Source: a candidate division LCP-89 bacterium B3_LCP | GTDB lineage: Bacteria; Electryoneota; B3-LCP | DNA length: 64,000 bases | Direction: 5' to 3' | NCBI GenBank assembly: GCA_005223185.1 | Contig: NJBN01000005.1 | Coordinates: 29,091 to 93,090 of the forward strand | In this document: positions 1-64,000 of the stretch, piece by piece | Layout: each line of letters starts with the position of its first letter | Position numbering within the stretch: position 1 is the stretch's first letter | Translations under genes and position numbers: made by a program | The notes under the pieces: generated by a model | Databases searched by the model: none | What the model saw: the letters and a program-made list of their open reading frames with translations, nothing else | Told to the model about the DNA's origin: nothing

Positions 1-1092
1 CATGCGATATTCATTTACCCTGGTATTCGGATTGGTATCTCTGGCTTTCCAAAATTCTATCAGGAATTCGCGTTTGCCCTCTGAATTGAGCTTTTTGGCG
101 ATACGTATTTCAGATTCACTCATAAGATACTTTAGTTCGGCAACAGCTTCGTCTAACTCAGCATCGGTATATGATGCAAATTCTATTTCGTCCGCTGAAG
201 GTCCTTCGGATTGATCACCAATCTCTTCTGAGACAAAATCTTCAGGACGATATACGAAGAATTTTGCCTGGGCACTGGCACTGGCATCAACTTCACGGTC
301 ATCCACGACGAGTTTCAAGAAATAAGCACCACTCTTCAGCGATGCCACGGAAAAGCCGTCGACCTCAACTAAGCTATTACCCAATTTCTTTCTGTTCTTT
401 TGCGGAAGTGTGCGGACTTCATTATGTGCTTGATCCAAAATATAGCGCGTGACAGTATAGTTTTCGTCCGACTCCTTCAGATTATATATTTCCGCAAAAT
501 AATAAAGCATGGGAAGAGAGGTACCATAGATCTTCTCAGTGTTGGGAATTACTAAAAAACCATTCTTATAAAACTTAGATCCTTCTGCACCTTTTTGCAA
601 CTTTGTCGCCAATTCGATATCTGAAATCGAAAGACCGGAATCGGGATAGGCCTTCAAAGCCAGAGAAACACTCCGGGATTCGGTGACATTCTGATTAATA
701 TCTGTCACGAGCGCCTTAATGTTATACTTTTCGGGTGGAAGGTTGTACGCCACGATATCGGGGAGCTTCTGCCGGGGAGTAATGTCTTCCAACTGTAGTG
801 CGTAATCGCTCACTTCCCATGACGTCGTGGACAAGAGCGTATCAGTAGAATGAAGTTCCAAGGTTATCTGATATCCGGCTTCAAAACCGTCAGCGGTCTT
901 CACAAATTGCAGTTGATCCCGTTGAATCATAAAATAGACTTCCAGGTACACCAAACCGCTACTTTGACGGAACCGGGCGGCATCCATTGTGAAGATCTTT
1001 TGAGCTTGTGAAGCGTCGGTCAGGAAGAGGAGGCTCAGCAGCAACAGCGTTATTCGACTCCAGCGCGTGCAATTTATTTTTGGATTTCGCAT
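1..1092 (-). CDS. GWxTD-domain-containing exported protein (partial, runs off the left edge)
   Basis: Not in the ORF track because it has no stop in the window. Translated by hand from ATG at 1092: MRNPKINCTRWSRITLLLLSLLFLTDASQAQ (signal peptide) ... KREFLIEFWKARDTNPNTRVNEYRM, which matches the FW..RDP.P.T..NE segment that precedes the GWxTD motif. The motif itself lies beyond the edge. Confidence 0.7.
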   Translation of the reverse strand, partial: MRNPKINCTRWSRITLLLLSLLFLTDASQAQKIFTMDAARFRQSSGLVYLEVYFMIQRDQLQFVKTADGFEAGYQITLELHSTDTLLSTTSWEVSDYALQLEDITPRQKLPDIVAYNLPPEKYNIKALVTDINQNVTESRSVSLALKAYPDSGLSISDIELATKLQKGAEGSKFYKNGFLVIPNTEKIYGTSLPMLYYFAEIYNLKESDENYTVTRYILDQAHNEVRTLPQKNRKKLGNSLVEVDGFSVASLKSGAYFLKLVVDDREVDASASAQAKFFVYRPEDFVSEEIGDQSEGPSADEIEFASYTDAELDEAVAELKYLMSESEIRIAKKLNSEGKREFLIEFWKARDTNPNTRVNEYRM

Positions 1093-1106
1093 ATTATTTT
1101 TTTAGG

Positions 1107-4100
1107 TTAGTTGATCTGCACAGGTACAACTTTGGAAATACCATTTTCTTCCATGGTTACGCCCAACAAATTATCAGCTACCTCCATAGTCCGTTTATTG
1201 TGCGTTACAATCAAAAATTGGGTTTTGGGTGTAAGTTTATCCAGCAGGTGATTGAACCTCATGGTATTCTCTTCATCTAACGGTGCATCCACTTCATCCA
1301 GGATGCAGAAGGGACTGGGCTTTTCCAGATAGATTGCGAAGAGAAGCGATATCGCCGTAAGCGCTTTCTCACCGCCGGAAAGGAGTGAAAGTGCCCCTAT
1401 CTTCTTCTTACCGGGAGTAGCCAGCACCTCTATTCTCGATTCTAAGGAATTATCCTCAGTCAAGCGCAAGTCAGCATCTCCGCCTTCGAAAAGGTCGCAG
1501 AATATCTTCCTGAAGTTGTCTTTTACTCGTTGGAATCCTTCATCGAACCGCTCTCGGGCTTCACTGTTTAGCGTTGTTATGGTTTCCTCGAGGCTCTTTT
1601 CAGCTTCATTCAAGTCCTGTAATTGTTCGCTTAAGAAATCCAGCCTCTTCTTCTGTTCAAAATACTCACCTTCGGCGGCAAGATTCAGCGGCTCTGCTGC
1701 GATCATTTTTTTCTCCAAATCGAACAGCAGTTCCTCATCGGCATCTTCATCCTTGATCTCACCCAGGTCAACGCCATCAAGCTTCTGACGTTCTTCACCC
1801 AGGGTTGTCTCTATCTGGACTTTCTCCAACTGGATTTGGTGTACACTTTCAGATATCTCTTCCAACTTCGACCGCAATTCCCGTACCTTTTGACCGGCTT
1901 GGTGATGTTCTTCCTGCAAAGCGCGCCTCTGAGAATCCAAATCGTCAAGTTTCTCTTTATGATCCTTGACGAAAGCGCCCAGTTCGGTTACCTTTTCTTG
2001 TTTGTTGGACAGTTGATCAACAATTTTCTCTTTTAAGGCAGTATAATTATCTCTATTCTGGCTGAGTTCAGTCAACCTCTCATCAAGCCGCCCTTTGCGG
2101 TTCTGCAAGCTGCTTTGATGATCAGTGGCACGATCAATGCGGGCACGCGCTCTCTCAAAGTCAATTTCAACAGAAGCTAACTTTTTATGAACCTCCTCCC
2201 TACCTTCCAGCGTTTCTGCTTCAGTGGTCATAAAATTCTTAAGTTGTTCTTCTGCTTCAGCTAAACGATTGACGACATTGTCAATCTCTATCTCCTGTGC
2301 TTCTTCAGCGGATGACAGCTTTTCAATACGTGCAGGAATTCCTTCAATCTCACTACCAAGCTGTTCGATAATTGGACTGGAACTGACAATCTGAGCGTCC
2401 AGTTTCATCCTCTTCACAGTTAAGTTATCGAGATCGAGCCTGGCGGTGCTTAGAGATTTCTGCGAAGTTTGCACCTCCGTACGCAACTCTTCTACCTGAC
2501 GCCGGATTTCGGAAATGGAAGCCTCTAAATTAGTGCTGTTCTCCTCCAATGAGCGCAATTCTCTTGCCAATTCTGTCATACGGTTGGAAACGCCCACTGC
2601 TTTATGAGATTTTTCACCTGTGGTGCCGATAATCCAGAATCCTCGGGCGTCGGTGAACTCACCTGAAAGTGCGACGAGAGAAAGATTATTTTTTAGGGCA
2701 TTTTTTTTAACATTCTGGATCTCTTTGATAGTTTCGTAGAGAACCGTACTGCACAGTAAGTAACGTATCCATTGTGAAATCACTGAATCGCCCTGAATTA
2801 CTTCAGCTAAGGGGGTACCGTTGGTTTTGCTGGCGAAGTCAAAGATCCCAGACAGATCAAATGAAGGTGGACTCCCGGTGAGGATGGCGGCACGACCGTT
2901 CTTCTCGCCACTCAGGCAATCGAGTATCATTTTAAAGCTCTGTGATTCCTGCAGAACCCTGCAATAGAACATACCTCGCAGTGCGCTTTCGACAGGTACT
3001 ACGTATCGATCTTCCACCTGCAGTTCATCACCCAATGTAGCGCTGATTTCCCCCGGAAACTTCTCAGCCAATAAGCCGCCAGCGGGATAGACCGGTGATT
3101 CTCTTCGCTGCAATTCTCCTATATGCTCTATTTGTAGTTTGACCTGTTCCTTCTGGTTTTCGGTCTGCTCGTATTCAGACTCTGTTTTCCTGAGTTGCTC
3201 TTGCAGACTTTCGAGTTTCTCATGGTTCTTCTTAACATACTGAGAAGCTTCATCATGGACTTTTGTGCTTTCATCCAGATCAACCTGAGCCGAAGTCAAC
3301 TCTGTTTCTCTTTGTCCTACCTGCACCAGCAGCTCATCGCGACGGCGGTTGAGTTCATCATAGCGAAGGCGGAGGGTTCTGATATTCGCTTTGCGTTCTT
3401 CCGAAGATCTGATAGCGTCGGCTTCACTTTCACGGAGTGCTTGCAGATCCTGCTGATTTCTTAAAGACAAATTCCGTGCAGTTTTAAATTTTTCATCTTT
3501 ATCCTGGAATTCTTTGCGGCGCTTCTGCAGTGTATTATCAAGTTCGGGCAATTCACCTTTACTCTTGTTCAGTTCTTCATCAGCTTCTGAAATTTGGCTA
3601 TCGAGCTGCTTCAAGGTGGATTTTACCTTGTCAATATCTTCTGAGCAATCCTGCAAACGCCAGGAATTCAGTCTGCCTTCTTCTTCAAGCCGGGACTTTT
3701 CGTGAGAAGCTTCCTGATAGGTTTCCTGCGATTGGTTATACTGCCGGGAGATCGCCTGTCTATCGTTTTCAAGGTTCAGCAGATCGCCTTCCAACCGGAT
3801 AAGCGTGGCTTCACTGGATCCCAGTTCTGCGGTTTTATCCTCCGCTAATGTTCTATGTTCCTTCAAAGAATCATCTAAAGGCAACAGCCTGCTTTCATAT
3901 TGCTGGACGCGATTATAAACAATAGCAGACCTGATACGCTCTACTCTTTCCTGCAACCGTTTGTAGGACCTGGCTTTGGCAGCCTGCCTCTTCAGACTGT
4001 TTGCCTGCTTCTCAACTTCTGATAGAATATCCAGCACGCGTTCACGATCCTGGCGCGCATCTATGAGGCGGCGAAGAGCTTCCTTGCGGCGCACCTTGTA

Positions 4101-4607
4101 GCGGGTGATGCCGGTGGCTTCATCCAACAGATGACGGATTTCATTGGGGTCTTCGCTGATAATGTCTTCAACCATTTTCAGTTCGATGATGCTGTAGGAA
4201 TCAGGTCCGACGCCGGTATCCATGAACAGTCCCACCAGATCCTTGAGGCGACAGACTGTTTTGTTCAGTAGATATTCAGACTTGCCGGATCGAAACAACC
4301 GCCGCGTTAAAGTAACTTCATCGTAATCGACCGGCAGCATTCCGTCAGTATCCTGCAGGGTGAGACTGATTTCTGCCATCCCTAAAGGACGCTTCTTTTC
4401 GGAGCCGCCGAAAATGACGTTATCCATCCTTTCGGACCTGAGCGCCGATTCTCGTTGTTCACCCAGCACCCAGCGCACTGCATCGACAATATTAGTTTTC
4501 CCGCATCCGTTGGGACCGACAATGGCGGTTACACCGGGAGCGAAGTCAATGCGCGTCCGCCTGGCAAACGATTTAAATCCGAAGATATCTATAGACGATA
4601 AGTACAT
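1107..4607 (-). CDS. smc: Chromosome segregation protein SMC
   Basis: 1166 aa; Walker A GPNGCGKTN, long coiled coils with a hinge, LSGGE signature, Walker B ILDEVD. Confidence 0.97.
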   Translation of the reverse strand: MYLSSIDIFGFKSFARRTRIDFAPGVTAIVGPNGCGKTNIVDAVRWVLGEQRESALRSERMDNVIFGGSEKKRPLGMAEISLTLQDTDGMLPVDYDEVTLTRRLFRSGKSEYLLNKTVCRLKDLVGLFMDTGVGPDSYSIIELKMVEDIISEDPNEIRHLLDEATGITRYKVRRKEALRRLIDARQDRERVLDILSEVEKQANSLKRQAAKARSYKRLQERVERIRSAIVYNRVQQYESRLLPLDDSLKEHRTLAEDKTAELGSSEATLIRLEGDLLNLENDRQAISRQYNQSQETYQEASHEKSRLEEEGRLNSWRLQDCSEDIDKVKSTLKQLDSQISEADEELNKSKGELPELDNTLQKRRKEFQDKDEKFKTARNLSLRNQQDLQALRESEADAIRSSEERKANIRTLRLRYDELNRRRDELLVQVGQRETELTSAQVDLDESTKVHDEASQYVKKNHEKLESLQEQLRKTESEYEQTENQKEQVKLQIEHIGELQRRESPVYPAGGLLAEKFPGEISATLGDELQVEDRYVVPVESALRGMFYCRVLQESQSFKMILDCLSGEKNGRAAILTGSPPSFDLSGIFDFASKTNGTPLAEVIQGDSVISQWIRYLLCSTVLYETIKEIQNVKKNALKNNLSLVALSGEFTDARGFWIIGTTGEKSHKAVGVSNRMTELARELRSLEENSTNLEASISEIRRQVEELRTEVQTSQKSLSTARLDLDNLTVKRMKLDAQIVSSSPIIEQLGSEIEGIPARIEKLSSAEEAQEIEIDNVVNRLAEAEEQLKNFMTTEAETLEGREEVHKKLASVEIDFERARARIDRATDHQSSLQNRKGRLDERLTELSQNRDNYTALKEKIVDQLSNKQEKVTELGAFVKDHKEKLDDLDSQRRALQEEHHQAGQKVRELRSKLEEISESVHQIQLEKVQIETTLGEERQKLDGVDLGEIKDEDADEELLFDLEKKMIAAEPLNLAAEGEYFEQKKRLDFLSEQLQDLNEAEKSLEETITTLNSEARERFDEGFQRVKDNFRKIFCDLFEGGDADLRLTEDNSLESRIEVLATPGKKKIGALSLLSGGEKALTAISLLFAIYLEKPSPFCILDEVDAPLDEENTMRFNHLLDKLTPKTQFLIVTHNKRTMEVADNLLGVTMEENGISKVVPVQIN

Positions 4608-4667
4608 CGTATCTATGTCCTGTAAAGTAATAAATAGCGGTTGTCATCTGTCGAAATCAAAGTACGG

Positions 4668-4871
4668 TTATCCTTTATAACTATCCGGTTTATTCTTATC
4701 ATCATCATTCATAATGTCGATATCCATTTCGCGTTTGAATTCCCTGGTAGCTTTCTGCATATCGCCTATGATCTTACCGATATTGCGCGCTATCCCGGGG
4801 ATTTTCTTTCCACCAAAGAGAATCAGGACAGCGAATAAAATAATGATCAGTTCAGAACCTGAGGGTATCAT
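4668..4871 (-). CDS. tatA: Twin-arginine translocase TatA/E subunit
   Basis: 67 aa; N-terminal TM helix ending LFGGKKIP, then an amphipathic helix; overlaps the tatC stop. Confidence 0.9.
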   Translation of the reverse strand: MIPSGSELIIILFAVLILFGGKKIPGIARNIGKIIGDMQKATREFKREMDIDIMNDDDKNKPDSYKG

Positions 4872-5647
4872 GATGAGGCACTTTTTTTATCACCGGGTGC
4901 ATGGTGTTTACGATGAGTAAATGAAGCAATGATTATACTCAGTTCATAGAGAACGGTCAAGGGAACAGCTAAGACAACCATGGTGAATATATCAGGCGGC
5001 GATATAACCGCAGCAAGAACTAAGAAAATAATAATTGCATAGCGTCTTTTCTTTCTCAGGAATTGCGGAGTTACAATACCAAGTCGGACTAAAAAATAAA
5101 TAACCAGAGGCAATTCGAATACCAGACCGAACGCCAGCAGAATTCTAATGATAAAATCAACGTAACTGCCGAATGACCAGGCGTTTTGAATCTCCGTACC
5201 CGCAAAGGAAAGAAAGAAACGAGTTGCATAGGGCAGTACAAAAAAAGAAAAGGCAGCTCCCACCAAGAAACTCACGGTCGAGGTTATCACAACCGGAATT
5301 ACGAAGTGTTTTTCCTTGGCGTAAAGACCCGGCGCCACGAATCTCCAGAACTGGTAAAAAACACCTGGCGAAGCAATTATCAGCCCACCGATAAATCCCA
5401 ATTTCAAGCGAACGATGAATCCTTCTGTAGGCGCAAGGAAGGCTAATGGGGCAACTTCTTCTTCAAAGAACCGCTCGATTAAGAATTCCTGCATACCAGG
5501 CACGAAGGCGTAAACGGCACAAAAACCGGCGATAACAAAGAGAATAGTTTTGATAAGTCTGCTGCGCAGTTCTTCCAAATGATCCCAGAAACTCATGGGA
5601 TTGGAACCACCCTCTTTCTTATCCTGATCTGTCGTTTTCTCTGCCAT
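4868..5647 (-). CDS. tatC: Twin-arginine translocase TatC
   Basis: MSFWDHLEELRSRL, FVAPGLY..EK, PPD motif; six TM segments. Confidence 0.96.
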   Translation of the reverse strand: MAEKTTDQDKKEGGSNPMSFWDHLEELRSRLIKTILFVIAGFCAVYAFVPGMQEFLIERFFEEEVAPLAFLAPTEGFIVRLKLGFIGGLIIASPGVFYQFWRFVAPGLYAKEKHFVIPVVITSTVSFLVGAAFSFFVLPYATRFFLSFAGTEIQNAWSFGSYVDFIIRILLAFGLVFELPLVIYFLVRLGIVTPQFLRKKRRYAIIIFLVLAAVISPPDIFTMVVLAVPLTVLYELSIIIASFTHRKHHAPGDKKSASS

Positions 5648-5650
5648 CTT

Positions 5651-6346
5651 TTATAAAGAAGCCGTAGCTACAGCCTGGAACAGAGCCTGACCGTCGGCGT
5701 ACCCCAGTTTTGCGTTTAATCGCCTTTCCGGATGGGGCATCATGCCCATCACGTTGCCTTTATCATTGCATATACCCGCAATTTGATTAACCGATCCGTT
5801 GGGATTCCATGCGGGGCTCAGTTCGCCTTTTGGATTACTGTAGCGGAATAGTATCCTATTATTTTCCTCCAGGCTATCGATAACGTCAGGTGGAGCATAG
5901 TACTTACCCTGTCCGTGAGCGATGGGAAGTTCTATTACCTGGTCTTTATGATAGGCGGAGGTGAAATCAGCTTGTACCTGTTCCACGCGGAGCGAAACCG
6001 GACGATGGATAAAACGCAGTGAATCGTTACGAAGAAGGGCGCCGGGGAGCAGTCCAATTTCCGTTAATACCTGAAAACCGTTGCATATTCCTATAACTGG
6101 TTTACCGGATTGGGCATGTTTGACGACGGCATCCATTATAGGACTAAATCGTGCGATAGCGCCTGCCCGCAGGTAATCACCGTAGGCAAAACCACCCGGC
6201 AAGATAACGCAATCTATGTCATCCAGGTCACGCTGCCGGTGCCAGAGAAATTGAACCTGGTAGGCTAAATCATTTTTTAGTCCGTAATAGCAGTCATAAT
6301 CGCAGTTTGAACCGGGGAAAACAACAATACCAAAGCGCACTTTCAA
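5651..6346 (-). CDS. purQ: Phosphoribosylformylglycinamidine synthase subunit PurQ
   Basis: VVFPGSNCD, LPGGFAYGDYLRAG, GICNGFQ, MMPHPER. Confidence 0.97.
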   Translation of the reverse strand: MKVRFGIVVFPGSNCDYDCYYGLKNDLAYQVQFLWHRQRDLDDIDCVILPGGFAYGDYLRAGAIARFSPIMDAVVKHAQSGKPVIGICNGFQVLTEIGLLPGALLRNDSLRFIHRPVSLRVEQVQADFTSAYHKDQVIELPIAHGQGKYYAPPDVIDSLEENNRILFRYSNPKGELSPAWNPNGSVNQIAGICNDKGNVMGMMPHPERRLNAKLGYADGQALFQAVATASL

Positions 6347-6588
6347 TCTTCCATTATTTCTATCTTATAGCTTTCCACGTTGATATTAGCAAGCAAGCGC
6401 TTGCACATCTCCTCTAAGCGCTGGCGCGGGTCCTGATCGTCAACAGAATCGATCTTAAGGATGATATATCTTCCCACGCGAACGTCAGTTACTTCGTTAT
6501 ATCCCAGGTCGCGAAGGGCGTTACCTACCGCTTTGCCCTGAGGATCTAAGATATCCTGCTTGGGCGTGATGTACACATTAGCTGTCAT
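6343..6588 (-). CDS. purS: Phosphoribosylformylglycinamidine synthase subunit PurS
   Basis: ILDPQGKAV...VRVGRYI...LLAN; adjacent to purQ. Confidence 0.95.
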   Translation of the reverse strand: MTANVYITPKQDILDPQGKAVGNALRDLGYNEVTDVRVGRYIILKIDSVDDQDPRQRLEEMCKRLLANINVESYKIEIMED

Positions 6589-6626
6589 CGATGACAGAAC
6601 CTCATATTTATAGGGAGATATTAAAT

Positions 6627-7370
6627 TCAGATAAACTTTTCATCTTCCAACACTTCCTCGATTTCATCTGCGGGCATACCCAGCCGTAACACAGTGATAA
6701 TCAATCCTTTCAGCAGATACATCATAATCAGAGGAAAGAACATCAGGGAGGGATTAATCAGCAGCAGGGCAAATCCTGTAACTATCAGAGCCAGGTTCAC
6801 CTTGTTCTTTTTCGTATCTCGCAGTGAAAATCGAGGCATAGCATCGTAGGGAAGATGGCTGACCATCAAAATGGATAATGCCATTGTCATGGGAATGAGT
6901 AGGATTTCCAGGTGGAGATCGCCCCAAATCGAGTAATTGAACACTATAAAAGTTGCTGTAGTGACAGCTTGCATAGGGATAGGAAGCCCCAAGTACCCCC
7001 TCTTTTCGCCAGTGGTGGCGCTCACGTTGAAGCGCGCTAACCTGATAACACCGAAGAGAAGGGGTAATGCAGCCAGTAGAACGCCAGCAAAGCCGAATTT
7101 CTGAAATGAGATAGTATAAAGGAGCACCGAAGGCGCCACTCCAAAAGACACAATATCGACGAGGCTGTCCAGTTCGATGCCCATTTCAGAAGAACTCCGG
7201 GTAAAGCGGGCGATCTTGCCATCCAAACCATCGCAAATGGCGGCAATCACAATTAGCCAACATGCCATGAAAATACTGCCTTCAATCGCCTGCACAATAG
7301 CCCAGAAGCCCAAGAACAGACTTAAGCCTGTCAGCAGTTGTGCTGCCCACGCCAATTCATTCCTTTTCAT
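6627..7370 (-). CDS. pssA: CDP-diacylglycerol--serine O-phosphatidyltransferase
   Basis: CDP-alcohol phosphotransferase motif DGLDGKIAR...G.ELDSLVD, RLARFN; adjacent to psd. Confidence 0.9.
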   Translation of the reverse strand: MKRNELAWAAQLLTGLSLFLGFWAIVQAIEGSIFMACWLIVIAAICDGLDGKIARFTRSSSEMGIELDSLVDIVSFGVAPSVLLYTISFQKFGFAGVLLAALPLLFGVIRLARFNVSATTGEKRGYLGLPIPMQAVTTATFIVFNYSIWGDLHLEILLIPMTMALSILMVSHLPYDAMPRFSLRDTKKNKVNLALIVTGFALLLINPSLMFFPLIMMYLLKGLIITVLRLGMPADEIEEVLEDEKFI

Positions 7371-8013
7371 GCAAGACTCCTATTACAGTTTCGCCAGCAG
7401 TAACTCTTTGACCGTGTCCGATCTTTAGATCGAATCCTCCGGGAATGTAAAGATCCAGCCGGGAACCGAAGCGGATCATCCCGAAGCGTTCACCGGTTGA
7501 CACCTTTTGACCTTTAGAAAGGTGGCAGACAATCCGCCTGGCGAACCAACCGGCGATCTGGACGCAGCCAATCTTCCTTCCCCCTGTATCTATCTCTATG
7601 TACTGTTGTTCATTCAGATCACTTGCCTTATCGTGGAAAGCAGTCAGAAATTTCCCTCGATTATAGCGAAGATCTGATATTGCACCCCCAATGGGGATAT
7701 AATTTACGTGCACATTGAAGGGCGACATGAAGATGGAAATTTTTAGATGATCCTCATTAAAGTAGTCACCCGACTCATGCTGTGAAATCTCAATGATCTT
7801 ACCGTCCGCGGGAGCTACGAGCGCACCCGGCAGATCAGGGGCTACGCGGATTGGATCCCTAAAAAACCAAGCAGCAAACAAAAGGAGAATAAAGCTCAAA
7901 GGAACGATCCACACAGCAGTTTTGCCGCCCCACAACAAAGCCAGCACTGCACATATTACAGCAAAACCGGCTGCTGCAATGAGTATAGGAATCCCTTCAG
8001 GCGCCAGCCGCAT
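7357..8013 (-). CDS. psd: Phosphatidylserine decarboxylase proenzyme
   Basis: WFFRDP, APADG, IFMSPFNVHVN, self-cleavage site FGSRLDL. ATG at 8013 overlaps the purC stop. Confidence 0.93.
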   Translation of the reverse strand: MRLAPEGIPILIAAAGFAVICAVLALLWGGKTAVWIVPLSFILLLFAAWFFRDPIRVAPDLPGALVAPADGKIIEISQHESGDYFNEDHLKISIFMSPFNVHVNYIPIGGAISDLRYNRGKFLTAFHDKASDLNEQQYIEIDTGGRKIGCVQIAGWFARRIVCHLSKGQKVSTGERFGMIRFGSRLDLYIPGGFDLKIGHGQRVTAGETVIGVLHEKE

Positions 8014-8735
8014 CAATCACCCATTAGACGATCACGCAGTTCTCGATAGGCTTTATCCACACCACCCATGTCATGGCGGAAACGATCTTTATCCAGCTTT
8101 TTATGGGTCTTCTTATCCCAGATTCTGCAGGTATCCGGACTAATTTCGTCAGCTAAGTATATGTCCTTAATGCGTTTGCCGAATTCCAGCTTGAAATCCA
8201 CTAAGACGAGATTACGGCGGTCAAAGAATGATTTCAAGATAGCATTAACCTTAGAAGCTATGCGATTGATCGCTTTCATCTCATCGGGCGTCGCGTGACC
8301 AAAGGCGTAAGCATGATATTCATTGATCATGGGATCGTGAAGCTCATCGTCTTTCAGATAATATTCTAAGATGGGGTATTCCATCACCTTTCCTTCAGGG
8401 ATATTGTACCTGGCGCAAAGGCTTCCCGCGGCAACGTTGCGAAGCACGATCTCTATCGGTATGATTTCAAGCTTCCTGATTAACATTTCATTAGCAGACA
8501 GTTTCTCAAAATAGTGAGTGGGGATATGATAATTTTCAAGGTATTCAAATAGATACGCGGAGATGGCATTATTGATCTCACCTTTTTTGCTGATAGTGCC
8601 TTTCTTAGCGCCATCGAATGCCGTGGCATCGTCTTTGAATTCCTGGATGAGTTTATCTTCTTCACTGGTCAGATAAACTTTCTTCGCTTTTCCTTCGTAA
8701 AGTAATTCTTTTTTCTGCAATGTTTTACTCCTCAT
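8013..8735 (-). CDS. purC: SAICAR synthase
   Basis: LYEGKAKKVY, FKDDATAFDG, LVDFKLEFG, LADEISPDTCRIWD, DKDRFR. Confidence 0.97.
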   Translation of the reverse strand: MRSKTLQKKELLYEGKAKKVYLTSEEDKLIQEFKDDATAFDGAKKGTISKKGEINNAISAYLFEYLENYHIPTHYFEKLSANEMLIRKLEIIPIEIVLRNVAAGSLCARYNIPEGKVMEYPILEYYLKDDELHDPMINEYHAYAFGHATPDEMKAINRIASKVNAILKSFFDRRNLVLVDFKLEFGKRIKDIYLADEISPDTCRIWDKKTHKKLDKDRFRHDMGGVDKAYRELRDRLMGD

Positions 8736-8762
8736 GTCACCATTATTCGGCTAATTACTTTG

Positions 8763-10058
8763 TTATGAAAGCCCCAAACGGGCGAAAATTTCATTGATAC
8801 GCTTTAAAGATTTTTCAAGGTCGAAACAGGCGGAAATTTCCTCATCAGACAGGTGTGCGCTAACTTCCTCATCAGCTACCAGGAGATCTCTGAACTCAGA
8901 ATCGCTTTCCTGGGATTTCAGGGCGTTTTTCTGAATTATCTGGTAGGCTTCATCACGCGAAACGCCTTTATCAGTCAGCGCCAACAACACCGACTGTGAA
9001 TGAATCGATCCCAGAGTTGAGCCCAAATTAGCCGCCATCACTTCCGGTCTAATGTCCAAATTCTGAAGCACTTGATCAGCAGTCTTAAGCATGTAATGCA
9101 GCGTGTGGGCGCTATCTGGAAGCATAACCCTCTCAGCGGAAGAATGAGAGATATCGCGTTCATGCCAGAGGCTGACGTTCTCCAGGGCGCAGACTGCATG
9201 TCCCCGCAGTAACCTCGCCATCCCGCATATCCGTTCACAAAGTATGGGATTACGCTTGTGCGGCATAGCGGATGAACCTTTCTGCTTTTGGGCGAATCCT
9301 TCCAGGACTTCACCTACTTCCGTCCTGTGCAGATGCCTGATCTCAGTAGCCAAAGATTCGAGAGTAGCGCCGATACCTGCCAAAACAGACACCCAATGAG
9401 CGTGACGATCGCGGGAAACTATTTGAGATGCCGCAGGTTCCGGTTTCAGACCTAACATTCTGCAAACGTCTTCCTCTATCCTGGGTTCGATGTGAACAAA
9501 AGTGCCGACAACGCCCGATATTTTTCCATATAGAACCTGATCATAGGCACTCTTCAGGCGGTTTTCCTGCCTTAGAATTTCACTGTAAACCCGAGCCATT
9601 TTCAGTCCGAAGGTAATCGGTTCAGCATGAACACCGTGCGTGCGACCGATCATAGCCGTAAGTTTATACTGAAGGGCTAATGCAGCCAAGGTTTCCCGCA
9701 GATTGTGGAGGTCTTCCAATAGAAGCGCTCCGGCTTTCTTAAGCTGTAAAGCAAGGGCAGTGTCCAACACGTCCGAAGAGGTCATTCCTCTGTGAATATG
9801 CTGGGCTTCTGGACCAACTGCTTCGGCAACGGACGTTAGAAAAGCGATCATATCGTGGTGTACTTCAGCTTCGATCTCTTCGATGCGGGCAATATCGAAG
9901 CTGGCTTTCTGGATTATCACATCCACTGTTTCACGAGGAATCAGACCGAATTTAGCCATAGATTTGCAGACTGCCAATTCGACCTCAAGCCAGGCTTCAT
10001 ACTTAGCCTGATCCGTCCAGATTGCGGACATATCTGGTAAACTATACCTTGCAATCAC
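8763..10058 (-). CDS. purB: Adenylosuccinate lyase
   Basis: GRTHGVHAEP and KGSSAMPHKRNP signatures. Start reassigned to GTG at 10058 (MIARYSLP, preceded by a GGAAGGA SD); the ORF-track start lies inside htrA. Confidence 0.95.
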   Translation of the reverse strand: MIARYSLPDMSAIWTDQAKYEAWLEVELAVCKSMAKFGLIPRETVDVIIQKASFDIARIEEIEAEVHHDMIAFLTSVAEAVGPEAQHIHRGMTSSDVLDTALALQLKKAGALLLEDLHNLRETLAALALQYKLTAMIGRTHGVHAEPITFGLKMARVYSEILRQENRLKSAYDQVLYGKISGVVGTFVHIEPRIEEDVCRMLGLKPEPAASQIVSRDRHAHWVSVLAGIGATLESLATEIRHLHRTEVGEVLEGFAQKQKGSSAMPHKRNPILCERICGMARLLRGHAVCALENVSLWHERDISHSSAERVMLPDSAHTLHYMLKTADQVLQNLDIRPEVMAANLGSTLGSIHSQSVLLALTDKGVSRDEAYQIIQKNALKSQESDSEFRDLLVADEEVSAHLSDEEISACFDLEKSLKRINEIFARLGLS

Positions 10059-10110
10059 GTTAATCCTTCCCGCCAAAAGGCGATTTAAGCGTGAATTTTC
10101 AAGTAATATA

Positions 10111-11346
10111 TCACCTCGGCATTTCCTCGAGGCGAAGTTCCAAATCCCTGTTCTTTCCATCGCGCTTAATGGTGAAGTTCAACAGGTCGCCGACTTTCAG
10201 ATCCTCATTTTCCAGAAACGTACGGACGGCATTGTAATTGGTTACCTTCTGATTATTGATGGCAATGATAATGTCTGCCACCTGAAAACCGGCTTTTTCG
10301 CCCGGGCTGTCAGTTTCCACATCGGTGACGATCACGCCGTCGGTGGAATTCAGTTTCATGGAGAGAGCGATCAGGCGATCCAGGTTCTGAATTGACAAGC
10401 CGGTCCAGTAGTTGCGGTTTACACCGCCTGCCTCTTGTAGCGCTTCAACTATCTCGGTAATTCTATATACAGGTGTAGCAAAGCCTATCCCCAGTGATCC
10501 TCCTCCTTCGGTGAAGATCATGGTTGCCATACCGATTACTTCTCCTTCAGCGTTGACTAAAGGTCCACCGGAATTCCCCCGGTTGATGGAGGCATCCGTT
10601 TGAATCATGTTTTTGTATATTCGCCCTTCGGAGGTGCGGTTAAAATCACGATCGGTGGCAGAGACGACTCCGACAGTGGCAGTCGGTTGATCGTTGTTGG
10701 TGAAAAGACCGAAAGGATTCCCCAGGGCAATCACCCATTCGCCTATGATAATTTCATCGGATTGGCTCAGCTTTGCGTAGGGAAGATTATCAGCATGAAT
10801 CTGAAGAAGGGCGATATCGCTGTAGTAATCCGCACCGACAATCTGCGCATGGTACTGTTCACCACCTTCCATAGTCACTAATATTTCGGTGGCATTATGG
10901 ACGACGTGCTCGTTGGTTATCACCAGTCCATCAGGACTAATGATGAAGCCTGAACCCAAATTTTCCACTTTCTTCTGGTAATTCCTGCCACGGAAGAACT
11001 GACCCCAGAAGGGATCGTTCCAGAAGGGATTGGGACTGCGGTATTCCCGTACTTGCGTAACATTGATACCGACAACTGCAGGGGCTACCTCTTTTATAGC
11101 TCTGGTGATGGCGTTATTACGGCTTTCCGTTACTGTTTCTGCAAAATATTGGCTTGACGATTGTATCGGAGCTGTCCCCTGTGTTTGCGCGGGATTTTCC
11201 TGTGCTGAAATACCCTCAACAGAAATGCCAGCCGTCAGTTGAGAACGAAAATATTCTCTGAAGCCTAAAATGACAACTGCGCCAATTAGAAAACCGATTG
11301 TGATGTCTCGCCAGAGTTTCACTTCAAATCTTTGACTTTTTTCCAA
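10111..11346 (-). CDS. htrA: HtrA/DegP-family membrane-anchored serine protease with a single PDZ domain
   Basis: N-terminal TM helix, [32 protein letters not shown]-terminal PDZ. Confidence 0.92.
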
Positions 11347-11969
11347 TCTTTTAAGAAACTATCTATACCCTTATCTGTGAGAGGATGTTTGACCAGTTTC
11401 TCAATGACTTTAAAGGGCATGGTCACCACGTCCGCTCCCATCATGGCTGCTTCTACAACATGCAGGGGATGGCGCACCGAAGCGACCAGAACTTCGCTGG
11501 TGTAGCCATAATTCTCATATATAGTAACGATTTGATCGATTAGATCCATACCGGAAGTGCTTATGTCGTCCAGACGACCGACGAAGGGGCTGACGAAAGT
11601 GGCTCCGGCTTTGGCAGCTAAAAGCGCCTGCGAAGGACTGAAAACCAGCGTCATGTTGGTCATTATGTCAGCATCTGTCAGTGTGCGGCACGCTTTTAAG
11701 CCTTCCAGGGTCATGGGGAGTTTTATGGTTATGTTCTTGTGGATCTGAGCTAACTTCTTAGCCTCCTTCACCATACCATCGTATTCTAACGAAATCACTT
11801 CTGCAGAAATGGGACCATCGACAATACCGCATATTTCCTTGATCAGATCTTCAAATTTGCGGTTCTCTCTAGCGACCAAAGTGGGGTTGGTGGTTACGCC
11901 ATCCAGGACGCCGATGCTGGCAGCTTGCTTAATTTCATCTACGTTGGCAGTATCAATAAAGAACTTCAT
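11319..11969 (-). CDS. tal: Transaldolase (small MipB/FSA-like class)
   Basis: [17 protein letters not shown], Schiff-base Lys in [21 protein letters not shown]. Confidence 0.92.
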
Positions 11970-11992
11970 ATTATCTCCGGTTTGGTTGTTTT

Positions 11993-12835
11993 TTAGGGAA
12001 AGGGAAAGTTCTGTATCACATTACAATCTTTATCAAGATAGGGAAAAGTACCGTACCCTACCTTCATCAAGCATAACCCGTGTGCGGGCGCTGTATAAAC
12101 GTTTAAAATTTTTCGCTTCGATGCTAAGGCTTCCGAAATTTGATCTGATGAGTACTTTCCACGAGCCACATCGCAAATAGAACCTACAATCTGCCTGACC
12201 ATATGGCGCAGGAATCTATTCGCCACGATGTGAAACTTCCATTCGTCATCAAGACACAGCCACTCAGCGGCATGAACACAACAACGGTGATCATCAATAG
12301 CAGGGTCAGCTTTGGAAAAAGCGGTGAAGTCGTGTTCGCCGATGAACAGATCAGCAGCTTGCTTAAGCAGTTCGTCATCCAGTTGGAAATCCGGCGTCCA
12401 GCGGTACTGGCGTCCGAGGGGGCTGTATTTACGGCTAAGTCTGTATCTGTACCAGCGCCATCTGGCGCTGAATCGAGCGTGAAAATCAGGTGAAACGGGT
12501 TCTATTTCAGTTATCCTGACATCCGGAGGCAGATTAGCATTAACAGCCTTCAGAATCACCTCTTGGGTATATTTATGCGGCGAATCGAAGTGCGCCACCA
12601 TACCGGATGCATGTACTCCAGTATCAGTTCTGCCACTGCCGTAAACCTGTATCCTCCCTCCGTACAGACGCGCTAAAGCATCTTCCAATTGCCCCTGAAC
12701 TGTCCGCTGTTCCGGCTGAATCTGCCAGCCAAAGAAATCGCTGCCATCATATTCAAGGGTGATTCTGTATCGCTTACTATTAGAATCGTTTACGCTGGTT
12801 TCTTCTTCAGGACTAAAATTGGATTTATCAGACAT
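11993..12835 (-). CDS. truA: tRNA pseudouridine(38-40) synthase
   Basis: [15 protein letters not shown], catalytic [25 protein letters not shown]. Start set at ATG 12835, overlapping the ecfT stop (TGATG). Confidence 0.96.
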
Positions 12836-13635
12836 CAACCATAAAGAATGAATAATACAGCAGTTATGGTAACAACGGAAATCGCCGTGAAATCGTGGAG
12901 CGCAGGATTTCGGGTCAACATTTGGGTGCGTTTTCCACCGCAACGGTAAGCCCTGGCTTCCAGCGCCAGCGCCAAATCGTCTGCTTTCTTTAGAGCGCCG
13001 GCAAACAGCGGAAAAACCATGGGCAGCATGTTGCGAATGACCGCTATCCTGGACCCTTCCAATTCAACGCCTCTGGCAGCCTGTGCCTTGCTGATTTCTT
13101 TAGCTTCCTGCATTAATATGGGCACAAAACGCAACGCTATAGAAACCACCAGGGCGCCTTCGCTGACGGGTAATCCGAAGAACTTCAAGGGACGGAATAT
13201 CTTCTCCAGACCATCGGTCAATTCCTGCGGAGTAGCTACCGCCATGAGAATGGTAGATACCAATACCAGAACGGCAATGCGCACCGTGAATAGAATCCCG
13301 GCAGTTATCCCTTCAGTAGTAACCGCCAACCCAATCAAGGGAATGCGCAGGATTTCGTGTCCGCTGTGAAAGAACAGGTGGATCAAAAATGTTATCAGAT
13401 ACAGCCATTTGAAAGCTGTAACATATCTCCAGAACAGGTGCAGCGGGATTTTTGCTGCGGGAAATAATAGGATCGATAGAAAGAGAAACAGGACTATAGC
13501 GACAACGTTACCGATAAAAAACACTGTCAGCATCAACATCAAAGAGCAGACAATCTTGGTGCGGGAATCCAGTCTGTGAAGTGCCGAATCCCCGGGAAAA
13601 TACCGACCTAATGTCAGATCCTGGAGAAAGCGCAA
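12835..13635 (-). CDS. ecfT: Energy-coupling factor transporter transmembrane component T
   Basis: GRYFPGDSALHRLDSRTK, IALRFVP, AQAARG and ALEARAY (the two conserved ARG-type motifs). Confidence 0.9.
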   Translation of the reverse strand: MRFLQDLTLGRYFPGDSALHRLDSRTKIVCSLMLMLTVFFIGNVVAIVLFLFLSILLFPAAKIPLHLFWRYVTAFKWLYLITFLIHLFFHSGHEILRIPLIGLAVTTEGITAGILFTVRIAVLVLVSTILMAVATPQELTDGLEKIFRPLKFFGLPVSEGALVVSIALRFVPILMQEAKEISKAQAARGVELEGSRIAVIRNMLPMVFPLFAGALKKADDLALALEARAYRCGGKRTQMLTRNPALHDFTAISVVTITAVLFILYG

Positions 13636-13650
13636 TTTGTATAACCTGTA

Positions 13651-13679
13651 AATTTAAACAAAAACAGAGTCAAAGTCAA
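13651..13679 (-). promoter_or_regulatory. Putative sigma70 promoter for ecfT-truA
   Basis: Minus strand TTGACT-N17-TAAATT, 16 nt upstream of the TTG start. Confidence 0.5.
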
Positions 13680-13703
13680 TCAGAATTTGAACGGATACCA
13701 CAG

Positions 13704-14225
13704 TTAGCACCGATCTTTTTTGTCGCTTTTTTTGCTGAATGCACGTTGCAGCCAGTTATCGTCATCTTCTGACCATCCCGGTGGTGCGGTTCCCGTTTTT
13801 TCAAAATTGAGAGATGCGCTAATTATACCTTTGGGGCGTTTGTTCAGCCAATTCCAGAACTCTTCGGAAGTGATCCATTCGACACCGCAGGTTTTGGCAT
13901 AATTCCCTATATCCTTACGATCAGAAGACACCACAACCAAATTTTTGTTATTCTGATTCTTACTGATTTCGCCGCGAATGAAGGCATCTGCGGAAGGTTT
14001 TGCGTAATTGACCCGGATGCCTGGATAATTTGATCTGCCGTTAATATGGCAGGAGGTATCGAAGATGAGATGGAGTCCAATATTCCTATCCGCAGAGAGG
14101 CCGACCAGTTTCCTGATCAGCCTCTCCCGTTGTTCTTCGAAGTTATCTGAATCATTATCGGTCAGAAAGGGTGCTTTGTACAGTAAATTATAGCCATCAA
14201 TCAGATATTTCCGGTTGACAGGCAT
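13704..14225 (-). CDS. NYN/PIN-domain protein, YacP(Rae1)-like
   Basis: YLIDGYNLL, L.FD, SADAFI, VVSSDR acidic PIN motifs. Confidence 0.8.
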   Translation of the reverse strand: MPVNRKYLIDGYNLLYKAPFLTDNDSDNFEEQRERLIRKLVGLSADRNIGLHLIFDTSCHINGRSNYPGIRVNYAKPSADAFIRGEISKNQNNKNLVVVSSDRKDIGNYAKTCGVEWITSEEFWNWLNKRPKGIISASLNFEKTGTAPPGWSEDDDNWLQRAFSKKSDKKDRC

Positions 14226-14779
14226 TATTGCCTAAGTAGCGGTTTTGCTGCATTTTCAAACACGGCTTTATCGCGATAACCGACGAAGCGTTCAGTGATA
14301 TTTCCTTCTCTGTCGATTATGAAGGTGAAGGGGATACTCCCCTGCATATTAGCAGGTATGAGACGTTGATAATTCCCGTAAGCCTCACCATCGGTGAGCA
14401 AGACGGGATAGTTGATTCCCTGCTCCTCGATGAAAGGTGACACCACACTCCAGCCTTTTTGATCGACAGAAATTCCCACAACCATCAATCCCTTATCGCC
14501 ATAGGTATTTTGCAGTTCGATAAAGTGGGGAATCTCATTCCGGCAGGGTGGGCACCAGGTCGCCCAGAAATCTAAGATGACCACTTTGCCTTTTAAATCC
14601 GCTAAACTTAAGTTTTCACCATTTTCATCTTGAAGCTTAAAATCGGGCGCTTTGGTTAGTTTGGCAGCTTGAGCGGTTGCTGTATTTTGTGTTTCCTGAT
14701 CCTTTTTGTCAGAAGCGCAGGCTATCAATGCTGCAGTCAGGGCAAATACCAGGATAAAGCCCGTTATTCTCTTAATCAT
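14225..14779 (-). CDS. TlpA/ResA-family thiol-disulfide oxidoreductase lipoprotein
   Basis: Lipobox ALIAC, APDFKL, DFWATWCPPCRNEIP, IPFTFIIDREG. Confidence 0.9.
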   Translation of the reverse strand: MIKRITGFILVFALTAALIACASDKKDQETQNTATAQAAKLTKAPDFKLQDENGENLSLADLKGKVVILDFWATWCPPCRNEIPHFIELQNTYGDKGLMVVGISVDQKGWSVVSPFIEEQGINYPVLLTDGEAYGNYQRLIPANMQGSIPFTFIIDREGNITERFVGYRDKAVFENAAKPLLRQ

Positions 14780-14788
14780 TATTTTCTC

Positions 14789-15112
14789 CTATATGTGCGT
14801 ATCTATTTTTTCTATCAATTTTGCTTTAGGCAGGACCCCTACAATGCGTTCAACAACCTTTCCTTCCTTGAAGAAAAGTACCTGCGGAACGGAGATCACC
14901 GCATGTTTCTGAGCAGATTGTGGGCTTAAGCCAACGTCAACCTCGACGATCTTGGCTTTGTCAGCCATTTCTTCGGCTAATTCAGCCATTATGGGGTGTA
15001 GTTTTTTGCAGGGACCGCACCATTCAGCCCCGAAATCCACAACTACCAGACGATCGCATTCAATCACTTCATTTTCGAACTGATCGTCATTTATTTTGAG
15101 GACTTCCGCCAT
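14789..15112 (-). CDS. trxA: Thioredoxin
   Basis: 107 aa, DFGAEWCGPC, cis-Pro SVP; no signal peptide. Confidence 0.9.
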   Translation of the reverse strand: MAEVLKINDDQFENEVIECDRLVVVDFGAEWCGPCKKLHPIMAELAEEMADKAKIVEVDVGLSPQSAQKHAVISVPQVLFFKEGKVVERIVGVLPKAKLIEKIDTHI

Positions 15113-15155
15113 TTAATTCTCCTCTTTTGTGATGTTACTATTTATGATAATTCTC

Positions 15156-15620
15156 TCATTCGACAAATATTCTGTCTTCACCGTCAAAAGGCGGGGACAT
15201 TATTGAAAGCGCCACTAAGGGTTGAGCGGTTTTATTTTTCACGCTGTGAACCACGCCTCTCTTCATGAGGATGACGTCTCCGGCGTTGATGGCGCGGGTT
15301 TCATGACCCACAGTCATGACGCCTTTTCCTCTGATGACGTACACAATTTCATCGTGTTTGGCGTGGTAGTGTGCTTTCACCTCTTCGCGCACCTGGATTA
15401 GGGTAGCGCTGCTGGTCGCACTTTGAAGCAGCTTGAGAACTGATATTTCCTGATCATACGGCAGCGGTTGCTGCTGCAGCATATTGAAGACATTTCCTCG
15501 GAAAGCCGACCTGTTTTCCGGCTGCGGGGGACCTTCCTGCGCAAATGCATCATTATGAAGACTTAGGACGAAAAGACTAACCAGTACTATCAGGATCGGG
15601 TTGCTCGATTTAGCGAACAT
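15156..15620 (-). CDS. Exported cupin-domain protein
   Basis: Start set at ATG 15620 behind a GGAGG SD. Signal peptide ending AFA-QE; cupin motifs HYHAKHDEIVYVIRGKG and GDVILMKRGVVHSV. Confidence 0.78.
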   Translation of the reverse strand: MFAKSSNPILIVLVSLFVLSLHNDAFAQEGPPQPENRSAFRGNVFNMLQQQPLPYDQEISVLKLLQSATSSATLIQVREEVKAHYHAKHDEIVYVIRGKGVMTVGHETRAINAGDVILMKRGVVHSVKNKTAQPLVALSIMSPPFDGEDRIFVE

Positions 15621-15651
15621 TTTCAACCTCCACTTTGTTTTCTTCAACTAT

Positions 15652-17526
15652 TCAGTTTTCAGAGATTACACGTTCCATTATTGCAGCTACACCGACGCTG
15701 TTTTTATAACCTACGAATCGTTCCAGCTCATCACCTTGCGGCGAAAAGAAGATGACGGTCGGCATTCCCATCACTCGATAATCCGCCGTCATTTTTCGTG
15801 TCCATTCATTTTGTGTGGTAAAGTCCATCTTCAGGTTGATGAACTGCCGGGATAGCGCTAATACTTCCGGTTGATTGTAGGTTTTATGATCCAATTCCAC
15901 GCAGGCGACACACCAATCGGCGTAGAAATCCATCATCATGGGTTTACCTTGTGCTTCTGCTTTGGTGAAAGCGCCGTCCACATCGTTGATGATCCAGTCC
16001 GGTTCCGATTGGACAGTTTCAACATTACTGGGTGCCGATGGCAGATGCCAGCCAGCTACCTGTGTCAAACCGAAGATGAAGAAGAAGATGCCCACAATCA
16101 TAGCCAGTATGCCGATCCACTTTCTCAACATCCAATTCCATCCGGAAGTTCCATCTGTGGGTCGGAAAGCGCCTAAGTATATGCCAAGCAGGCAGAAGAA
16201 AGCACCCAAGATGAGGTGAAAATAACTTTGGGGGATAATCACGCTGGCGAAATAGACCGCAGTACCCCACAGCAGCCATCCGAAGAAATGCTTGACGCCA
16301 TCCATCCAACCGCCAGACTGGGGAAGTGAAGAAACAGCCCCAGCAAAAGTGCCGATGACTATGAACAGCATACCCAATCCCATGGAAAAAGTGAAGAGCA
16401 ACCCAAAGCCTATGATGACGGAACCGGTCCTGGCTACCCAGGATAGGAGCGCCACCAGGACTGGTCCCACGCAGGGAGCTGCGATCAAACCCGCAGCCAT
16501 ACCCATGAGTATTGCGCCTACCACGCCTTTGCGCTTTCCCGATTGGAGCTTGCCCTGCCAACTGGCAGGTAGCTGAATGTCAAAAGCTCCCATCATGGAG
16601 GCACCCATCACCAGAAAAATGATAATCATGAAACCATACACGGCAGGGTGTTGCGTCAGTCCTCCAAAGACTCCTCCCGATAAAGCAGCGATCACGCCCA
16701 AGGACGAGTACATTATACCCAGTCCAAGAACGAAAAACAGGGATAAGAAGAAGCCCTGAAGCTTGCTTCCGCCTGCATGAGCTCCGATGAAACTGACCGT
16801 TATGGGGATAATTGGGTAAATGCACGGGGTAAAACTAGTTAATATTCCGCCTAAAAATACTAAGAACAACGCCAGCAATGACCCTCTCGCAAGAGCGGAT
16901 TCCACTGAGCCTGCCAAACCTTCACTCCTCGGTGTTGATTCAGGAGAACTTATCTCCTCAAAAGCAGCTTCATCTGTACTGAAGATATCCTCATTTATTA
17001 ATTGCGGCGCAGTTCCTTTCGGGAGGATTTCAGTATCTATTGTCAGTTCTTTTTCAACCGGAAAGAAGCACTGCTGACTTCCAGTTTCCACACAAACCTG
17101 ATATCCGGCTGAAGCGTTAATTAAAATCGAGCCCGGATTGACATTATCAGTTGCGGTAACAGAGGTTCTAACAATGACTTCTCCCTGGAATACATCGTCT
17201 CCTTGAAAATCAACTGCAGGTGGGAACAGAGGCTCACCGAATTCAAGTCCATCGACCGGTTGAAAATCGACGTAGAAAAGTCCCGTTTCCAGCGAAGTTA
17301 TGTGATAATCATTCGGCACCTTAAAAATCACCGCAATTTCAATTGTTTCACCTTGCGTTATGCCCGTGGCTGAAGCCAACATTTCCACAGAAACGTCTTT
17401 CTGTGGATCAAGAGTCTGCGCTTCCGCCTGGACGAGCGTCATCAGTCCAATTGTCAGAATCAAACCAACGATGACAAGCGGTAAAACGAAATATGATGAC
17501 GGTTTGGTAAAATTGATTTGTACCAT
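15652..17526 (-). CDS. dsbD: Three-domain thiol:disulfide interchange protein DsbD
   Basis: Ig-like N-domain with YQVC...QQCFFP, TM domain with TPCIYP and APCVGP, C-terminal thioredoxin DFYADWCVAC. Confidence 0.92.
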   Translation of the reverse strand: MVQINFTKPSSYFVLPLVIVGLILTIGLMTLVQAEAQTLDPQKDVSVEMLASATGITQGETIEIAVIFKVPNDYHITSLETGLFYVDFQPVDGLEFGEPLFPPAVDFQGDDVFQGEVIVRTSVTATDNVNPGSILINASAGYQVCVETGSQQCFFPVEKELTIDTEILPKGTAPQLINEDIFSTDEAAFEEISSPESTPRSEGLAGSVESALARGSLLALFLVFLGGILTSFTPCIYPIIPITVSFIGAHAGGSKLQGFFLSLFFVLGLGIMYSSLGVIAALSGGVFGGLTQHPAVYGFMIIIFLVMGASMMGAFDIQLPASWQGKLQSGKRKGVVGAILMGMAAGLIAAPCVGPVLVALLSWVARTGSVIIGFGLLFTFSMGLGMLFIVIGTFAGAVSSLPQSGGWMDGVKHFFGWLLWGTAVYFASVIIPQSYFHLILGAFFCLLGIYLGAFRPTDGTSGWNWMLRKWIGILAMIVGIFFFIFGLTQVAGWHLPSAPSNVETVQSEPDWIINDVDGAFTKAEAQGKPMMMDFYADWCVACVELDHKTYNQPEVLALSRQFINLKMDFTTQNEWTRKMTADYRVMGMPTVIFFSPQGDELERFVGYKNSVGVAAIMERVISEN

Positions 17527-17531
17527 GATGA

Positions 17532-18299
17532 TTAATCCTTAAATTCGAACGGATCTCCTACTGGTCGTTCAACAGGTGAAGGCGGTGGATCGGAATAGAC
17601 CATAGACGGAACTATCCAAGCCTTAGAACTGATTAAACTCACTGTTTTATTCATCCAATTTACTGCATCGGACCGACTCATAAAATCGCCAATCCTCACT
17701 GCGTAGGAACCCTTTTGAAAGATGACGTAGACGCGAATATCGGAGTGATCAAAATCCAGTTTCCGCCCTAATTCCAATGCTTGTTCCCTACCTTTAAGAG
17801 CGTTCACCTGAATTCTGAAGCCCTGCACTTTGGGGCTTCTTTGAGTATTATCCAAATTAGATGCAATTTTGTCCGATACGATTCTCGCATCGAAGAAATT
17901 CGAGAATGCCAGGGCAGTATTGCGATATTCGGCTGCTGAAACTGAATCAGAGAAATCACCCACGCGCACCCTCCAGATATTATCCTCGAAGCGGATATGC
18001 ACTTTTTCATCCAATCTCAAATCCAAGGTATCCTTGAAATTCCTGGCATAATCCGCTTTGGAGAAGGCACCAAGCTGTATTCTATATCCATCGACAAGGC
18101 GTGGAAAATCGTCAAGATTGATCTCCACTGCCTCACCATGGTTATACGCATCCTGAGCCCGGATCGTAGATGAAATCATTAGGAGAATAATGGTGATAAA
18201 TAAGATGAGATTGCTTCGGGGCTTCGCCCTCGTCCCGAAGGGATCCCTATGGGGCGATGACGGTAAAAAATAGTTATCCAATATTCTCAAGATAGACAT
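17532..18299 (-). CDS. Exported protein with two SPOR (peptidoglycan-binding) domains
   Basis: Two repeats: GYRIQLGAF...WRVRVGDF and GFRIQVNAL...YAVRIGDF; hydrophobic signal h-region. Start uncertain (ATG 18299 or a nearby TTG). Confidence 0.8.
   Translation of the reverse strand: MSILRILDNYFLPSSPHRDPFGTRAKPRSNLILFITIILLMISSTIRAQDAYNHGEAVEINLDDFPRLVDGYRIQLGAFSKADYARNFKDTLDLRLDEKVHIRFEDNIWRVRVGDFSDSVSAAEYRNTALAFSNFFDARIVSDKIASNLDNTQRSPKVQGFRIQVNALKGREQALELGRKLDFDHSDIRVYVIFQKGSYAVRIGDFMSRSDAVNWMNKTVSLISSKAWIVPSMVYSDPPPSPVERPVGDPFEFKD
18207..18261 (-). repeat. REP/RPE-like palindromic element inside the 5' end of the SPOR gene
   Basis: Minus strand GTCATCGC-CCCATAGGGATCCCTTCGGGAC-GAGGGCGAAGCCCCGAAGCAATCTC, containing the hairpins TCCC-TTCG-GGA and GGGC-GAA-GCCC. 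The ends resemble the GTCATTGCGAG...GAAGCAATCTC repeat family (recalled from memory, not searched). Confidence 0.6.
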
Positions 18300-18301
18300 C
18301 C

Positions 18302-20920
18302 TCACGATGGTTTTTCCAATTTCTTCTTCTGTTCGATAACCCACTGCAATGCTTCTAAGGGAGTTAATTGATCGGGATCAATCTTCTTTAAAGATTCTTC
18401 CACCTGAGATATTTCCCGGATAAACAGGTGGAGCTGGTTCTCTGATTCCGCTTCAGTTGAATCCGATCTTCTCCCGCGAATATTACGGCGCGAGGGCATC
18501 AGTTCTTTCTCTTCCAAGTCCGATAAGATTTCTTTGGCTCGCTCTATCACGTCCAGGGGCAGTCCAGCCAGTCTGGCTACCTGAATTCCATACGATGCGC
18601 CTGCCGATCCGGGAATGATCTTGCGCAGAAAGGAGATCTCATCACCCCATTGCTTAACCGCAACGTTCAAATTCTGAACTCCTTCAAAGAGCTGGGCTAA
18701 TTCGGTAAGTTCATGGTAATGCGTGGCAAAAAGGCTACGGGCTTGAAGTTTGGGATCGGTTTCCAGATGTTCCACTATCGCCCAGGCTAAAGATAAACCG
18801 TCAAAGGTGGAGGTGCCTCGACCTATTTCATCCAGGAGGATAAGGCTTTTGGGCGTAGCATTGTTCAAGATATTCGCCGCTTCATGCATTTCCATTAAAA
18901 AGGTGGATTCTCCGCCAGCTAGATTATCCTGCGCACCCACACGTGTGAAGATGCGGTCTACAATGCCAATCTGTGCGGATTTACAGGGGACAAAGCAGCC
19001 GGTTTGTGCCATCAGCACTATCAATCCGATCTGGCGAAGATATGTGGACTTGCCCGCCATATTGGGACCGGTAACTAAAAGGAAGCGGTTCTCGTTGCGG
19101 TCAATTTCAAGATCGTTGGGGACGAACTTTTCTCCCGGGGGCAGCAGTTTTTCCACAACTGGATGGCGCGAATCTGTAAGTATAATACTCTCGTCCTCGC
19201 CTACTTCCGGACGACTGAAGTCCTCCTGTGTTGCCACGATGGCGAAATTAACCAGAACGTCCAATACAGCTACAACACCGGCATCGATTTGGATATCACC
19301 GCTACGTTTGGTTACCCTCTGGCGCAAATCCTCAAAGATTTGAACTTCGATATTTTTTATCTTCTCTTCAGCGCCCAATACCCTGGATTCCATCTCCTTC
19401 AATTCGGGAGTAATGTATCTTTCGGCATTAATCAGCGTTTGTTTGCGGATGTATTCCGGGGGTACTTTATCCTGGTGGGTTTTAGTGACTTCGATATAAA
19501 AGCCGAAGACCTTATTAAAACCGATTTTCAGGGAAGGAATGCCGGTCCTGTTGCGCTCTTTTTCCTGCTGGGAGTGAATCCAACCTTTTCCAGAATGAGC
19601 GATTTCGTTCAGTTCATCCAGTTCAGAATTTACGCCATCCCGTATCAGTCCACCGTCACGGATGGAAATGGGTGGTGAATCCACCAGCGTTTCGGCAATG
19701 TCTTTGATAACTTCTGGTAGTAAAACCAGGCGGTGACGCAACTCTCCCAACAGACCATGATCATTTTGGGGAAGCAAATCTTGAAGAACTGGTAGTTTTT
19801 CCAGGGAATGCCGCAAAGCTTGAAGATCGCGGCCATTGGCGCGGTTCATGGAGATTCGCGCTACCGAACGTTCCAGGTCAGTAAGCTGGGATAACACCTT
19901 GGCTGTTTCTGTCCGCAAACCCCGATCGTTCACCATTAGTTCTACGGCATCAAGACGGCGGTTTATGTCATAGACGTCCACCAGGGGTCTCTCCAACCAG
20001 CGGCGCAGGAGACGTCTGCCCATGGGAGTAGAGGTCTGATCCAGTACACCCAAAAGTGTCGCATCGCGCCCTCCGGATACCGACATCGGTTCGGCCAGTT
20101 CCAGATTGCGGCGGGTGGGCGCATCTAGAATCATCCCCTCTTCCTGGCGCTCTATGTTAAGGGATTGTATATGAGTGAGGTCGCGCTTTTGGTGTTCCTG
20201 GAGGTAAAATAACGTGGCGCCGGCTGCGCTAACGGCTGAGACGCTGCCATCCAACCCGAAACCTTTCAGGGAGAGGACGTTAAAGTGCTTTTTTAGGATC
20301 TCTTCGGTATGATCGCCTGCGAAAATCCAGTCATCAAGGGACGTTATGATGGGATCTAAACCTGTTAGGGAGGATCCAAATGTCTGACCAGTGCTGGTTG
20401 GAAATATTATTTCAGCAGGACCGATAGCAATTAGACGATCATCAACACTTTCTTTAGGCAGAATGGATACGGTAAGTTCACCTGTGGTGATATCAGCCCA
20501 GGCTATAGCTACCTGGTCATCATCAGGCACCAGAGCAACCAAGAAACGATTATCCTGCGAGGAAAATGCGCCTTCAGTTAAGGCTGTACCGGCGCTGACG
20601 ACCTCAACCACTTCTCGCTTGACGACGCCTTTGGCAAGCTTAGGGTCTTCGACCTGTTCGCAGATAACAACCTGCTTACCCGCACTCACCATCTTGTCCA
20701 GGTATTGATCCAAAGCATGGTAGGGAAAACCTGCCAATGGTATCTTTTCATTGAGGTGTTCACCGCGAGTGGTCAGTGCGATTCCCAGCACATCATGGGC
20801 GATCTTGGCGTCACCAAAGAACATCTCGTAGAAATCCCCCATGCGGAAGAAGATGACCTTGTCAGGGTATTCCTTCTTCACGGCTAAATATTGGGACATT
20901 GCTGGTGTGGGTTTACGCAT
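18302..20920 (-). CDS. mutS: DNA mismatch repair protein MutS
   Basis: TPAMSQY, FFRMGDFYEMF, TGPNMAGKSTYLRQ, GESTF, DEIGRGTST, ATHYHEL. Start set at ATG 20920. Confidence 0.97.
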   Translation of the reverse strand: MRKPTPAMSQYLAVKKEYPDKVIFFRMGDFYEMFFGDAKIAHDVLGIALTTRGEHLNEKIPLAGFPYHALDQYLDKMVSAGKQVVICEQVEDPKLAKGVVKREVVEVVSAGTALTEGAFSSQDNRFLVALVPDDDQVAIAWADITTGELTVSILPKESVDDRLIAIGPAEIIFPTSTGQTFGSSLTGLDPIITSLDDWIFAGDHTEEILKKHFNVLSLKGFGLDGSVSAVSAAGATLFYLQEHQKRDLTHIQSLNIERQEEGMILDAPTRRNLELAEPMSVSGGRDATLLGVLDQTSTPMGRRLLRRWLERPLVDVYDINRRLDAVELMVNDRGLRTETAKVLSQLTDLERSVARISMNRANGRDLQALRHSLEKLPVLQDLLPQNDHGLLGELRHRLVLLPEVIKDIAETLVDSPPISIRDGGLIRDGVNSELDELNEIAHSGKGWIHSQQEKERNRTGIPSLKIGFNKVFGFYIEVTKTHQDKVPPEYIRKQTLINAERYITPELKEMESRVLGAEEKIKNIEVQIFEDLRQRVTKRSGDIQIDAGVVAVLDVLVNFAIVATQEDFSRPEVGEDESIILTDSRHPVVEKLLPPGEKFVPNDLEIDRNENRFLLVTGPNMAGKSTYLRQIGLIVLMAQTGCFVPCKSAQIGIVDRIFTRVGAQDNLAGGESTFLMEMHEAANILNNATPKSLILLDEIGRGTSTFDGLSLAWAIVEHLETDPKLQARSLFATHYHELTELAQLFEGVQNLNVAVKQWGDEISFLRKIIPGSAGASYGIQVARLAGLPLDVIERAKEILSDLEEKELMPSRRNIRGRRSDSTEAESENQLHLFIREISQVEESLKKIDPDQLTPLEALQWVIEQKKKLEKPS

Positions 20921-20973
20921 GGGGTAAAGTGAATATTTGGGATACGGATAGTGAGTTAATAGAGTATTAAAGA

Positions 20974-21002
20974 AATATAATAATAAAACCCGAATCGCGC
21001 AA
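20974..21002 (-). promoter_or_regulatory. Putative sigma70 promoter for mutS
   Basis: Minus strand TTGCGC-N17-TATATT. Confidence 0.55.
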
Positions 21003-21024
21003 GGCAATTTCGGGTATTGACTCG

Positions 21025-21057
21025 AAAAAAAACAGCGCCAAAGGCGCTGTTTTTTTT
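21025..21057. terminator. Intrinsic terminator ending the flagellar cluster (bidirectional form)
   Basis: AAAAAAAACAGCGCC-AAA-GGCGCTGTTTTTTTT: perfect stem flanked by A and T runs, just after the flgM stop. Confidence 0.9.
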
Positions 21058-21071
21058 AAATCATCAGCCCA

Positions 21072-21542
21072 TCAAGGCTTATCTTTCAGTATATTCTCGG
21101 CGGTCTTTTCCAAAACTTCAGGTTTATCGTAATATCCTGATGCGACGCGGCGCTTAGCGTTCTGCACCTTCTCCCCATTAGTATCATCCTGATCGGCGCT
21201 CTTCAGATTGGCATTTATCACTTCAGACCGCTCTTGCAGAATTTTCCCGGCAGTCTTTGCCAATACTTCCGGATCGTCATAGAATCCTTCCTGCAAGCGG
21301 CGGCGTGCTTGTTCAACGCGTTCGGATCGTACATCGGGGAGTTCTTCTAAGAGAAGCCGGGCATTTTCCGCCAGGCGGACGTTCTCCTGCCGTTTCTCAT
21401 CAACGTGGACTGTATCTTTGGAAGATGCTTCCGTTGTAGTTTTATCCGGTGAAACCTCTTCCTTGGGTTTAACAGGCGTCTGCTGGCCGCGGCTCACTTT
21501 CCCTATAGCGGAATCCGGGGCTATTTTGGGGATATTCGTCAT
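21072..21542 (-). CDS. flgM: FlgM-like anti-sigma28 factor with a duplicated C-terminal domain
   Basis: Low-complexity N-terminus, DTVHV, LPDVRSERVEQARRRLQEGFY (FlgM-type), followed by a second copy; lies after fliS. Start set at ATG 21542 behind an AGGA SD. Confidence 0.72.
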   Translation of the reverse strand: MTNIPKIAPDSAIGKVSRGQQTPVKPKEEVSPDKTTTEASSKDTVHVDEKRQENVRLAENARLLLEELPDVRSERVEQARRRLQEGFYDDPEVLAKTAGKILQERSEVINANLKSADQDDTNGEKVQNAKRRVASGYYDKPEVLEKTAENILKDKP

Positions 21543-21575
21543 AGTTGGTCCTACCAAATACTATATCCTAATTTA

Positions 21576-21604
21576 AATATAACCAAATTAATGTCATTAT
21601 GCAA
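21576..21604 (-). promoter_or_regulatory. Putative sigma70 promoter for flgM
   Basis: Minus strand TTGCAT-N17-TATATT in the AT-rich fliS-flgM gap. Confidence 0.55.
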
Positions 21605-21611
21605 GCGATTT

Positions 21612-22010
21612 TTAATCTACTGGGACGGTTTCTTTTTCGAAGATTTCAACCCAGGTATCGCGCATATCCGTAAGCACGGTTATCACGCTATTTAAAACTT
21701 CAGTATCATTATTCAAGTTTGCCAGAGTTAACTGATGCCCTAAGAACGCGTACAATTTGTTTAACGCTTCCGCCACATCTTTACCTCTTTCCATATCCAG
21801 GGATTTGCGCAGTTCTGCTATAGCATCATAGGCTTTCTGAATGGCAATTCCCTTGTACTGAACGTTACCAGAAGATATGGCAGTACACGCTTCCCGGCAA
21901 AACCTGGTAGCCGCATCGTACACCATCAGGATAAGTTTCTTCTGGTCTGCGGTCTCGATTTGCACCTGATTGTAGGCTTCGTACGGGTTAAAATAGCTCA
22001 TCTGATTCAC
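21612..22010 (-). CDS. fliS: Flagellin export chaperone FliS
   Basis: EAYNQVQIETADQKKLILMVYDAA, LDMERG..VAEALNKLY; follows fliD. Confidence 0.95.
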   Translation of the reverse strand: MNQMSYFNPYEAYNQVQIETADQKKLILMVYDAATRFCREACTAISSGNVQYKGIAIQKAYDAIAELRKSLDMERGKDVAEALNKLYAFLGHQLTLANLNNDTEVLNSVITVLTDMRDTWVEIFEKETVPVD

Positions 22011-22027
22011 CTTTTAAGTACGATTAT

Positions 22028-23701
22028 CTATAGTCCGGATATCATTGCTGAAACAAAGTTACCCTGTGTCTGGAGCTGCCCCATAAGGAGCTCCATCTGC
22101 AGGAAGTCCGCTTCCAGTTGTCCTTGTTTAATCAAGAGTCTATCTTCCCAGCGCGCAATCTGCTTGTCCAGATTTTCCATGGCATCCTGGATGCCCTCTG
22201 TGGCATTATGAATTGTTCCATCAACTGGATCTGTCAGGAAGGAGGTTCTATTGGCAATCTGCACCGAAGTACCGGTCCCTATGTTAATGTCCGCAGTTGT
22301 CTGCCCTGCGCCCCCACCGGGGTCAGTGAATTTGATGCGCAAACCCTCTTCCGGCTGACCATCCGCACCGATGATGTAGCTGCCATCAATTGTCGCCTCG
22401 TTTCCGTTAATCGTTGCGCTGGTGAGTTCTCCGCTGGCATCATAATTAGCCACGACTGTATATGTACCACCTGCAGTTTCTTCTTCACTGAGGAAATATG
22501 TCAGATTATTACTGGTTGAAGAAGACGTAAATCCAAACAGATTACCCACCGCTTCGAAATCCGCTTCCAGGGCATCGGTCAGTTTGCTATCATCAACTTG
22601 CAAAAGACCACTGGAGCCGAACTCCACTCCAACTTCAGCCACACTCTGGTAAACATTTGAATCAGCTAATCCAGGAATTACGGAAGCTATAATTGCCTGG
22701 AGATCACTTTTGATCCCGATCACTGAGGCATCTCCGAAGAGCGGACCTGCGGTGCCTTCGGGCTGTGTAATAGTACTTGTGGAAGAAGAGCTGGTGCTTT
22801 CTTCGTCTGCTTCATATTTTGTATAAAGATTTACTAAGGCGATTACCTCATTGTAAGCGGTGACGAAATCGTCTATTTTCTCCTTAGCTGCATCTAAGTC
22901 TTCAGTAATGGTAATATTGATGGTCGATCCTGCGTTAGTACTTTTCAGGTTAAGCGTAACTCCGGATATAACATCGGTAACCTCATTGGAGGAACTCTGG
23001 AGCCATTCGCCCGGAAGAATAGGATAACCATTCACCTTGAATTGGGCGTCAGAAGCATTCTGTGAATTATCGTAGTTATTGGTAAAATTATCCAGGTTCG
23101 AGCTGGCTTCCACAACAATTGTATTATCTTCGCCAGTAGCACCCGTTAAAACGAGATGGTAAGCAGTTGAGGTACTGCTGCCATCATTTAATATGGTGGC
23201 GGTTACTTCTTCGTTGTTAACATCATTGTTAATAGCTTGAGCCAGTTCAGCTAAAGTGCTGCCGGCTGACACTGTTACATCATAGGTATCACCTGCGTAG
23301 GTATAGGTAAATGTCGCTTCTCCGGGTCCATTATGAACCGCGGTGGTATTTTCGTCATCGAATCCTTCGTGAATAACTATATCACTTTGAGCCAGACTGT
23401 TGATCTCTAAAGAGTAACTGCCAGCGGCAGCGGCGGAATCTGCTGTAGCTGTGGCTATGTCAGTGTCGGTTGAACTGGCTGCTTTAGAGAGAATTTCATC
23501 TAACTCATCCATGTCTTCCATCGCTGACTTAAGAGCTAAAAGTTTGGTATTAATGGCGTTCCAGGCATCTAATTTTTCCTGGTAAGTATCCTTCTTCTGT
23601 TCAAGCTGAACCATGGGCAGACTTTCGATTTGCATCATCAGGGCGACAGTTTCCTGCCAGTCTATACCTGATGAAAGTCCTGTAATCTGGGCAGTTGGCA
23701 T
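22028..23701 (-). CDS. fliD: Flagellar filament cap protein FliD
   Basis: GLSSGIDWQETV..., INSLAQ, NEVTDVISGVTLNLK, FVTAYN, C-terminal coiled coil. Start set at ATG 23701 behind a GAGGA SD. Confidence 0.95.
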   Translation of the reverse strand: MPTAQITGLSSGIDWQETVALMMQIESLPMVQLEQKKDTYQEKLDAWNAINTKLLALKSAMEDMDELDEILSKAASSTDTDIATATADSAAAAGSYSLEINSLAQSDIVIHEGFDDENTTAVHNGPGEATFTYTYAGDTYDVTVSAGSTLAELAQAINNDVNNEEVTATILNDGSSTSTAYHLVLTGATGEDNTIVVEASSNLDNFTNNYDNSQNASDAQFKVNGYPILPGEWLQSSSNEVTDVISGVTLNLKSTNAGSTINITITEDLDAAKEKIDDFVTAYNEVIALVNLYTKYEADEESTSSSSTSTITQPEGTAGPLFGDASVIGIKSDLQAIIASVIPGLADSNVYQSVAEVGVEFGSSGLLQVDDSKLTDALEADFEAVGNLFGFTSSSTSNNLTYFLSEEETAGGTYTVVANYDASGELTSATINGNEATIDGSYIIGADGQPEEGLRIKFTDPGGGAGQTTADINIGTGTSVQIANRTSFLTDPVDGTIHNATEGIQDAMENLDKQIARWEDRLLIKQGQLEADFLQMELLMGQLQTQGNFVSAMISGL

Positions 23702-23724
23702 TTTTCTTTCCTCGTGCAAATGTC

Positions 23725-23760
23725 AGGGGTTGGGGATCCCCACTCATATAGGGACCCCCT
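23725..23760. other. GC-rich hairpin/palindrome between fliC and fliD
   Basis: AGGGGTTGGGGATCCCCACTCATATAGGGACCCCCT contains the perfect 12-bp palindrome TGGGGATCCCCA and an alternative stem GGGGaTCCC/GGGACCCC. No U-tract follows on the sense strand. Confidence 0.55.
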
Positions 23761-23853
23761 TTCTATTAACTGGTTTCCTTATTGTTTAGGAAACTTAAAA
23801 TGGACTCTACCTAAAGGAGTTGCGTTATTGGTTGATTTTCTTGTTACTGTTCA

Positions 23854-24687
23854 TTACCCAACCAGACTAGCCACCATCTGCGGCACCATATTAGCCTGCG
23901 CTAACATGGAGATACCGGTCTGCATCAGGATTTGCGACTTGACGAAGTTGGACATTTCTGCAGCGATGTCGGCATCCCGGATCATGGACTCGGAAGCTGT
24001 CGCGTTTTCGCGAGCGGTCATGAGTTCCGAAATGGTTCCCTGCAGACGTTCAACATAGGCGCCAAGCCTGGTTCTTTCAGTGTCCTTGGAATCGATGGCA
24101 GTATCAATGGAACTGATGGCGTTCTGGGCACTTGTAGTGCCAGTTATGGCCAACCCACTGATGCCTAATGCTGACGCTGTCATCGCGTTGAAGGTCACGT
24201 GATAGTAATCTTCATTCTGGACATTATGCGTGCCAATATGGAACTTTACACCCGTACTTGAATAGCTGCCATCCAGCAGATAGAGACCGTTATAATTGGT
24301 CACATTGGCGATACGGGTTACTTCTGAAAGAAGCTGTTGGAATTCCACATCGATCGCCGATCTATCCGAAGAAGTCAGCGTCCCATTTGATGCTTGAATA
24401 GCGAGAGCCCGCATACGTACAAGCGTTTCATCCAGAACTGACAATGCACCTTCAGCAGTTTGGATCATGTTTATGCTTGCATTGGCATTTCTTTCCGCTT
24501 CATCCATCGAGGCGATCTGCGCTCTGAAGCGTTCCGAAATAGCCAATCCCGCGGGATCATCCCATGCGTGATTGATCCTCAAGCCCGTTGATAACCGCTG
24601 TACAGCCCGATCCATTTGATTCTGGGTGTTCCAAATACTCCGCTGTGCGGTCATCGACAGGATGTTGTGATTGATGCGTGTACTCAT
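23854..24687 (-). CDS. fliC: Flagellin (minimal, D0-D1 only, 277 aa)
   Basis: RINHNI, RLSTGLRIN..DDPAGLAISE, IQTAEGAL, ESMIRDADIAAEM, MLAQAN. Confidence 0.97.
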   Translation of the reverse strand: MSTRINHNILSMTAQRSIWNTQNQMDRAVQRLSTGLRINHAWDDPAGLAISERFRAQIASMDEAERNANASINMIQTAEGALSVLDETLVRMRALAIQASNGTLTSSDRSAIDVEFQQLLSEVTRIANVTNYNGLYLLDGSYSSTGVKFHIGTHNVQNEDYYHVTFNAMTASALGISGLAITGTTSAQNAISSIDTAIDSKDTERTRLGAYVERLQGTISELMTARENATASESMIRDADIAAEMSNFVKSQILMQTGISMLAQANMVPQMVASLVG

Positions 24688-24727
24688 CCTTTAGTCCTCC
24701 TTGTCCTTTTAGGTTTTAGAGTCCACC
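24687..24727 (-). promoter_or_regulatory. Cluster of GGA motifs in the fliC leader (candidate CsrA/RsmA sites)
   Basis: Five GGA triplets in about 40 nt (AGGGGTGGACTCT...AAGGACAAGGAGGACTAAAGGATG), three of them ANGGA; one overlaps the SD and one the start codon. Confidence 0.45.
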
Positions 24728-24739
24728 CCTGCACCAACT

Positions 24740-24767
24740 ATATCGGCTATGAGGTGGTCAACCTTGA
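24740..24767 (-). promoter_or_regulatory. Sigma28 (FliA) promoter of flagellin
   Basis: Minus strand TCAAG-N15-GCCGATAT, about 50 nt upstream of the fliC ATG. Confidence 0.85.
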
Positions 24768-24804
24768 GAAAAGGGGCTAAAGGCACCCAAAAACGTAGCT
24801 CTTT

Positions 24805-25242
24805 TTACCCAAACCGGTTGAAAAAACGGGAATCCTGCGAATAGGGACGCCTGTAAAGATGTAAAGCTTTACGTCCTTTTTGCAGACCACCAATATCTTT
24901 CTTCAACAGAGCGACTTTTTGTCTAACCTCTGCAACGAGCTGCTCATTTTCTGACTGGAGGTCCTCTAACACCCAGCGGATCTTTCTTCTTTCATGGTGT
25001 TGCCAGGCTTCGGATTTTTCATTTTTTAAGGTTTTTATGACCTTCGATAATCCGGTCAACAGTTCATCGCGCCGGGCGACCTCTTCAGCGGCTTTTTCCC
25101 ATTCACCAGCATCGATTAACTCTTTTATGCGGTCTGTGACTACAGGAAGCTCTCCTAAGAGTTCAACACTATGTCGCAATTTGGGTGACAGAGGTAATCT
25201 ACTTTCCAGTTCTTCCTCTGTTTGTACGTTTACATCAATCAT
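24805..25242 (-). CDS. FliT-like flagellar chaperone
   Basis: 145 aa, all-helical; GEWEKAAEEVARRDELL and C-terminal LHLY...RFFN resemble FliT-type proteins; lies beside fliC/fliD/fliS. Confidence 0.55.
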   Translation of the reverse strand: MIDVNVQTEEELESRLPLSPKLRHSVELLGELPVVTDRIKELIDAGEWEKAAEEVARRDELLTGLSKVIKTLKNEKSEAWQHHERRKIRWVLEDLQSENEQLVAEVRQKVALLKKDIGGLQKGRKALHLYRRPYSQDSRFFNRFG

Positions 25243-25255
25243 GCTAACGTTACCT

Positions 25256-25945
25256 TTAGCTTACAATAGCCTCCGGATTATCCTGCAGGTCCGGCATATT
25301 TTCAGCGTCTTGATCGGACGAAGTCTTCTCTAAGATGCAAAATATCACTTCCCGCCAATCCTGCAGTGCGGGTATTAACTCGTATTCCAACATGTCAGCC
25401 AGCAGCACCCAATCCTGATCGGTCTGTACTTCCAAGATGTTGTCCAGCATCCCAAAAAGGATACGTCGGCTTTCGGCTACAGTCTGTTCATCCTCTCCTT
25501 CAGCTTGAGGAAGGTGCATTAGTTCGAAGCTGATTCCCAGCATTCTACGGCACGATTCCAACGAATGCATGAAGACCTGAATGCCATCTATACACTTCAA
25601 GAATGCCTGGGTAGAACGTTCCATGTTGCCCAGGCGGAATAGTTCTGAAGTACCTTGCAATTCCTGCAGTAGCTGTTGGTGGAAATCCGCTACGCTGTAA
25701 AGCGTCGATCGAGCCAGCGCTTTGGCATCTCCGGTTTGAACTTCCAGAAGTTCGATATCTCCAAGCGGCAACTCTTCCAGGTGCGATTTGTCCTTCCCGG
25801 TGATATCTTCGCCATTCAATTTGACCTCTAACACGCTATCCCCCTGGTCTGCCGCTCGCTCAGAGAGGGTATTCATGAGTTGACCAAAGCTGTCGATCCC
25901 TTCCGTGGGAAAATCTTCGGATTGATTATTGAGGCTTATCTGCAT
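25256..25945 (-). CDS. Hypothetical protein: ThiS-like N-terminus plus helical bundle, in the flagellar glycosylation island
   Basis: 229 aa, acidic; N-terminal MQISLNNQ...LEVKLNGEDI; C-terminal DWVLLADMLEYELIPAL. Confidence 0.6.
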   Translation of the reverse strand: MQISLNNQSEDFPTEGIDSFGQLMNTLSERAADQGDSVLEVKLNGEDITGKDKSHLEELPLGDIELLEVQTGDAKALARSTLYSVADFHQQLLQELQGTSELFRLGNMERSTQAFLKCIDGIQVFMHSLESCRRMLGISFELMHLPQAEGEDEQTVAESRRILFGMLDNILEVQTDQDWVLLADMLEYELIPALQDWREVIFCILEKTSSDQDAENMPDLQDNPEAIVS

Positions 25946-25980
25946 AGTTCCCCCTGTTGTTTTATATCAAATATTTTTAT

Positions 25981-27279
25981 TTAACTAAACCAATTTCGAA
26001 CTATGGAATTCATCTTAGCGATGCGATGACTATATGTATGTTCCTGCAGGACTCTCTCGCGACCAGCATCAATGACAGCCTGACGTGCAGTGGGGTTCTT
26101 TTTATAGAACCTCCATTTTTCCTTAAATTCAATGGTGGAATTGAAGGTAACGATTTCCTTTTCGAGTTCGAACTGTCCCTGGATCGATCTCTGTTGGTCG
26201 GTAATAACGAATCCTCCGGCGGCAGGCACGTCGTAGCAGCGCTGATTTAGGGCTGTGGGCATTTGCATACTGGTTAAATTGAGCACGGCGCCTGCATCCC
26301 GATAGACATTGGGAAGCTTTCGATAGTAATCAACAGGCGGTAATACGCTGGTTTTGCCGTTTAAAATCTTCTTCCATCCTTCATCACCGTAAACCTGAAG
26401 AGTATCAATTTCATCAGACCCGGTTAAATCTCTTAAGAAATTATGACGTTGCTGTCGCGTTGCCATCAGGACGAGCGCTGATTCTAAATTCAGGTCGTTC
26501 AATTGATCGCTTTGCGAATCAGCAGCAGGAGAACATTCCGCAATATCGTATCCCATACCCTGGGCTATCTCAGAATATATTTCCCAGGGTGCATTGTTTC
26601 TTTGGAAAGATTCAGACAGGGCAGTCTGACAGAACCTGGTTGTAAGTTCGGCTGCTAAAGCACCATCAGGATTGGTTGAATCGGGCATCAGATGCTGGGG
26701 CAGTTTGCTGAAGGCTTTTACAACTGCAAAGTCCATAGAATCACCCACGAAAACGACTGAATCGGGATTCGATGAATGATCAGTTACCGCCGAATAGGTG
26801 CCGCCCAAATGGCAAAATGTATCAGGGTCTGTGGCTAAGGGCAATGTCTCTATTTTTTTATAGCCCATCTGTCTCAACCAGGATTCGTAAGCTGCTTCCC
26901 AGAGAAAGATACCAATATTGTCGGAAACGTTCGCTAAATGGTTCAACAGGATGTAGCGGGGGCTGTCAACATACCATACTATCCCCGGTAAACTCAACGC
27001 TTCCAGCAGTTCGGTCAAACGCCCATTCTGATCGAAACCCAAATGATTGATGGTTAAGAGAAAATCCGGTCTTTCAGCCTCATAAGCATCTATTATTTGG
27101 TTTAAGAACAGAGAATACAGCCTGGGATTGTACCCGCTTTCGCCAACGTCATTCAAAGGAATGGTAACTGCACGGCAGCCTTGAGCTTGTAGAGCGCGTT
27201 TGACCTCTTTAATGAGGAAATAACCTGAGTCGATCAGTAGAATACAGCTATTATTGCGGTTATCGCTCTTAGTTAACAC
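25981..27279 (-). CDS. CgeB-like (DUF3880 + GT-B) glycosyltransferase
   Basis: WYVDSP, LPLATDP, LNLTS, LNQRCYDVPAAGGFVITD, EHTYSHR. Confidence 0.82.
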   Translation of the reverse strand: MLTKSDNRNNSCILLIDSGYFLIKEVKRALQAQGCRAVTIPLNDVGESGYNPRLYSLFLNQIIDAYEAERPDFLLTINHLGFDQNGRLTELLEALSLPGIVWYVDSPRYILLNHLANVSDNIGIFLWEAAYESWLRQMGYKKIETLPLATDPDTFCHLGGTYSAVTDHSSNPDSVVFVGDSMDFAVVKAFSKLPQHLMPDSTNPDGALAAELTTRFCQTALSESFQRNNAPWEIYSEIAQGMGYDIAECSPAADSQSDQLNDLNLESALVLMATRQQRHNFLRDLTGSDEIDTLQVYGDEGWKKILNGKTSVLPPVDYYRKLPNVYRDAGAVLNLTSMQMPTALNQRCYDVPAAGGFVITDQQRSIQGQFELEKEIVTFNSTIEFKEKWRFYKKNPTARQAVIDAGRERVLQEHTYSHRIAKMNSIVRNWFS

Positions 27280-27306
27280 TTATTTTGCTCCATTTGGGAT
27301 CGGCCT

Positions 27307-29088
27307 TCAGGCGACATCCATCGTTTCTTCGTTCTCGATTGACTGCCAGCCAATTTGCTCGAAAAGGGCATGCCAATCCTGTAATCCCTGTTTATATAAT
27401 GAACTGATAGTAAATAGCCTGTGATACAGTTTCTCCGTTTCTATCACCAAACTGATGAAATCATCACCCTGAAGGTTCTGTTTTAAGAAATTGAAGTCGA
27501 GAACTAAGTGATTGACCGGTGGCAGTCTGTACCCGGAAACAGTAATTTCAGCATCGATCTTTCCCAGAGTTTCTCCGAACGTTCTGATAAAATCCGGGTC
27601 ATCATCACCAGCAGACCACAGTTCCTGTAAATCCTGACACTGACGCTGACCATCATCAGCAAGGCTCTGCAGACGCAGGATGGAATCATACGTCGGTTCG
27701 AGTTCCTTCCGGAATATGTCAATATCAGGTTCTGAATAATCTCCAATTAGTGGAATAAAGTCCGTGACATTCAATGAATACGCCAAATCTGACTCTTCAC
27801 CGGAAACCATGAGCACTTTCTGCCAGATCAGGCGTGAACAGAGATTAATGTATTCCACGGCGGTAAGCGCGCGTTTTACCACGGGCTTAAGCATCCACAT
27901 TCCTCGGTCATCAAAATCCGTCCGCCAGATATTTACATCTGCAAAGGTCGATTGGCTTTCGAGAGGCACGTCGGTTTTGCCATTCAGCATGTTTTCTGCA
28001 ATCGTGTAAACCGCTTGTGGGGTCACGGTTTCCTGACAGCGATAACGCTGACATTCCACATGGAAACTGCAGGGGTAACAGGACAGCGACGTTTCCATGA
28101 TGTAATGATTTTTCCCATAAGGTCCGGTTTCATGCGATAAAGCGCTGCCGAAACAGAGCGAGAGTACGGGAGTTCCCACTGCCGCAGCGATATGCTGGGT
28201 ACCGGTATCATTGGTAATTAGCAAGTCCATCTTTTTTATTACTGCGCCCAATACCCCTATACTGGTTTTTCCTGCCAGATTTAGAGTATTATTCCCAAGA
28301 GCGCTGGTTATCTCGTGTGCCAATCCCACTTCGCTCGAAGAGCCGAAGACAGCTATGGAGGCACCGCAGTTTTCCTGAAGCTGTTTGCCTAAATCCACGA
28401 AGCATTCTGCGGGCCAGCGTTTACATGCCAAGGAAGCTCCCGGTTGCAAACCTATCTTGAAACCATTTTCTTTATCCGTCCATTTCTTAAGCAGTGCTTC
28501 AGCGCCATCACTGTTGCGCTGTTGCAGTTTCAGGCTGTAATCCTGAATTGCAAAAGGGTTAAAGCCGGATGATGCAGTGTTTACTTCATTGTCATACGCC
28601 AATCCCTTGTTGATGTCAACCAAATTGAAGCGGTTGTGATGACGATTTAGATTTGCAGTAAAAAAGTACCTCGCCCAGGGGTGCCGGATCAGCCTGTAAC
28701 CTTCGGAACCTAAAGTCAATCCCACGGTTTTTTCAACTCCCAGCAAGTAACATATCAATGCTGATATTTTTGAATGGGAGAGGTTCAAAACTTCATCGAA
28801 TTTTTCTGATCTAAGAGAATCAATAAACGTTTTCGTCTCCTGCAACCTGCGGGGAAGTGAATAAATTGCTTCCTTTGATACTGCAACTGAAGCGTTAAAA
28901 TCAAATGGAATCAGTTTATCGATATAGGGTATATGGCGGCAGATATCCATGTAACCCTTTACTGCTAAGTAAGATATGTGTATATCGGGATCAGCCAACT
29001 TCAGTACATGCAGAAGTGGGGATGACTGGAGAATGTCTCCCATGCGGGTTAGATTGATGACCAGTATTTTCTTTTGCTTTTCTCGCAT
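27307..29088 (-). CDS. GT9 (heptosyltransferase-like) glycosyltransferase with a long C-terminal extension
   Basis: ILVINLTRMGDILQ, KRWPAECF, LITNDTGTQHIAAAVGTP, HETGPYG, CYPC..C..C; 593 aa. Confidence 0.85.
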   Translation of the reverse strand: MREKQKKILVINLTRMGDILQSSPLLHVLKLADPDIHISYLAVKGYMDICRHIPYIDKLIPFDFNASVAVSKEAIYSLPRRLQETKTFIDSLRSEKFDEVLNLSHSKISALICYLLGVEKTVGLTLGSEGYRLIRHPWARYFFTANLNRHHNRFNLVDINKGLAYDNEVNTASSGFNPFAIQDYSLKLQQRNSDGAEALLKKWTDKENGFKIGLQPGASLACKRWPAECFVDLGKQLQENCGASIAVFGSSSEVGLAHEITSALGNNTLNLAGKTSIGVLGAVIKKMDLLITNDTGTQHIAAAVGTPVLSLCFGSALSHETGPYGKNHYIMETSLSCYPCSFHVECQRYRCQETVTPQAVYTIAENMLNGKTDVPLESQSTFADVNIWRTDFDDRGMWMLKPVVKRALTAVEYINLCSRLIWQKVLMVSGEESDLAYSLNVTDFIPLIGDYSEPDIDIFRKELEPTYDSILRLQSLADDGQRQCQDLQELWSAGDDDPDFIRTFGETLGKIDAEITVSGYRLPPVNHLVLDFNFLKQNLQGDDFISLVIETEKLYHRLFTISSLYKQGLQDWHALFEQIGWQSIENEETMDVA

Positions 29089-29116
29089 TTAGCGCTTTTT
29101 ATGTAAGTATCATAAT

Positions 29117-30748
29117 TTATGAGACTTCGCTCATCTGAACAGCGCGCTCCACATGCGCATTTAGAGTGTGATTTATCTGTGATATGGATTTCGTCTTCAT
29201 CAAATTGCCAAGATGTTGTTCTATCAGGTGGAAACGGTGCAAAAGCGTATCCATGGCTGCCAGAATCCTTTCCGGTTGACTTAAGCCCTTCGCTGTATCT
29301 CCGCTCAGGCAGTCCATCATATACAGATCGAGTATTGGCCTCATTTGCGGATACTTGGATAAGAGCACTGGCATCTGAATAGCTATTGAATCCATCTGCT
29401 GATCGCTATTTGCGTGTTGATCATTTTCCAGATTGTTCATGGTCTGTTTTGACAATTCGATGAGTTCATTCTTCACGGGTTCGATCACGGCGTAGAATTC
29501 ATCATAGAATTTCGCGGAAACACGTGGCGCTGTTAATAAATCCGTTGATTCAGGATTGAAGATCAGTTCGATAAGAGAGCGCCATAATAGTCGCTGGGAA
29601 TCGTCAGATTTATACTCACCCTTTAGGTTAAGTTTACCCCTGGCATCGAAATATGCGATCTTCTTGATACAACCATCATGGTGATCTAACCGCGATATAT
29701 TCAGCGCATTCATGCAGGTTTCCGCCACTGCAGTGGGAGTGATACTTCTGTGGCATTTGGGATCAGTGCAGAGGATAGATTCGCTGCAGGGGTGGCAGGG
29801 AAGATCGGGTTCAATTGTGATAGCGCCATCGGAATATGGCGCGGTATCCCAAGCTGAAGCCATGGCTAAATAGATTCCCACGCAGGGTTTACCAAGTGAT
29901 GCTGCCAGATGCAGCGATCCGGAATCATTTCCGACAAAAATATCACATTCATCGATCACGCCAGCCAATTGGACGGGATCCGTCTGACCGCATAAGTTCA
30001 GACAATTACCACCTGAATTACGGGCTATTTCTGATGAAATTTCAGCCTCACTATCAGTACCGAGCAGGACGATACCCGCACCTAACTTCGAAATCAATAA
30101 CTCTATTGTTCCCTTCCAGTTACCAGATGACCAGTGCCGTAAAGGATGATTGGCTCCCACTGCTATAGCGATTTTGGCTCTGCCATCGAAGATGTGAAGT
30201 TTATTCCTGGCATATCGAACGGCTTGCTCAGGGACGTTCGGTTTATGAAAATTCCCCCGTTCTCCTGCAGCAATATCACGCTGGACGTCAACCAGATTGA
30301 AACCGTTACAGCTCCTGGATTCTAAAAGAGTGAAGAAATACCGGCTCCAGAAACCGTGCAGGCAGGAACCGGATTCCCGGTCATCCACTCTGCCAAATAG
30401 TTGGCGCGTATCGACAAAACTACAGAACCTGCTTGAAAAGGATGTGTGGGTTAGATTCACTACCTTGTCGGGTTTTATCTGATCAATTTGCTCGAAAATG
30501 TCTTTGAGGCAACTGAGTCCATCAAGGGACATCCCATTTCTGTCCCGCAGAGTGTCCAGTAAAGCATTACCGTCAAAACCTATCACGCCATCAAGCGCTG
30601 GTGACATTTTTGCTAATTCTTGCAGATCGTTCTGAACGATAGCGTAAACTCCTCCATCTCCTGCTGATCTCTGCAAATCCGAGAATGCCGGGAAGTTCTG
30701 CACTATATCACCAATGCGAGCCAGCGATATCACCAAGACGCCACTCAT
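29117..30748 (-). CDS. GT9 glycosyltransferase with C-terminal extension
   Basis: VLVISLARIGDIVQ, FVGNDSGSLHLAASLGKP, WDTAPYS, CHPC..C..C. Start set at ATG 30748. Confidence 0.85.
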   Translation of the reverse strand: MSGVLVISLARIGDIVQNFPAFSDLQRSAGDGGVYAIVQNDLQELAKMSPALDGVIGFDGNALLDTLRDRNGMSLDGLSCLKDIFEQIDQIKPDKVVNLTHTSFSSRFCSFVDTRQLFGRVDDRESGSCLHGFWSRYFFTLLESRSCNGFNLVDVQRDIAAGERGNFHKPNVPEQAVRYARNKLHIFDGRAKIAIAVGANHPLRHWSSGNWKGTIELLISKLGAGIVLLGTDSEAEISSEIARNSGGNCLNLCGQTDPVQLAGVIDECDIFVGNDSGSLHLAASLGKPCVGIYLAMASAWDTAPYSDGAITIEPDLPCHPCSESILCTDPKCHRSITPTAVAETCMNALNISRLDHHDGCIKKIAYFDARGKLNLKGEYKSDDSQRLLWRSLIELIFNPESTDLLTAPRVSAKFYDEFYAVIEPVKNELIELSKQTMNNLENDQHANSDQQMDSIAIQMPVLLSKYPQMRPILDLYMMDCLSGDTAKGLSQPERILAAMDTLLHRFHLIEQHLGNLMKTKSISQINHTLNAHVERAVQMSEVS

Positions 30749-30749
30749 G

Positions 30750-32585
30750 TTAAAGCACCCCCTTTTCCACACCCCAGCGGCGAAACTCGTTCAGCAGTAG
30801 TATCATCCCTTCTGTTCGGGAGAGCTCACCTTCACCTTTTTCTATTTCGCTGGCAATATCCTCCAGGGTTAGCGGACCCCGATCCTTGAAGCGCTCCATT
30901 ACTCCTGCTAAGGCACTACCGGGTTTCTCTCCAACTATGATCTCTTCGGCAGTAGGCAGACCACCTCCCTGCGGCGTCCAGTGGGGATTCCTACCTGCGA
31001 TAACACCCAGCAGTTCTAACATGCGATGTTCGTAAGTGTGCATTGTCAGGACGCGTTGGCGGGCTCTACCGGCAATTTCGATCCTTTCGTGGGGATTAGC
31101 TAAGTAGTGGACGATTCTTTCTCTACAGTCCTGAATAGAATCGAAAGTGATGATTTCATCTCCGACCTCGAAAGATTCTGATAGATATTGACGGTTGTCA
31201 ACCAGTTGGAAAGCACCACAGGCAGCTATTTCGAATGTGCGCGGATTCAGATAATCTCCGAAGGGATTAATGCCGTCATGATAAGTGGAAGAATGTAGAT
31301 TGACGTTTATTTTGGTAGTATTGAAAATCCTGGTGCTGTCCTCGGTGTTTATTCGTTCACCTTCACGCTGGAGCGCAGTTTTCAGAGTGCCCGGGTTGTC
31401 CCAGTCGTTGCCCCAAATTTTGAAGTCCAGATCCAACAATCCCGCAAAGAAATTGCGCCTGTTGTGATAACCTGCTCCAACATGGGATACATTGCCGCCA
31501 AATTCGGATTCTTCCTCTTGAGTTAGCTGCATGGGATTGTGCACATCAGGATTTGCCGCTAAGGGAAGGTAGTTGGGGAAAGGGCAGCCGTTCTCTTTTA
31601 ATTTTTCAGCGTATTCGCCCTTTTGTATGGCGAAGAAATTTTCCACAAAAGGCACAAGAGCCTTCCAGTATTCCAGAATCTGCAGATCTTCTATGAACCA
31701 GAAGGCGGTTTGTATTCCGGCTTTTTTAAGCTCCCGCAATACTTCCGGCGTCAGAGGCGATTGCGCCATTCCTAAAACCAGATCAGCCTTAATTTCCAGT
31801 GCGCGTGCGGTAACTGATTCGGCTAAAAGCGTTGTCAATCCTGAATCTAAGCGCGACTGGTGATTCTTGTTAGAAGTTAAATCGTTTAGATGCTGCATTC
31901 CGGGGTAGAAGACGCTGTTATCGAGCAGTTCACAGCGGTGCCCAAGTTTGTTCAGTGCATCATGAACATGGTAGCTGATGGGCAAAGACCCACCGTACAG
32001 AGGTGAGACCAACAAGATTTTATACCCACCGCGCTTAGTAGTCCACTGTGCCTTAACAATTCCTTTCAGAGTAATATAGAAATCTGGATATAATGAACTG
32101 GAAGCAGGATGTTCTAAAAAAAAGATTTCATCATTCTGTGAGGCACAATAACGAATGATTCTTTCAAAGGATTGTACTGCGCTTAAGCCGACCAACAGGC
32201 GGACTTTATCCGGCAGAAAGCCTACCGGACGATTCGCCAGAACAGCAGCCGCAAGACCCGGATCCTTTTCAACGATGATCAGGCGTTCTGGAGGAATGAT
32301 TTTCAATAGTTCATCAACGTGATAGCCGAATCCTATCCCGCCCAAAACGTAGGTTTTATTATCATTTGCGTGGAGATCACACGACTCCATCCATTTCTGA
32401 GCTTCTGCAATGGGGTTATAAGTGCTGTGCAGACATTTTTTATTCACCACTGGGATGGCTTCACCTGATTTGGCGGTGCGAATTTCTGGATAACCCGGAT
32501 CGTACGATTGGCGCAGGAGGTCAGCTAAGCGTTCATCAGAAGCTGCGATTTTTTTAAGGTTACCTTCTAAGTTGTTAGAGGGCAT
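30750..32585 (-). CDS. Maf-N-like domain fused to a CgeB-like glycosyltransferase
   Basis: N-terminal LHSTYNPIAEA...GGIGFGYHV...IIVEKD (N-domain of motility-accessory-factor proteins); then AFWFIED, YLPLAA, INVNLHSS, NPRTFEIAACGAFQLVD, HTYEHR. Confidence 0.8.
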   Translation of the reverse strand: MPSNNLEGNLKKIAASDERLADLLRQSYDPGYPEIRTAKSGEAIPVVNKKCLHSTYNPIAEAQKWMESCDLHANDNKTYVLGGIGFGYHVDELLKIIPPERLIIVEKDPGLAAAVLANRPVGFLPDKVRLLVGLSAVQSFERIIRYCASQNDEIFFLEHPASSSLYPDFYITLKGIVKAQWTTKRGGYKILLVSPLYGGSLPISYHVHDALNKLGHRCELLDNSVFYPGMQHLNDLTSNKNHQSRLDSGLTTLLAESVTARALEIKADLVLGMAQSPLTPEVLRELKKAGIQTAFWFIEDLQILEYWKALVPFVENFFAIQKGEYAEKLKENGCPFPNYLPLAANPDVHNPMQLTQEEESEFGGNVSHVGAGYHNRRNFFAGLLDLDFKIWGNDWDNPGTLKTALQREGERINTEDSTRIFNTTKINVNLHSSTYHDGINPFGDYLNPRTFEIAACGAFQLVDNRQYLSESFEVGDEIITFDSIQDCRERIVHYLANPHERIEIAGRARQRVLTMHTYEHRMLELLGVIAGRNPHWTPQGGGLPTAEEIIVGEKPGSALAGVMERFKDRGPLTLEDIASEIEKGEGELSRTEGMILLLNEFRRWGVEKGVL

Positions 32586-32640
32586 GTGAATTTCCTTGTA
32601 GAATCGAACGGAATTTATATCTGTGTTCAGTGATTTTCAT

Positions 32641-34446
32641 CTATGACTGGTTAAAGAGAACTCTTCTCCTTGTGGTGCTATTTTTCGCAATGGCTTCGGG
32701 GCTGAAATCGAAATTACGACTCTGGTTGTGCACGTCGTCAAGTAACAACTGCTTCTCATCATCAGATATGGGTATCTCTTCAATCGCTTCCCATTTAGCT
32801 GGGTCATTTGATTTAGTAAGGAATTGCACCAGCATTTCCATGCCTTCTTTACGGCAGTATGAGCTCAATAGCATCTTGGCGAATTTCAATCGTAGTTCGG
32901 GATTCCAAGGCTGCAATTCGACAGCTTTTCCTAAAACGATAATGGCAAAATCAGGAGAATTGCAACGCTGCAGTAGATCTGCACAATGGGTCAATGCCGT
33001 CCAGGTTTTGGGCGAAACTACAATCGCCATCTGCAAAGCATCGAAGGCATTCCAGCGGCAAGGGTGCGACCCAGAACGGTTGATGCCATTTTCCAGAAGC
33101 CAGCCGGCTTCTTCCATGAGATCTGCTAAATAGAGATAATCTGATGCTAAAAATTCTTCAGTTTTAGCTAACTGACCCAAATAGTCAGGATCATAATCGC
33201 TGATGCGCAGATGATGACAGAGGCTTTGTAGGGCATCGGCGGCAGATTCATAATCCGCCAGCATCTTTTGACACCAGAACATTCCCCAATGTGCTCGCAA
33301 GCAAGAGGGATCACAATCGAGGGCTTTTTTCAGGGATTCCAGCGCGTCTTGAGGTTTGTCATCCTCCATAGCTTGAGCGGCGAGTTCAAAATGGAGATCA
33401 GCCGAATCATTTTTAGATGACGTGGCGTCCAGCAGAAGGCGCACACCTTCATCTTTTAATTTCCCCACGGGTTGATCGGGCCAACGGTTTGCCAACTGCA
33501 GGAAGGATTTGCCAAAATGATAGGATCTGTGGGTATCAACGGTATTATTTATGTCAGGCAAGCACTCCTGGACAATTTGCATGAATTGTTCAGCACGTTT
33601 GTCAATCGTATGCTTTTCCTTTATTATTTTGGCTCCTTCATCGGCAATCTGCTTCCGTTTAGAATCATCATTAAGCAGGGTTTCAACATTTCTTATCAGA
33701 TTTTCCGGTCTGAAGGAAACCAGGTGCTTCCCATCTTTAAAGAATTCCCTCCAGCTACCATCGCTTTCTTCCGTTAAAAGGCAGGTTCCACAAGCCATGA
33801 TCTCCAAAGTGCGCAGATTAAGTCCGGGGAACATGTTTTCGTTCAAGACTATCTTAGACTGGTTGTAGATCGATCGGACTGCATTAGGTGGCAGTGAACG
33901 GTGACCTTCACCATCGAATATTTCCACACTGAAATGCCTCTGTAATTCCTGCAGAAGCCAGCTCCTTTTAGGTCGAACTGCCGGATTAAGTGAACCAACG
34001 AAAGCGATATCATAGAGGGTGTCTTCTTTCTGTGGGTAATACAAATTGTGATCTGCTGCCAGAGGCATCCAGTGGATACGTTCTGATTCCTGCGGATGCA
34101 GCTTACAGATTTCATCCACGACAGCCTTTTGATCCAAAAAAGCCAGATCAAAGCCAAGAGCGAAATCGAACTGCCAGAATTTGTTCATGGGGCTGTCTAT
34201 GCCGAAGAAAACTTTGGGAATCTGGACTCTTTCCAATCCCAACGGTACGGACCGTAAATTCAAAGAATCGGAAAAGAGCAAAATGTCAGGTTTAAAGGGG
34301 CAATGCGACAGAATCTGTTCAATGGTAATGGTATTCAATTCGTACTGAAAATCCGCTAACGTGTCCGGACTGGCGTAGAACAGCTCACAGCCCAAATCGC
34401 GTAGACTTTTTACGAAGTAGGAGTCGTTTACTAATAAGATGCGCAT
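32641..34446 (-). CDS. GT-B (CgeB/Glyco_trans_1_2-like) glycosyltransferase with C-terminal TPR repeats
   Basis: WMPLAAD, DIAFVGS, KIVLNE, NLRTLEIMACGTCLLTE, KHTIDKR, then TPR-like helices (ALESLKKALDCDP, LGKAVELQP). Confidence 0.78.
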   Translation of the reverse strand: MRILLVNDSYFVKSLRDLGCELFYASPDTLADFQYELNTITIEQILSHCPFKPDILLFSDSLNLRSVPLGLERVQIPKVFFGIDSPMNKFWQFDFALGFDLAFLDQKAVVDEICKLHPQESERIHWMPLAADHNLYYPQKEDTLYDIAFVGSLNPAVRPKRSWLLQELQRHFSVEIFDGEGHRSLPPNAVRSIYNQSKIVLNENMFPGLNLRTLEIMACGTCLLTEESDGSWREFFKDGKHLVSFRPENLIRNVETLLNDDSKRKQIADEGAKIIKEKHTIDKRAEQFMQIVQECLPDINNTVDTHRSYHFGKSFLQLANRWPDQPVGKLKDEGVRLLLDATSSKNDSADLHFELAAQAMEDDKPQDALESLKKALDCDPSCLRAHWGMFWCQKMLADYESAADALQSLCHHLRISDYDPDYLGQLAKTEEFLASDYLYLADLMEEAGWLLENGINRSGSHPCRWNAFDALQMAIVVSPKTWTALTHCADLLQRCNSPDFAIIVLGKAVELQPWNPELRLKFAKMLLSSYCRKEGMEMLVQFLTKSNDPAKWEAIEEIPISDDEKQLLLDDVHNQSRNFDFSPEAIAKNSTTRRRVLFNQS

Positions 34447-35924
34447 TTTGCCGCCTCTTTTGGGGTTATCATTTCTCGTCCGCCTATCAAGTCAACGCAA
34501 ATCGGTTCCAGTATCTGGCGGGCTTTTTCTTTGGCTCTGGTCACTTTATCATTGGGGATGGTGCGCGGTAACTGCAGATCAGCAGCAGCCGCTGACCAAC
34601 TTTTTAGAATATTTTTATGAATATCTGATGGTTCGATATCAGGCAAGCCATACATGCGGTTATCCAGCAAATGTGTCGGTTCACTCAAATTAAAGATTGT
34701 TCTGACAATGGTAGTGAAAGCGTCTATTTCCGGCACGGATTTCCGTATTCCCAGCAATTGATAAGACTGACCTTCTTTTGTGCGTTTTGAGCGGAATAAC
34801 TGCAAACCAACACCAAACCGGTAGTCATCTCTTATTGTATCCGATCTGGCGAGGCTGCTCAGCAGTCCGCTTATGCTACCAGAGGCAGCATAGGTAGTCA
34901 GACACTTATAACCACATTGTTCAGCAAGCAAGGCATTGCAGGGATAATCGTTGCAATCAGGCGTCAAGATCAAATGATCATTCCCTAAAGGACCAGTGTC
35001 ATGCAAGCCAGCATCGCCAAAATAGATGCCCAATACTCTGGTTCCAACAGCAGCAGCCCAGTGTAAAGGACCGGTGTCAACTCCTATCACAAGATCCACT
35101 GTTCGGAAGAGCGCCAGTAACTCTGCGGGTGAAAGCTCCCCTACCAAATTAACCACCCTCTCTGCCAGAGGATGCGAAGCATTCAGAAACCTACGCGCTA
35201 ATTCCTTTTCGGCTTTACCACCTACCAAGACACAGTTGGGCCGGATATCCTCTGGGACTCCCTTCCACCAGTTGGCGAAAACTTTGGGATCAATCCGCCG
35301 CGCTTTTCCACCCGAACCCACTATAAACGCCCAGGTCTGCCTCTGGGGATTCATTTCAAATTGGTTAATAAGAGGGATTCTACCTCTTCTCTCTTTCGGT
35401 TCGGACAGACGGTAATCGGTTAATTCAGTCTTTGGACAACCCGCCAGATATCCCCACAGATCACTCAGGTGGATCCGGTTCCATTCGCGGGCTTTAGCGA
35501 TAGCCCGCAGGTAAGACCGCAGGAGAATCAGGCGATGGTTTACCCATCCATACGGATCTTCACTTCTAACTATTGAGGAAATAATATCACAGACCGGATG
35601 ATCGTTCAAGGAAAAGACGGAACAGGATGCAAGATTGGATATTGCCTGGATGTCCGCATGGAGCTTCTGTATTACCTGTGGGACGTTTAGATCTTCTTCA
35701 GTGGCAATTTTCCTCCACAAGCATGTGTCAATCGTATGGACACCGTCAATCCCAGGCAGTTGTTCAGCCCAGTCCTCAACTATATTGTCACAGATCAGAT
35801 TTATTTTAAAATAACTTTTTAGCCTATTAATCAAAGGCAGCATCTGCACTAAATCGCCCAGACGCGCCAATTGGCATATGGTTGTTCGTTCCTGGGAATG
35901 GGCGCTTTGGGACTCTGACATCAT
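34431..35924 (-). CDS. GT9 glycosyltransferase with C-terminal extension
   Basis: ICQLARLGDLVQMLP, VIGVDTGPLHWAAAVGT, HDTGPLG, CNDYPC..C..C; 497 aa. Confidence 0.83.
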   Translation of the reverse strand: MMSESQSAHSQERTTICQLARLGDLVQMLPLINRLKSYFKINLICDNIVEDWAEQLPGIDGVHTIDTCLWRKIATEEDLNVPQVIQKLHADIQAISNLASCSVFSLNDHPVCDIISSIVRSEDPYGWVNHRLILLRSYLRAIAKAREWNRIHLSDLWGYLAGCPKTELTDYRLSEPKERRGRIPLINQFEMNPQRQTWAFIVGSGGKARRIDPKVFANWWKGVPEDIRPNCVLVGGKAEKELARRFLNASHPLAERVVNLVGELSPAELLALFRTVDLVIGVDTGPLHWAAAVGTRVLGIYFGDAGLHDTGPLGNDHLILTPDCNDYPCNALLAEQCGYKCLTTYAASGSISGLLSSLARSDTIRDDYRFGVGLQLFRSKRTKEGQSYQLLGIRKSVPEIDAFTTIVRTIFNLSEPTHLLDNRMYGLPDIEPSDIHKNILKSWSAAAADLQLPRTIPNDKVTRAKEKARQILEPICVDLIGGREMITPKEAAKCASY

Positions 35925-35962
35925 GACAAATCAGTCACTAGAAACCAAATCGGTTTTTTGGA

Positions 35963-36889
35963 TTACAGGAAATCTGCCAATGATGGCTGAATAACCATAC
36001 TACCCACATTCAAAGCAACCTGATAGGCGTTCTGCTCCAGGGTCATATCGGTCATCAGTTCGACTAAGTCGGCATCTTCCTTTTCCGAAAGCTGACCAGT
36101 CAGAGCTGTCTCCTTGAATAAAAGGCTGCTTTGCAGGTTAGTCAGTCTGGTTACTCTGGATCCAGCTAAAGATGCAAACGCTGAAGTAGTGTCCATAACG
36201 GTGTCAATCTGGGTGATGGTCTCACCCACAAGATCTACATCACCGGCTTGTAATGCGTTTCGCAAATTTATCAGAACCTGAAACATATCTTCACTGCCAC
36301 CAGATCCGTCTGGCTGGAAAAGTTCTGCACCGGCAATGTTGATCTGAATGCTTTCGCTCGAGCCTACCTGCCGCATGACCGAACCGGTCGTTCCATCCGG
36401 ATTAGCAATTATGGCGGTAATCTGATCGGTTACTGGATCCCGAGTAGCTATAAACGGGGAGGTATTAGTGTTGGTACCGCCGAACATATATTTTCCCGAA
36501 TACTGGTCATTGGCAAGGGCAAATATATTCTCCAGATAGCTATCAACTTCGTTTGCAAGATCAGCCATAGCTTCCGCTCCCAAAGCGCTGTTGCTGCCCT
36601 CGACAGCGTCAGCACGAGCCTGAGTTAAGATATCATTGAGCTGTTGAATTACCGATTCAGTACTCCCCAGCCAGTTCACCCCGCTCTGAACGTTCTCCTG
36701 GAACTGTGAATTCTGGCTTAGATGCGAACGCAACTCTAAAATCAAGCCAGCAGCCGCAGGATCATCCGAAGCGTAGAAAACTTGCTTCCCTGACGATAAC
36801 TGCTGCTGAAGATCATTCAAAGATCTCATCCGTTCATTCAGAGTACGGATCAGATCGTTTACCATCATGTTATTGGTTATTCGCTGCAT
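35963..36889 (-). CDS. flgL: Hook-filament junction protein FlgL
   Basis: MQRITNNMM, QQQLSSGKQVFYASDDPAAA, GKYMFGG, EDADLVELMTD. Confidence 0.95.
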   Translation of the reverse strand: MQRITNNMMVNDLIRTLNERMRSLNDLQQQLSSGKQVFYASDDPAAAGLILELRSHLSQNSQFQENVQSGVNWLGSTESVIQQLNDILTQARADAVEGSNSALGAEAMADLANEVDSYLENIFALANDQYSGKYMFGGTNTNTSPFIATRDPVTDQITAIIANPDGTTGSVMRQVGSSESIQINIAGAELFQPDGSGGSEDMFQVLINLRNALQAGDVDLVGETITQIDTVMDTTSAFASLAGSRVTRLTNLQSSLLFKETALTGQLSEKEDADLVELMTDMTLEQNAYQVALNVGSMVIQPSLADFL

Positions 36890-36922
36890 AATTTCACCTG
36901 GTATATGCTATTATCGGAATCC

Positions 36923-37309
36923 TCATCCGGCTAAACTCTGAACCATGCCCTGTAATTCGTTCATGTTAAACGGTTTCGGCAGCAAGAAGTCCACGATTCT
37001 ATCACTGAGCATACGATGAACGTCATCATTGGCGTATGAGGTCATCAGCGCCAGGGGTAGTTCAGGGAATTTCTGCCGCACTCTTTTCACCAGTGCAAGA
37101 CCGTCCATGCCCTCCATTTTGACGTCGGAAATCAGCAGATCAACGGAACTCTCATCGATCAAATTCAAGGCGGCTTCACCGCTGCTGACGCCGTGCACTT
37201 CATAACCTAGATCAGCTATCATCTCAGCGATTATTTCGCGGACGTCACGTTCGTCGTCCACGACCAGCACTTTTTTGGGCTTAAGTCTTACGGCTGCTAA
37301 AGCTTCCAT
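36923..37309 (-). CDS. Single-domain response regulator (receiver only)
   Basis: VLVVDDE, LLISDVKM (phospho-Asp), LMTSY, PKPF; no output domain. Confidence 0.9.
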   Translation of the reverse strand: MEALAAVRLKPKKVLVVDDERDVREIIAEMIADLGYEVHGVSSGEAALNLIDESSVDLLISDVKMEGMDGLALVKRVRQKFPELPLALMTSYANDDVHRMLSDRIVDFLLPKPFNMNELQGMVQSLAG

Positions 37310-37357
37310 TTCCCCTCCGGTTTCTCCTTACCCAACCGCCCCATCAGGTAATCCATT

Positions 37358-38740
37358 TTATCCTATATTGATCAGGACCCCCAGCATCTCATCGACTGTA
37401 TTTAAAAACTTCGCCATAGCGGTATATACTTGCTGATAACGCACTAAATTAGCCATCTCTTCATCAAGGGAGACTCCTTCAGCAGAAGTCTGCCAATTTT
37501 CTAATTGCTGCATGCTGACATCGCTCTCCATCAATTCCATTTCGGCAGTCTGTTTCAGCGCGCCGACGTCGGTAGCCAGCGACGCGTAAAATCCCCCTAA
37601 CGTTGCAGTGTTCTGGTTCATGACCAGTTCATTCTGGAGATCGTATATCTGATTGGCTATATCACTATTGCCTACGCTGCCATCGGCTGAAACGGCGATC
37701 TTGGCAACGTCCTGTGATACTTCCAGAGACAGCGCTATATCCGCGGCGCCTGTGGTATCCGGATTGAAGAAGTTATTGCCCGTCGAGCCATCCAAGCCGT
37801 ATCCCGTGGAATGCAAGGCGTTAAGTTGTGAACTTAATGCTACTGCGAATTGATCGAGACCTGACATCAATTCGGGGATAACCTCATCTCTGACAAACAG
37901 CAGGGCAGCCGCTTCACCTGATTGCAGGTTAACTGAATTACCGCTGCCTGCCCAAACGACGTCGTGCACTTTAGCAAGTGAGTCTGTTCGCTCTTTTAAA
38001 GATAACTGCTGGGCGGAATCCTTGTAAACCAGTATCTGCCCTCCCAGCCAAATGCTGGTACTGCCGTTGGATTCATCCTGCATCTCTATATTGGCAATCT
38101 TTGCAAGTCCATCTATCAAGAGGTCTCGCTGATCCATGAGATCGTTGGGCGAAAATCCCTGGGAAACCTGCTGAGCAATGGTGTCGTTTAAGGAGGCGAT
38201 CTGCGCGGCTTTCATATTAATTTCGTTCACGTACCCGGACAGTTGCTGATCCAGCTCTTTCTGCTGAGTGATTAAATCTGAATACAAGTTGTTCAGATTT
38301 TGGGCAACCTGTTCCCCCTTCTGCTGAAGAGCCACCCGGACGGCTGTGTTTTCAGGTTCGTTAGCGACGTCTGACCAGCAAGACCAAAATTCATCCAGGA
38401 CGCCACTCAAACCATAACCAGAAGTCTCGCCCAATATCGTTTCGACCTGTGACAGGGCGGTATTCTCAAATTCCAGGAAGCCCTGGTTTTGTCTCTCATC
38501 TAAAACCTGTCGATCCAGATAACGATTGCGTAACCGGGTGATTTCACCCACATCCGAACCCATACCGATCAGACCACCGGGGATTTCCAGAGGTTCTTTA
38601 AAGGCTTCAAGAACAGCTCTCTGGCGTGTAAAACCGGGCGTGTTCACATTCGACATATTGTGTGAAGCCGTGGTCAGCGCCCATTGCTGCGCCATCAAGG
38701 ATCGTTTTGCCAGATTTACTGCATCGAATAAACCCGCCAT
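37358..38740 (-). CDS. flgK: Hook-associated protein FlgK
   Basis: HNMSNVNTPGFTRQR, NDLMDQRDLLID, GVSLDEEMANLVRYQQ. Confidence 0.95.
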   Translation of the reverse strand: MAGLFDAVNLAKRSLMAQQWALTTASHNMSNVNTPGFTRQRAVLEAFKEPLEIPGGLIGMGSDVGEITRLRNRYLDRQVLDERQNQGFLEFENTALSQVETILGETSGYGLSGVLDEFWSCWSDVANEPENTAVRVALQQKGEQVAQNLNNLYSDLITQQKELDQQLSGYVNEINMKAAQIASLNDTIAQQVSQGFSPNDLMDQRDLLIDGLAKIANIEMQDESNGSTSIWLGGQILVYKDSAQQLSLKERTDSLAKVHDVVWAGSGNSVNLQSGEAAALLFVRDEVIPELMSGLDQFAVALSSQLNALHSTGYGLDGSTGNNFFNPDTTGAADIALSLEVSQDVAKIAVSADGSVGNSDIANQIYDLQNELVMNQNTATLGGFYASLATDVGALKQTAEMELMESDVSMQQLENWQTSAEGVSLDEEMANLVRYQQVYTAMAKFLNTVDEMLGVLINIG

Positions 38741-38779
38741 CTTTGCACCCTAAAGGTTAAGCGTTTAGTTTCTCTACCG

Positions 38780-39280
38780 TTATAACACTTTGTTGACAAT
38801 CACATTAGTGCCGGTCTGCCGCGTCGTGTTGCCGTTAGGATCGTACAGACTGGTGAAATCGGAAGAATCAATCATCCAATCTATGCTCTTCTGAATGAAA
38901 TTAAGGCTTCGTTTAATCAGCATTTCATTCACACGGTTGGCTCGGTGAATCTTTTCAACGAGCTTGGAAAGATTGTTCTTCATGGTCTGTAACTCTTCGG
39001 ATACATCGCCCAAGGTAACTTCAATCAGGTGAGTAAGCGTGATTTCATCATCGCGAAGACCTTCAGTAGAGGCGAATTCCCTGACTTTGTCGATGCGCTT
39101 GTTTTCCAATTTCTTGATTTCGTTTACCAGTTCATCCTGCCGTTGGGTAGTACTCTGAAACTGTTCAATTTCGTCAGCTAAGAGATACTGTTTTTGCAGA
39201 TTCAGCAAGTTTAAGAAAGCGCTTAACACTTTCTCCTCTTCCTTGATCAGGTCAATCAGTTCCTGGATGAATCTATCCAT
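38780..39280 (-). CDS. flgN: Flagellar export chaperone FlgN
   Basis: Helical; NRVNEMLIKRSLNFI; directly upstream of flgK. Confidence 0.85.
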   Translation of the reverse strand: MDRFIQELIDLIKEEEKVLSAFLNLLNLQKQYLLADEIEQFQSTTQRQDELVNEIKKLENKRIDKVREFASTEGLRDDEITLTHLIEVTLGDVSEELQTMKNNLSKLVEKIHRANRVNEMLIKRSLNFIQKSIDWMIDSSDFTSLYDPNGNTTRQTGTNVIVNKVL

Positions 39281-39307
39281 TATTGCCTCCAGATATTAGG
39301 CTGATTT

Positions 39308-39709
39308 TTATTTAGGGGTATTATCCGTCTCTTCAGTTTGATGGTTTCCATCTTCCCGGCTTTCGTTCAGGTTAGGAAACCCCGATGAATTGGGTGGATT
39401 CTGGTCTTCAGTCAATTGCCCAAAGAGCACCTCAGCCAACCCCAGACCACCGGCCTGAGACAGGCTGCGCGCCATAGCTTCTATGGTGATATCACCGTAC
39501 ATTTTCGAGGTACCGTTACCTTCTCCCCCCAATGAACGTTCCAGGTGTGATTCCTTCAACAACTGGCGAAGGAAGATCTCTTCAAACTTCTTACAAGCTT
39601 CTTCTAATTCCTGATTTCCTTTGGGCGCTTTTGGGCTGGTGGCAGTGCTATCACTCGCCTTTATATCACCAATAACGTCCACTGTGTCTATGTCTATCGA
39701 ATTCGGCAT
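39308..39709 (-). CDS. flgJ: FlgJ, rod-binding domain only (no muramidase domain)
   Basis: LEEACKKFEEIFLRQLLK...GGLGLAEVL; 133 aa; follows flgI. Confidence 0.85.
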   Translation of the reverse strand: MPNSIDIDTVDVIGDIKASDSTATSPKAPKGNQELEEACKKFEEIFLRQLLKESHLERSLGGEGNGTSKMYGDITIEAMARSLSQAGGLGLAEVLFGQLTEDQNPPNSSGFPNLNESREDGNHQTEETDNTPK

Positions 39710-39727
39710 TGTTACCCGAATTTAGAT

Positions 39728-40849
39728 TTATAATATTACCAATTCAGCCTGCAAAGCACCGGCTTCTTTCAAAGCCTGAAATATGGCTATCAAATCGGTT
39801 GGGGATACGCCCAGACTGTTTAATGCCGAAGATATTTCACCAACCGTAGTCCCTTCAGGAACGGCGACCAGGGGAGTAGCAGTTTCGTTTACCACGATCT
39901 GGTCTAGCGGGACTGCTACGGTTCTCCCGGATGAGAACGGTCCAGGCTGCGATATCACCGGTGCGGATTTGATGGCAATCGAAATTGATCCGTGCGTTAT
40001 AGCCGCAGGTTTCAGCTTGACGTTTTCACCGACCACTACTGTGCCAGTACGTTCGTTGATGACTACTTTCGCCGGAGTATCCACGTTCAGAGTCAGTGCT
40101 TCTGCCAGAGCAATGAATTCAACTCTGCGGTTTCCATCGAACTCACCCGGCGGCGTAATAGCGATGGTAGTGGCGTTCATGGCATAGGCAGATTCAGATC
40201 CAAATTGGGCGTTTAGGGCTTCCGCCACACGTTGTGCGGTTGTGAAATCCGGCTGATTCAAGTTAAAATGCAGGGTGTTAGAATCGAAATTCAGGGAATC
40301 TGCGCTTCTGACTGCGACGCCGCCATTGGGTACTCGGCCCACCATGGTGTAGTTTTTTCGCATGGCTACGCGTCCGGCTTGAATATTGAATCCTCCCACA
40401 GAAACCGGTCCCTGTCCATTCGCCCAGACATCGCCACCCATATCGGACAGAGGCGTCGGTAGCAGGGTTCCTCCCGCAAGGCTGGTGGCATCGCCGATAG
40501 AGCTGACCAGAACGTCGAACCGGGATCCAGGTCGTACGTAAGGAGACATTTCGGCGGTTACCATCACCGCAGCCACGTTGCGGGGGCGAATGTCATTGGG
40601 ATCGATGGTGATCCCAAAACGATCAAGCATATTAGCTAAAGACTGATCGGTGTAGGGCGTGCGGTAACGGTCTCCAGTTCCGTTTAGACCAATTACCAAT
40701 CCGTAACCTACAATCGAGTTAGCTCCCGATCCTTCCAAACGGGCAATATCCTTCAAACGCACTTCACTGCAAGCAATGCTGACAAACAGTGCAGGTATCA
40801 GTACCGTTAAGAAATACTTATGGTGCCTGATCTCATTTATCATATTCAT
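39728..40849 (-). CDS. flgI: Flagellar P-ring protein
   Basis: RLKDIA, GYGLVIGLNGTGD, NVAAVMVTA, SLAGGTLL, VVINERTGTVV, LKEAGALQAEL. Confidence 0.97.
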   Translation of the reverse strand: MNMINEIRHHKYFLTVLIPALFVSIACSEVRLKDIARLEGSGANSIVGYGLVIGLNGTGDRYRTPYTDQSLANMLDRFGITIDPNDIRPRNVAAVMVTAEMSPYVRPGSRFDVLVSSIGDATSLAGGTLLPTPLSDMGGDVWANGQGPVSVGGFNIQAGRVAMRKNYTMVGRVPNGGVAVRSADSLNFDSNTLHFNLNQPDFTTAQRVAEALNAQFGSESAYAMNATTIAITPPGEFDGNRRVEFIALAEALTLNVDTPAKVVINERTGTVVVGENVKLKPAAITHGSISIAIKSAPVISQPGPFSSGRTVAVPLDQIVVNETATPLVAVPEGTTVGEISSALNSLGVSPTDLIAIFQALKEAGALQAELVIL

Positions 40850-40855
40850 CTCGTG

Positions 40856-41467
40856 TTAAAATATCATGTTGATTATCTTGGTGAAGAATCCCGGTTTCTG
40901 AGCAGAATTGACGTCACCTTTGCCGGTGTAGGTGATCTCAGCATCGGCTATCTTATAGGAAAACACCTCGTTCTGCCCGGAAATGTCTTCGGGGCGGACC
41001 ACTCCGCGCAGTTTGGTTATCTGCTTTTCGCCATTAACTGTAACGGCTCTCTCACCTTCGATGACCAGATTACCAGTCTCGGTTATTTCCACAATGCGAG
41101 CGCTCAGTGTACCCTCCAGGGCAGCAGACCTTGAAGTTCCTCCTGTACCGTCATAATCGTGTCCCCATTTGCCATCGACGCCCATATTGGTATCTGACAA
41201 ATCCCCGGAACCGACTGCGGAAAGTCCCAGTTCGTTGCTGTTGCTGGTTTCCGTGCCAGCTTCATGCTGCCCCATGGAGTATTCCATAATCAGAATGGTG
41301 ACGACGTCTCCAACCTGGTAAGCGCGTCTGTCAGAGAAGAGTGAACGGGCGATGTTATCGGAGAATTTCTTCCCCCCAGCGTCTCCGATGGTCGTAACGG
41401 CAATCAGTAACATCACCATTAACAAACCTGAGTGGACGAATCTTCCTGTTCTCATCATAAGCCTCAT
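40856..41467 (-). CDS. flgH: Flagellar L-ring protein
   Basis: SLFSDRRAYQVGDVVTILI, GNLVIEG, GVVRPEDI, KIADAEITYTG. Confidence 0.93.
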   Translation of the reverse strand: MRLMMRTGRFVHSGLLMVMLLIAVTTIGDAGGKKFSDNIARSLFSDRRAYQVGDVVTILIMEYSMGQHEAGTETSNSNELGLSAVGSGDLSDTNMGVDGKWGHDYDGTGGTSRSAALEGTLSARIVEITETGNLVIEGERAVTVNGEKQITKLRGVVRPEDISGQNEVFSYKIADAEITYTGKGDVNSAQKPGFFTKIINMIF

Positions 41468-41533
41468 TTGTGTTTAGCATCATCCGGGCGAAACTCAAGC
41501 CCCGACCCCCACCCGGAAGTAATCCATCTTCAA

Positions 41534-42487
41534 CTATTGCAGTGTCACATGGTCAGTGTCCACCACCACCGCCCGTAATCTCTTCTGATTACTTTCCAAA
41601 CGTACCCAGATTTCATCACCAGCTGAACCTGATTCCAAAGCTCTGGCTGCTGCTTTTATCTTAAAACTTCCTGATTTAACTACGATCTCCACCCCATCAC
41701 CTTTGCGTATGTCCGGCGGCAGGCAGACCTGATCCCACCGTATGGGCGAACCGGGTGATAGATGCCTTGAAGCCTCTAAACCGATCAGGTTGTGCGGAGA
41801 TAAAGCCAGTGCGGAGATACTACCGGATTCGAATGCAACTGTTCTAATTTCAATATTATCCGCGGCTATCTTGGATCCGCGCTTGATGAGTTCTAAAGGG
41901 TGAGCAACCTGTGCCAATACCTTCACGCGTACATTCTGATGATGTCTGATTCTTTTGCCACTGCCATCGATGCAATCCAAAGAGATAACCTGCTGTCCGG
42001 GTGAAGGCGTTTCGTTATTCAAAATCCTGCCTGATACAGGTGGTTCACATGATGAAAATATCTGAGCATCCTTCTGAACTGGTTTAATGGATATTTGCAA
42101 TGAATCGCCGCTAAGTGATGAAAAATAACGTTCGATCAGTCCACAGATTTCTGAAGCAGGTAATCCGTCATTCCAGACAGCTATTTGAACCGTTAAAGCA
42201 CCGGTAATATTGATTGTCTCATTTGACTTAAGGGCGCCTTTCAAATCGGTTCTGTTTACAGTAACTGTTTGGTCCTCATTTATATTGACAGGAATTGACA
42301 TATCGCGCAGACGATCTGCATCCTCGGACTTGCCTTCGATGAAAGCGAAATTACCTAAGCGGATTTCGCCATCTTCCACGATGGCGAAATCAGGCAGTGT
42401 GATGGTTACCTGCGCCTGAGATATCCAGGGTGAGGCAATCAGAACCACCAGTAGAATCAACGATGTCATGTAGAGGTTAGCCTTCAC
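41534..42487 (-). CDS. flgA: P-ring assembly chaperone FlgA
   Basis: C-terminal SAF/FlgA domain: IKRGSKI, IRKGDGVEI, ARALESGSAGDEIWV; lies between flgG and flgH. Confidence 0.88.
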   Translation of the reverse strand: MKANLYMTSLILLVVLIASPWISQAQVTITLPDFAIVEDGEIRLGNFAFIEGKSEDADRLRDMSIPVNINEDQTVTVNRTDLKGALKSNETINITGALTVQIAVWNDGLPASEICGLIERYFSSLSGDSLQISIKPVQKDAQIFSSCEPPVSGRILNNETPSPGQQVISLDCIDGSGKRIRHHQNVRVKVLAQVAHPLELIKRGSKIAADNIEIRTVAFESGSISALALSPHNLIGLEASRHLSPGSPIRWDQVCLPPDIRKGDGVEIVVKSGSFKIKAAARALESGSAGDEIWVRLESNQKRLRAVVVDTDHVTLQ

Positions 42488-42495
42488 ATTCTGCC

Positions 42496-43284
42496 CTATC
42501 GCTTGAGGTTGGCAGCGTGTTGAAGCATTTGATCTGCCGTTTTGATGCTCTTGGAGTTGATTTCATAAGCTCGTTGAGTTGTGATCATTTCAACCATCTC
42601 CTCCACCACAGAGACGTTGGATGCTTCCAGATAGCCCTGTTCAATCGAACCGAATCCATCGAGGCTGGCTTCCCCACGAATGGGGGGACCGGACGCGATG
42701 GTTTCCGCAAATAGATTCTGACCTAAACTGGTCATTCCCGCCGGATTGATAAACCGCGCCAGTTCCAGTTGTCCGATCTCTTCTGGAAGGGTTTTCCCAG
42801 CAACGTACGCCATAACGATCCCTTCTCTGTTGATAGCTATCTGCTGAGTATCGTCAGGCAGGTTGATATCGGGTTCTACATAATAACCGTTTGCTGTAAC
42901 TATAACTCCATCAGCATTGATCTTCATCTGTCCGTCACGTGTATAGGCTATCTGTCCGTCAGGCATTTGAACCTGGAAGAAGCCGTCACCGCTAATGGCA
43001 AGATCTAACGGATTGCCGGTTCCCGTCAAAGTACCCTGCGCGTAACTGCGCGTATTAGCGACCGGTCTGACTCCGTGTCCCACAGCCAGTTCGACAGGTT
43101 CGATCACATTGGATTGCAGAGATGCACTGGCAGGCCGAATAACCTGGTACATCAAATCCTGAAACTGAACGTCCGATTTCTTAAAGCCCGTGGTATTGAC
43201 ATTAGCCAGATTGTTGGCGATATTATCCAGTCTCAACTGCTGAGCAAACATGCCCGAAGCCGCTGATCGTAACGATCTGATCAT
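42496..43284 (-). CDS. flgG: Flagellar distal rod protein FlgG
   Basis: MIRSLRSAASGM, IANNLANVNTTGFKK, YTRDG, YLEASNVSVVEEMVEMITTQRAYEINSK. Confidence 0.97.
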   Translation of the reverse strand: MIRSLRSAASGMFAQQLRLDNIANNLANVNTTGFKKSDVQFQDLMYQVIRPASASLQSNVIEPVELAVGHGVRPVANTRSYAQGTLTGTGNPLDLAISGDGFFQVQMPDGQIAYTRDGQMKINADGVIVTANGYYVEPDINLPDDTQQIAINREGIVMAYVAGKTLPEEIGQLELARFINPAGMTSLGQNLFAETIASGPPIRGEASLDGFGSIEQGYLEASNVSVVEEMVEMITTQRAYEINSKSIKTADQMLQHAANLKR

Positions 43285-43301
43285 GATATCTTCCCCTTAG
43301 G

Positions 43302-44048
43302 TTATCTCACTCTGCCAACGTCATTCACCGCCTTGCTTAATGTCTGATCCTGAGTGTGGATGGCTTTGGCGGAAGCTTCATACATCCTGTTCAATTCTAT
43401 CATTTCAACCATTCCGGAAACAACGTCCACAGTTGATTCCTCTAAGTATCCAACCCTGATTACCGGTTCATCCAGGGCAACAGGTTCTTGATCGGTAACC
43501 AAAAGCCCATCTCTGGTAGGCGTCAACTGTGATGGGTCATTGAACGCTACAACCATGAGACTATCTAAAATCTGCTCTCTTTTCGAACCATTATCATACA
43601 AAACCAGCTCACCTTCTGGTGAGATGCGCAGATCTCCATCCTGCAATTGCAGCGTTCCACCTGCTGTCAGTACCGGATATCCGGTCAGTGTAACCAATTC
43701 TCCTTCGCCGTTTAGTGCGAACCTGCCGTCTCTTGAGTAAGCTAAACCATTACCCGTATCCACAGCGAAAAAACCATCTCCTACGATAGCGACGTCTAAG
43801 GGATTGTCAGTTCTCTTTAAGGACCCCTGCTGGTTCATCATCTGACCACCGCGCTGAGCCTGAACGAATTTCTCTCCTGAAAGAAACGGATAAGGCGGAA
43901 AGGACGAATTGTTCAGCGCCTGGCGGAAGGAGATTTTTTCTTTCTTATATCCAATCGTTGAGGCATTAGCCAAATTGTTCGACACCGTTTCCAAATGCCG
44001 TTGACCAGCTAGCATGCCTTCCGCTGAATGATATATCCCTTTAATCAT
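43302..44048 (-). CDS. flgF: Flagellar proximal rod protein FlgF
   Basis: MIKGIYHSAEGM, SNNLANASTIGYKK, NPLDVAIVGDGFF, YSRDG. Start set at ATG 44048, downstream of the sigma54 promoter. Confidence 0.9.
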   Translation of the reverse strand: MIKGIYHSAEGMLAGQRHLETVSNNLANASTIGYKKEKISFRQALNNSSFPPYPFLSGEKFVQAQRGGQMMNQQGSLKRTDNPLDVAIVGDGFFAVDTGNGLAYSRDGRFALNGEGELVTLTGYPVLTAGGTLQLQDGDLRISPEGELVLYDNGSKREQILDSLMVVAFNDPSQLTPTRDGLLVTDQEPVALDEPVIRVGYLEESTVDVVSGMVEMIELNRMYEASAKAIHTQDQTLSKAVNDVGRVR

Positions 44049-44083
44049 GGTATCACTTTCCTTATTATCCTGCTTCAACTAAA

Positions 44084-44099
44084 AGCAAGGAGCGTGCCA
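44084..44099 (-). promoter_or_regulatory. Sigma54 (-24/-12) promoter of the flgF operon
   Basis: Minus strand TGGCACGCTCCTTGCT, a perfect match to TGGCAC-N5-TTGCW. Confidence 0.9.
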
Positions 44100-44234
44100 T
44101 GGGCAAAAGCTCCTGATAAACATATACATAGACTGAGATGAAGCCGATTTTGACAGGGTAAGGGATTCCCAGCAGGGATCAAAGGGGGTATTTTTTTCCT
44201 GAAAAGTGAGGTGAAATTTTAATCGAAAGCGGGG

Positions 44235-45095
44235 TTAGTTTTTCGCTTTAGGGGGTAGTTTTCCGGTCTGCAGGAGGGCGTTTACCGGAAGAGAGATCAA
44301 TTCCCAGATGAGATTGAGGCAGAACAGGGGCCAGGTAACAGGTGGTGTATGCTTTCGAACCAACCGGAAAAGACTACGATAGCGTTGAAGCCATTTCCGG
44401 GGATGATAAGCACCGCCACTGGAACGAGAGAGCTTGTGATATATTCGAGACCTGGGTTCATAGACAAGCTTGAACCCAGTCTTCGCCGTGCGCAGACAGT
44501 AGTCAGCGTCTTCGCTGTAGAGGTAGAACCCTTCGTCCAGAAGACCCACTTTGAAGATGACATTCTTACTGATCAATATGCAACAACCGGTGAGAAAGCT
44601 TACCCAGCGCGGTTCATCGAAACTGCCATCATCAGGCTGGCGCAGACCGAAGTGGCGCACGTAACCCCAGGCTGGCTTAATAATGCCACCGGCGAACCAG
44701 ATGACGTCGGGACGGTCATGGTAGAGTATCTTCGGTCCTACGATGCCGATGGATGAGTCAGCCGCAGCAGCGACGAGGTGGCTTAGAAAATCGGGTTCTA
44801 CGGTCGTATCGTTGTTGAGTAGGAGGTAGAAATCGTCATCATCAGCGCTGATGGCATTCAACCCTAAATTATTGCCGCCGGCAAAACGGAGGTTCTCTCC
44901 GGCTTCTATGATCTTAACTTCAGGATGCTCATCACGAACGGCTTCAATAGAACCGTCATCAGAGCCATTGTCAACCAGGACTATTCTATAGTTGCCATAG
45001 TTGATACTTGATAATGATTCTAAACATTCCAGGGTGTCATCGCGCCGGTTCCAGTTGACGATGATTATGGCTACTTTGGGAGATTTTTCAGTCAA
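44235..45095 (-). CDS. GT2-family glycosyltransferase (WbbL/rhamnosyltransferase-like)
   Basis: IIIVNWN, VDNGSDDGS, FAGGNNLG, LLLNND, LDEGFYLYSEDADYC. Confidence 0.88.
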   Translation of the reverse strand: MTEKSPKVAIIIVNWNRRDDTLECLESLSSINYGNYRIVLVDNGSDDGSIEAVRDEHPEVKIIEAGENLRFAGGNNLGLNAISADDDDFYLLLNNDTTVEPDFLSHLVAAAADSSIGIVGPKILYHDRPDVIWFAGGIIKPAWGYVRHFGLRQPDDGSFDEPRWVSFLTGCCILISKNVIFKVGLLDEGFYLYSEDADYCLRTAKTGFKLVYEPRSRIYHKLSRSSGGAYHPRKWLQRYRSLFRLVRKHTPPVTWPLFCLNLIWELISLPVNALLQTGKLPPKAKN

Positions 45096-45128
45096 ATTAT
45101 TGCCAATAAATATTGTTATGCCTACCTG

Positions 45129-45509
45129 TTAATCATCCCACCCATCGGGAGGCCAGAAGGCATTTTCGAAGTGTTCCACTACCGTTTCTCCACGAACCAA
45201 TTTCACGGAGATAATGTCAAACCTGCATGAATCGAAAGAAGGTCTGTTTTCCACCAGAAAGCTTTGTGCACACTTAGCGATCTTTATCTGTTTTTTGTGA
45301 CCAACGCGGATTTCAGGATGTGATTCACCGCTAAAACGGCTGCTCTTTACTTCGCAGAAAACCAGGACGTCATCCTTCTGAGCTATAATATCTATCTCAG
45401 CAAAGCGTATGCGATAGTTGCGTACAATGATGCGATAACCTTTATTTTGAAGGTACTGTGCAGCTTGACCTTCTGCCTCGTTACCAATGTCTCTGGTCGA
45501 TGGATTCAA
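45129..45509 (-). CDS. yraN: YraN/UPF0102 family protein
   Basis: GNEAEGQAAQYL, NYR...EIDIIA, FCEVK, CRFDII. Confidence 0.9.
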   Translation of the reverse strand: MNPSTRDIGNEAEGQAAQYLQNKGYRIIVRNYRIRFAEIDIIAQKDDVLVFCEVKSSRFSGESHPEIRVGHKKQIKIAKCAQSFLVENRPSFDSCRFDIISVKLVRGETVVEHFENAFWPPDGWDD

Positions 45510-45510
45510 G

Positions 45511-46146
45511 TTAAAGCGTTACTTTAAAACTACGGCGATGTATATCGCAATATCCGTGTGTTTTAATGGATTCCCTATGAGCTTTTACAGGATAACCTTT
45601 ATGCTTGTCAAAGCCGTATTCCGGGTGCCGGTGGTGATAGTCAACCATTATGCGATCTCGTGTAACTTTGGCGATGATCGAAGCGGCTGCGATGGAAAAA
45701 GAGCGACTATCGCCTTTTATCAGCGAATCCTGAGGAATATCGCAATCGGAGATCATCTGATTGCCATCAATCAGGAGATGATCCGGACGAATGACCAGAT
45801 CATCAACTGCCCTGCGCATGGCTAAAAGACTGGCATTGAGGATATTCATGCTATCTATTTCAACAGGGGAAGCCTGACCAATACCCACGTCCAGAGCGGC
45901 GGCAATGATGCTTTTGTAGATAATTTCACGCTGTTGGGGTGACAGGAGTTTGCTGTCGTTGACTTGCGGGATGAACAGTTCCTGTGAAAATATCACCGCA
46001 GCAGCGACTACGGGACCGGCTAAAGGACCTCTTCCCGCTTCATCGATTCCGGCAATGTAGTGCTTTCCCGCACTCCAGAGGTTTCGTTCAAAGTGGAAAA
46101 GTCCCTCTATTCGGTCCTTTTCATGTTTATTAATCTTCAGCGCCAA
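45511..46146 (-). CDS. rnhB: Ribonuclease HII
   Basis: AGIDEAGRGPLAGPV, NDSK, LLIDGN, IAAASIIAKVTRD, HKGY. Confidence 0.96.
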   Translation of the reverse strand: MALKINKHEKDRIEGLFHFERNLWSAGKHYIAGIDEAGRGPLAGPVVAAAVIFSQELFIPQVNDSKLLSPQQREIIYKSIIAAALDVGIGQASPVEIDSMNILNASLLAMRRAVDDLVIRPDHLLIDGNQMISDCDIPQDSLIKGDSRSFSIAAASIIAKVTRDRIMVDYHHRHPEYGFDKHKGYPVKAHRESIKTHGYCDIHRRSFKVTL

Positions 46147-48452
46147 TCGACACTCCAGAGATCCCTGCCATTTGACTTATAAACGGCGGCATTATGCATA
46201 TCGGTTCGGTGTACGAATGTTTTCATCTCCTGTAAGTTGGACATAACTTCAGCAGCAGGGTGTCCGTATGGGTTATATTTCCCACAGCTAATAACCGCAT
46301 GTTCCGGTTTTACCATATTTAAGAAATCTACGTCTGAAGAATAACGACTGCCATGATGCGGTATTTTCAATACTTCGCAGTTCAGATAACTTCCAGAAGT
46401 TGTAAGGATCCTCTCCTGTTTCCATCCGATATCGCCGGTGAATAAGAAATCAACGTCACCATGCGACAATTTCAGCACAAGGGAACGGTCGTTATCATCA
46501 CCCTGGTAGTTCCGTGGCGGCCAGAGCGCCAAACATTTTGCACCAGCTAAAATACATATAGTATCACCAAGGCTGATTTGCCGTACAGGAATATCCTTTG
46601 ATCGCGCTGTTTGGATGATCATTCTACCTAATTTATCTTCGGGATCAAGCTGGTTTACTATTAACCGTTTCACCTTCAGGAAATTCATGATTTCGCAGGC
46701 TCCACCGGCATGGTCAGAATCAAAATGCGAAATGATCAAGGCATCTATGCGGTGAAACCCTCGTTTCTTCAGTGAAGGAATAACTTCGAATTTGGCGGCG
46801 TCAGCGCTGCCGCAGTCAATCAAAACATTCGCTTTTTCAGGGAAGTGGACAAAGGCAGCATCTCCCTGGCTAATGTCTAAGAATTCCACTCGCAGATGCG
46901 CGTCAGTTGGAACCACAGGGAGTAACAAAAAGAAGGCTAAGGCGCCCCCAACTACGATAATCCTCAGCTTCCAGGTGCGGTATAGAATGAATCCCAATAG
47001 TGCCGCTGACAACACAATAGCGGATAACAGTCCGCCATGTCCGAAAGCGAAGCTGCCCGGGAGTGTAGATCCCAATTGTGCCAACCATTGCAGTGATTTC
47101 AAGCCTAATTCGATAGCGCCTGAGATGGCTGTAGCAGGGATGCCAGCTATAAAATCAAAGATTATTGCCAGCCAGCCTAAGAAAAATACGACTCCGGTCA
47201 ACGGAATGGCTATGAGATTCAGGAGAATGGAAACAGGCGCGTAACCACCGAAATGAGCTATCAGAACAGGAGCAGTGAAGGTTACAGTACAGACGCTGAT
47301 GAGCAGTGGGATGAAAGCGTAATTTTCTATGAACCGCCAGAAATTCCCGTTCCAGTGGGAAAAATCGGTTCGTCTGAAGAACAGGTTCTCACGAACGTCG
47401 ATCGCCAGTAAAACGCCCGCCATAGCTGTGAAGGAAAGTTGAAATCCCGGCGTGAAGAGCTGGTGGGGAGCGAACAGCAGGATAATTAAGGCTGCTGCAC
47501 CCAGCAAATTCCAGCGGTTGGGAAGCCGTTTAATTTCGTGACTCAATAAGAATAGAGAGATCATCAAAGCGGCTCGCAGGGTGGGCGTGTTGGAGCCAGT
47601 TACAATTACGAAACCCCACATCAAGGCAAGCAGTAGAAACCGGCGAATGTGAAGATTGCGCACGAAAGGGTTGATGAACAGTGTCAGCACGGCTAATAGA
47701 AATCCGATATGGAGACCGCTCACTGCCAAGAGATGATAAAGACCACTGCGCCTGAAATCATCTCGAATGTCGGTGGGAAGAGCCGATTTCTGACCTAACA
47801 GCATACCGGACAGGTGACCAGCCTGTCGCGGCGGCAGCATCCTGGCGATGGCACCCGTTAGGGCACACGATACTTTATTCGCGGCTGAAGGGTCAGCTAT
47901 CTGCACAGGCACGATCGAATGGGGTTTCATCCATCCCATGATACCTCGATAGGCGAACTCGAGCTTAAGGTCCCTGCCGCCGGGATTGCGCTTGGGCGGA
48001 TAGGGTTTTATTTCTCCTGATAATAGCAGTCGCGATCCTGGAACTGCGGGAAATTCTCCATTATCGGTGATTAGGCGTAATTTGCCATTTAATTCTTGAA
48101 ACGCAATCGCATCTGAGCTAAACCAATCCGGTTCGAAAACCGATACCGTTCTCTCGCCCGTCTGATATGTAACCTCAACAAGTTCGCCGCAGAGCAATAT
48201 TTCACCCTGAGGCAGGTTTTCTGCGGAGTACCTAATGAGATTAATACTTCCCGATAGCAGCACACCAACTAAAAACAACGAAAGGTAAACTAAGAAATCA
48301 CACCATCTTGACTTGAAGAAAGCTATTGTAACTAAAATCCCGACTGCCGTTGAACACAGAAATATCAATGTATCCTCGAGTACGAGGAGATTTCCTATGA
48401 TAATTCCAATCGCTAAGAATAACGCTATTTTCAGTGCTGGAAGCGACTTCAC
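46137..48452 (-). CDS. comEC: DNA internalisation competence protein ComEC/Rec2
   Basis: HLLAVSGLHIG, PGFQLSF, metallo-beta-lactamase domain DISQGDA, SHFDSDHAGG, LKIPHHGS, N.YGHP. Confidence 0.93.
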   Translation of the reverse strand: MKSLPALKIALFLAIGIIIGNLLVLEDTLIFLCSTAVGILVTIAFFKSRWCDFLVYLSLFLVGVLLSGSINLIRYSAENLPQGEILLCGELVEVTYQTGERTVSVFEPDWFSSDAIAFQELNGKLRLITDNGEFPAVPGSRLLLSGEIKPYPPKRNPGGRDLKLEFAYRGIMGWMKPHSIVPVQIADPSAANKVSCALTGAIARMLPPRQAGHLSGMLLGQKSALPTDIRDDFRRSGLYHLLAVSGLHIGFLLAVLTLFINPFVRNLHIRRFLLLALMWGFVIVTGSNTPTLRAALMISLFLLSHEIKRLPNRWNLLGAAALIILLFAPHQLFTPGFQLSFTAMAGVLLAIDVRENLFFRRTDFSHWNGNFWRFIENYAFIPLLISVCTVTFTAPVLIAHFGGYAPVSILLNLIAIPLTGVVFFLGWLAIIFDFIAGIPATAISGAIELGLKSLQWLAQLGSTLPGSFAFGHGGLLSAIVLSAALLGFILYRTWKLRIIVVGGALAFFLLLPVVPTDAHLRVEFLDISQGDAAFVHFPEKANVLIDCGSADAAKFEVIPSLKKRGFHRIDALIISHFDSDHAGGACEIMNFLKVKRLIVNQLDPEDKLGRMIIQTARSKDIPVRQISLGDTICILAGAKCLALWPPRNYQGDDNDRSLVLKLSHGDVDFLFTGDIGWKQERILTTSGSYLNCEVLKIPHHGSRYSSDVDFLNMVKPEHAVISCGKYNPYGHPAAEVMSNLQEMKTFVHRTDMHNAAVYKSNGRDLWSVDWR

Positions 48453-48456
48453 TTCA

Positions 48457-49152
48457 CTATTCTTTTTGAAATATTGCCAAGATTACTGCTCCCCGCAGGA
48501 TTAGTCTGTAGTCTTTCATGGTGAAACCAGCTCTGGCGTTTTCCTCTTCAAGTTCATCTAAACCGGGGAATTGATAGACCGAATCACGGAGGTATTGGTA
48601 AGCATGCGGATCAGAGGAAAGCGCCCGACCGATTAAGGGCACGATTCTCTTGAAATACAGACTGTAAACATGAGGAAAAATGAAACCGTGCGGTGTGGAC
48701 ATTTCCAAAAAGCCCCAGAAACTACCAGGTTTCAGCACACGGTGAATTTCCTTAAATCCCAGCAGACGATCCTGAAAGTTGCGGATTCCAAAAGTACATA
48801 TTACGCCATCTACCGATTCTGACTGCAAGGGGAGCGATTCTGCTACACCCTTGGTCAACTTAGCCGAATTGACTTTCTTGCGGTAGAGTTCAAGCATGGG
48901 AATGGAGGGATCGATACCTATAACTTCAACCCGAGGACAGATCGCTTTAAGAGCATTTTCCATATCCCCGGTACCTGCGGATATATCCAGGAATATCTGT
49001 CCTGATCGGGGATTCATCCACCTGGCTAAATCCGAACGCCAACGCTTGTCGCGTCGCCAAGATATTATGGAATTCAGATGATCATATACTGGCGCTATGC
49101 GATCGAAATGCGAGACAACATTGTGGCGATCCGGACACATCAGGGCAGACAC
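48457..49152 (-). CDS. menG: UbiE/MenG-family quinone C-methyltransferase
   Basis: FDRIAPVYDHLN...WR, LDISAGTGD, FGIRNF, AYQYLRDSV. Confidence 0.8.
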   Translation of the reverse strand: MSALMCPDRHNVVSHFDRIAPVYDHLNSIISWRRDKRWRSDLARWMNPRSGQIFLDISAGTGDMENALKAICPRVEVIGIDPSIPMLELYRKKVNSAKLTKGVAESLPLQSESVDGVICTFGIRNFQDRLLGFKEIHRVLKPGSFWGFLEMSTPHGFIFPHVYSLYFKRIVPLIGRALSSDPHAYQYLRDSVYQFPGLDELEEENARAGFTMKDYRLILRGAVILAIFQKE

Positions 49153-49159
49153 AGGCGCG

Positions 49160-49993
49160 TTAAAAGAGATTTATATGATAATGTGCCACCTGCCATATAA
49201 ACACAAAGGGTACCGATAGAATTAAGCTGTCGAAACGATCCAGAACGCCGCCATGTTCGGAGAGGAGGGTTCCTGAATCCTTGACGCCTGCAGATCGTTT
49301 GAAGTAAGATTCGATAAGATCACCGAATTGCCCCACCAACCCGACAACGACGGCGACAAACAGCAGGTCGTTCAGGTCGGTTCTACCGGCTAAAAAGGGC
49401 CACCAGAGAAATGCCCAGATAAAAGCTCCCATAACGCCGAAGAAAAAGCCTTCCCAAGTCTTTCGGGGGCTTACATAAGGAGACATCCTGTGTCTTCCGA
49501 AAGCTTTGCCACCGGCGTAAGCTGCCGTATCACAGATCCAGATTGATGAAAACAGGTAGAGGGTGTACCCAGTTGAGATCTGTAAATCATCCCATACTGC
49601 ACTGCGGATATAGACTAACAACCCCAAGAAAAGGGGTATGTATATCCAGCCGAAGATGGTCAGAGGAAGATCTCGGTAAGCCTGCCGTTCACCGAAGCGA
49701 ATTTCGATAAAGGCCAAGAGAACTGCCAAAATGAGCATTAAAGCTAACCAATGCCCGGGTAACAGAAATTCGGCCATAAAAACCGCCAGGACGGCAGATA
49801 ACACCGCTGGAAAGGTCTGCGGGTTGAAATGACGAGTTTCCGCCATAGAATAGAATTCAAAGAGAGCGATACCTGCGATTACCGCTACAAAGAGGGCGAA
49901 AACCCATCCTCCCAACAGCGTCACTATAAAGATTAAGGGTATTCCCCAAGCGGCTACACCCAGACGGGTAATCAGAGGTCTTTGATTCTGCAT
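49160..49993 (-). CDS. cdsA: Phosphatidate cytidylyltransferase
   Basis: DTAAY..G, SPRKTWEG, GDLIESYFKR..GVKDSG, HGGVLDRFDS. Confidence 0.95.
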   Translation of the reverse strand: MQNQRPLITRLGVAAWGIPLIFIVTLLGGWVFALFVAVIAGIALFEFYSMAETRHFNPQTFPAVLSAVLAVFMAEFLLPGHWLALMLILAVLLAFIEIRFGERQAYRDLPLTIFGWIYIPLFLGLLVYIRSAVWDDLQISTGYTLYLFSSIWICDTAAYAGGKAFGRHRMSPYVSPRKTWEGFFFGVMGAFIWAFLWWPFLAGRTDLNDLLFVAVVVGLVGQFGDLIESYFKRSAGVKDSGTLLSEHGGVLDRFDSLILSVPFVFIWQVAHYHINLF

Positions 49994-50036
49994 AATGTGA
50001 TTTTTTACTTATATTATTTGATTCATCACCATTACC

Positions 50037-50735
50037 TTACCGGGTAATGTACTTAATGTGCCAGAAGCATTCGCCTATGTGAATATCCATTTTGTCCGTC
50101 CATGGAGCGAAAATATGGCGGAGCGCTTCTGCGTCATAATAGTTTTTCAGGATTTTATGCTCAGTTCCGTCCAGAAGATGGCGCAATTTGTAACTGTTTT
50201 CGTCACTTTTCTCTGCTATCAATTCGCCACCAATTCCTGGTATATAGACATTATCCACCATGAATACCGGTGAATTCGCTGTCAATCTGTCGTGAAAACC
50301 GCTTAAGAATTGCTTGATCTTGACTTTCGGAACGTGCGAAAACCAGAAAGCTGCCAGACCTGCGTCGAACTTTTCCGGGATCGCATCCAACTGATAGGCA
50401 TCTACCTGCCGGAATTCGATCACGGATCGGGGAAAGCCTTTTTGTCGTGCTTCTTTCAGCATTTCAGGAGAAGTGTCAGTGGCAAGGATTTTATCCGCGA
50501 TTTTTACCAATTCTGCAGTCCAGAAACCGCTTCCGCAGGCGATTTCCAGCACGCGACGCTCTCTGAATATCTCCTTGATATTGTCAGCGATATCCTCCTG
50601 TTCTCGCTGACGAACAGGATCATCACGATGGAATTTATCTTCATAATCACAAGCGTGGCGGTTGTAATATTCCCGCACAGCGAGTTCATTAACGGGAAGG
50701 TTTGGGGAGTTTTCTCTATTCTTTGTGGAGTTCAT
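50037..50735 (-). CDS. Class I SAM-dependent methyltransferase, substrate unknown
   Basis: VLEIACGSGFWT motif I, FDAGLAAFWFSHVP. Start set at ATG 50735. Confidence 0.8.
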   Translation of the reverse strand: MNSTKNRENSPNLPVNELAVREYYNRHACDYEDKFHRDDPVRQREQEDIADNIKEIFRERRVLEIACGSGFWTAELVKIADKILATDTSPEMLKEARQKGFPRSVIEFRQVDAYQLDAIPEKFDAGLAAFWFSHVPKVKIKQFLSGFHDRLTANSPVFMVDNVYIPGIGGELIAEKSDENSYKLRHLLDGTEHKILKNYYDAEALRHIFAPWTDKMDIHIGECFWHIKYITR

Positions 50736-50749
50736 ATAATGATCTTTTT

Positions 50750-51217
50750 CTAATTCGCACCCTTCCCTGTCCCCCACTCGATAACTTCAATACGTACTCG
50801 CGCAGTTCCAGCAACCACCATATCGATAACCTGGGCTGCGCCTAAAGAAAGATCGATGATGCGCCCTTTTACGAAGGGACCGCGGTCATTGATGCGAACG
50901 TTTAAGCTTTTTCCGTTATCTAAGTTTTTCACCTTTACCACAGTGCCCAGCGGTAGAGTTTTATGTGCGGCAGAAATCCCGTTCATATCGAATATTTCAC
51001 CTGATGAAGTGGGTCTTCCGTGAAATTTATCGGCGTAATAACTGGCGATACCGGTTTCGACATACCTGCTTCCAGGTTCTACAACCGGAGACACGGGACC
51101 ACTGCGATAGCGGGGCATGGACGTGCAACCCCAGAAGGAAAGGGTTACGAATAAAACGATGAGACAAGCTGGAAAAGTTGTGACAAAAGTTCGTTTAGAA
51201 TATCTGATAAAATTCAT
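50750..51217 (-). CDS. rlpA: RlpA septal-ring lytic transglycosylase lipoprotein (DPBB domain only)
   Basis: Lipobox [38 protein letters not shown]. Confidence 0.92.
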
Positions 51218-51236
51218 GTGTTACGCTGCAATTATT

Positions 51237-52151
51237 TTATATGTCCAACGTGCCCACCAAATCCTGGACTCCGCTGATATCATGGCTAATACAGAACTCT
51301 TCGATCCCACTTAGTACCTCCAGCGGAGCTTGAGGATCGACAAAATTGGCAGTACCGATCTGAACGGCGTTGGCTCCGGTGATGATGAATTCAAGCGCAT
51401 CTGAAGCTTTAGAAATTCCTCCAATACCGATTATGGGGATGGAGACCGCTCTTCTAACTTCCAGCACTTTAGCCAGCGCTACCGGCTTAATAGGCGGTCC
51501 GGAATAACCTCCTGTTACGGTGGCAAGTTGAGGACGACGCGTTTCGATATCTACTGACATGCCAACCAGAGTGTTAATCAGAGACACAGCATCGGCGCCG
51601 GAGTCCGCGCAGACTCGAGCTATCTCAGCGATGGAAGTGACGTTCGGTGTAAGTTTAGGTATTACTGGTCTTTCGGTGCGCTGGCGTATTCCGCTTATAA
51701 TTTCTTCCGTTACAGCAGGGTTAGACCCAAAAGCCATCCCCTCGTCCTTCACATTGGGGCAGGAGATGTTTATTTCATAAGCATCTATGCCCGTTTGATC
51801 ATCCAGTTTTTCTATCAGTTCCCAGTACTCTTCTACATTCGATCCGGCGATGTTTACGATTATTGCTGTATCGATCTCCCGCAAGGCGGGGAGTTTGTCA
51901 GTGATGAAAGCATCGGAACCGACATTAGCCAGACCGATGGAGTTGAGCATACCTCCAGATGTCTCCCAGATGCGAGGCGGAGGATTACCCGGGCGGGGCT
52001 GCGGCGTTATGGTCTTGGTGATAATGCCACCTAACCTGGATACGTCAATCAGTTCTGCATATTCAGTGCCGTATCCGAAAGTACCGGAAGCAACTAAAAC
52101 GGGATTCTTCAGATCCAGCTTCCCAAGCTTGACTGACAGATCGACTTTCAT
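51237..52151 (-). CDS. pyrD: Dihydroorotate dehydrogenase, catalytic subunit (class 1B)
   Basis: KNPVLVASGTFG, NSIGLAN, EINISCPN, KLTPNV, INTL, GGYSGP. ATG at 52151 overlaps the upstream stop (ATGA). Confidence 0.96.
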   Translation of the reverse strand: MKVDLSVKLGKLDLKNPVLVASGTFGYGTEYAELIDVSRLGGIITKTITPQPRPGNPPPRIWETSGGMLNSIGLANVGSDAFITDKLPALREIDTAIIVNIAGSNVEEYWELIEKLDDQTGIDAYEINISCPNVKDEGMAFGSNPAVTEEIISGIRQRTERPVIPKLTPNVTSIAEIARVCADSGADAVSLINTLVGMSVDIETRRPQLATVTGGYSGPPIKPVALAKVLEVRRAVSIPIIGIGGISKASDALEFIITGANAVQIGTANFVDPQAPLEVLSGIEEFCISHDISGVQDLVGTLDI

Positions 52152-53065
52152 GCGCCTATTGCCTCCCTTCGGCGGAGGTAACGGTTCAAATATTGACCGC
52201 AATTCGATCCTATCCTGTCCTCTTCCGGTTGCCCGAGACTCAAGATTACTTCATACCCGACACGTTTAAGTTCCACAACGATCTCACCCGAACCATCGCC
52301 ACTATGGGGATTAATCCGGGTTTGGAGGTTGTTCTTTTGGCTGTTCTGGGTAGGATTAAGCGGAGTTAGTTTTACTAGAAAGACGTCTGTATCGAAGAAT
52401 TCAAGGAGCACGTCCGCATCAATTGGGAATCCTTCAGCCATGGCGAAATTCAAGGCTATTTTCCTATCACCTGGTGAAAAGAAGCTCTCCCCTATTTCCG
52501 CTGCTTGATGGAAATCCATCAGGGGATAATTTATCAATTCATGACGCAATTGCTGGTCTGTAGTGTGCAGTGAAAACTGCAGCTGAAAGCGACCACCAGA
52601 ATAGAGTTCATTCTTTATAGTTACCAACTCATCGAAAAAACTGTGGCGTTTTGCAGGTAAAACCGATGAAATACAGGGCATTAGTCCGGGAGCGTGATAC
52701 TTTTTTGGTAGAGTTCTCAGAACGTTCAGAACCGCATCGTTTAGCGCTGGTTCACCCATGCGTGCAAACTGGATCTTGAACTTGGGAACAGGCACGCTGC
52801 GATCTGGGAAACGCGCTGTCACCAGAGCATCGATCTGCGCGAAGATTTCATCTTCACTCAAACGACCATGATAATCACCCCCTGCATCACACATAAGGCA
52901 GCGCACAGGACAACCGTTCAGAGTGGAGACGATCAGCACCCATTTTTCCTCGCGAGGAATTGGGGGTTGAAGGGATTCGACGAATTCCACTACTGAACCA
53001 GTTTCCGTTTCACCCAGATACAACATCGCCAGATCTTCACGACCGTGATGTTCTATTATGTTCAT
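52148..53065 (-). CDS. RlmN/Cfr-like radical SAM protein (short, function unknown)
   Basis: C52-C56-C59 (GCPVRCLMC), RMGEPALN, LQFSLH, C-terminal GSNCGQ; 305 aa. Confidence 0.82.
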   Translation of the reverse strand: MNIIEHHGREDLAMLYLGETETGSVVEFVESLQPPIPREEKWVLIVSTLNGCPVRCLMCDAGGDYHGRLSEDEIFAQIDALVTARFPDRSVPVPKFKIQFARMGEPALNDAVLNVLRTLPKKYHAPGLMPCISSVLPAKRHSFFDELVTIKNELYSGGRFQLQFSLHTTDQQLRHELINYPLMDFHQAAEIGESFFSPGDRKIALNFAMAEGFPIDADVLLEFFDTDVFLVKLTPLNPTQNSQKNNLQTRINPHSGDGSGEIVVELKRVGYEVILSLGQPEEDRIGSNCGQYLNRYLRRREAIGA

Positions 53066-53946
53066 TATTGATTATTTTCCTGTAGAAATTGCGTGATTTC
53101 CATGGCACAACGCAGCCCATCTCCGACGGCAATGCCCACCTGACGGCAACTGCCGTTAACCACGTCCCCGATGAAATGGAACTGCGGAATTTCAGGCTTG
53201 TTCTTCAGTTCCGGTGATAAAAAAGCTAACTCAGGATGACGCCCAACAGCGCAAAGCACTAAATCTGCACAGATTGGTGAAGGCGTTCCGCCTCTAAAAT
53301 TGACCACGACCTGTGATTTTTCTCTGGTTATAGCAACTGGTTCTGCGTTGTAGATACGCTTAATATCTGACATTGATAGTACTCGTTCATCAAGAATCCG
53401 AAGGCAACACGGACTTGCGGATCTCATGGCGATGATCACGTCCATCTTGCGCCATGCCAAAGATAGAGCATAGTCGAAAGCCGCGTCTCCGCCTCCAATG
53501 ATGCAGGCAGTGCCAGCCAAACTTTCGGGAAGGTTCCTCAGTTCGGTAAAGACCTTCTTCCCAGACAAATCCTCAACGCCGTGTATATCCAGTTGATTGG
53601 GTGTCGTACCAGCAGCTACTATAACAGTACGTGCAATAACTTCTTTATTATTAATTGAAGCAATGAAATGATCGTCCATCCGGTGCAGATCATCTGCATG
53701 AGCATGCTGAACTTGTATGTCAAGCTCTTCTAAATGTTCCTGAAATAACTTCGCCAGATCAAGCCCAGAGATGCCCCGGGCAAAACCCGGGTAGTTTTCA
53801 ACCCAACCGGCGTTTAATAAAGCTCCTCCTATACGATCCTTTTCGACTATGAATGGATCAAACCCGGCTCTCTTCAGTTGCAGCGCAGCCGCTATTCCCG
53901 CAGGTCCAGCGCCAATTATAAGAACCTCAACTTCTTGTGATTGCAT
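53065..53946 (-). CDS. TrxB-fold FAD/NAD(P)H oxidoreductase lacking the CxxC disulfide
   Basis: IIGAGPAG, ENYPG, IIGGGDAA, FIGDV...RQVGIAVGDG; KVFTELRNL replaces the usual VSACATCD. Confidence 0.85.
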   Translation of the reverse strand: MQSQEVEVLIIGAGPAGIAAALQLKRAGFDPFIVEKDRIGGALLNAGWVENYPGFARGISGLDLAKLFQEHLEELDIQVQHAHADDLHRMDDHFIASINNKEVIARTVIVAAGTTPNQLDIHGVEDLSGKKVFTELRNLPESLAGTACIIGGGDAAFDYALSLAWRKMDVIIAMRSASPCCLRILDERVLSMSDIKRIYNAEPVAITREKSQVVVNFRGGTPSPICADLVLCAVGRHPELAFLSPELKNKPEIPQFHFIGDVVNGSCRQVGIAVGDGLRCAMEITQFLQENNQ

Positions 53947-53962
53947 TAAATAATTGCTGCTT

Positions 53963-54736
53963 TCAGGTAATTAAATCCCAATCAACGTCGGCTCCGTTGA
54001 AGACTGGGCCATCCGTGCAGACGAGCTTATATCCTCCACCAACACTCTGCGCACACCCCTGGCAAACCCCAATTCCGCAAGCCATTCTACTTTCAAGTGA
54101 TACTTGATATAATATGCTGTTATGTGCGCATAATTCATCTGTTTTTCTCATCATGGGTACAGGACCACAGGTATAAACTGTATGAATCTCTGATGGATTT
54201 TCACCGAGGTGTTTTTCCAGTAGATCAGTAACCAAACCTTTAATCCCGAAGCTGCCGTCATCTGTGCAGTAGGAAATATTGCGTTCGGGAATAACCGCAT
54301 CCGGCAAGGGGAATTTTTCATGTGATTGTCCACCCAAAAAGAATGGCACTTTTTTTCCCTGTTTGACTAACTCATCCTGTAGCATCAGTAAGGGCACTAC
54401 ACCGATTCCACCGCCTACTAAAACCACAGCATCCGCATTTTGGTAGGTGAAACCTTTCCCCAAAGGCCCAATTACGTCGCATATTTGACCTGTTTGCAAA
54501 TTGGACAATAACTCAGTACCCTTGCCGACAATTTGTATAATGAGGGAAATAAGGCCGTCCCCTGCGCCTGCAATACTAAACGGTCTGCGTAGAAGGATCC
54601 CAGCACCATCTACCTTCAGATGTACAAATTGACCGGGCTTGGCCAACTCAGCAATTTGTGGTAGTTCTAAGACGAGGGAAAATATAGTCGGACGATACCT
54701 TTCAACCTGGCGGACGACGCCTTTTTCCTGGATCAT
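53963..54736 (-). CDS. pyrK: Dihydroorotate dehydrogenase electron-transfer subunit
   Basis: PGQFV, LRRPFSI, GPLGKGF, GGGIGVVP, CGPVPMM, RMACGIGVCQGC...VCTDGPVF (2Fe-2S). Confidence 0.95.
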   Translation of the reverse strand: MIQEKGVVRQVERYRPTIFSLVLELPQIAELAKPGQFVHLKVDGAGILLRRPFSIAGAGDGLISLIIQIVGKGTELLSNLQTGQICDVIGPLGKGFTYQNADAVVLVGGGIGVVPLLMLQDELVKQGKKVPFFLGGQSHEKFPLPDAVIPERNISYCTDDGSFGIKGLVTDLLEKHLGENPSEIHTVYTCGPVPMMRKTDELCAHNSILYQVSLESRMACGIGVCQGCAQSVGGGYKLVCTDGPVFNGADVDWDLIT

Positions 54737-54738
54737 TA

Positions 54739-57132
54739 TTAAGGTGTAAACCGAACGAGTTGAGTCATGGGAGAATCTATATACTGCCCGTCTCTGTACC
54801 CTGGGCGAAATTGGACGCTCTGCAGTACTTGAATTGCATTTTCAGCGAAATCGAAACCATCCGGCGTTTCCCGAAGTACTTCAAAGTAATCAGGTATCCC
54901 TTGCGAGTTCACTGTAAATGTCAAGATGACTTCACCTGCAATGGAAGCTTCCAGCGCAACCGGAGGGTATAGGCGATTCTGGCTGATAGCATCACTTAAC
55001 GCTCTTTCACCACCCATTATTTCGGGCATACCGGAACCGGGGGGCACAGGTTCGAATTCATCGGCTAATTCAACGGTTCCGGTCGTATCCTCCCCTACTT
55101 TCAGACTATCCGGAATTTCGACTGGTGGGGGAGCGACCTTCTTTTTCGCCATAGTTATATATTGCGATTCGGGATACCAAGCGATTAACGAATCGTAGGA
55201 AGCAAAAGCGCCTTCGGCGTCCTCCATAACGTTTTCCATAATCCAGGCGGATGCGTAGAGCGCCTGAGGCGCCAGATCTGAATCGGGCCATTTTTCCGTA
55301 ATGAGAAGGTAAGCATCCACGGCTTCAGACGGTGATTCTTCTTCCAGCCAGAGATTTTCGGCATTTAAATAAGCTTCAGCAACTGTATCTACCGGTTCAG
55401 GCAACGGTTCCAAACCTAAGAGATTTCTCGCCCACCGATCGTATTCGCCTGCGGGGTACTCTTCATGCAGAATGTTGGGAATTGAATCCGACATGGCGGA
55501 ATCGGATGAAGCAAGCTCCTGCAAGTAGTGTAGTGAAAGCAGTGCTTTAGCGCGAAGATCAACATAATCATGCTGCCCGGCTATATCATTGAATATAACA
55601 TTCGCTGAATCAATATCGTCAAACCTGGTCCAGAGGTGTTCTGCTAATCTGAAACGGTAATCGGCGAGTTCCGCTCTGTCCAGGTCGATGCGCTCATAGA
55701 CTTCTGCAGAATCGGTGGGTAATTCTCTGGCGAAAGCCGGAGATGGCATTTGCTGACCAGGTGTCTGCCCAGGTCCAAATTTTCCCTGCGGAAATTGCCC
55801 GGGATACTGAGGATTGTATCCGGGGGGCATAGCGCCTTCAGGCATGGATGATTGAAATCCTGGTTTTGGGGGAATTCCCGGCTGTTCCGGACTATCACCA
55901 CCAGCCTGCTGAACACCTGCGTCTTTCAAGGTATCCAATTGCACTGCTGCTGATGAATCCACCATACTTGAGTCCACCGAAAGGCTGTCACTATTTTCAG
56001 CAATCCACTCCAACCTGTACTCAAGAGTGTCTATATCGGCAGTCAGAGAATCAATACCGGTGATCAGTGTGGTTAGGTACTGTAAATCTATGACTGTTTC
56101 AGAAGCCTCTTCAACAAATTCACTATCGCTCGCCTCACTGCTGACTTTGGCTAGATACTCTTCAGCCTGAGTGAAATCGTTCATACTCATGTATATTTGT
56201 CCCAGACGAAAACTCGCCACTGCGGATGTTTCTGAACGAGGATAGAGTTCGAGAATTCGCTTGTAGATTTCAATGGCTTCTTCTGTTTGTCCCAGCTCAT
56301 TGAGAACACCAGCTTTAGCCAGATAAGCACGATCGTAATAGCTGAAATAGATGTCCTTCTTTAATAGTTTATTGCAAATTTTCAGAGCATCCTGCAGACG
56401 TCCCATCTGTTGTAAAGTTAAGGCGAGTTTATAATTAGCTTCAAAGCGCCGTAACCGGGTCGGTTTTTCATCGGATACCTGCGAATACGCTTGCTCTGCT
56501 TCCTGAAATTCCCCTAATTCATAGTGACATTCACCTTTCTGGTAGAGGATGCTGGCTCGCTCTTTTTTGTCTTTGGTGGCGCCCAGAAGTTTATCATATT
56601 CAGCGAGCGCCTGGTAGTAACTCTCCTGATCGAAAAAGTAGTCCGCCTGAGTTCTGCGGCTTTCCTGACGAACTTCAATTGGCGTTTGTTCATCCAGCCA
56701 GAGGTCATTGAGGAGGGCTATCCCATCATCAGTCCTGCGCATCTTAATCAAGGTTTTTCCTAAATAGAGGCGCGCTTCGTAAGTCAGGGGTGAATCGGGG
56801 TAGTTGGTGAGGAGTTCGTCGAATTTACGCCGCGCCTTGGGATAGGTCATTATGGCATAGTAGGACTTCCCCATCAGAAGTATGGCATCATCGACGTATT
56901 TGCTATCGGGGTAATATTCGATAACTCGCGCAGCAGAGTCAATTGATTTCTGGTAGTTAGCGGTCGATGGTCTTCCGGTAGTGGTGTTTTCGCTGTCCTT
57001 CTCACCTTCCTTGAAGTACTTCTTGGCGTTATAATAAGTATTAAAATAGACACACGACGACAGATTGAACGCTATGAATACATTCAATAATACGACCGTC
57101 AGTATCCTGATATGTTGCCAACGAGAGGTCAT
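54739..57132 (-). CDS. TPR lipoprotein (SprE/BamD-like) fused to a C-terminal TonB domain
   Basis: Lipobox LSSC followed by VYFNTYYNA, many TPRs (YPDSKYVDDA, YPRSE), a P/G/Q-rich insert, and C-terminal YPPVALEASIAGEVILTFTVNSQG...FRPG. Confidence 0.8.
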   Translation of the reverse strand: MTSRWQHIRILTVVLLNVFIAFNLSSCVYFNTYYNAKKYFKEGEKDSENTTTGRPSTANYQKSIDSAARVIEYYPDSKYVDDAILLMGKSYYAIMTYPKARRKFDELLTNYPDSPLTYEARLYLGKTLIKMRRTDDGIALLNDLWLDEQTPIEVRQESRRTQADYFFDQESYYQALAEYDKLLGATKDKKERASILYQKGECHYELGEFQEAEQAYSQVSDEKPTRLRRFEANYKLALTLQQMGRLQDALKICNKLLKKDIYFSYYDRAYLAKAGVLNELGQTEEAIEIYKRILELYPRSETSAVASFRLGQIYMSMNDFTQAEEYLAKVSSEASDSEFVEEASETVIDLQYLTTLITGIDSLTADIDTLEYRLEWIAENSDSLSVDSSMVDSSAAVQLDTLKDAGVQQAGGDSPEQPGIPPKPGFQSSMPEGAMPPGYNPQYPGQFPQGKFGPGQTPGQQMPSPAFARELPTDSAEVYERIDLDRAELADYRFRLAEHLWTRFDDIDSANVIFNDIAGQHDYVDLRAKALLSLHYLQELASSDSAMSDSIPNILHEEYPAGEYDRWARNLLGLEPLPEPVDTVAEAYLNAENLWLEEESPSEAVDAYLLITEKWPDSDLAPQALYASAWIMENVMEDAEGAFASYDSLIAWYPESQYITMAKKKVAPPPVEIPDSLKVGEDTTGTVELADEFEPVPPGSGMPEIMGGERALSDAISQNRLYPPVALEASIAGEVILTFTVNSQGIPDYFEVLRETPDGFDFAENAIQVLQSVQFRPGYRDGQYIDSPMTQLVRFTP

Positions 57133-57143
57133 GCGTAAATGGT

Positions 57144-57908
57144 TTAGTTCTTAGATTTTGTTTCGATCTGCTTGATTTTGTTCACCAAATCAGGCAGCAC
57201 CTGCGCTGAAGAATCCGTGAAGACTGCATCTGCTAATGATGTGATGGGCGTCCTATCTGGATTAATTTCAACCAATAAAGCGCCGCTATCCTTGGCTACA
57301 ACGGGCAATGCCGCAGCAGGATGAACCACTGCTGACGTTCCTATTGAGAGAAACAGGGTAGCCTGTTGCGAATGAAGAAAAGCATCTTCTATTGTCACAT
57401 GATTTAAACCTTCTCCGAACCAGACTACGTCCGGGCGTATCTGTCCCTGACAGTTCAAACAAAGGGGCGGTAACTTATCGAAGTCCAGGGTATCATCCGG
57501 ATAGCGTTCAGAACATGAATTGCACCTGTTCAGGAAGATGTTTCCATGCAGTTCAATAGGATTTTTATGACCGGCGCGGCGGTGCAGGCCATCCACGTTC
57601 TGGGTTATTAAGATAAAACGATCCTTTAGCACTTTTTCCAATTCCACCAGCGCGTCATGCCCGGCGTTTGGGTTCGATTGTGCTATTATCTGTCTCCTGT
57701 ACAGATACCATTCCCAAACCATTTGAGGATTACTGGCGAAAGCCTGCGGTGTGGCTAATTCTTCCGGTCTGTGTTGCCGCCACATTCCTCCTTCCCCACG
57801 GAAGGTCGGCACGCCTGATTCTGCTGATATACCGGCACCAGTTAAGGCAACTACCTTCCTGAGATGGTCAGCGGAGATATCAAACGAATCTATTTCAGTT
57901 AAATCCAT
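57144..57908 (-). CDS. cobB: NAD-dependent protein deacylase (class III sirtuin)
   Basis: GAGISAESGVPTFRG, TQNVDGLH, ELHG, CxxC/CxxC zinc site, RPDVVWFGE, GTS; the WYLYRR (YxxR) motif suggests desuccinylase activity. Start set at ATG 57908. Confidence 0.93.
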   Translation of the reverse strand: MDLTEIDSFDISADHLRKVVALTGAGISAESGVPTFRGEGGMWRQHRPEELATPQAFASNPQMVWEWYLYRRQIIAQSNPNAGHDALVELEKVLKDRFILITQNVDGLHRRAGHKNPIELHGNIFLNRCNSCSERYPDDTLDFDKLPPLCLNCQGQIRPDVVWFGEGLNHVTIEDAFLHSQQATLFLSIGTSAVVHPAAALPVVAKDSGALLVEINPDRTPITSLADAVFTDSSAQVLPDLVNKIKQIETKSKN

Positions 57909-57910
57909 AC

Positions 57911-57939
57911 TTGACAAACGATGTTTTTTTTCATATATT
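57911..57939 (+). promoter_or_regulatory. Sigma70 promoter of rpsT
   Basis: TTGACA-N17-TATATT, 27 nt upstream of the ATG. Confidence 0.8.
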
Positions 57940-57966
57940 TAAAGTTCACTTAATTTCGGAGAGTAC

Positions 57967-58263
57967 ATGCCACAACATAAATCCTGTAAGAAACGCGTAA
58001 AAACCAGCGCTATATCAAGGGAAAGCAATCGAACATATCGGTCTCAGGTTAAGACGTTAGTACGCCAAATCAAAGAAGCCAAAGACCCTGAATCAACACA
58101 AGCGAGCCTGCGCCAGGCAATATCTCATTTAGATCGTTTAGCGCAGAAGGGCATCGTGCACAAAAATAAGGCTGCCAACCAGAAATCCAAGTTATCTAAG
58201 TTAGCCAATAAGATGACTCAGGTGTCAAACCACTCAAGGGTCCTTACGGACGAGGGCGTTTAA
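57967..58263 (+). CDS. rpsT: 30S ribosomal protein S20
   Basis: MPQHKSCKKRVK...N..YRSQVKT, LDRLAQKGIVHKNKAANQKSKL. Confidence 0.96.
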   Translation: MPQHKSCKKRVKTSAISRESNRTYRSQVKTLVRQIKEAKDPESTQASLRQAISHLDRLAQKGIVHKNKAANQKSKLSKLANKMTQVSNHSRVLTDEGV

Positions 58264-58289
58264 CACCACAGTACTATAACCAGAGACAT

Positions 58290-59789
<1,500 letters not shown>

Positions 59790-59888
59790 TTAAGTCTATT
59801 TAATCCGTTATACCTTAAACGAATGGTGATGTTCCGAACCTTAGGCTGATCTTTGCACTTTAAGTCATCAAAAATAATGCACGATAAT

Positions 59889-60497
59889 CTAAGTTTTCCC
59901 AACAGCTTCAATTTTGCGAACGCGGCGCTCATGCCTACCACCGGAGAAAGGCTCAGAAAGAAATACTTCCAGAATTTCCCAGGCTGTTTCGGGCGTCAAA
60001 ATCTTCCCACCGAAGGTGATCACATTAGCGTCGTTATGGCTTCTGGCACTACGAGCGACGTCCACGTTCCAGCACGGAGCAGCGCGAATCCCCTTAACCT
60101 TATTAGCTACGATACAAGAGGCGATGCCTATGGTGTCAATCATCACGCCGCGATCGGATTTTCCTTCCGTCACATGATCCGCAACGGCTAAAGCGATATC
60201 AGGATAGTCAACTGATTGCTCGTCATGTGTCCCCAAATCAAATAGTGTGTAACCAGCAGTTTCAAGCCGGGAAATGAGTGCTTGTTTCAAAGTGAAACCA
60301 CCATGGTCAGCACCGATAGCTACTCGCTTTACTTTCTGGGACGCTGGATGATATTGACTACTCTCACGGATAAGCTTCAGATCATATTGATTCACGAGAT
60401 CCTGGGCAGCAGGCGTTAAGCGTTCATCTGTCAGAAAAATGATCTTTTCACCGAGCTTGATGCGCGCTAAAAGAGTTCTTTCATCTATAATCTTCAA
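59889..60497 (-). CDS. rpiB: RpiB/LacA/LacB-family sugar-phosphate isomerase with N-terminal extension
   Basis: AIGADHGG, DYPD, ANKVKGIRAA, HNDANV, GGRHERRV; about 55 extra N-terminal residues; the usual catalytic Cys position reads Asp. Confidence 0.82.
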   Translation of the reverse strand: MKIIDERTLLARIKLGEKIIFLTDERLTPAAQDLVNQYDLKLIRESSQYHPASQKVKRVAIGADHGGFTLKQALISRLETAGYTLFDLGTHDEQSVDYPDIALAVADHVTEGKSDRGVMIDTIGIASCIVANKVKGIRAAPCWNVDVARSARSHNDANVITFGGKILTPETAWEILEVFLSEPFSGGRHERRVRKIEAVGKT

Positions 60498-60501
60498 ATG
60501 T

Positions 60502-63027
60502 TTATCCTCCTTTGAATAGCTGTATAAAGTAACCGGTATAGTACAAAGTCTGTTTGGTGAACTGCAGAGAGATGATATACAGCAATATTAAACTCATGGG
60601 CAAGACCAAACCGATGATAACGGGACGTACAAAATTACGGCGAAAACAGACATTTATTGCACTAAGCAGTCGCAAATATGACCACAGTACCATCCACAAG
60701 GCGATTATAAGGATAATCCACTTAAGGACAACCACGTTTTCCAGGCGAATGTAGAATGAAGAGATAGGCAGAACCAGGAGCATGGGTACTCCCGCCCAGA
60801 AAATGAGGTGCAATGATTGAATCACAGTAATGCGGTTCTGGTACGGAGGGCTGAACAATCTGACCATAACGGCTCCGCCGAACAATAGGGCTAAAATAAC
60901 AACAGTATTCAATAAAACACCATAGAAGGGCTGCCACAACGCTGAACGGAAAATGATGCTAAACAAATCAACAGGGATAAGATGTTCCATCAGCGCGCTT
61001 AATCCATAATTAGCTCTCAATTCGTAAGATAACGATGCGCTCAGGTTGCCCAGACCGATTCCGGCAAAAATGAGAATAAACAGCGTCTCAGTTCCCTGCA
61101 AAAAGCGGCGGTCTCTTATATCGCTGAAAAATCCTAATGAGTGACTAAAAGAGCGGTGCAAATTCTGTCTTAACAACTTATCTGAACGCATCATCCACAG
61201 ACCAATGGCACTAAACAACAGACCAACGCTTAAGAACTGCCAGGGGAGTTCTTCCCTTTCAGATGGAGGCAAACTTACAGGTTCGATGACAGGTGATTTA
61301 ATACTCTGGCTTAACTGGTAAAATATATCCTTAGGTTTGCGTGAAGAAAAAACCAAACCTTCGGTATGCTGATAAGGACCTATGTTTAGAGGATTAGTGA
61401 GTATTGGTCTACTGCTATGCCAATCGTTGAAACAGCTCAAGAAGAAAGGTTCTTCATTCTTCACTAATGAGGTGACTTGTTTATTGACATTATTGCCACT
61501 ACCGCGACTCTTTTCAAAGGCGGGAATTTCAGGGATGGAAACAGTGGAAATACCCTCCCCCTCGGAGGGAATCATTATGGTGAACTCAGGGTCTCTTTCA
61601 GGTGTACCGATAGTATGAACATAGTAGGGAATCTGTGATGGCAGCTCTTCGATCCAGGAGGTGATAATTCCGCCTTCAGTGATTACCTCCGGTTCTAAAT
61701 TTGATCCCCACCCCAGCGCGAGAATGCAGGGGTGCTCATCTGCTAAAGATTGCATTTCAAGCATACTCGAAAAAGCAGCCCGTTTCACGTCACTCTTTAA
61801 TAACATTTTGTTTGAGACGCCAAAAAGTGGGATTTCGACAAATAGACCTATCCCTAAAGAATCGCAGAGGTGGAGAAAATAAGGATGCGGAGGGGAAAAA
61901 GCGTTTCTCACAACCGTAGCGCCCAATTCCTGCAGCAATTCAATGTCTTGTGATAACTGCCTTTTTGAGGGCGATACGCCGCTTTGAGGCCATTGTGCAA
62001 TTCTGCTTATGCCGATAAATGGTTGGGGCCAGCTAACGGGAAAACCGTTTTCGACCTTGTTGAGATCGCGCAAGGCAAACTTATTATTAATTTCGTCTAA
62101 AGGAACATTCCCGCGTGTTAATCGAGATTTGATGCGATAAAACGATGGATTTTCAGACTTCCAGGCTTTAGGGCTGGGAATCGAGAAGGAAGATTCTTCA
62201 TTGTAAACAGCTCCTGATTCCTCCGCCTCGAAAGTACAGGTCCTATCGGCAAGGTGTTTTCCAGACTGGTCGAACAGTTCCAGTGTTAATTCTACCGGTC
62301 CTCTTTCTGGATTATACTCAAAATCGATCAGACATTGAACGATTGCGCTTGTCTCGCTGACATTGTTCTCACTTAATTTTACGGACAGAACCCTTTCAGG
62401 CGGCAAGGCTTGAAGAAAGATCGCACGGGTCATTCCCCCGAAATTCTGGGGGGCAAACAGGGATGACTTAAGGGGAAGTTCATTCAACGGCAACTTGCGG
62501 TTATCAACTTCGACGACCAGTTCATTAACCGCGTCGAAACGGATTAATCTCTCATCGATAGGGATATCGAAAGGTACCTGACCGCCATCAAATGAACCAA
62601 TTAAAGCATCATTCAGTTTGAAAATTGCTCTATGCTGAACGCCAAATACCTTTATTACAAGAGATTTTCCCGCCCACTCCTGGGAAATTTTTATTTTCCG
62701 TTTAAAAGCAACCATGCCATCATAACCGATGAAACAGGAAGGCACATTTATAGGACCCACATCATTTCCGGCTCGAAACCACCATTCACCACAGAGATTC
62801 AGCACGGGCGCAACGTCCAGGGAACGTTCAGGATGGTAATCCGACCATTTCAGGTTTTCAGGTGAGAGGAAAAAGCTCAGATCAGCGCTTGCTGCAGTAG
62901 AAGCGAGTAAACCGGTTAATACGGATAAATACAGACACCAGGTATACCACTTTAGATGGCGGCTGGAGCGCTTTTTCAATTTGTTTTTAATCAAGTTAAA
63001 CATCACCCGCTTTCTCTGGTCAGCCAA
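60502..63027 (-). CDS. GH2-like (beta-galactosidase/glucuronidase fold) protein with a C-terminal multi-TM domain
   Basis: Sugar-binding domain (VFGVQHRA, NELVVEVDN, FGGMTR), TIM barrel (DIELLQELGATVVR, LCDSLGI, GLVFSSRKPK), about six C-terminal TM helices. Alternative start at ATG 63003. Confidence 0.75.
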   Translation of the reverse strand: MADQRKRVMFNLIKNKLKKRSSRHLKWYTWCLYLSVLTGLLASTAASADLSFFLSPENLKWSDYHPERSLDVAPVLNLCGEWWFRAGNDVGPINVPSCFIGYDGMVAFKRKIKISQEWAGKSLVIKVFGVQHRAIFKLNDALIGSFDGGQVPFDIPIDERLIRFDAVNELVVEVDNRKLPLNELPLKSSLFAPQNFGGMTRAIFLQALPPERVLSVKLSENNVSETSAIVQCLIDFEYNPERGPVELTLELFDQSGKHLADRTCTFEAEESGAVYNEESSFSIPSPKAWKSENPSFYRIKSRLTRGNVPLDEINNKFALRDLNKVENGFPVSWPQPFIGISRIAQWPQSGVSPSKRQLSQDIELLQELGATVVRNAFSPPHPYFLHLCDSLGIGLFVEIPLFGVSNKMLLKSDVKRAAFSSMLEMQSLADEHPCILALGWGSNLEPEVITEGGIITSWIEELPSQIPYYVHTIGTPERDPEFTIMIPSEGEGISTVSIPEIPAFEKSRGSGNNVNKQVTSLVKNEEPFFLSCFNDWHSSRPILTNPLNIGPYQHTEGLVFSSRKPKDIFYQLSQSIKSPVIEPVSLPPSEREELPWQFLSVGLLFSAIGLWMMRSDKLLRQNLHRSFSHSLGFFSDIRDRRFLQGTETLFILIFAGIGLGNLSASLSYELRANYGLSALMEHLIPVDLFSIIFRSALWQPFYGVLLNTVVILALLFGGAVMVRLFSPPYQNRITVIQSLHLIFWAGVPMLLVLPISSFYIRLENVVVLKWIILIIALWMVLWSYLRLLSAINVCFRRNFVRPVIIGLVLPMSLILLYIISLQFTKQTLYYTGYFIQLFKGG

Positions 63028-63041
63028 TCAGCAGACAAAAG

Positions 63042-63070
63042 AATATAGTGAATCCGACCGATAAAAGCAA
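63042..63070 (-). promoter_or_regulatory. Putative sigma70 promoter for the GH2-rpiB unit
   Basis: Minus strand TTGCTT-N17-TATATT. Confidence 0.55.
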
Positions 63071-63140
63071 ACGAAACTGAGTGCGAAGTGTTGTTGAAAC
63101 TTGATGGATCATTCCTCAAACAGGAATTAATGGATAGAGC

Positions 63141-63169
63141 TTGATATTCTTAGCGATATTGGTTATTTT
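63141..63169 (+). promoter_or_regulatory. Putative sigma70 promoter for the nhaC-like gene
   Basis: TTGATA-N17-TATTTT, 32 nt upstream of the ATG. Confidence 0.5.
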
Positions 63170-63201
63170 GGTGGTGAAAGACCAATTCAAGAAAACTTCA
63201 T

Positions 63202-64000
63202 ATGTTTAACTTCCGGCTAATTTTAGCGATCATCATCTGCTTAGCAGCGGTAATTACGCTGATTGGATCACCAACGGGATCTGAGGATTTCGGGTTTCGG
63301 TCCATTCTGCCTCCGCTACTGGCGATATTGTTAGCGTTAATAAGCCGTGAAGTCATTCTGGCACTCGTAGGGGGAATCTGGTTAGGGGCGTCATTTTTGG
63401 CTGATGGCAACTTAATCGCTGGACTGCTGCGTACGCTGGACACTCACTTAGTGGGAGCGTTGGCGAATGAGGATCACGCATTCATACTACTCTTCAGCTT
63501 GACTTTAGGAGGGATGGTCGGTATCATCGGGGCATCTGGCGGGGCGGCTGGCATAGTACTCAGGATAGGCAAATGGGCAAAGAGTGCCAGATCCGGTCAG
63601 ATTGCCGCCTGGGCTATGGGAATGTTCATCTTCTTCGATGACTATGCGAACACCTTAATCGTGGGCAACACTTTCCGGCCGCTGTGTGACAAGCTCCGCA
63701 TCAGTCGGGAGAAATTGAGCTTCATCGTAGATTCGACCGCGGCGCCGATTGCATCTATCGCTCTGATTTCCACCTGGATAGGTTTTGAAGTCGGACTGAT
63801 CTCAGATAGTCTCCTGCCTTCCGGCGCCATAAGCGGATCCAATCAGGCTTACGGCATATTTATAGAGACGATTCCCTACCGCTTCTATCCCATCTTTCTG
63901 CTGTTATTAGTCTTTATGGTGGGTTTCTGGAACCGTGATTTCGGCTCCATGTTAACCGCCGAACGGCGCTGCCGGAAAACCGGACAAGTGCAGTCCGACA
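63202..64000 (+). CDS. Na+/H+ antiporter NhaC-family protein (partial, runs off the right edge)
   Basis: Not in the ORF track. Hand translation: SILPPLLAILLAL...IFFDDYANTLIVG...R.SREKLSFIVDSTAAPIA...IPYRFY. Confidence 0.88.
   Translation, partial: MFNFRLILAIIICLAAVITLIGSPTGSEDFGFRSILPPLLAILLALISREVILALVGGIWLGASFLADGNLIAGLLRTLDTHLVGALANEDHAFILLFSLTLGGMVGIIGASGGAAGIVLRIGKWAKSARSGQIAAWAMGMFIFFDDYANTLIVGNTFRPLCDKLRISREKLSFIVDSTAAPIASIALISTWIGFEVGLISDSLLPSGAISGSNQAYGIFIETIPYRFYPIFLLLLVFMVGFWNRDFGSMLTAERRCRKTGQVQSD

Follow-up and report, generated by a model that had tools for sequence, protein, structure and literature searches.

What does a radical SAM enzyme do when it resembles the RNA methylase RlmN, keeps the cysteine that carries the methyl group, but lacks the cysteine that resolves the covalent intermediate? 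We met this question in a 64-kb stretch of DNA (hereafter the window) from a contig of the candidate division LCP-89 bacterium B3_LCP. The initial annotation of an ORF in this window reported that it matches RlmN at the methyl-carrying cysteine (C355 in E. coli), at MGEP and at an upstream Glu, that an isoleucine replaces the resolving cysteine (C118), and that the protein is shorter at the N-terminus. It proposed a different chemistry: reductive resolution by the adjacent flavoprotein, a stable cross-link, or a non-RNA substrate. The locus comprises the following features.

53963..54736, minus strand: pyrK, electron-transfer subunit of dihydroorotate dehydrogenase B, first gene of the local four-gene block
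53065..53946, minus strand: thioredoxin-reductase-like FAD/NAD(P)H flavoprotein without the CxxC disulfide, 293 aa
52148..53065, minus strand: RlmN/Cfr-like radical SAM protein, 305 aa, the subject of this analysis
52931..52933, minus strand: Ile45, the position that aligns with RlmN C118 (the resolving or base cysteine)
52889..52912, minus strand: C52-x3-C56-x2-C59, the predicted ligands of the radical SAM [4Fe-4S] cluster
52748..52759, minus strand: MGEP, a SAM-binding motif shared with RlmN
52193..52210, minus strand: GSNCGQ loop with C289, which aligns with the methyl-carrying C355 of RlmN
51237..52151, minus strand: pyrD, catalytic subunit of dihydroorotate dehydrogenase B, whose probable ATG at 52151 overlaps the radical SAM stop codon (ATGA)

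We first tested if the register with RlmN was correct, since a cysteine elsewhere at the C118 position would have overturned the observation. IVSTLNGCPVRCLMC lies at 52889-52933, which gives I45, C52, C56 and C59. Single-sequence searches were too weak to establish the relationship: phmmer against the PDB gave only RlmN at E 1.6, and tblastn with RlmN did not find the ORF at all. We thus built a profile of 26 family sequences and aligned it with E. coli RlmN (hhalign probability 95.5%, E 1.4e-8). IPREEKWVLIVSTLNGC aligns with IPEDDRATLCVSSQVGC, so I45 pairs with C118, and IGSNCGQ aligns with IDAACGQ, so C289 pairs with C355. The aligned stretch starts at RlmN residue 109 and weaker matches reach residue 77. 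Hence, the part of RlmN before about residue 70, its RNA-binding N-terminal domain, has no counterpart. In the predicted structure (AF2, pLDDT 91.8), residues 1-31 form three beta strands. The upstream Glu is most likely E30 (FVES against RlmN VETV, E105), although this was read off the sequences and lies outside the aligned stretch. The observation made in the initial annotation is correct.

This is not chance or a private mutation. Among cysteines, only C52, C56, C59 and C289 are invariant in 26 relatives that are 53-70% identical. Across 81 family loci, C289 is present in 100% and position 45, which is I/V/L/M in the family, is never Cys. In 59 representatives at 50% identity of the wider clade, the position seven residues before the cluster motif (-7) is never Cys and the C-terminal Cys is kept in nearly all of them. 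By contrast, all solved relatives (RlmN, Cfr 9p0p and 6fz6) have Cys at -7. We also searched for a substitute cysteine. In cis, C131 is Cys in 22% of the family and C28 in 30%, and both were rejected. In the flavoprotein, Cys181 is present in 79% only and two orthologues have no cysteine at all, so this was rejected as a general solution.

Is the protein then an RlmN? It is not an RlmN orthologue: TIGR00048 scores 22.2 bits against a cut-off of 290, TIGR04432 scores 15.6 against 550, and the best model, NF011034, scores 34.6 against 422. RlmN and Cfr nevertheless remain the closest folds. Foldseek with the predicted structure placed 6fz6, RlmN (5hr6, 3rfa) and Cfr (9p0p) at E 9e-15 to 5e-9 and TM 0.62-0.70, while the next fold (NifB) was at 3e-5. 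The family profile also hit Cfr, 6fz6 and RlmN in the PDB. The family is large, with more than 6000 clusters at 90% identity, in uncultured anaerobic bacteria and archaea.

We then turned to the neighbouring genes. A context look-up for the window protein itself returned nothing, and no public sequencing run was found to hold the locus. The flavoprotein gene lies directly upstream on the same strand in 75 of 81 loci, mostly with a 4-nt or 1-nt overlap (TAATG in the window). In the reverse test, starting from the flavoprotein, 69 of 71 metagenome loci carry the radical SAM gene directly downstream. Natural flavoprotein-radical SAM fusions exist (proteins P0124 and P0146 of our set), and the P0124 cluster has 7 members on contigs of up to 96 kb. 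An isochorismatase-like cysteine hydrolase usually precedes the pair: it lies directly upstream in about 48 of 81 and 52 of 67 loci, and is fused to the C-terminus of the radical SAM domain in proteins P0154, P0157, P0168, P0184 and P0193. Its Asp-Lys-Cys triad is conserved. However, the hydrolase is absent from 25-35% of operons, including this one, and tblastn found none in the whole window. No other neighbour is conserved.

The flavoprotein matches Pyr_redox_2 and Pyr_redox_3, and thioredoxin reductases are its best PDB hits (E 6e-25). It has the FAD and NAD(P)H glycine motifs (GAGPAG and GGGDAAFDYAL, with invariant columns in our alignment A2), yet TIGR01292 scores only 133.1 bits against a cut-off of 343.45. 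The redox-active CxxC (CATC) of thioredoxin reductases is missing: no CxxC occurs before GGGDAA in the window sequence, and no Cys column is conserved above 79%. Whatever this protein delivers must therefore come from the flavin.

In the lineage of the window, the pair sits between pyrK and pyrD. PyrD is recovered by NF005574 (410 bits against a cut-off of 269). PyrK has the DHODB_Fe-S_bind domain, although no equivalog model reaches its cut-off, the nearest being NF000799 with 175 bits against 314. The same gene order occurs in loci L006, L009 and L010, and the L006 orthologue of pyrD starts at the equivalent overlap.

Several searches for clues to the substrate gave nothing. We found no Rfam hit in 23 loci with long upstream spacers, in the window, or upstream of a fusion with the QueT transporter, so riboswitches offer no ligand clue. 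Because Sir2, NAD kinase, NUDIX and NAMPT appear near some loci, we looked for a link with NAD, but NAD kinase is present in 2 of 81 loci and Sir2 in 3 independent contexts, which are too few to count. The C-terminal GYxY tail does not go with the presence of the hydrolase. PADLOC gave no defence-system match. Literature searches for the three-protein module or for RlmN homologues lacking C118 found nothing.

Taken together, our favoured, still tentative, explanation is that the ORF is one half of a conserved two-component enzyme. The radical SAM protein would be a divergent member of the RlmN/Cfr structural clade working with the flavoprotein encoded directly upstream, and in most genomes the hydrolase would also be part of the module. 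In this view it is not an rRNA or tRNA methylase, and most likely acts on a small polar metabolite. The cluster at C52/C56/C59 would cleave SAM to give the 5'-deoxyadenosyl radical. C289, on the same C-terminal loop as RlmN C355, would act as the S-methyl carrier or radical relay. As the family has no second cysteine to act as base and disulfide partner, the two electrons per turnover that RlmN draws from its C118/C355 pair would be supplied by the flavoprotein, either by re-reducing the cluster and the C289 thiyl radical, or by hydride transfer to an exocyclic methylene intermediate, as in ThyX. The hydrolase would work on an amide group of the same metabolite, before or after the radical step. 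In the lineage of the window, the pair would have been inserted into the pyrK-pyrD operon and be translationally coupled to it, with no hydrolase gene nearby.

It is important to distinguish the elements of this explanation. The homology and predicted fold, the invariant cysteines, the lack of orthology with RlmN, the partnership with the flavoprotein, the linkage and fusions of the hydrolase, and the absence of CxxC in the flavoprotein are results of the analysis. The mechanism, including the activity itself and any methylation of C289, is inferred. The electron bookkeeping rests on analogy with the RlmN mechanism as summarised in PMC12871812. The small-molecule substrate is inferred from the missing N-terminal domain, the link to the hydrolase, and the many invariant polar residues in motifs such as FKIQFARMGEP, FQLQFSLHTTD and RKITLNFA. 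The interpretation in the initial annotation is thus supported in part. The flavoprotein is a real and nearly obligate partner, and a non-RNA substrate is favoured by the absence of the RNA-binding domain, by the linked and sometimes fused hydrolase, and by the acidic character of the proteins (median pI 5.7). Yet, nothing in our data shows that the flavin resolves a covalent adduct or that C289 is methylated, and C289 could be an H-atom donor rather than a methyl carrier. In addition, relatives in phages and mobile elements (PHROG 24834 and the clades ending in TCGN or CCGQ) also lack the -7 Cys and keep the C-terminal Cys, while the five places examined show no flavoprotein neighbour. The loss of the resolving cysteine is therefore not tied to the flavoprotein: the one-cysteine chemistry may need no flavin, and the flavoprotein could be no more than a dedicated cluster reductase.

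A bolder version of this explanation is not excluded, but we consider it unlikely. C289 would carry a SAM-derived methylene onto an sp2 carbon of a small N-heterocyclic metabolite, and the covalent enzyme-substrate adduct would be resolved by the reduced FAD of the partner, by hydride transfer to an exocyclic methylene as in ThyX or by reduction of a C289 thiyl radical. This would be the first class-A-type radical SAM methylase with a non-RNA substrate and a flavin in place of the resolving cysteine. The placement between pyrK and pyrD would fit a pyrimidine substrate.

The alternative that survives best, although we find it less likely than the favoured explanation and on balance unlikely, is that the flavoprotein is only a dedicated NAD(P)H-driven reductase for the [4Fe-4S] cluster. 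The radical SAM protein would then be a radical lyase, isomerase or similar enzyme rather than a methylase, with C289 as H-atom donor, like the cysteine of spore photoproduct lyase or of radical SAM epimerases. The relatives without a flavoprotein are consistent with this, as is the conservation of the C-terminal Cys across a wide clade found in very different contexts: phage contigs, a NAMPT-NUDIX-NADK cluster, and a QueT transporter fusion. Context look-ups for clade B relatives, one of them for a homologue found by searching with the QueT-fused domain, landed in phage-like DNA. The QueT-radical SAM-MtnN fusions (proteins P0233 and P0267) suggest a role in salvage of a queuosine precursor, and the known radical SAM enzyme of that pathway, QueL, is a lyase, although its membership of this clade is unproven and no preQ1 riboswitch lies upstream of P0233. 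TrxR-type flavoproteins without CxxC are known as ferredoxin-NADP reductases (PDB hits 3lzw, 5ygq and 3ab1). On the other hand, the exact xxCGQ loop and MGEP context of the methyl-carrying Cys of RlmN are retained, and near-exclusive pairing and fusion is generally unusual for a mere cluster reductase.

It is more doubtful that the missing cysteine is supplied in trans by the invariant Cys (THLCCE) of the isochorismatase-like protein, with the flavoprotein reducing the resulting intermolecular disulfide through its partners' cysteines in place of its own. The three proteins are linked by gene order and fusions, the hydrolase domain is fused directly after the C289 tail, the flavoprotein is closest to genuine thioredoxin reductases but lacks their disulfide, and the hydrolase has a second Cys adjacent to the invariant one in 95% of sequences. 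However, the hydrolase is missing from many operons, including this one, and its complete Asp-Lys-Cys triad points to ordinary amide hydrolysis.

It is very unlikely that the protein is an ordinary, merely divergent RlmN/Cfr-type RNA adenine methyltransferase. JGI names many members '23S rRNA (adenine2503-C2)-methyltransferase', and RlmN and Cfr are the best fold and profile matches. Yet scores are 12-35 bits against cut-offs of 290-633, the N-terminal domain and C118 are absent, the proteins are acidic, and the pairing with a flavoprotein, and often a small-molecule-type hydrolase, is nearly obligate. The family is also common in archaea, whereas a 2010 survey found the Cfr/RlmN family essentially absent there (PMC2836569). 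Least likely of all is a single-turnover or suicide protein that ends cross-linked to its substrate, the remaining suggestion of the initial annotation: the RlmN C118A mutant does trap a covalent RNA adduct (titles of PDB 5hr6 and 5hr7) and the family lacks this cysteine, but more than 6000 clusters sharing 50-70% identity across bacteria and archaea, with a dedicated NAD(P)H flavoprotein, argue for a catalytic, recycled enzyme.

RlmN and Cfr, which methylate adenine C2 or C8 in rRNA or tRNA using two SAM per turnover, are the only characterised class A radical SAM methylases, and their two-cysteine ping-pong mechanism is a textbook case. Here a very large family, spread across many phyla, keeps the methyl-carrying cysteine, has lost the second cysteine and the RNA-binding domain, and has gained an almost exclusive NAD(P)H flavoprotein and usually a cysteine hydrolase. 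This suggests that the scaffold has been reused for something else. Its chemistry would either reveal a new way to resolve the covalent intermediate or show that the conserved cysteine has a different role, and would assign a function to thousands of genes now labelled 'rlmN' or 'radical SAM protein' in anaerobic bacteria, archaea and phages.

How does this system compare with known ones? QueL, the queuine lyase of Clostridioides difficile (CD1684), is a radical SAM enzyme encoded next to a QueT/QrtT transporter (queK-qrtT-queL behind a preQ1 riboswitch). Distant relatives of the window protein are fused to QueT, any relationship with QueL being unproven, and the window locus has no queuosine genes. 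The flavoprotein shares with low-molecular-weight thioredoxin reductases and TrxR-type ferredoxin-NADP reductases the two-Rossmann FAD/NAD(P)H architecture and the GGLLxNAxxVENYPGF and GxGDxAFDYAL motifs, but it lacks CxxC and occurs essentially only next to this radical SAM family. The flavin-dependent thymidylate synthase ThyX and the tRNA methylase TrmFO provide a mechanistic analogy only: a reduced flavin supplies the hydride that turns a transferred methylene into a methyl, the role proposed here for the partner. They have no sequence or fold relation with it, take the carbon from methylene-tetrahydrofolate and use no radical SAM chemistry. The closest family in any library searched is PHROG 24834 (E 3e-30), with related phage or mobile-element proteins, for example in Bacteroides phage Versailles. 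These share the short form, the missing -7 Cys and the retained C-terminal Cys, but have a different N-terminal segment (GDYGK...), a TCGN or CCGQ ending, and no flavoprotein or hydrolase neighbour in the places examined. Cfr (9p0p) is the best profile hit in the PDB (E 2e-8), aligned end to end including the ACGQ loop, but this resistance rRNA C8 methylase has Cys at -7 (C105, in FCISSQCGC) and an N-terminal domain. Finally, RlmN (E. coli; PDB 3rfa, 5hr7) shares the core fold (TM about 0.7 with the predicted structure), the CX3CX2C and MGEP motifs, the SLH and NP strands and the C-terminal xxCGQ loop. The window protein and its family differ from it by an identity of only about 18-24%, Ile in place of C118, no RNA-binding N-terminal domain, scores far below the family cut-offs, pairing with a flavoprotein and a hydrolase, occurrence in archaea, and a substrate that is probably not RNA.

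We first verified the residues on which the initial annotation was based, which are where it placed them. The features of the gene and of its immediate neighbours are as follows.

52148-53065, minus strand: ORF of the radical SAM protein, 305 aa
52889-52933, within this ORF: IVSTLNGCPVRCLMC, which gives I45, C52, C56 and C59
52748-52759, within this ORF: MGEP
52193-52210, within this ORF: GSNCGQ, which gives C289
53065-53946, minus strand: TrxR-like flavoprotein
53963-54736, minus strand: pyrK

Library models recognise little of this protein. Pfam Radical_SAM scores 15 bits, below its threshold, and the RlmN and Cfr NCBIfam models score 12-35 bits against cut-offs of 290-633. A single-sequence search of the PDB gives only RlmN, at E 1.6. 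Hence, we aligned 26 relatives that are 53-70% identical (alignment A1) and compared the resulting profile with E. coli RlmN, taken from NC_000913. The profile comparison (hhalign) gives 95.5% probability and E 1.4e-8 over family residues 36-297 and RlmN residues 109-363. In this alignment I45 falls on C118, C289 on C355, and MGEP on MGEP. An AlphaFold2 model built on A1 is confident (pLDDT 91.8, pTM 0.90), and a Foldseek search of the PDB with it returns a Sphaerobacter RlmN (6fz6), E. coli RlmN and Cfr at E 9e-15 to 5e-9 and TM 0.62-0.70, while the next fold, NifB, is at 3e-5. The A1 profile also hits Cfr, 6fz6 and RlmN in the PDB, and all three have Cys at the -7 position, where the family consensus is hydrophobic. 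The N-terminal domain of RlmN has no counterpart. The observation made in the initial annotation, that this RlmN-like protein keeps the methyl-carrier Cys but lacks the resolving one and is shorter at the N-terminus, is thus confirmed.

We then tested if this is a property of the family. The homology search found 6496 clusters at 90% identity, and a profile search of 50%-identity representatives found 2524 proteins at E <= 1e-3 and 166 at E <= 1e-30. In A1 the only invariant cysteines are C52, C56, C59 and C289. Across 81 genomic loci C289 is present in 100%, position 45 is never Cys, and no other column exceeds 30% Cys. In 59 representatives of the wider clade the -7 position is never Cys, and the C-terminal Cys-Gly is almost always kept. 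Members come from uncultured anaerobes of many phyla, including LCP-89, Zixibacteria, Eisenbacteria, Cloacimonadota, Chloroflexota and Elusimicrobia, and archaeal members come from Thermoplasmata, Methanobacteriota and Heimdallarchaeota. A 2010 survey of the Cfr/RlmN family found it essentially absent from archaea (PMC2836569). A 325-aa member of the wider one-cysteine clade (P0197) is recorded from the cultured acetogen Moorella thermoacetica (OIQ59782.1, annotated as RlmN) and could serve as an experimental entry point.

In the window the genes run pyrK, flavoprotein, radical SAM gene and pyrD, all on the minus strand. The flavoprotein stop overlaps the radical SAM start (TAATG), and the radical SAM stop overlaps the probable pyrD start (ATGA). 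The same four-gene order, and the wider synteny from rpsT to comEC, recurs in locus L006, and the four-gene order also recurs in loci L009 and L010, which are the closest relatives. A 246-aa class I SAM methyltransferase ORF of the window (50037-50777, minus strand) overlaps the end of the rlpA-like gene (50750-51217) by 28 nt, and L006 has an FKBP gene at this place instead. Of the 56 ORFs of 150 aa or more in the window (1-64000), 52 are on the minus strand and the other four all lie inside longer minus-strand ORFs. The cumulative GC skew falls steadily, and there are no tRNA genes and no Rfam family hits in the whole 64 kb.

To assess if the neighbourhood is conserved, we retrieved 80 loci from one genome per species, called their ORFs, and analysed them together with seven loci retrieved earlier and the window. 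The flavoprotein is directly upstream on the same strand in 75 of 81 loci, mostly with a 4-nt or 1-nt overlap. An isochorismatase-like cysteine hydrolase precedes it in about 48 loci, and no other gene family is conserved nearby. The reciprocal test started from the flavoprotein in an independent metagenome collection. It gave the radical SAM gene directly downstream in 69 of 71 loci and the hydrolase directly upstream in 52 of 67, and none of these loci has pyrK or pyrD. Natural fusions exist in both directions: proteins P0124 and P0146 join the flavoprotein to the radical SAM domain, while P0154, P0157, P0168, P0184 and P0193 join the radical SAM domain to the hydrolase. The pair is therefore an obligate two-component unit, with the hydrolase as a frequent third member, and the pyr operon setting is specific to this lineage.

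The flavoprotein is most similar to true thioredoxin reductases (E 6e-25 in the PDB) and keeps both dinucleotide motifs. However, it has no CxxC, and TIGR01292 scores 133 bits against a cut-off of 343. Its most conserved cysteine is present in 79% of orthologues, and two orthologues have no cysteine at all. Hence, whatever it passes to the radical SAM protein must come from the flavin and not from a thiol. It also matches phrog_6397 at 3e-32, a PHROG labelled 'ribonucleotide reductase large subunit', but the match is to a TrxR-like region and the label looks misleading. The hydrolase keeps the Asp-Lys-Cys triad with an invariant THLCCE motif, and resembles YecD, biuret hydrolase and RutB only weakly. 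No copy is present in the 64-kb window.

The wider relatives occur in very different settings. PHROG 24834, of unknown function, matches the window protein at 3e-30, far better than any RlmN model. Related short forms occur in phage-like contigs and in Bacteroides phage Versailles (locus L099:4986-5993), a crAss-like phage, and Vibrio and Pectobacterium phages. The short genes of PHROG 24834 (L099 and loci L089-L094 and L100-L101) occur in cultured phages of Bacteroides, Vibrio, Aeromonas and Pectobacterium, and on very large phage-like contigs of up to 636 kb; all lack the -7 Cys and keep the C-terminal Cys. Another phage-like contig (L095:2523-7619; also L096 and L097) carries a relative from the clade ending in TCGN (P0275) inside a block of NUDIX, NAMPT, radical SAM, PTH2, NUDIX and NAD kinase genes, next to a T4-type RNA ligase. 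This looks like an NAD salvage module with an unexplained radical SAM gene. Finally, an 814-aa triple fusion in a Bacilli MAG (P0233, L098:5001-7445; P0267 is similar) joins a QueT-family transporter domain, an RlmN-like radical SAM domain and an MTA/SAH nucleosidase. It may be a one-protein pathway for salvage of a queuosine precursor. The fusion hints at a possible relationship to the queuine lyase QueL, but no preQ1 riboswitch precedes the fusion gene. The related short forms also lack the -7 Cys and keep the C-terminal Cys, yet the places examined show no flavoprotein neighbour.

Other searches for clues to the function gave little. No riboswitch was found in 23 loci or in the window, a search for defence systems gave no match, no sequencing runs hold the locus, and literature searches found nothing on the family. 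NAD-related neighbours are too rare to count. A Sir2-family deacetylase gene lies within a few genes of the radical SAM module in three unrelated contexts (window 57144-57917, minus strand; L008:9191-10009; L121:2765-3277), slightly more often than we would expect by chance, but far from conclusive. The family is acidic, with a median pI of 5.7. This is only weak evidence against RNA binding, since E. coli RlmN has a pI of 6.6.

In RlmN, SAM first methylates C355, and a second SAM gives the 5'-deoxyadenosyl radical, which abstracts H from the S-methyl group. The methylene radical adds to adenine C2, and C118 resolves the adduct (PMC12871812). Judged from its sequence, the window family keeps everything needed for the first steps and lacks the last player. 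Our preferred reading, which is tentative, is that the flavoprotein supplies the two electrons per turnover that RlmN obtains from its cysteine pair. It could do this by reducing the cluster and a C289 thiyl radical, or by hydride transfer to an exocyclic methylene. We also read the substrate as a small polar metabolite on which the hydrolase acts too. Whereas the alignment register, the cysteine pattern and the gene pairing are established by the analysis, the role of C289, the electron supply by the flavoprotein and the nature of the substrate are inferred. The main rival is that the flavoprotein merely reduces the cluster and that C289 is an H-atom donor in a non-methylating reaction, and it gains weight from the flavoprotein-free relatives. 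A third possibility is that the hydrolase cysteine acts in trans and the flavoprotein reduces the resulting disulfide, which fits the fusions but not the operons that lack a hydrolase. An ordinary RNA methylase and a dead-end cross-link are both unlikely.

The initial annotation had proposed a different chemistry, such as reductive resolution by the adjacent flavoprotein, a stable cross-link, or a non-RNA substrate. Our results support this interpretation only in part: the partner flavoprotein and a non-RNA substrate have support, while flavin resolution is unproven. The family deserves biochemical study. Its predicted fold is that already known from RlmN and Cfr, of which it forms a large and uncharacterised branch, and it differs from them in having one cysteine instead of the pair and an exclusive flavoprotein.
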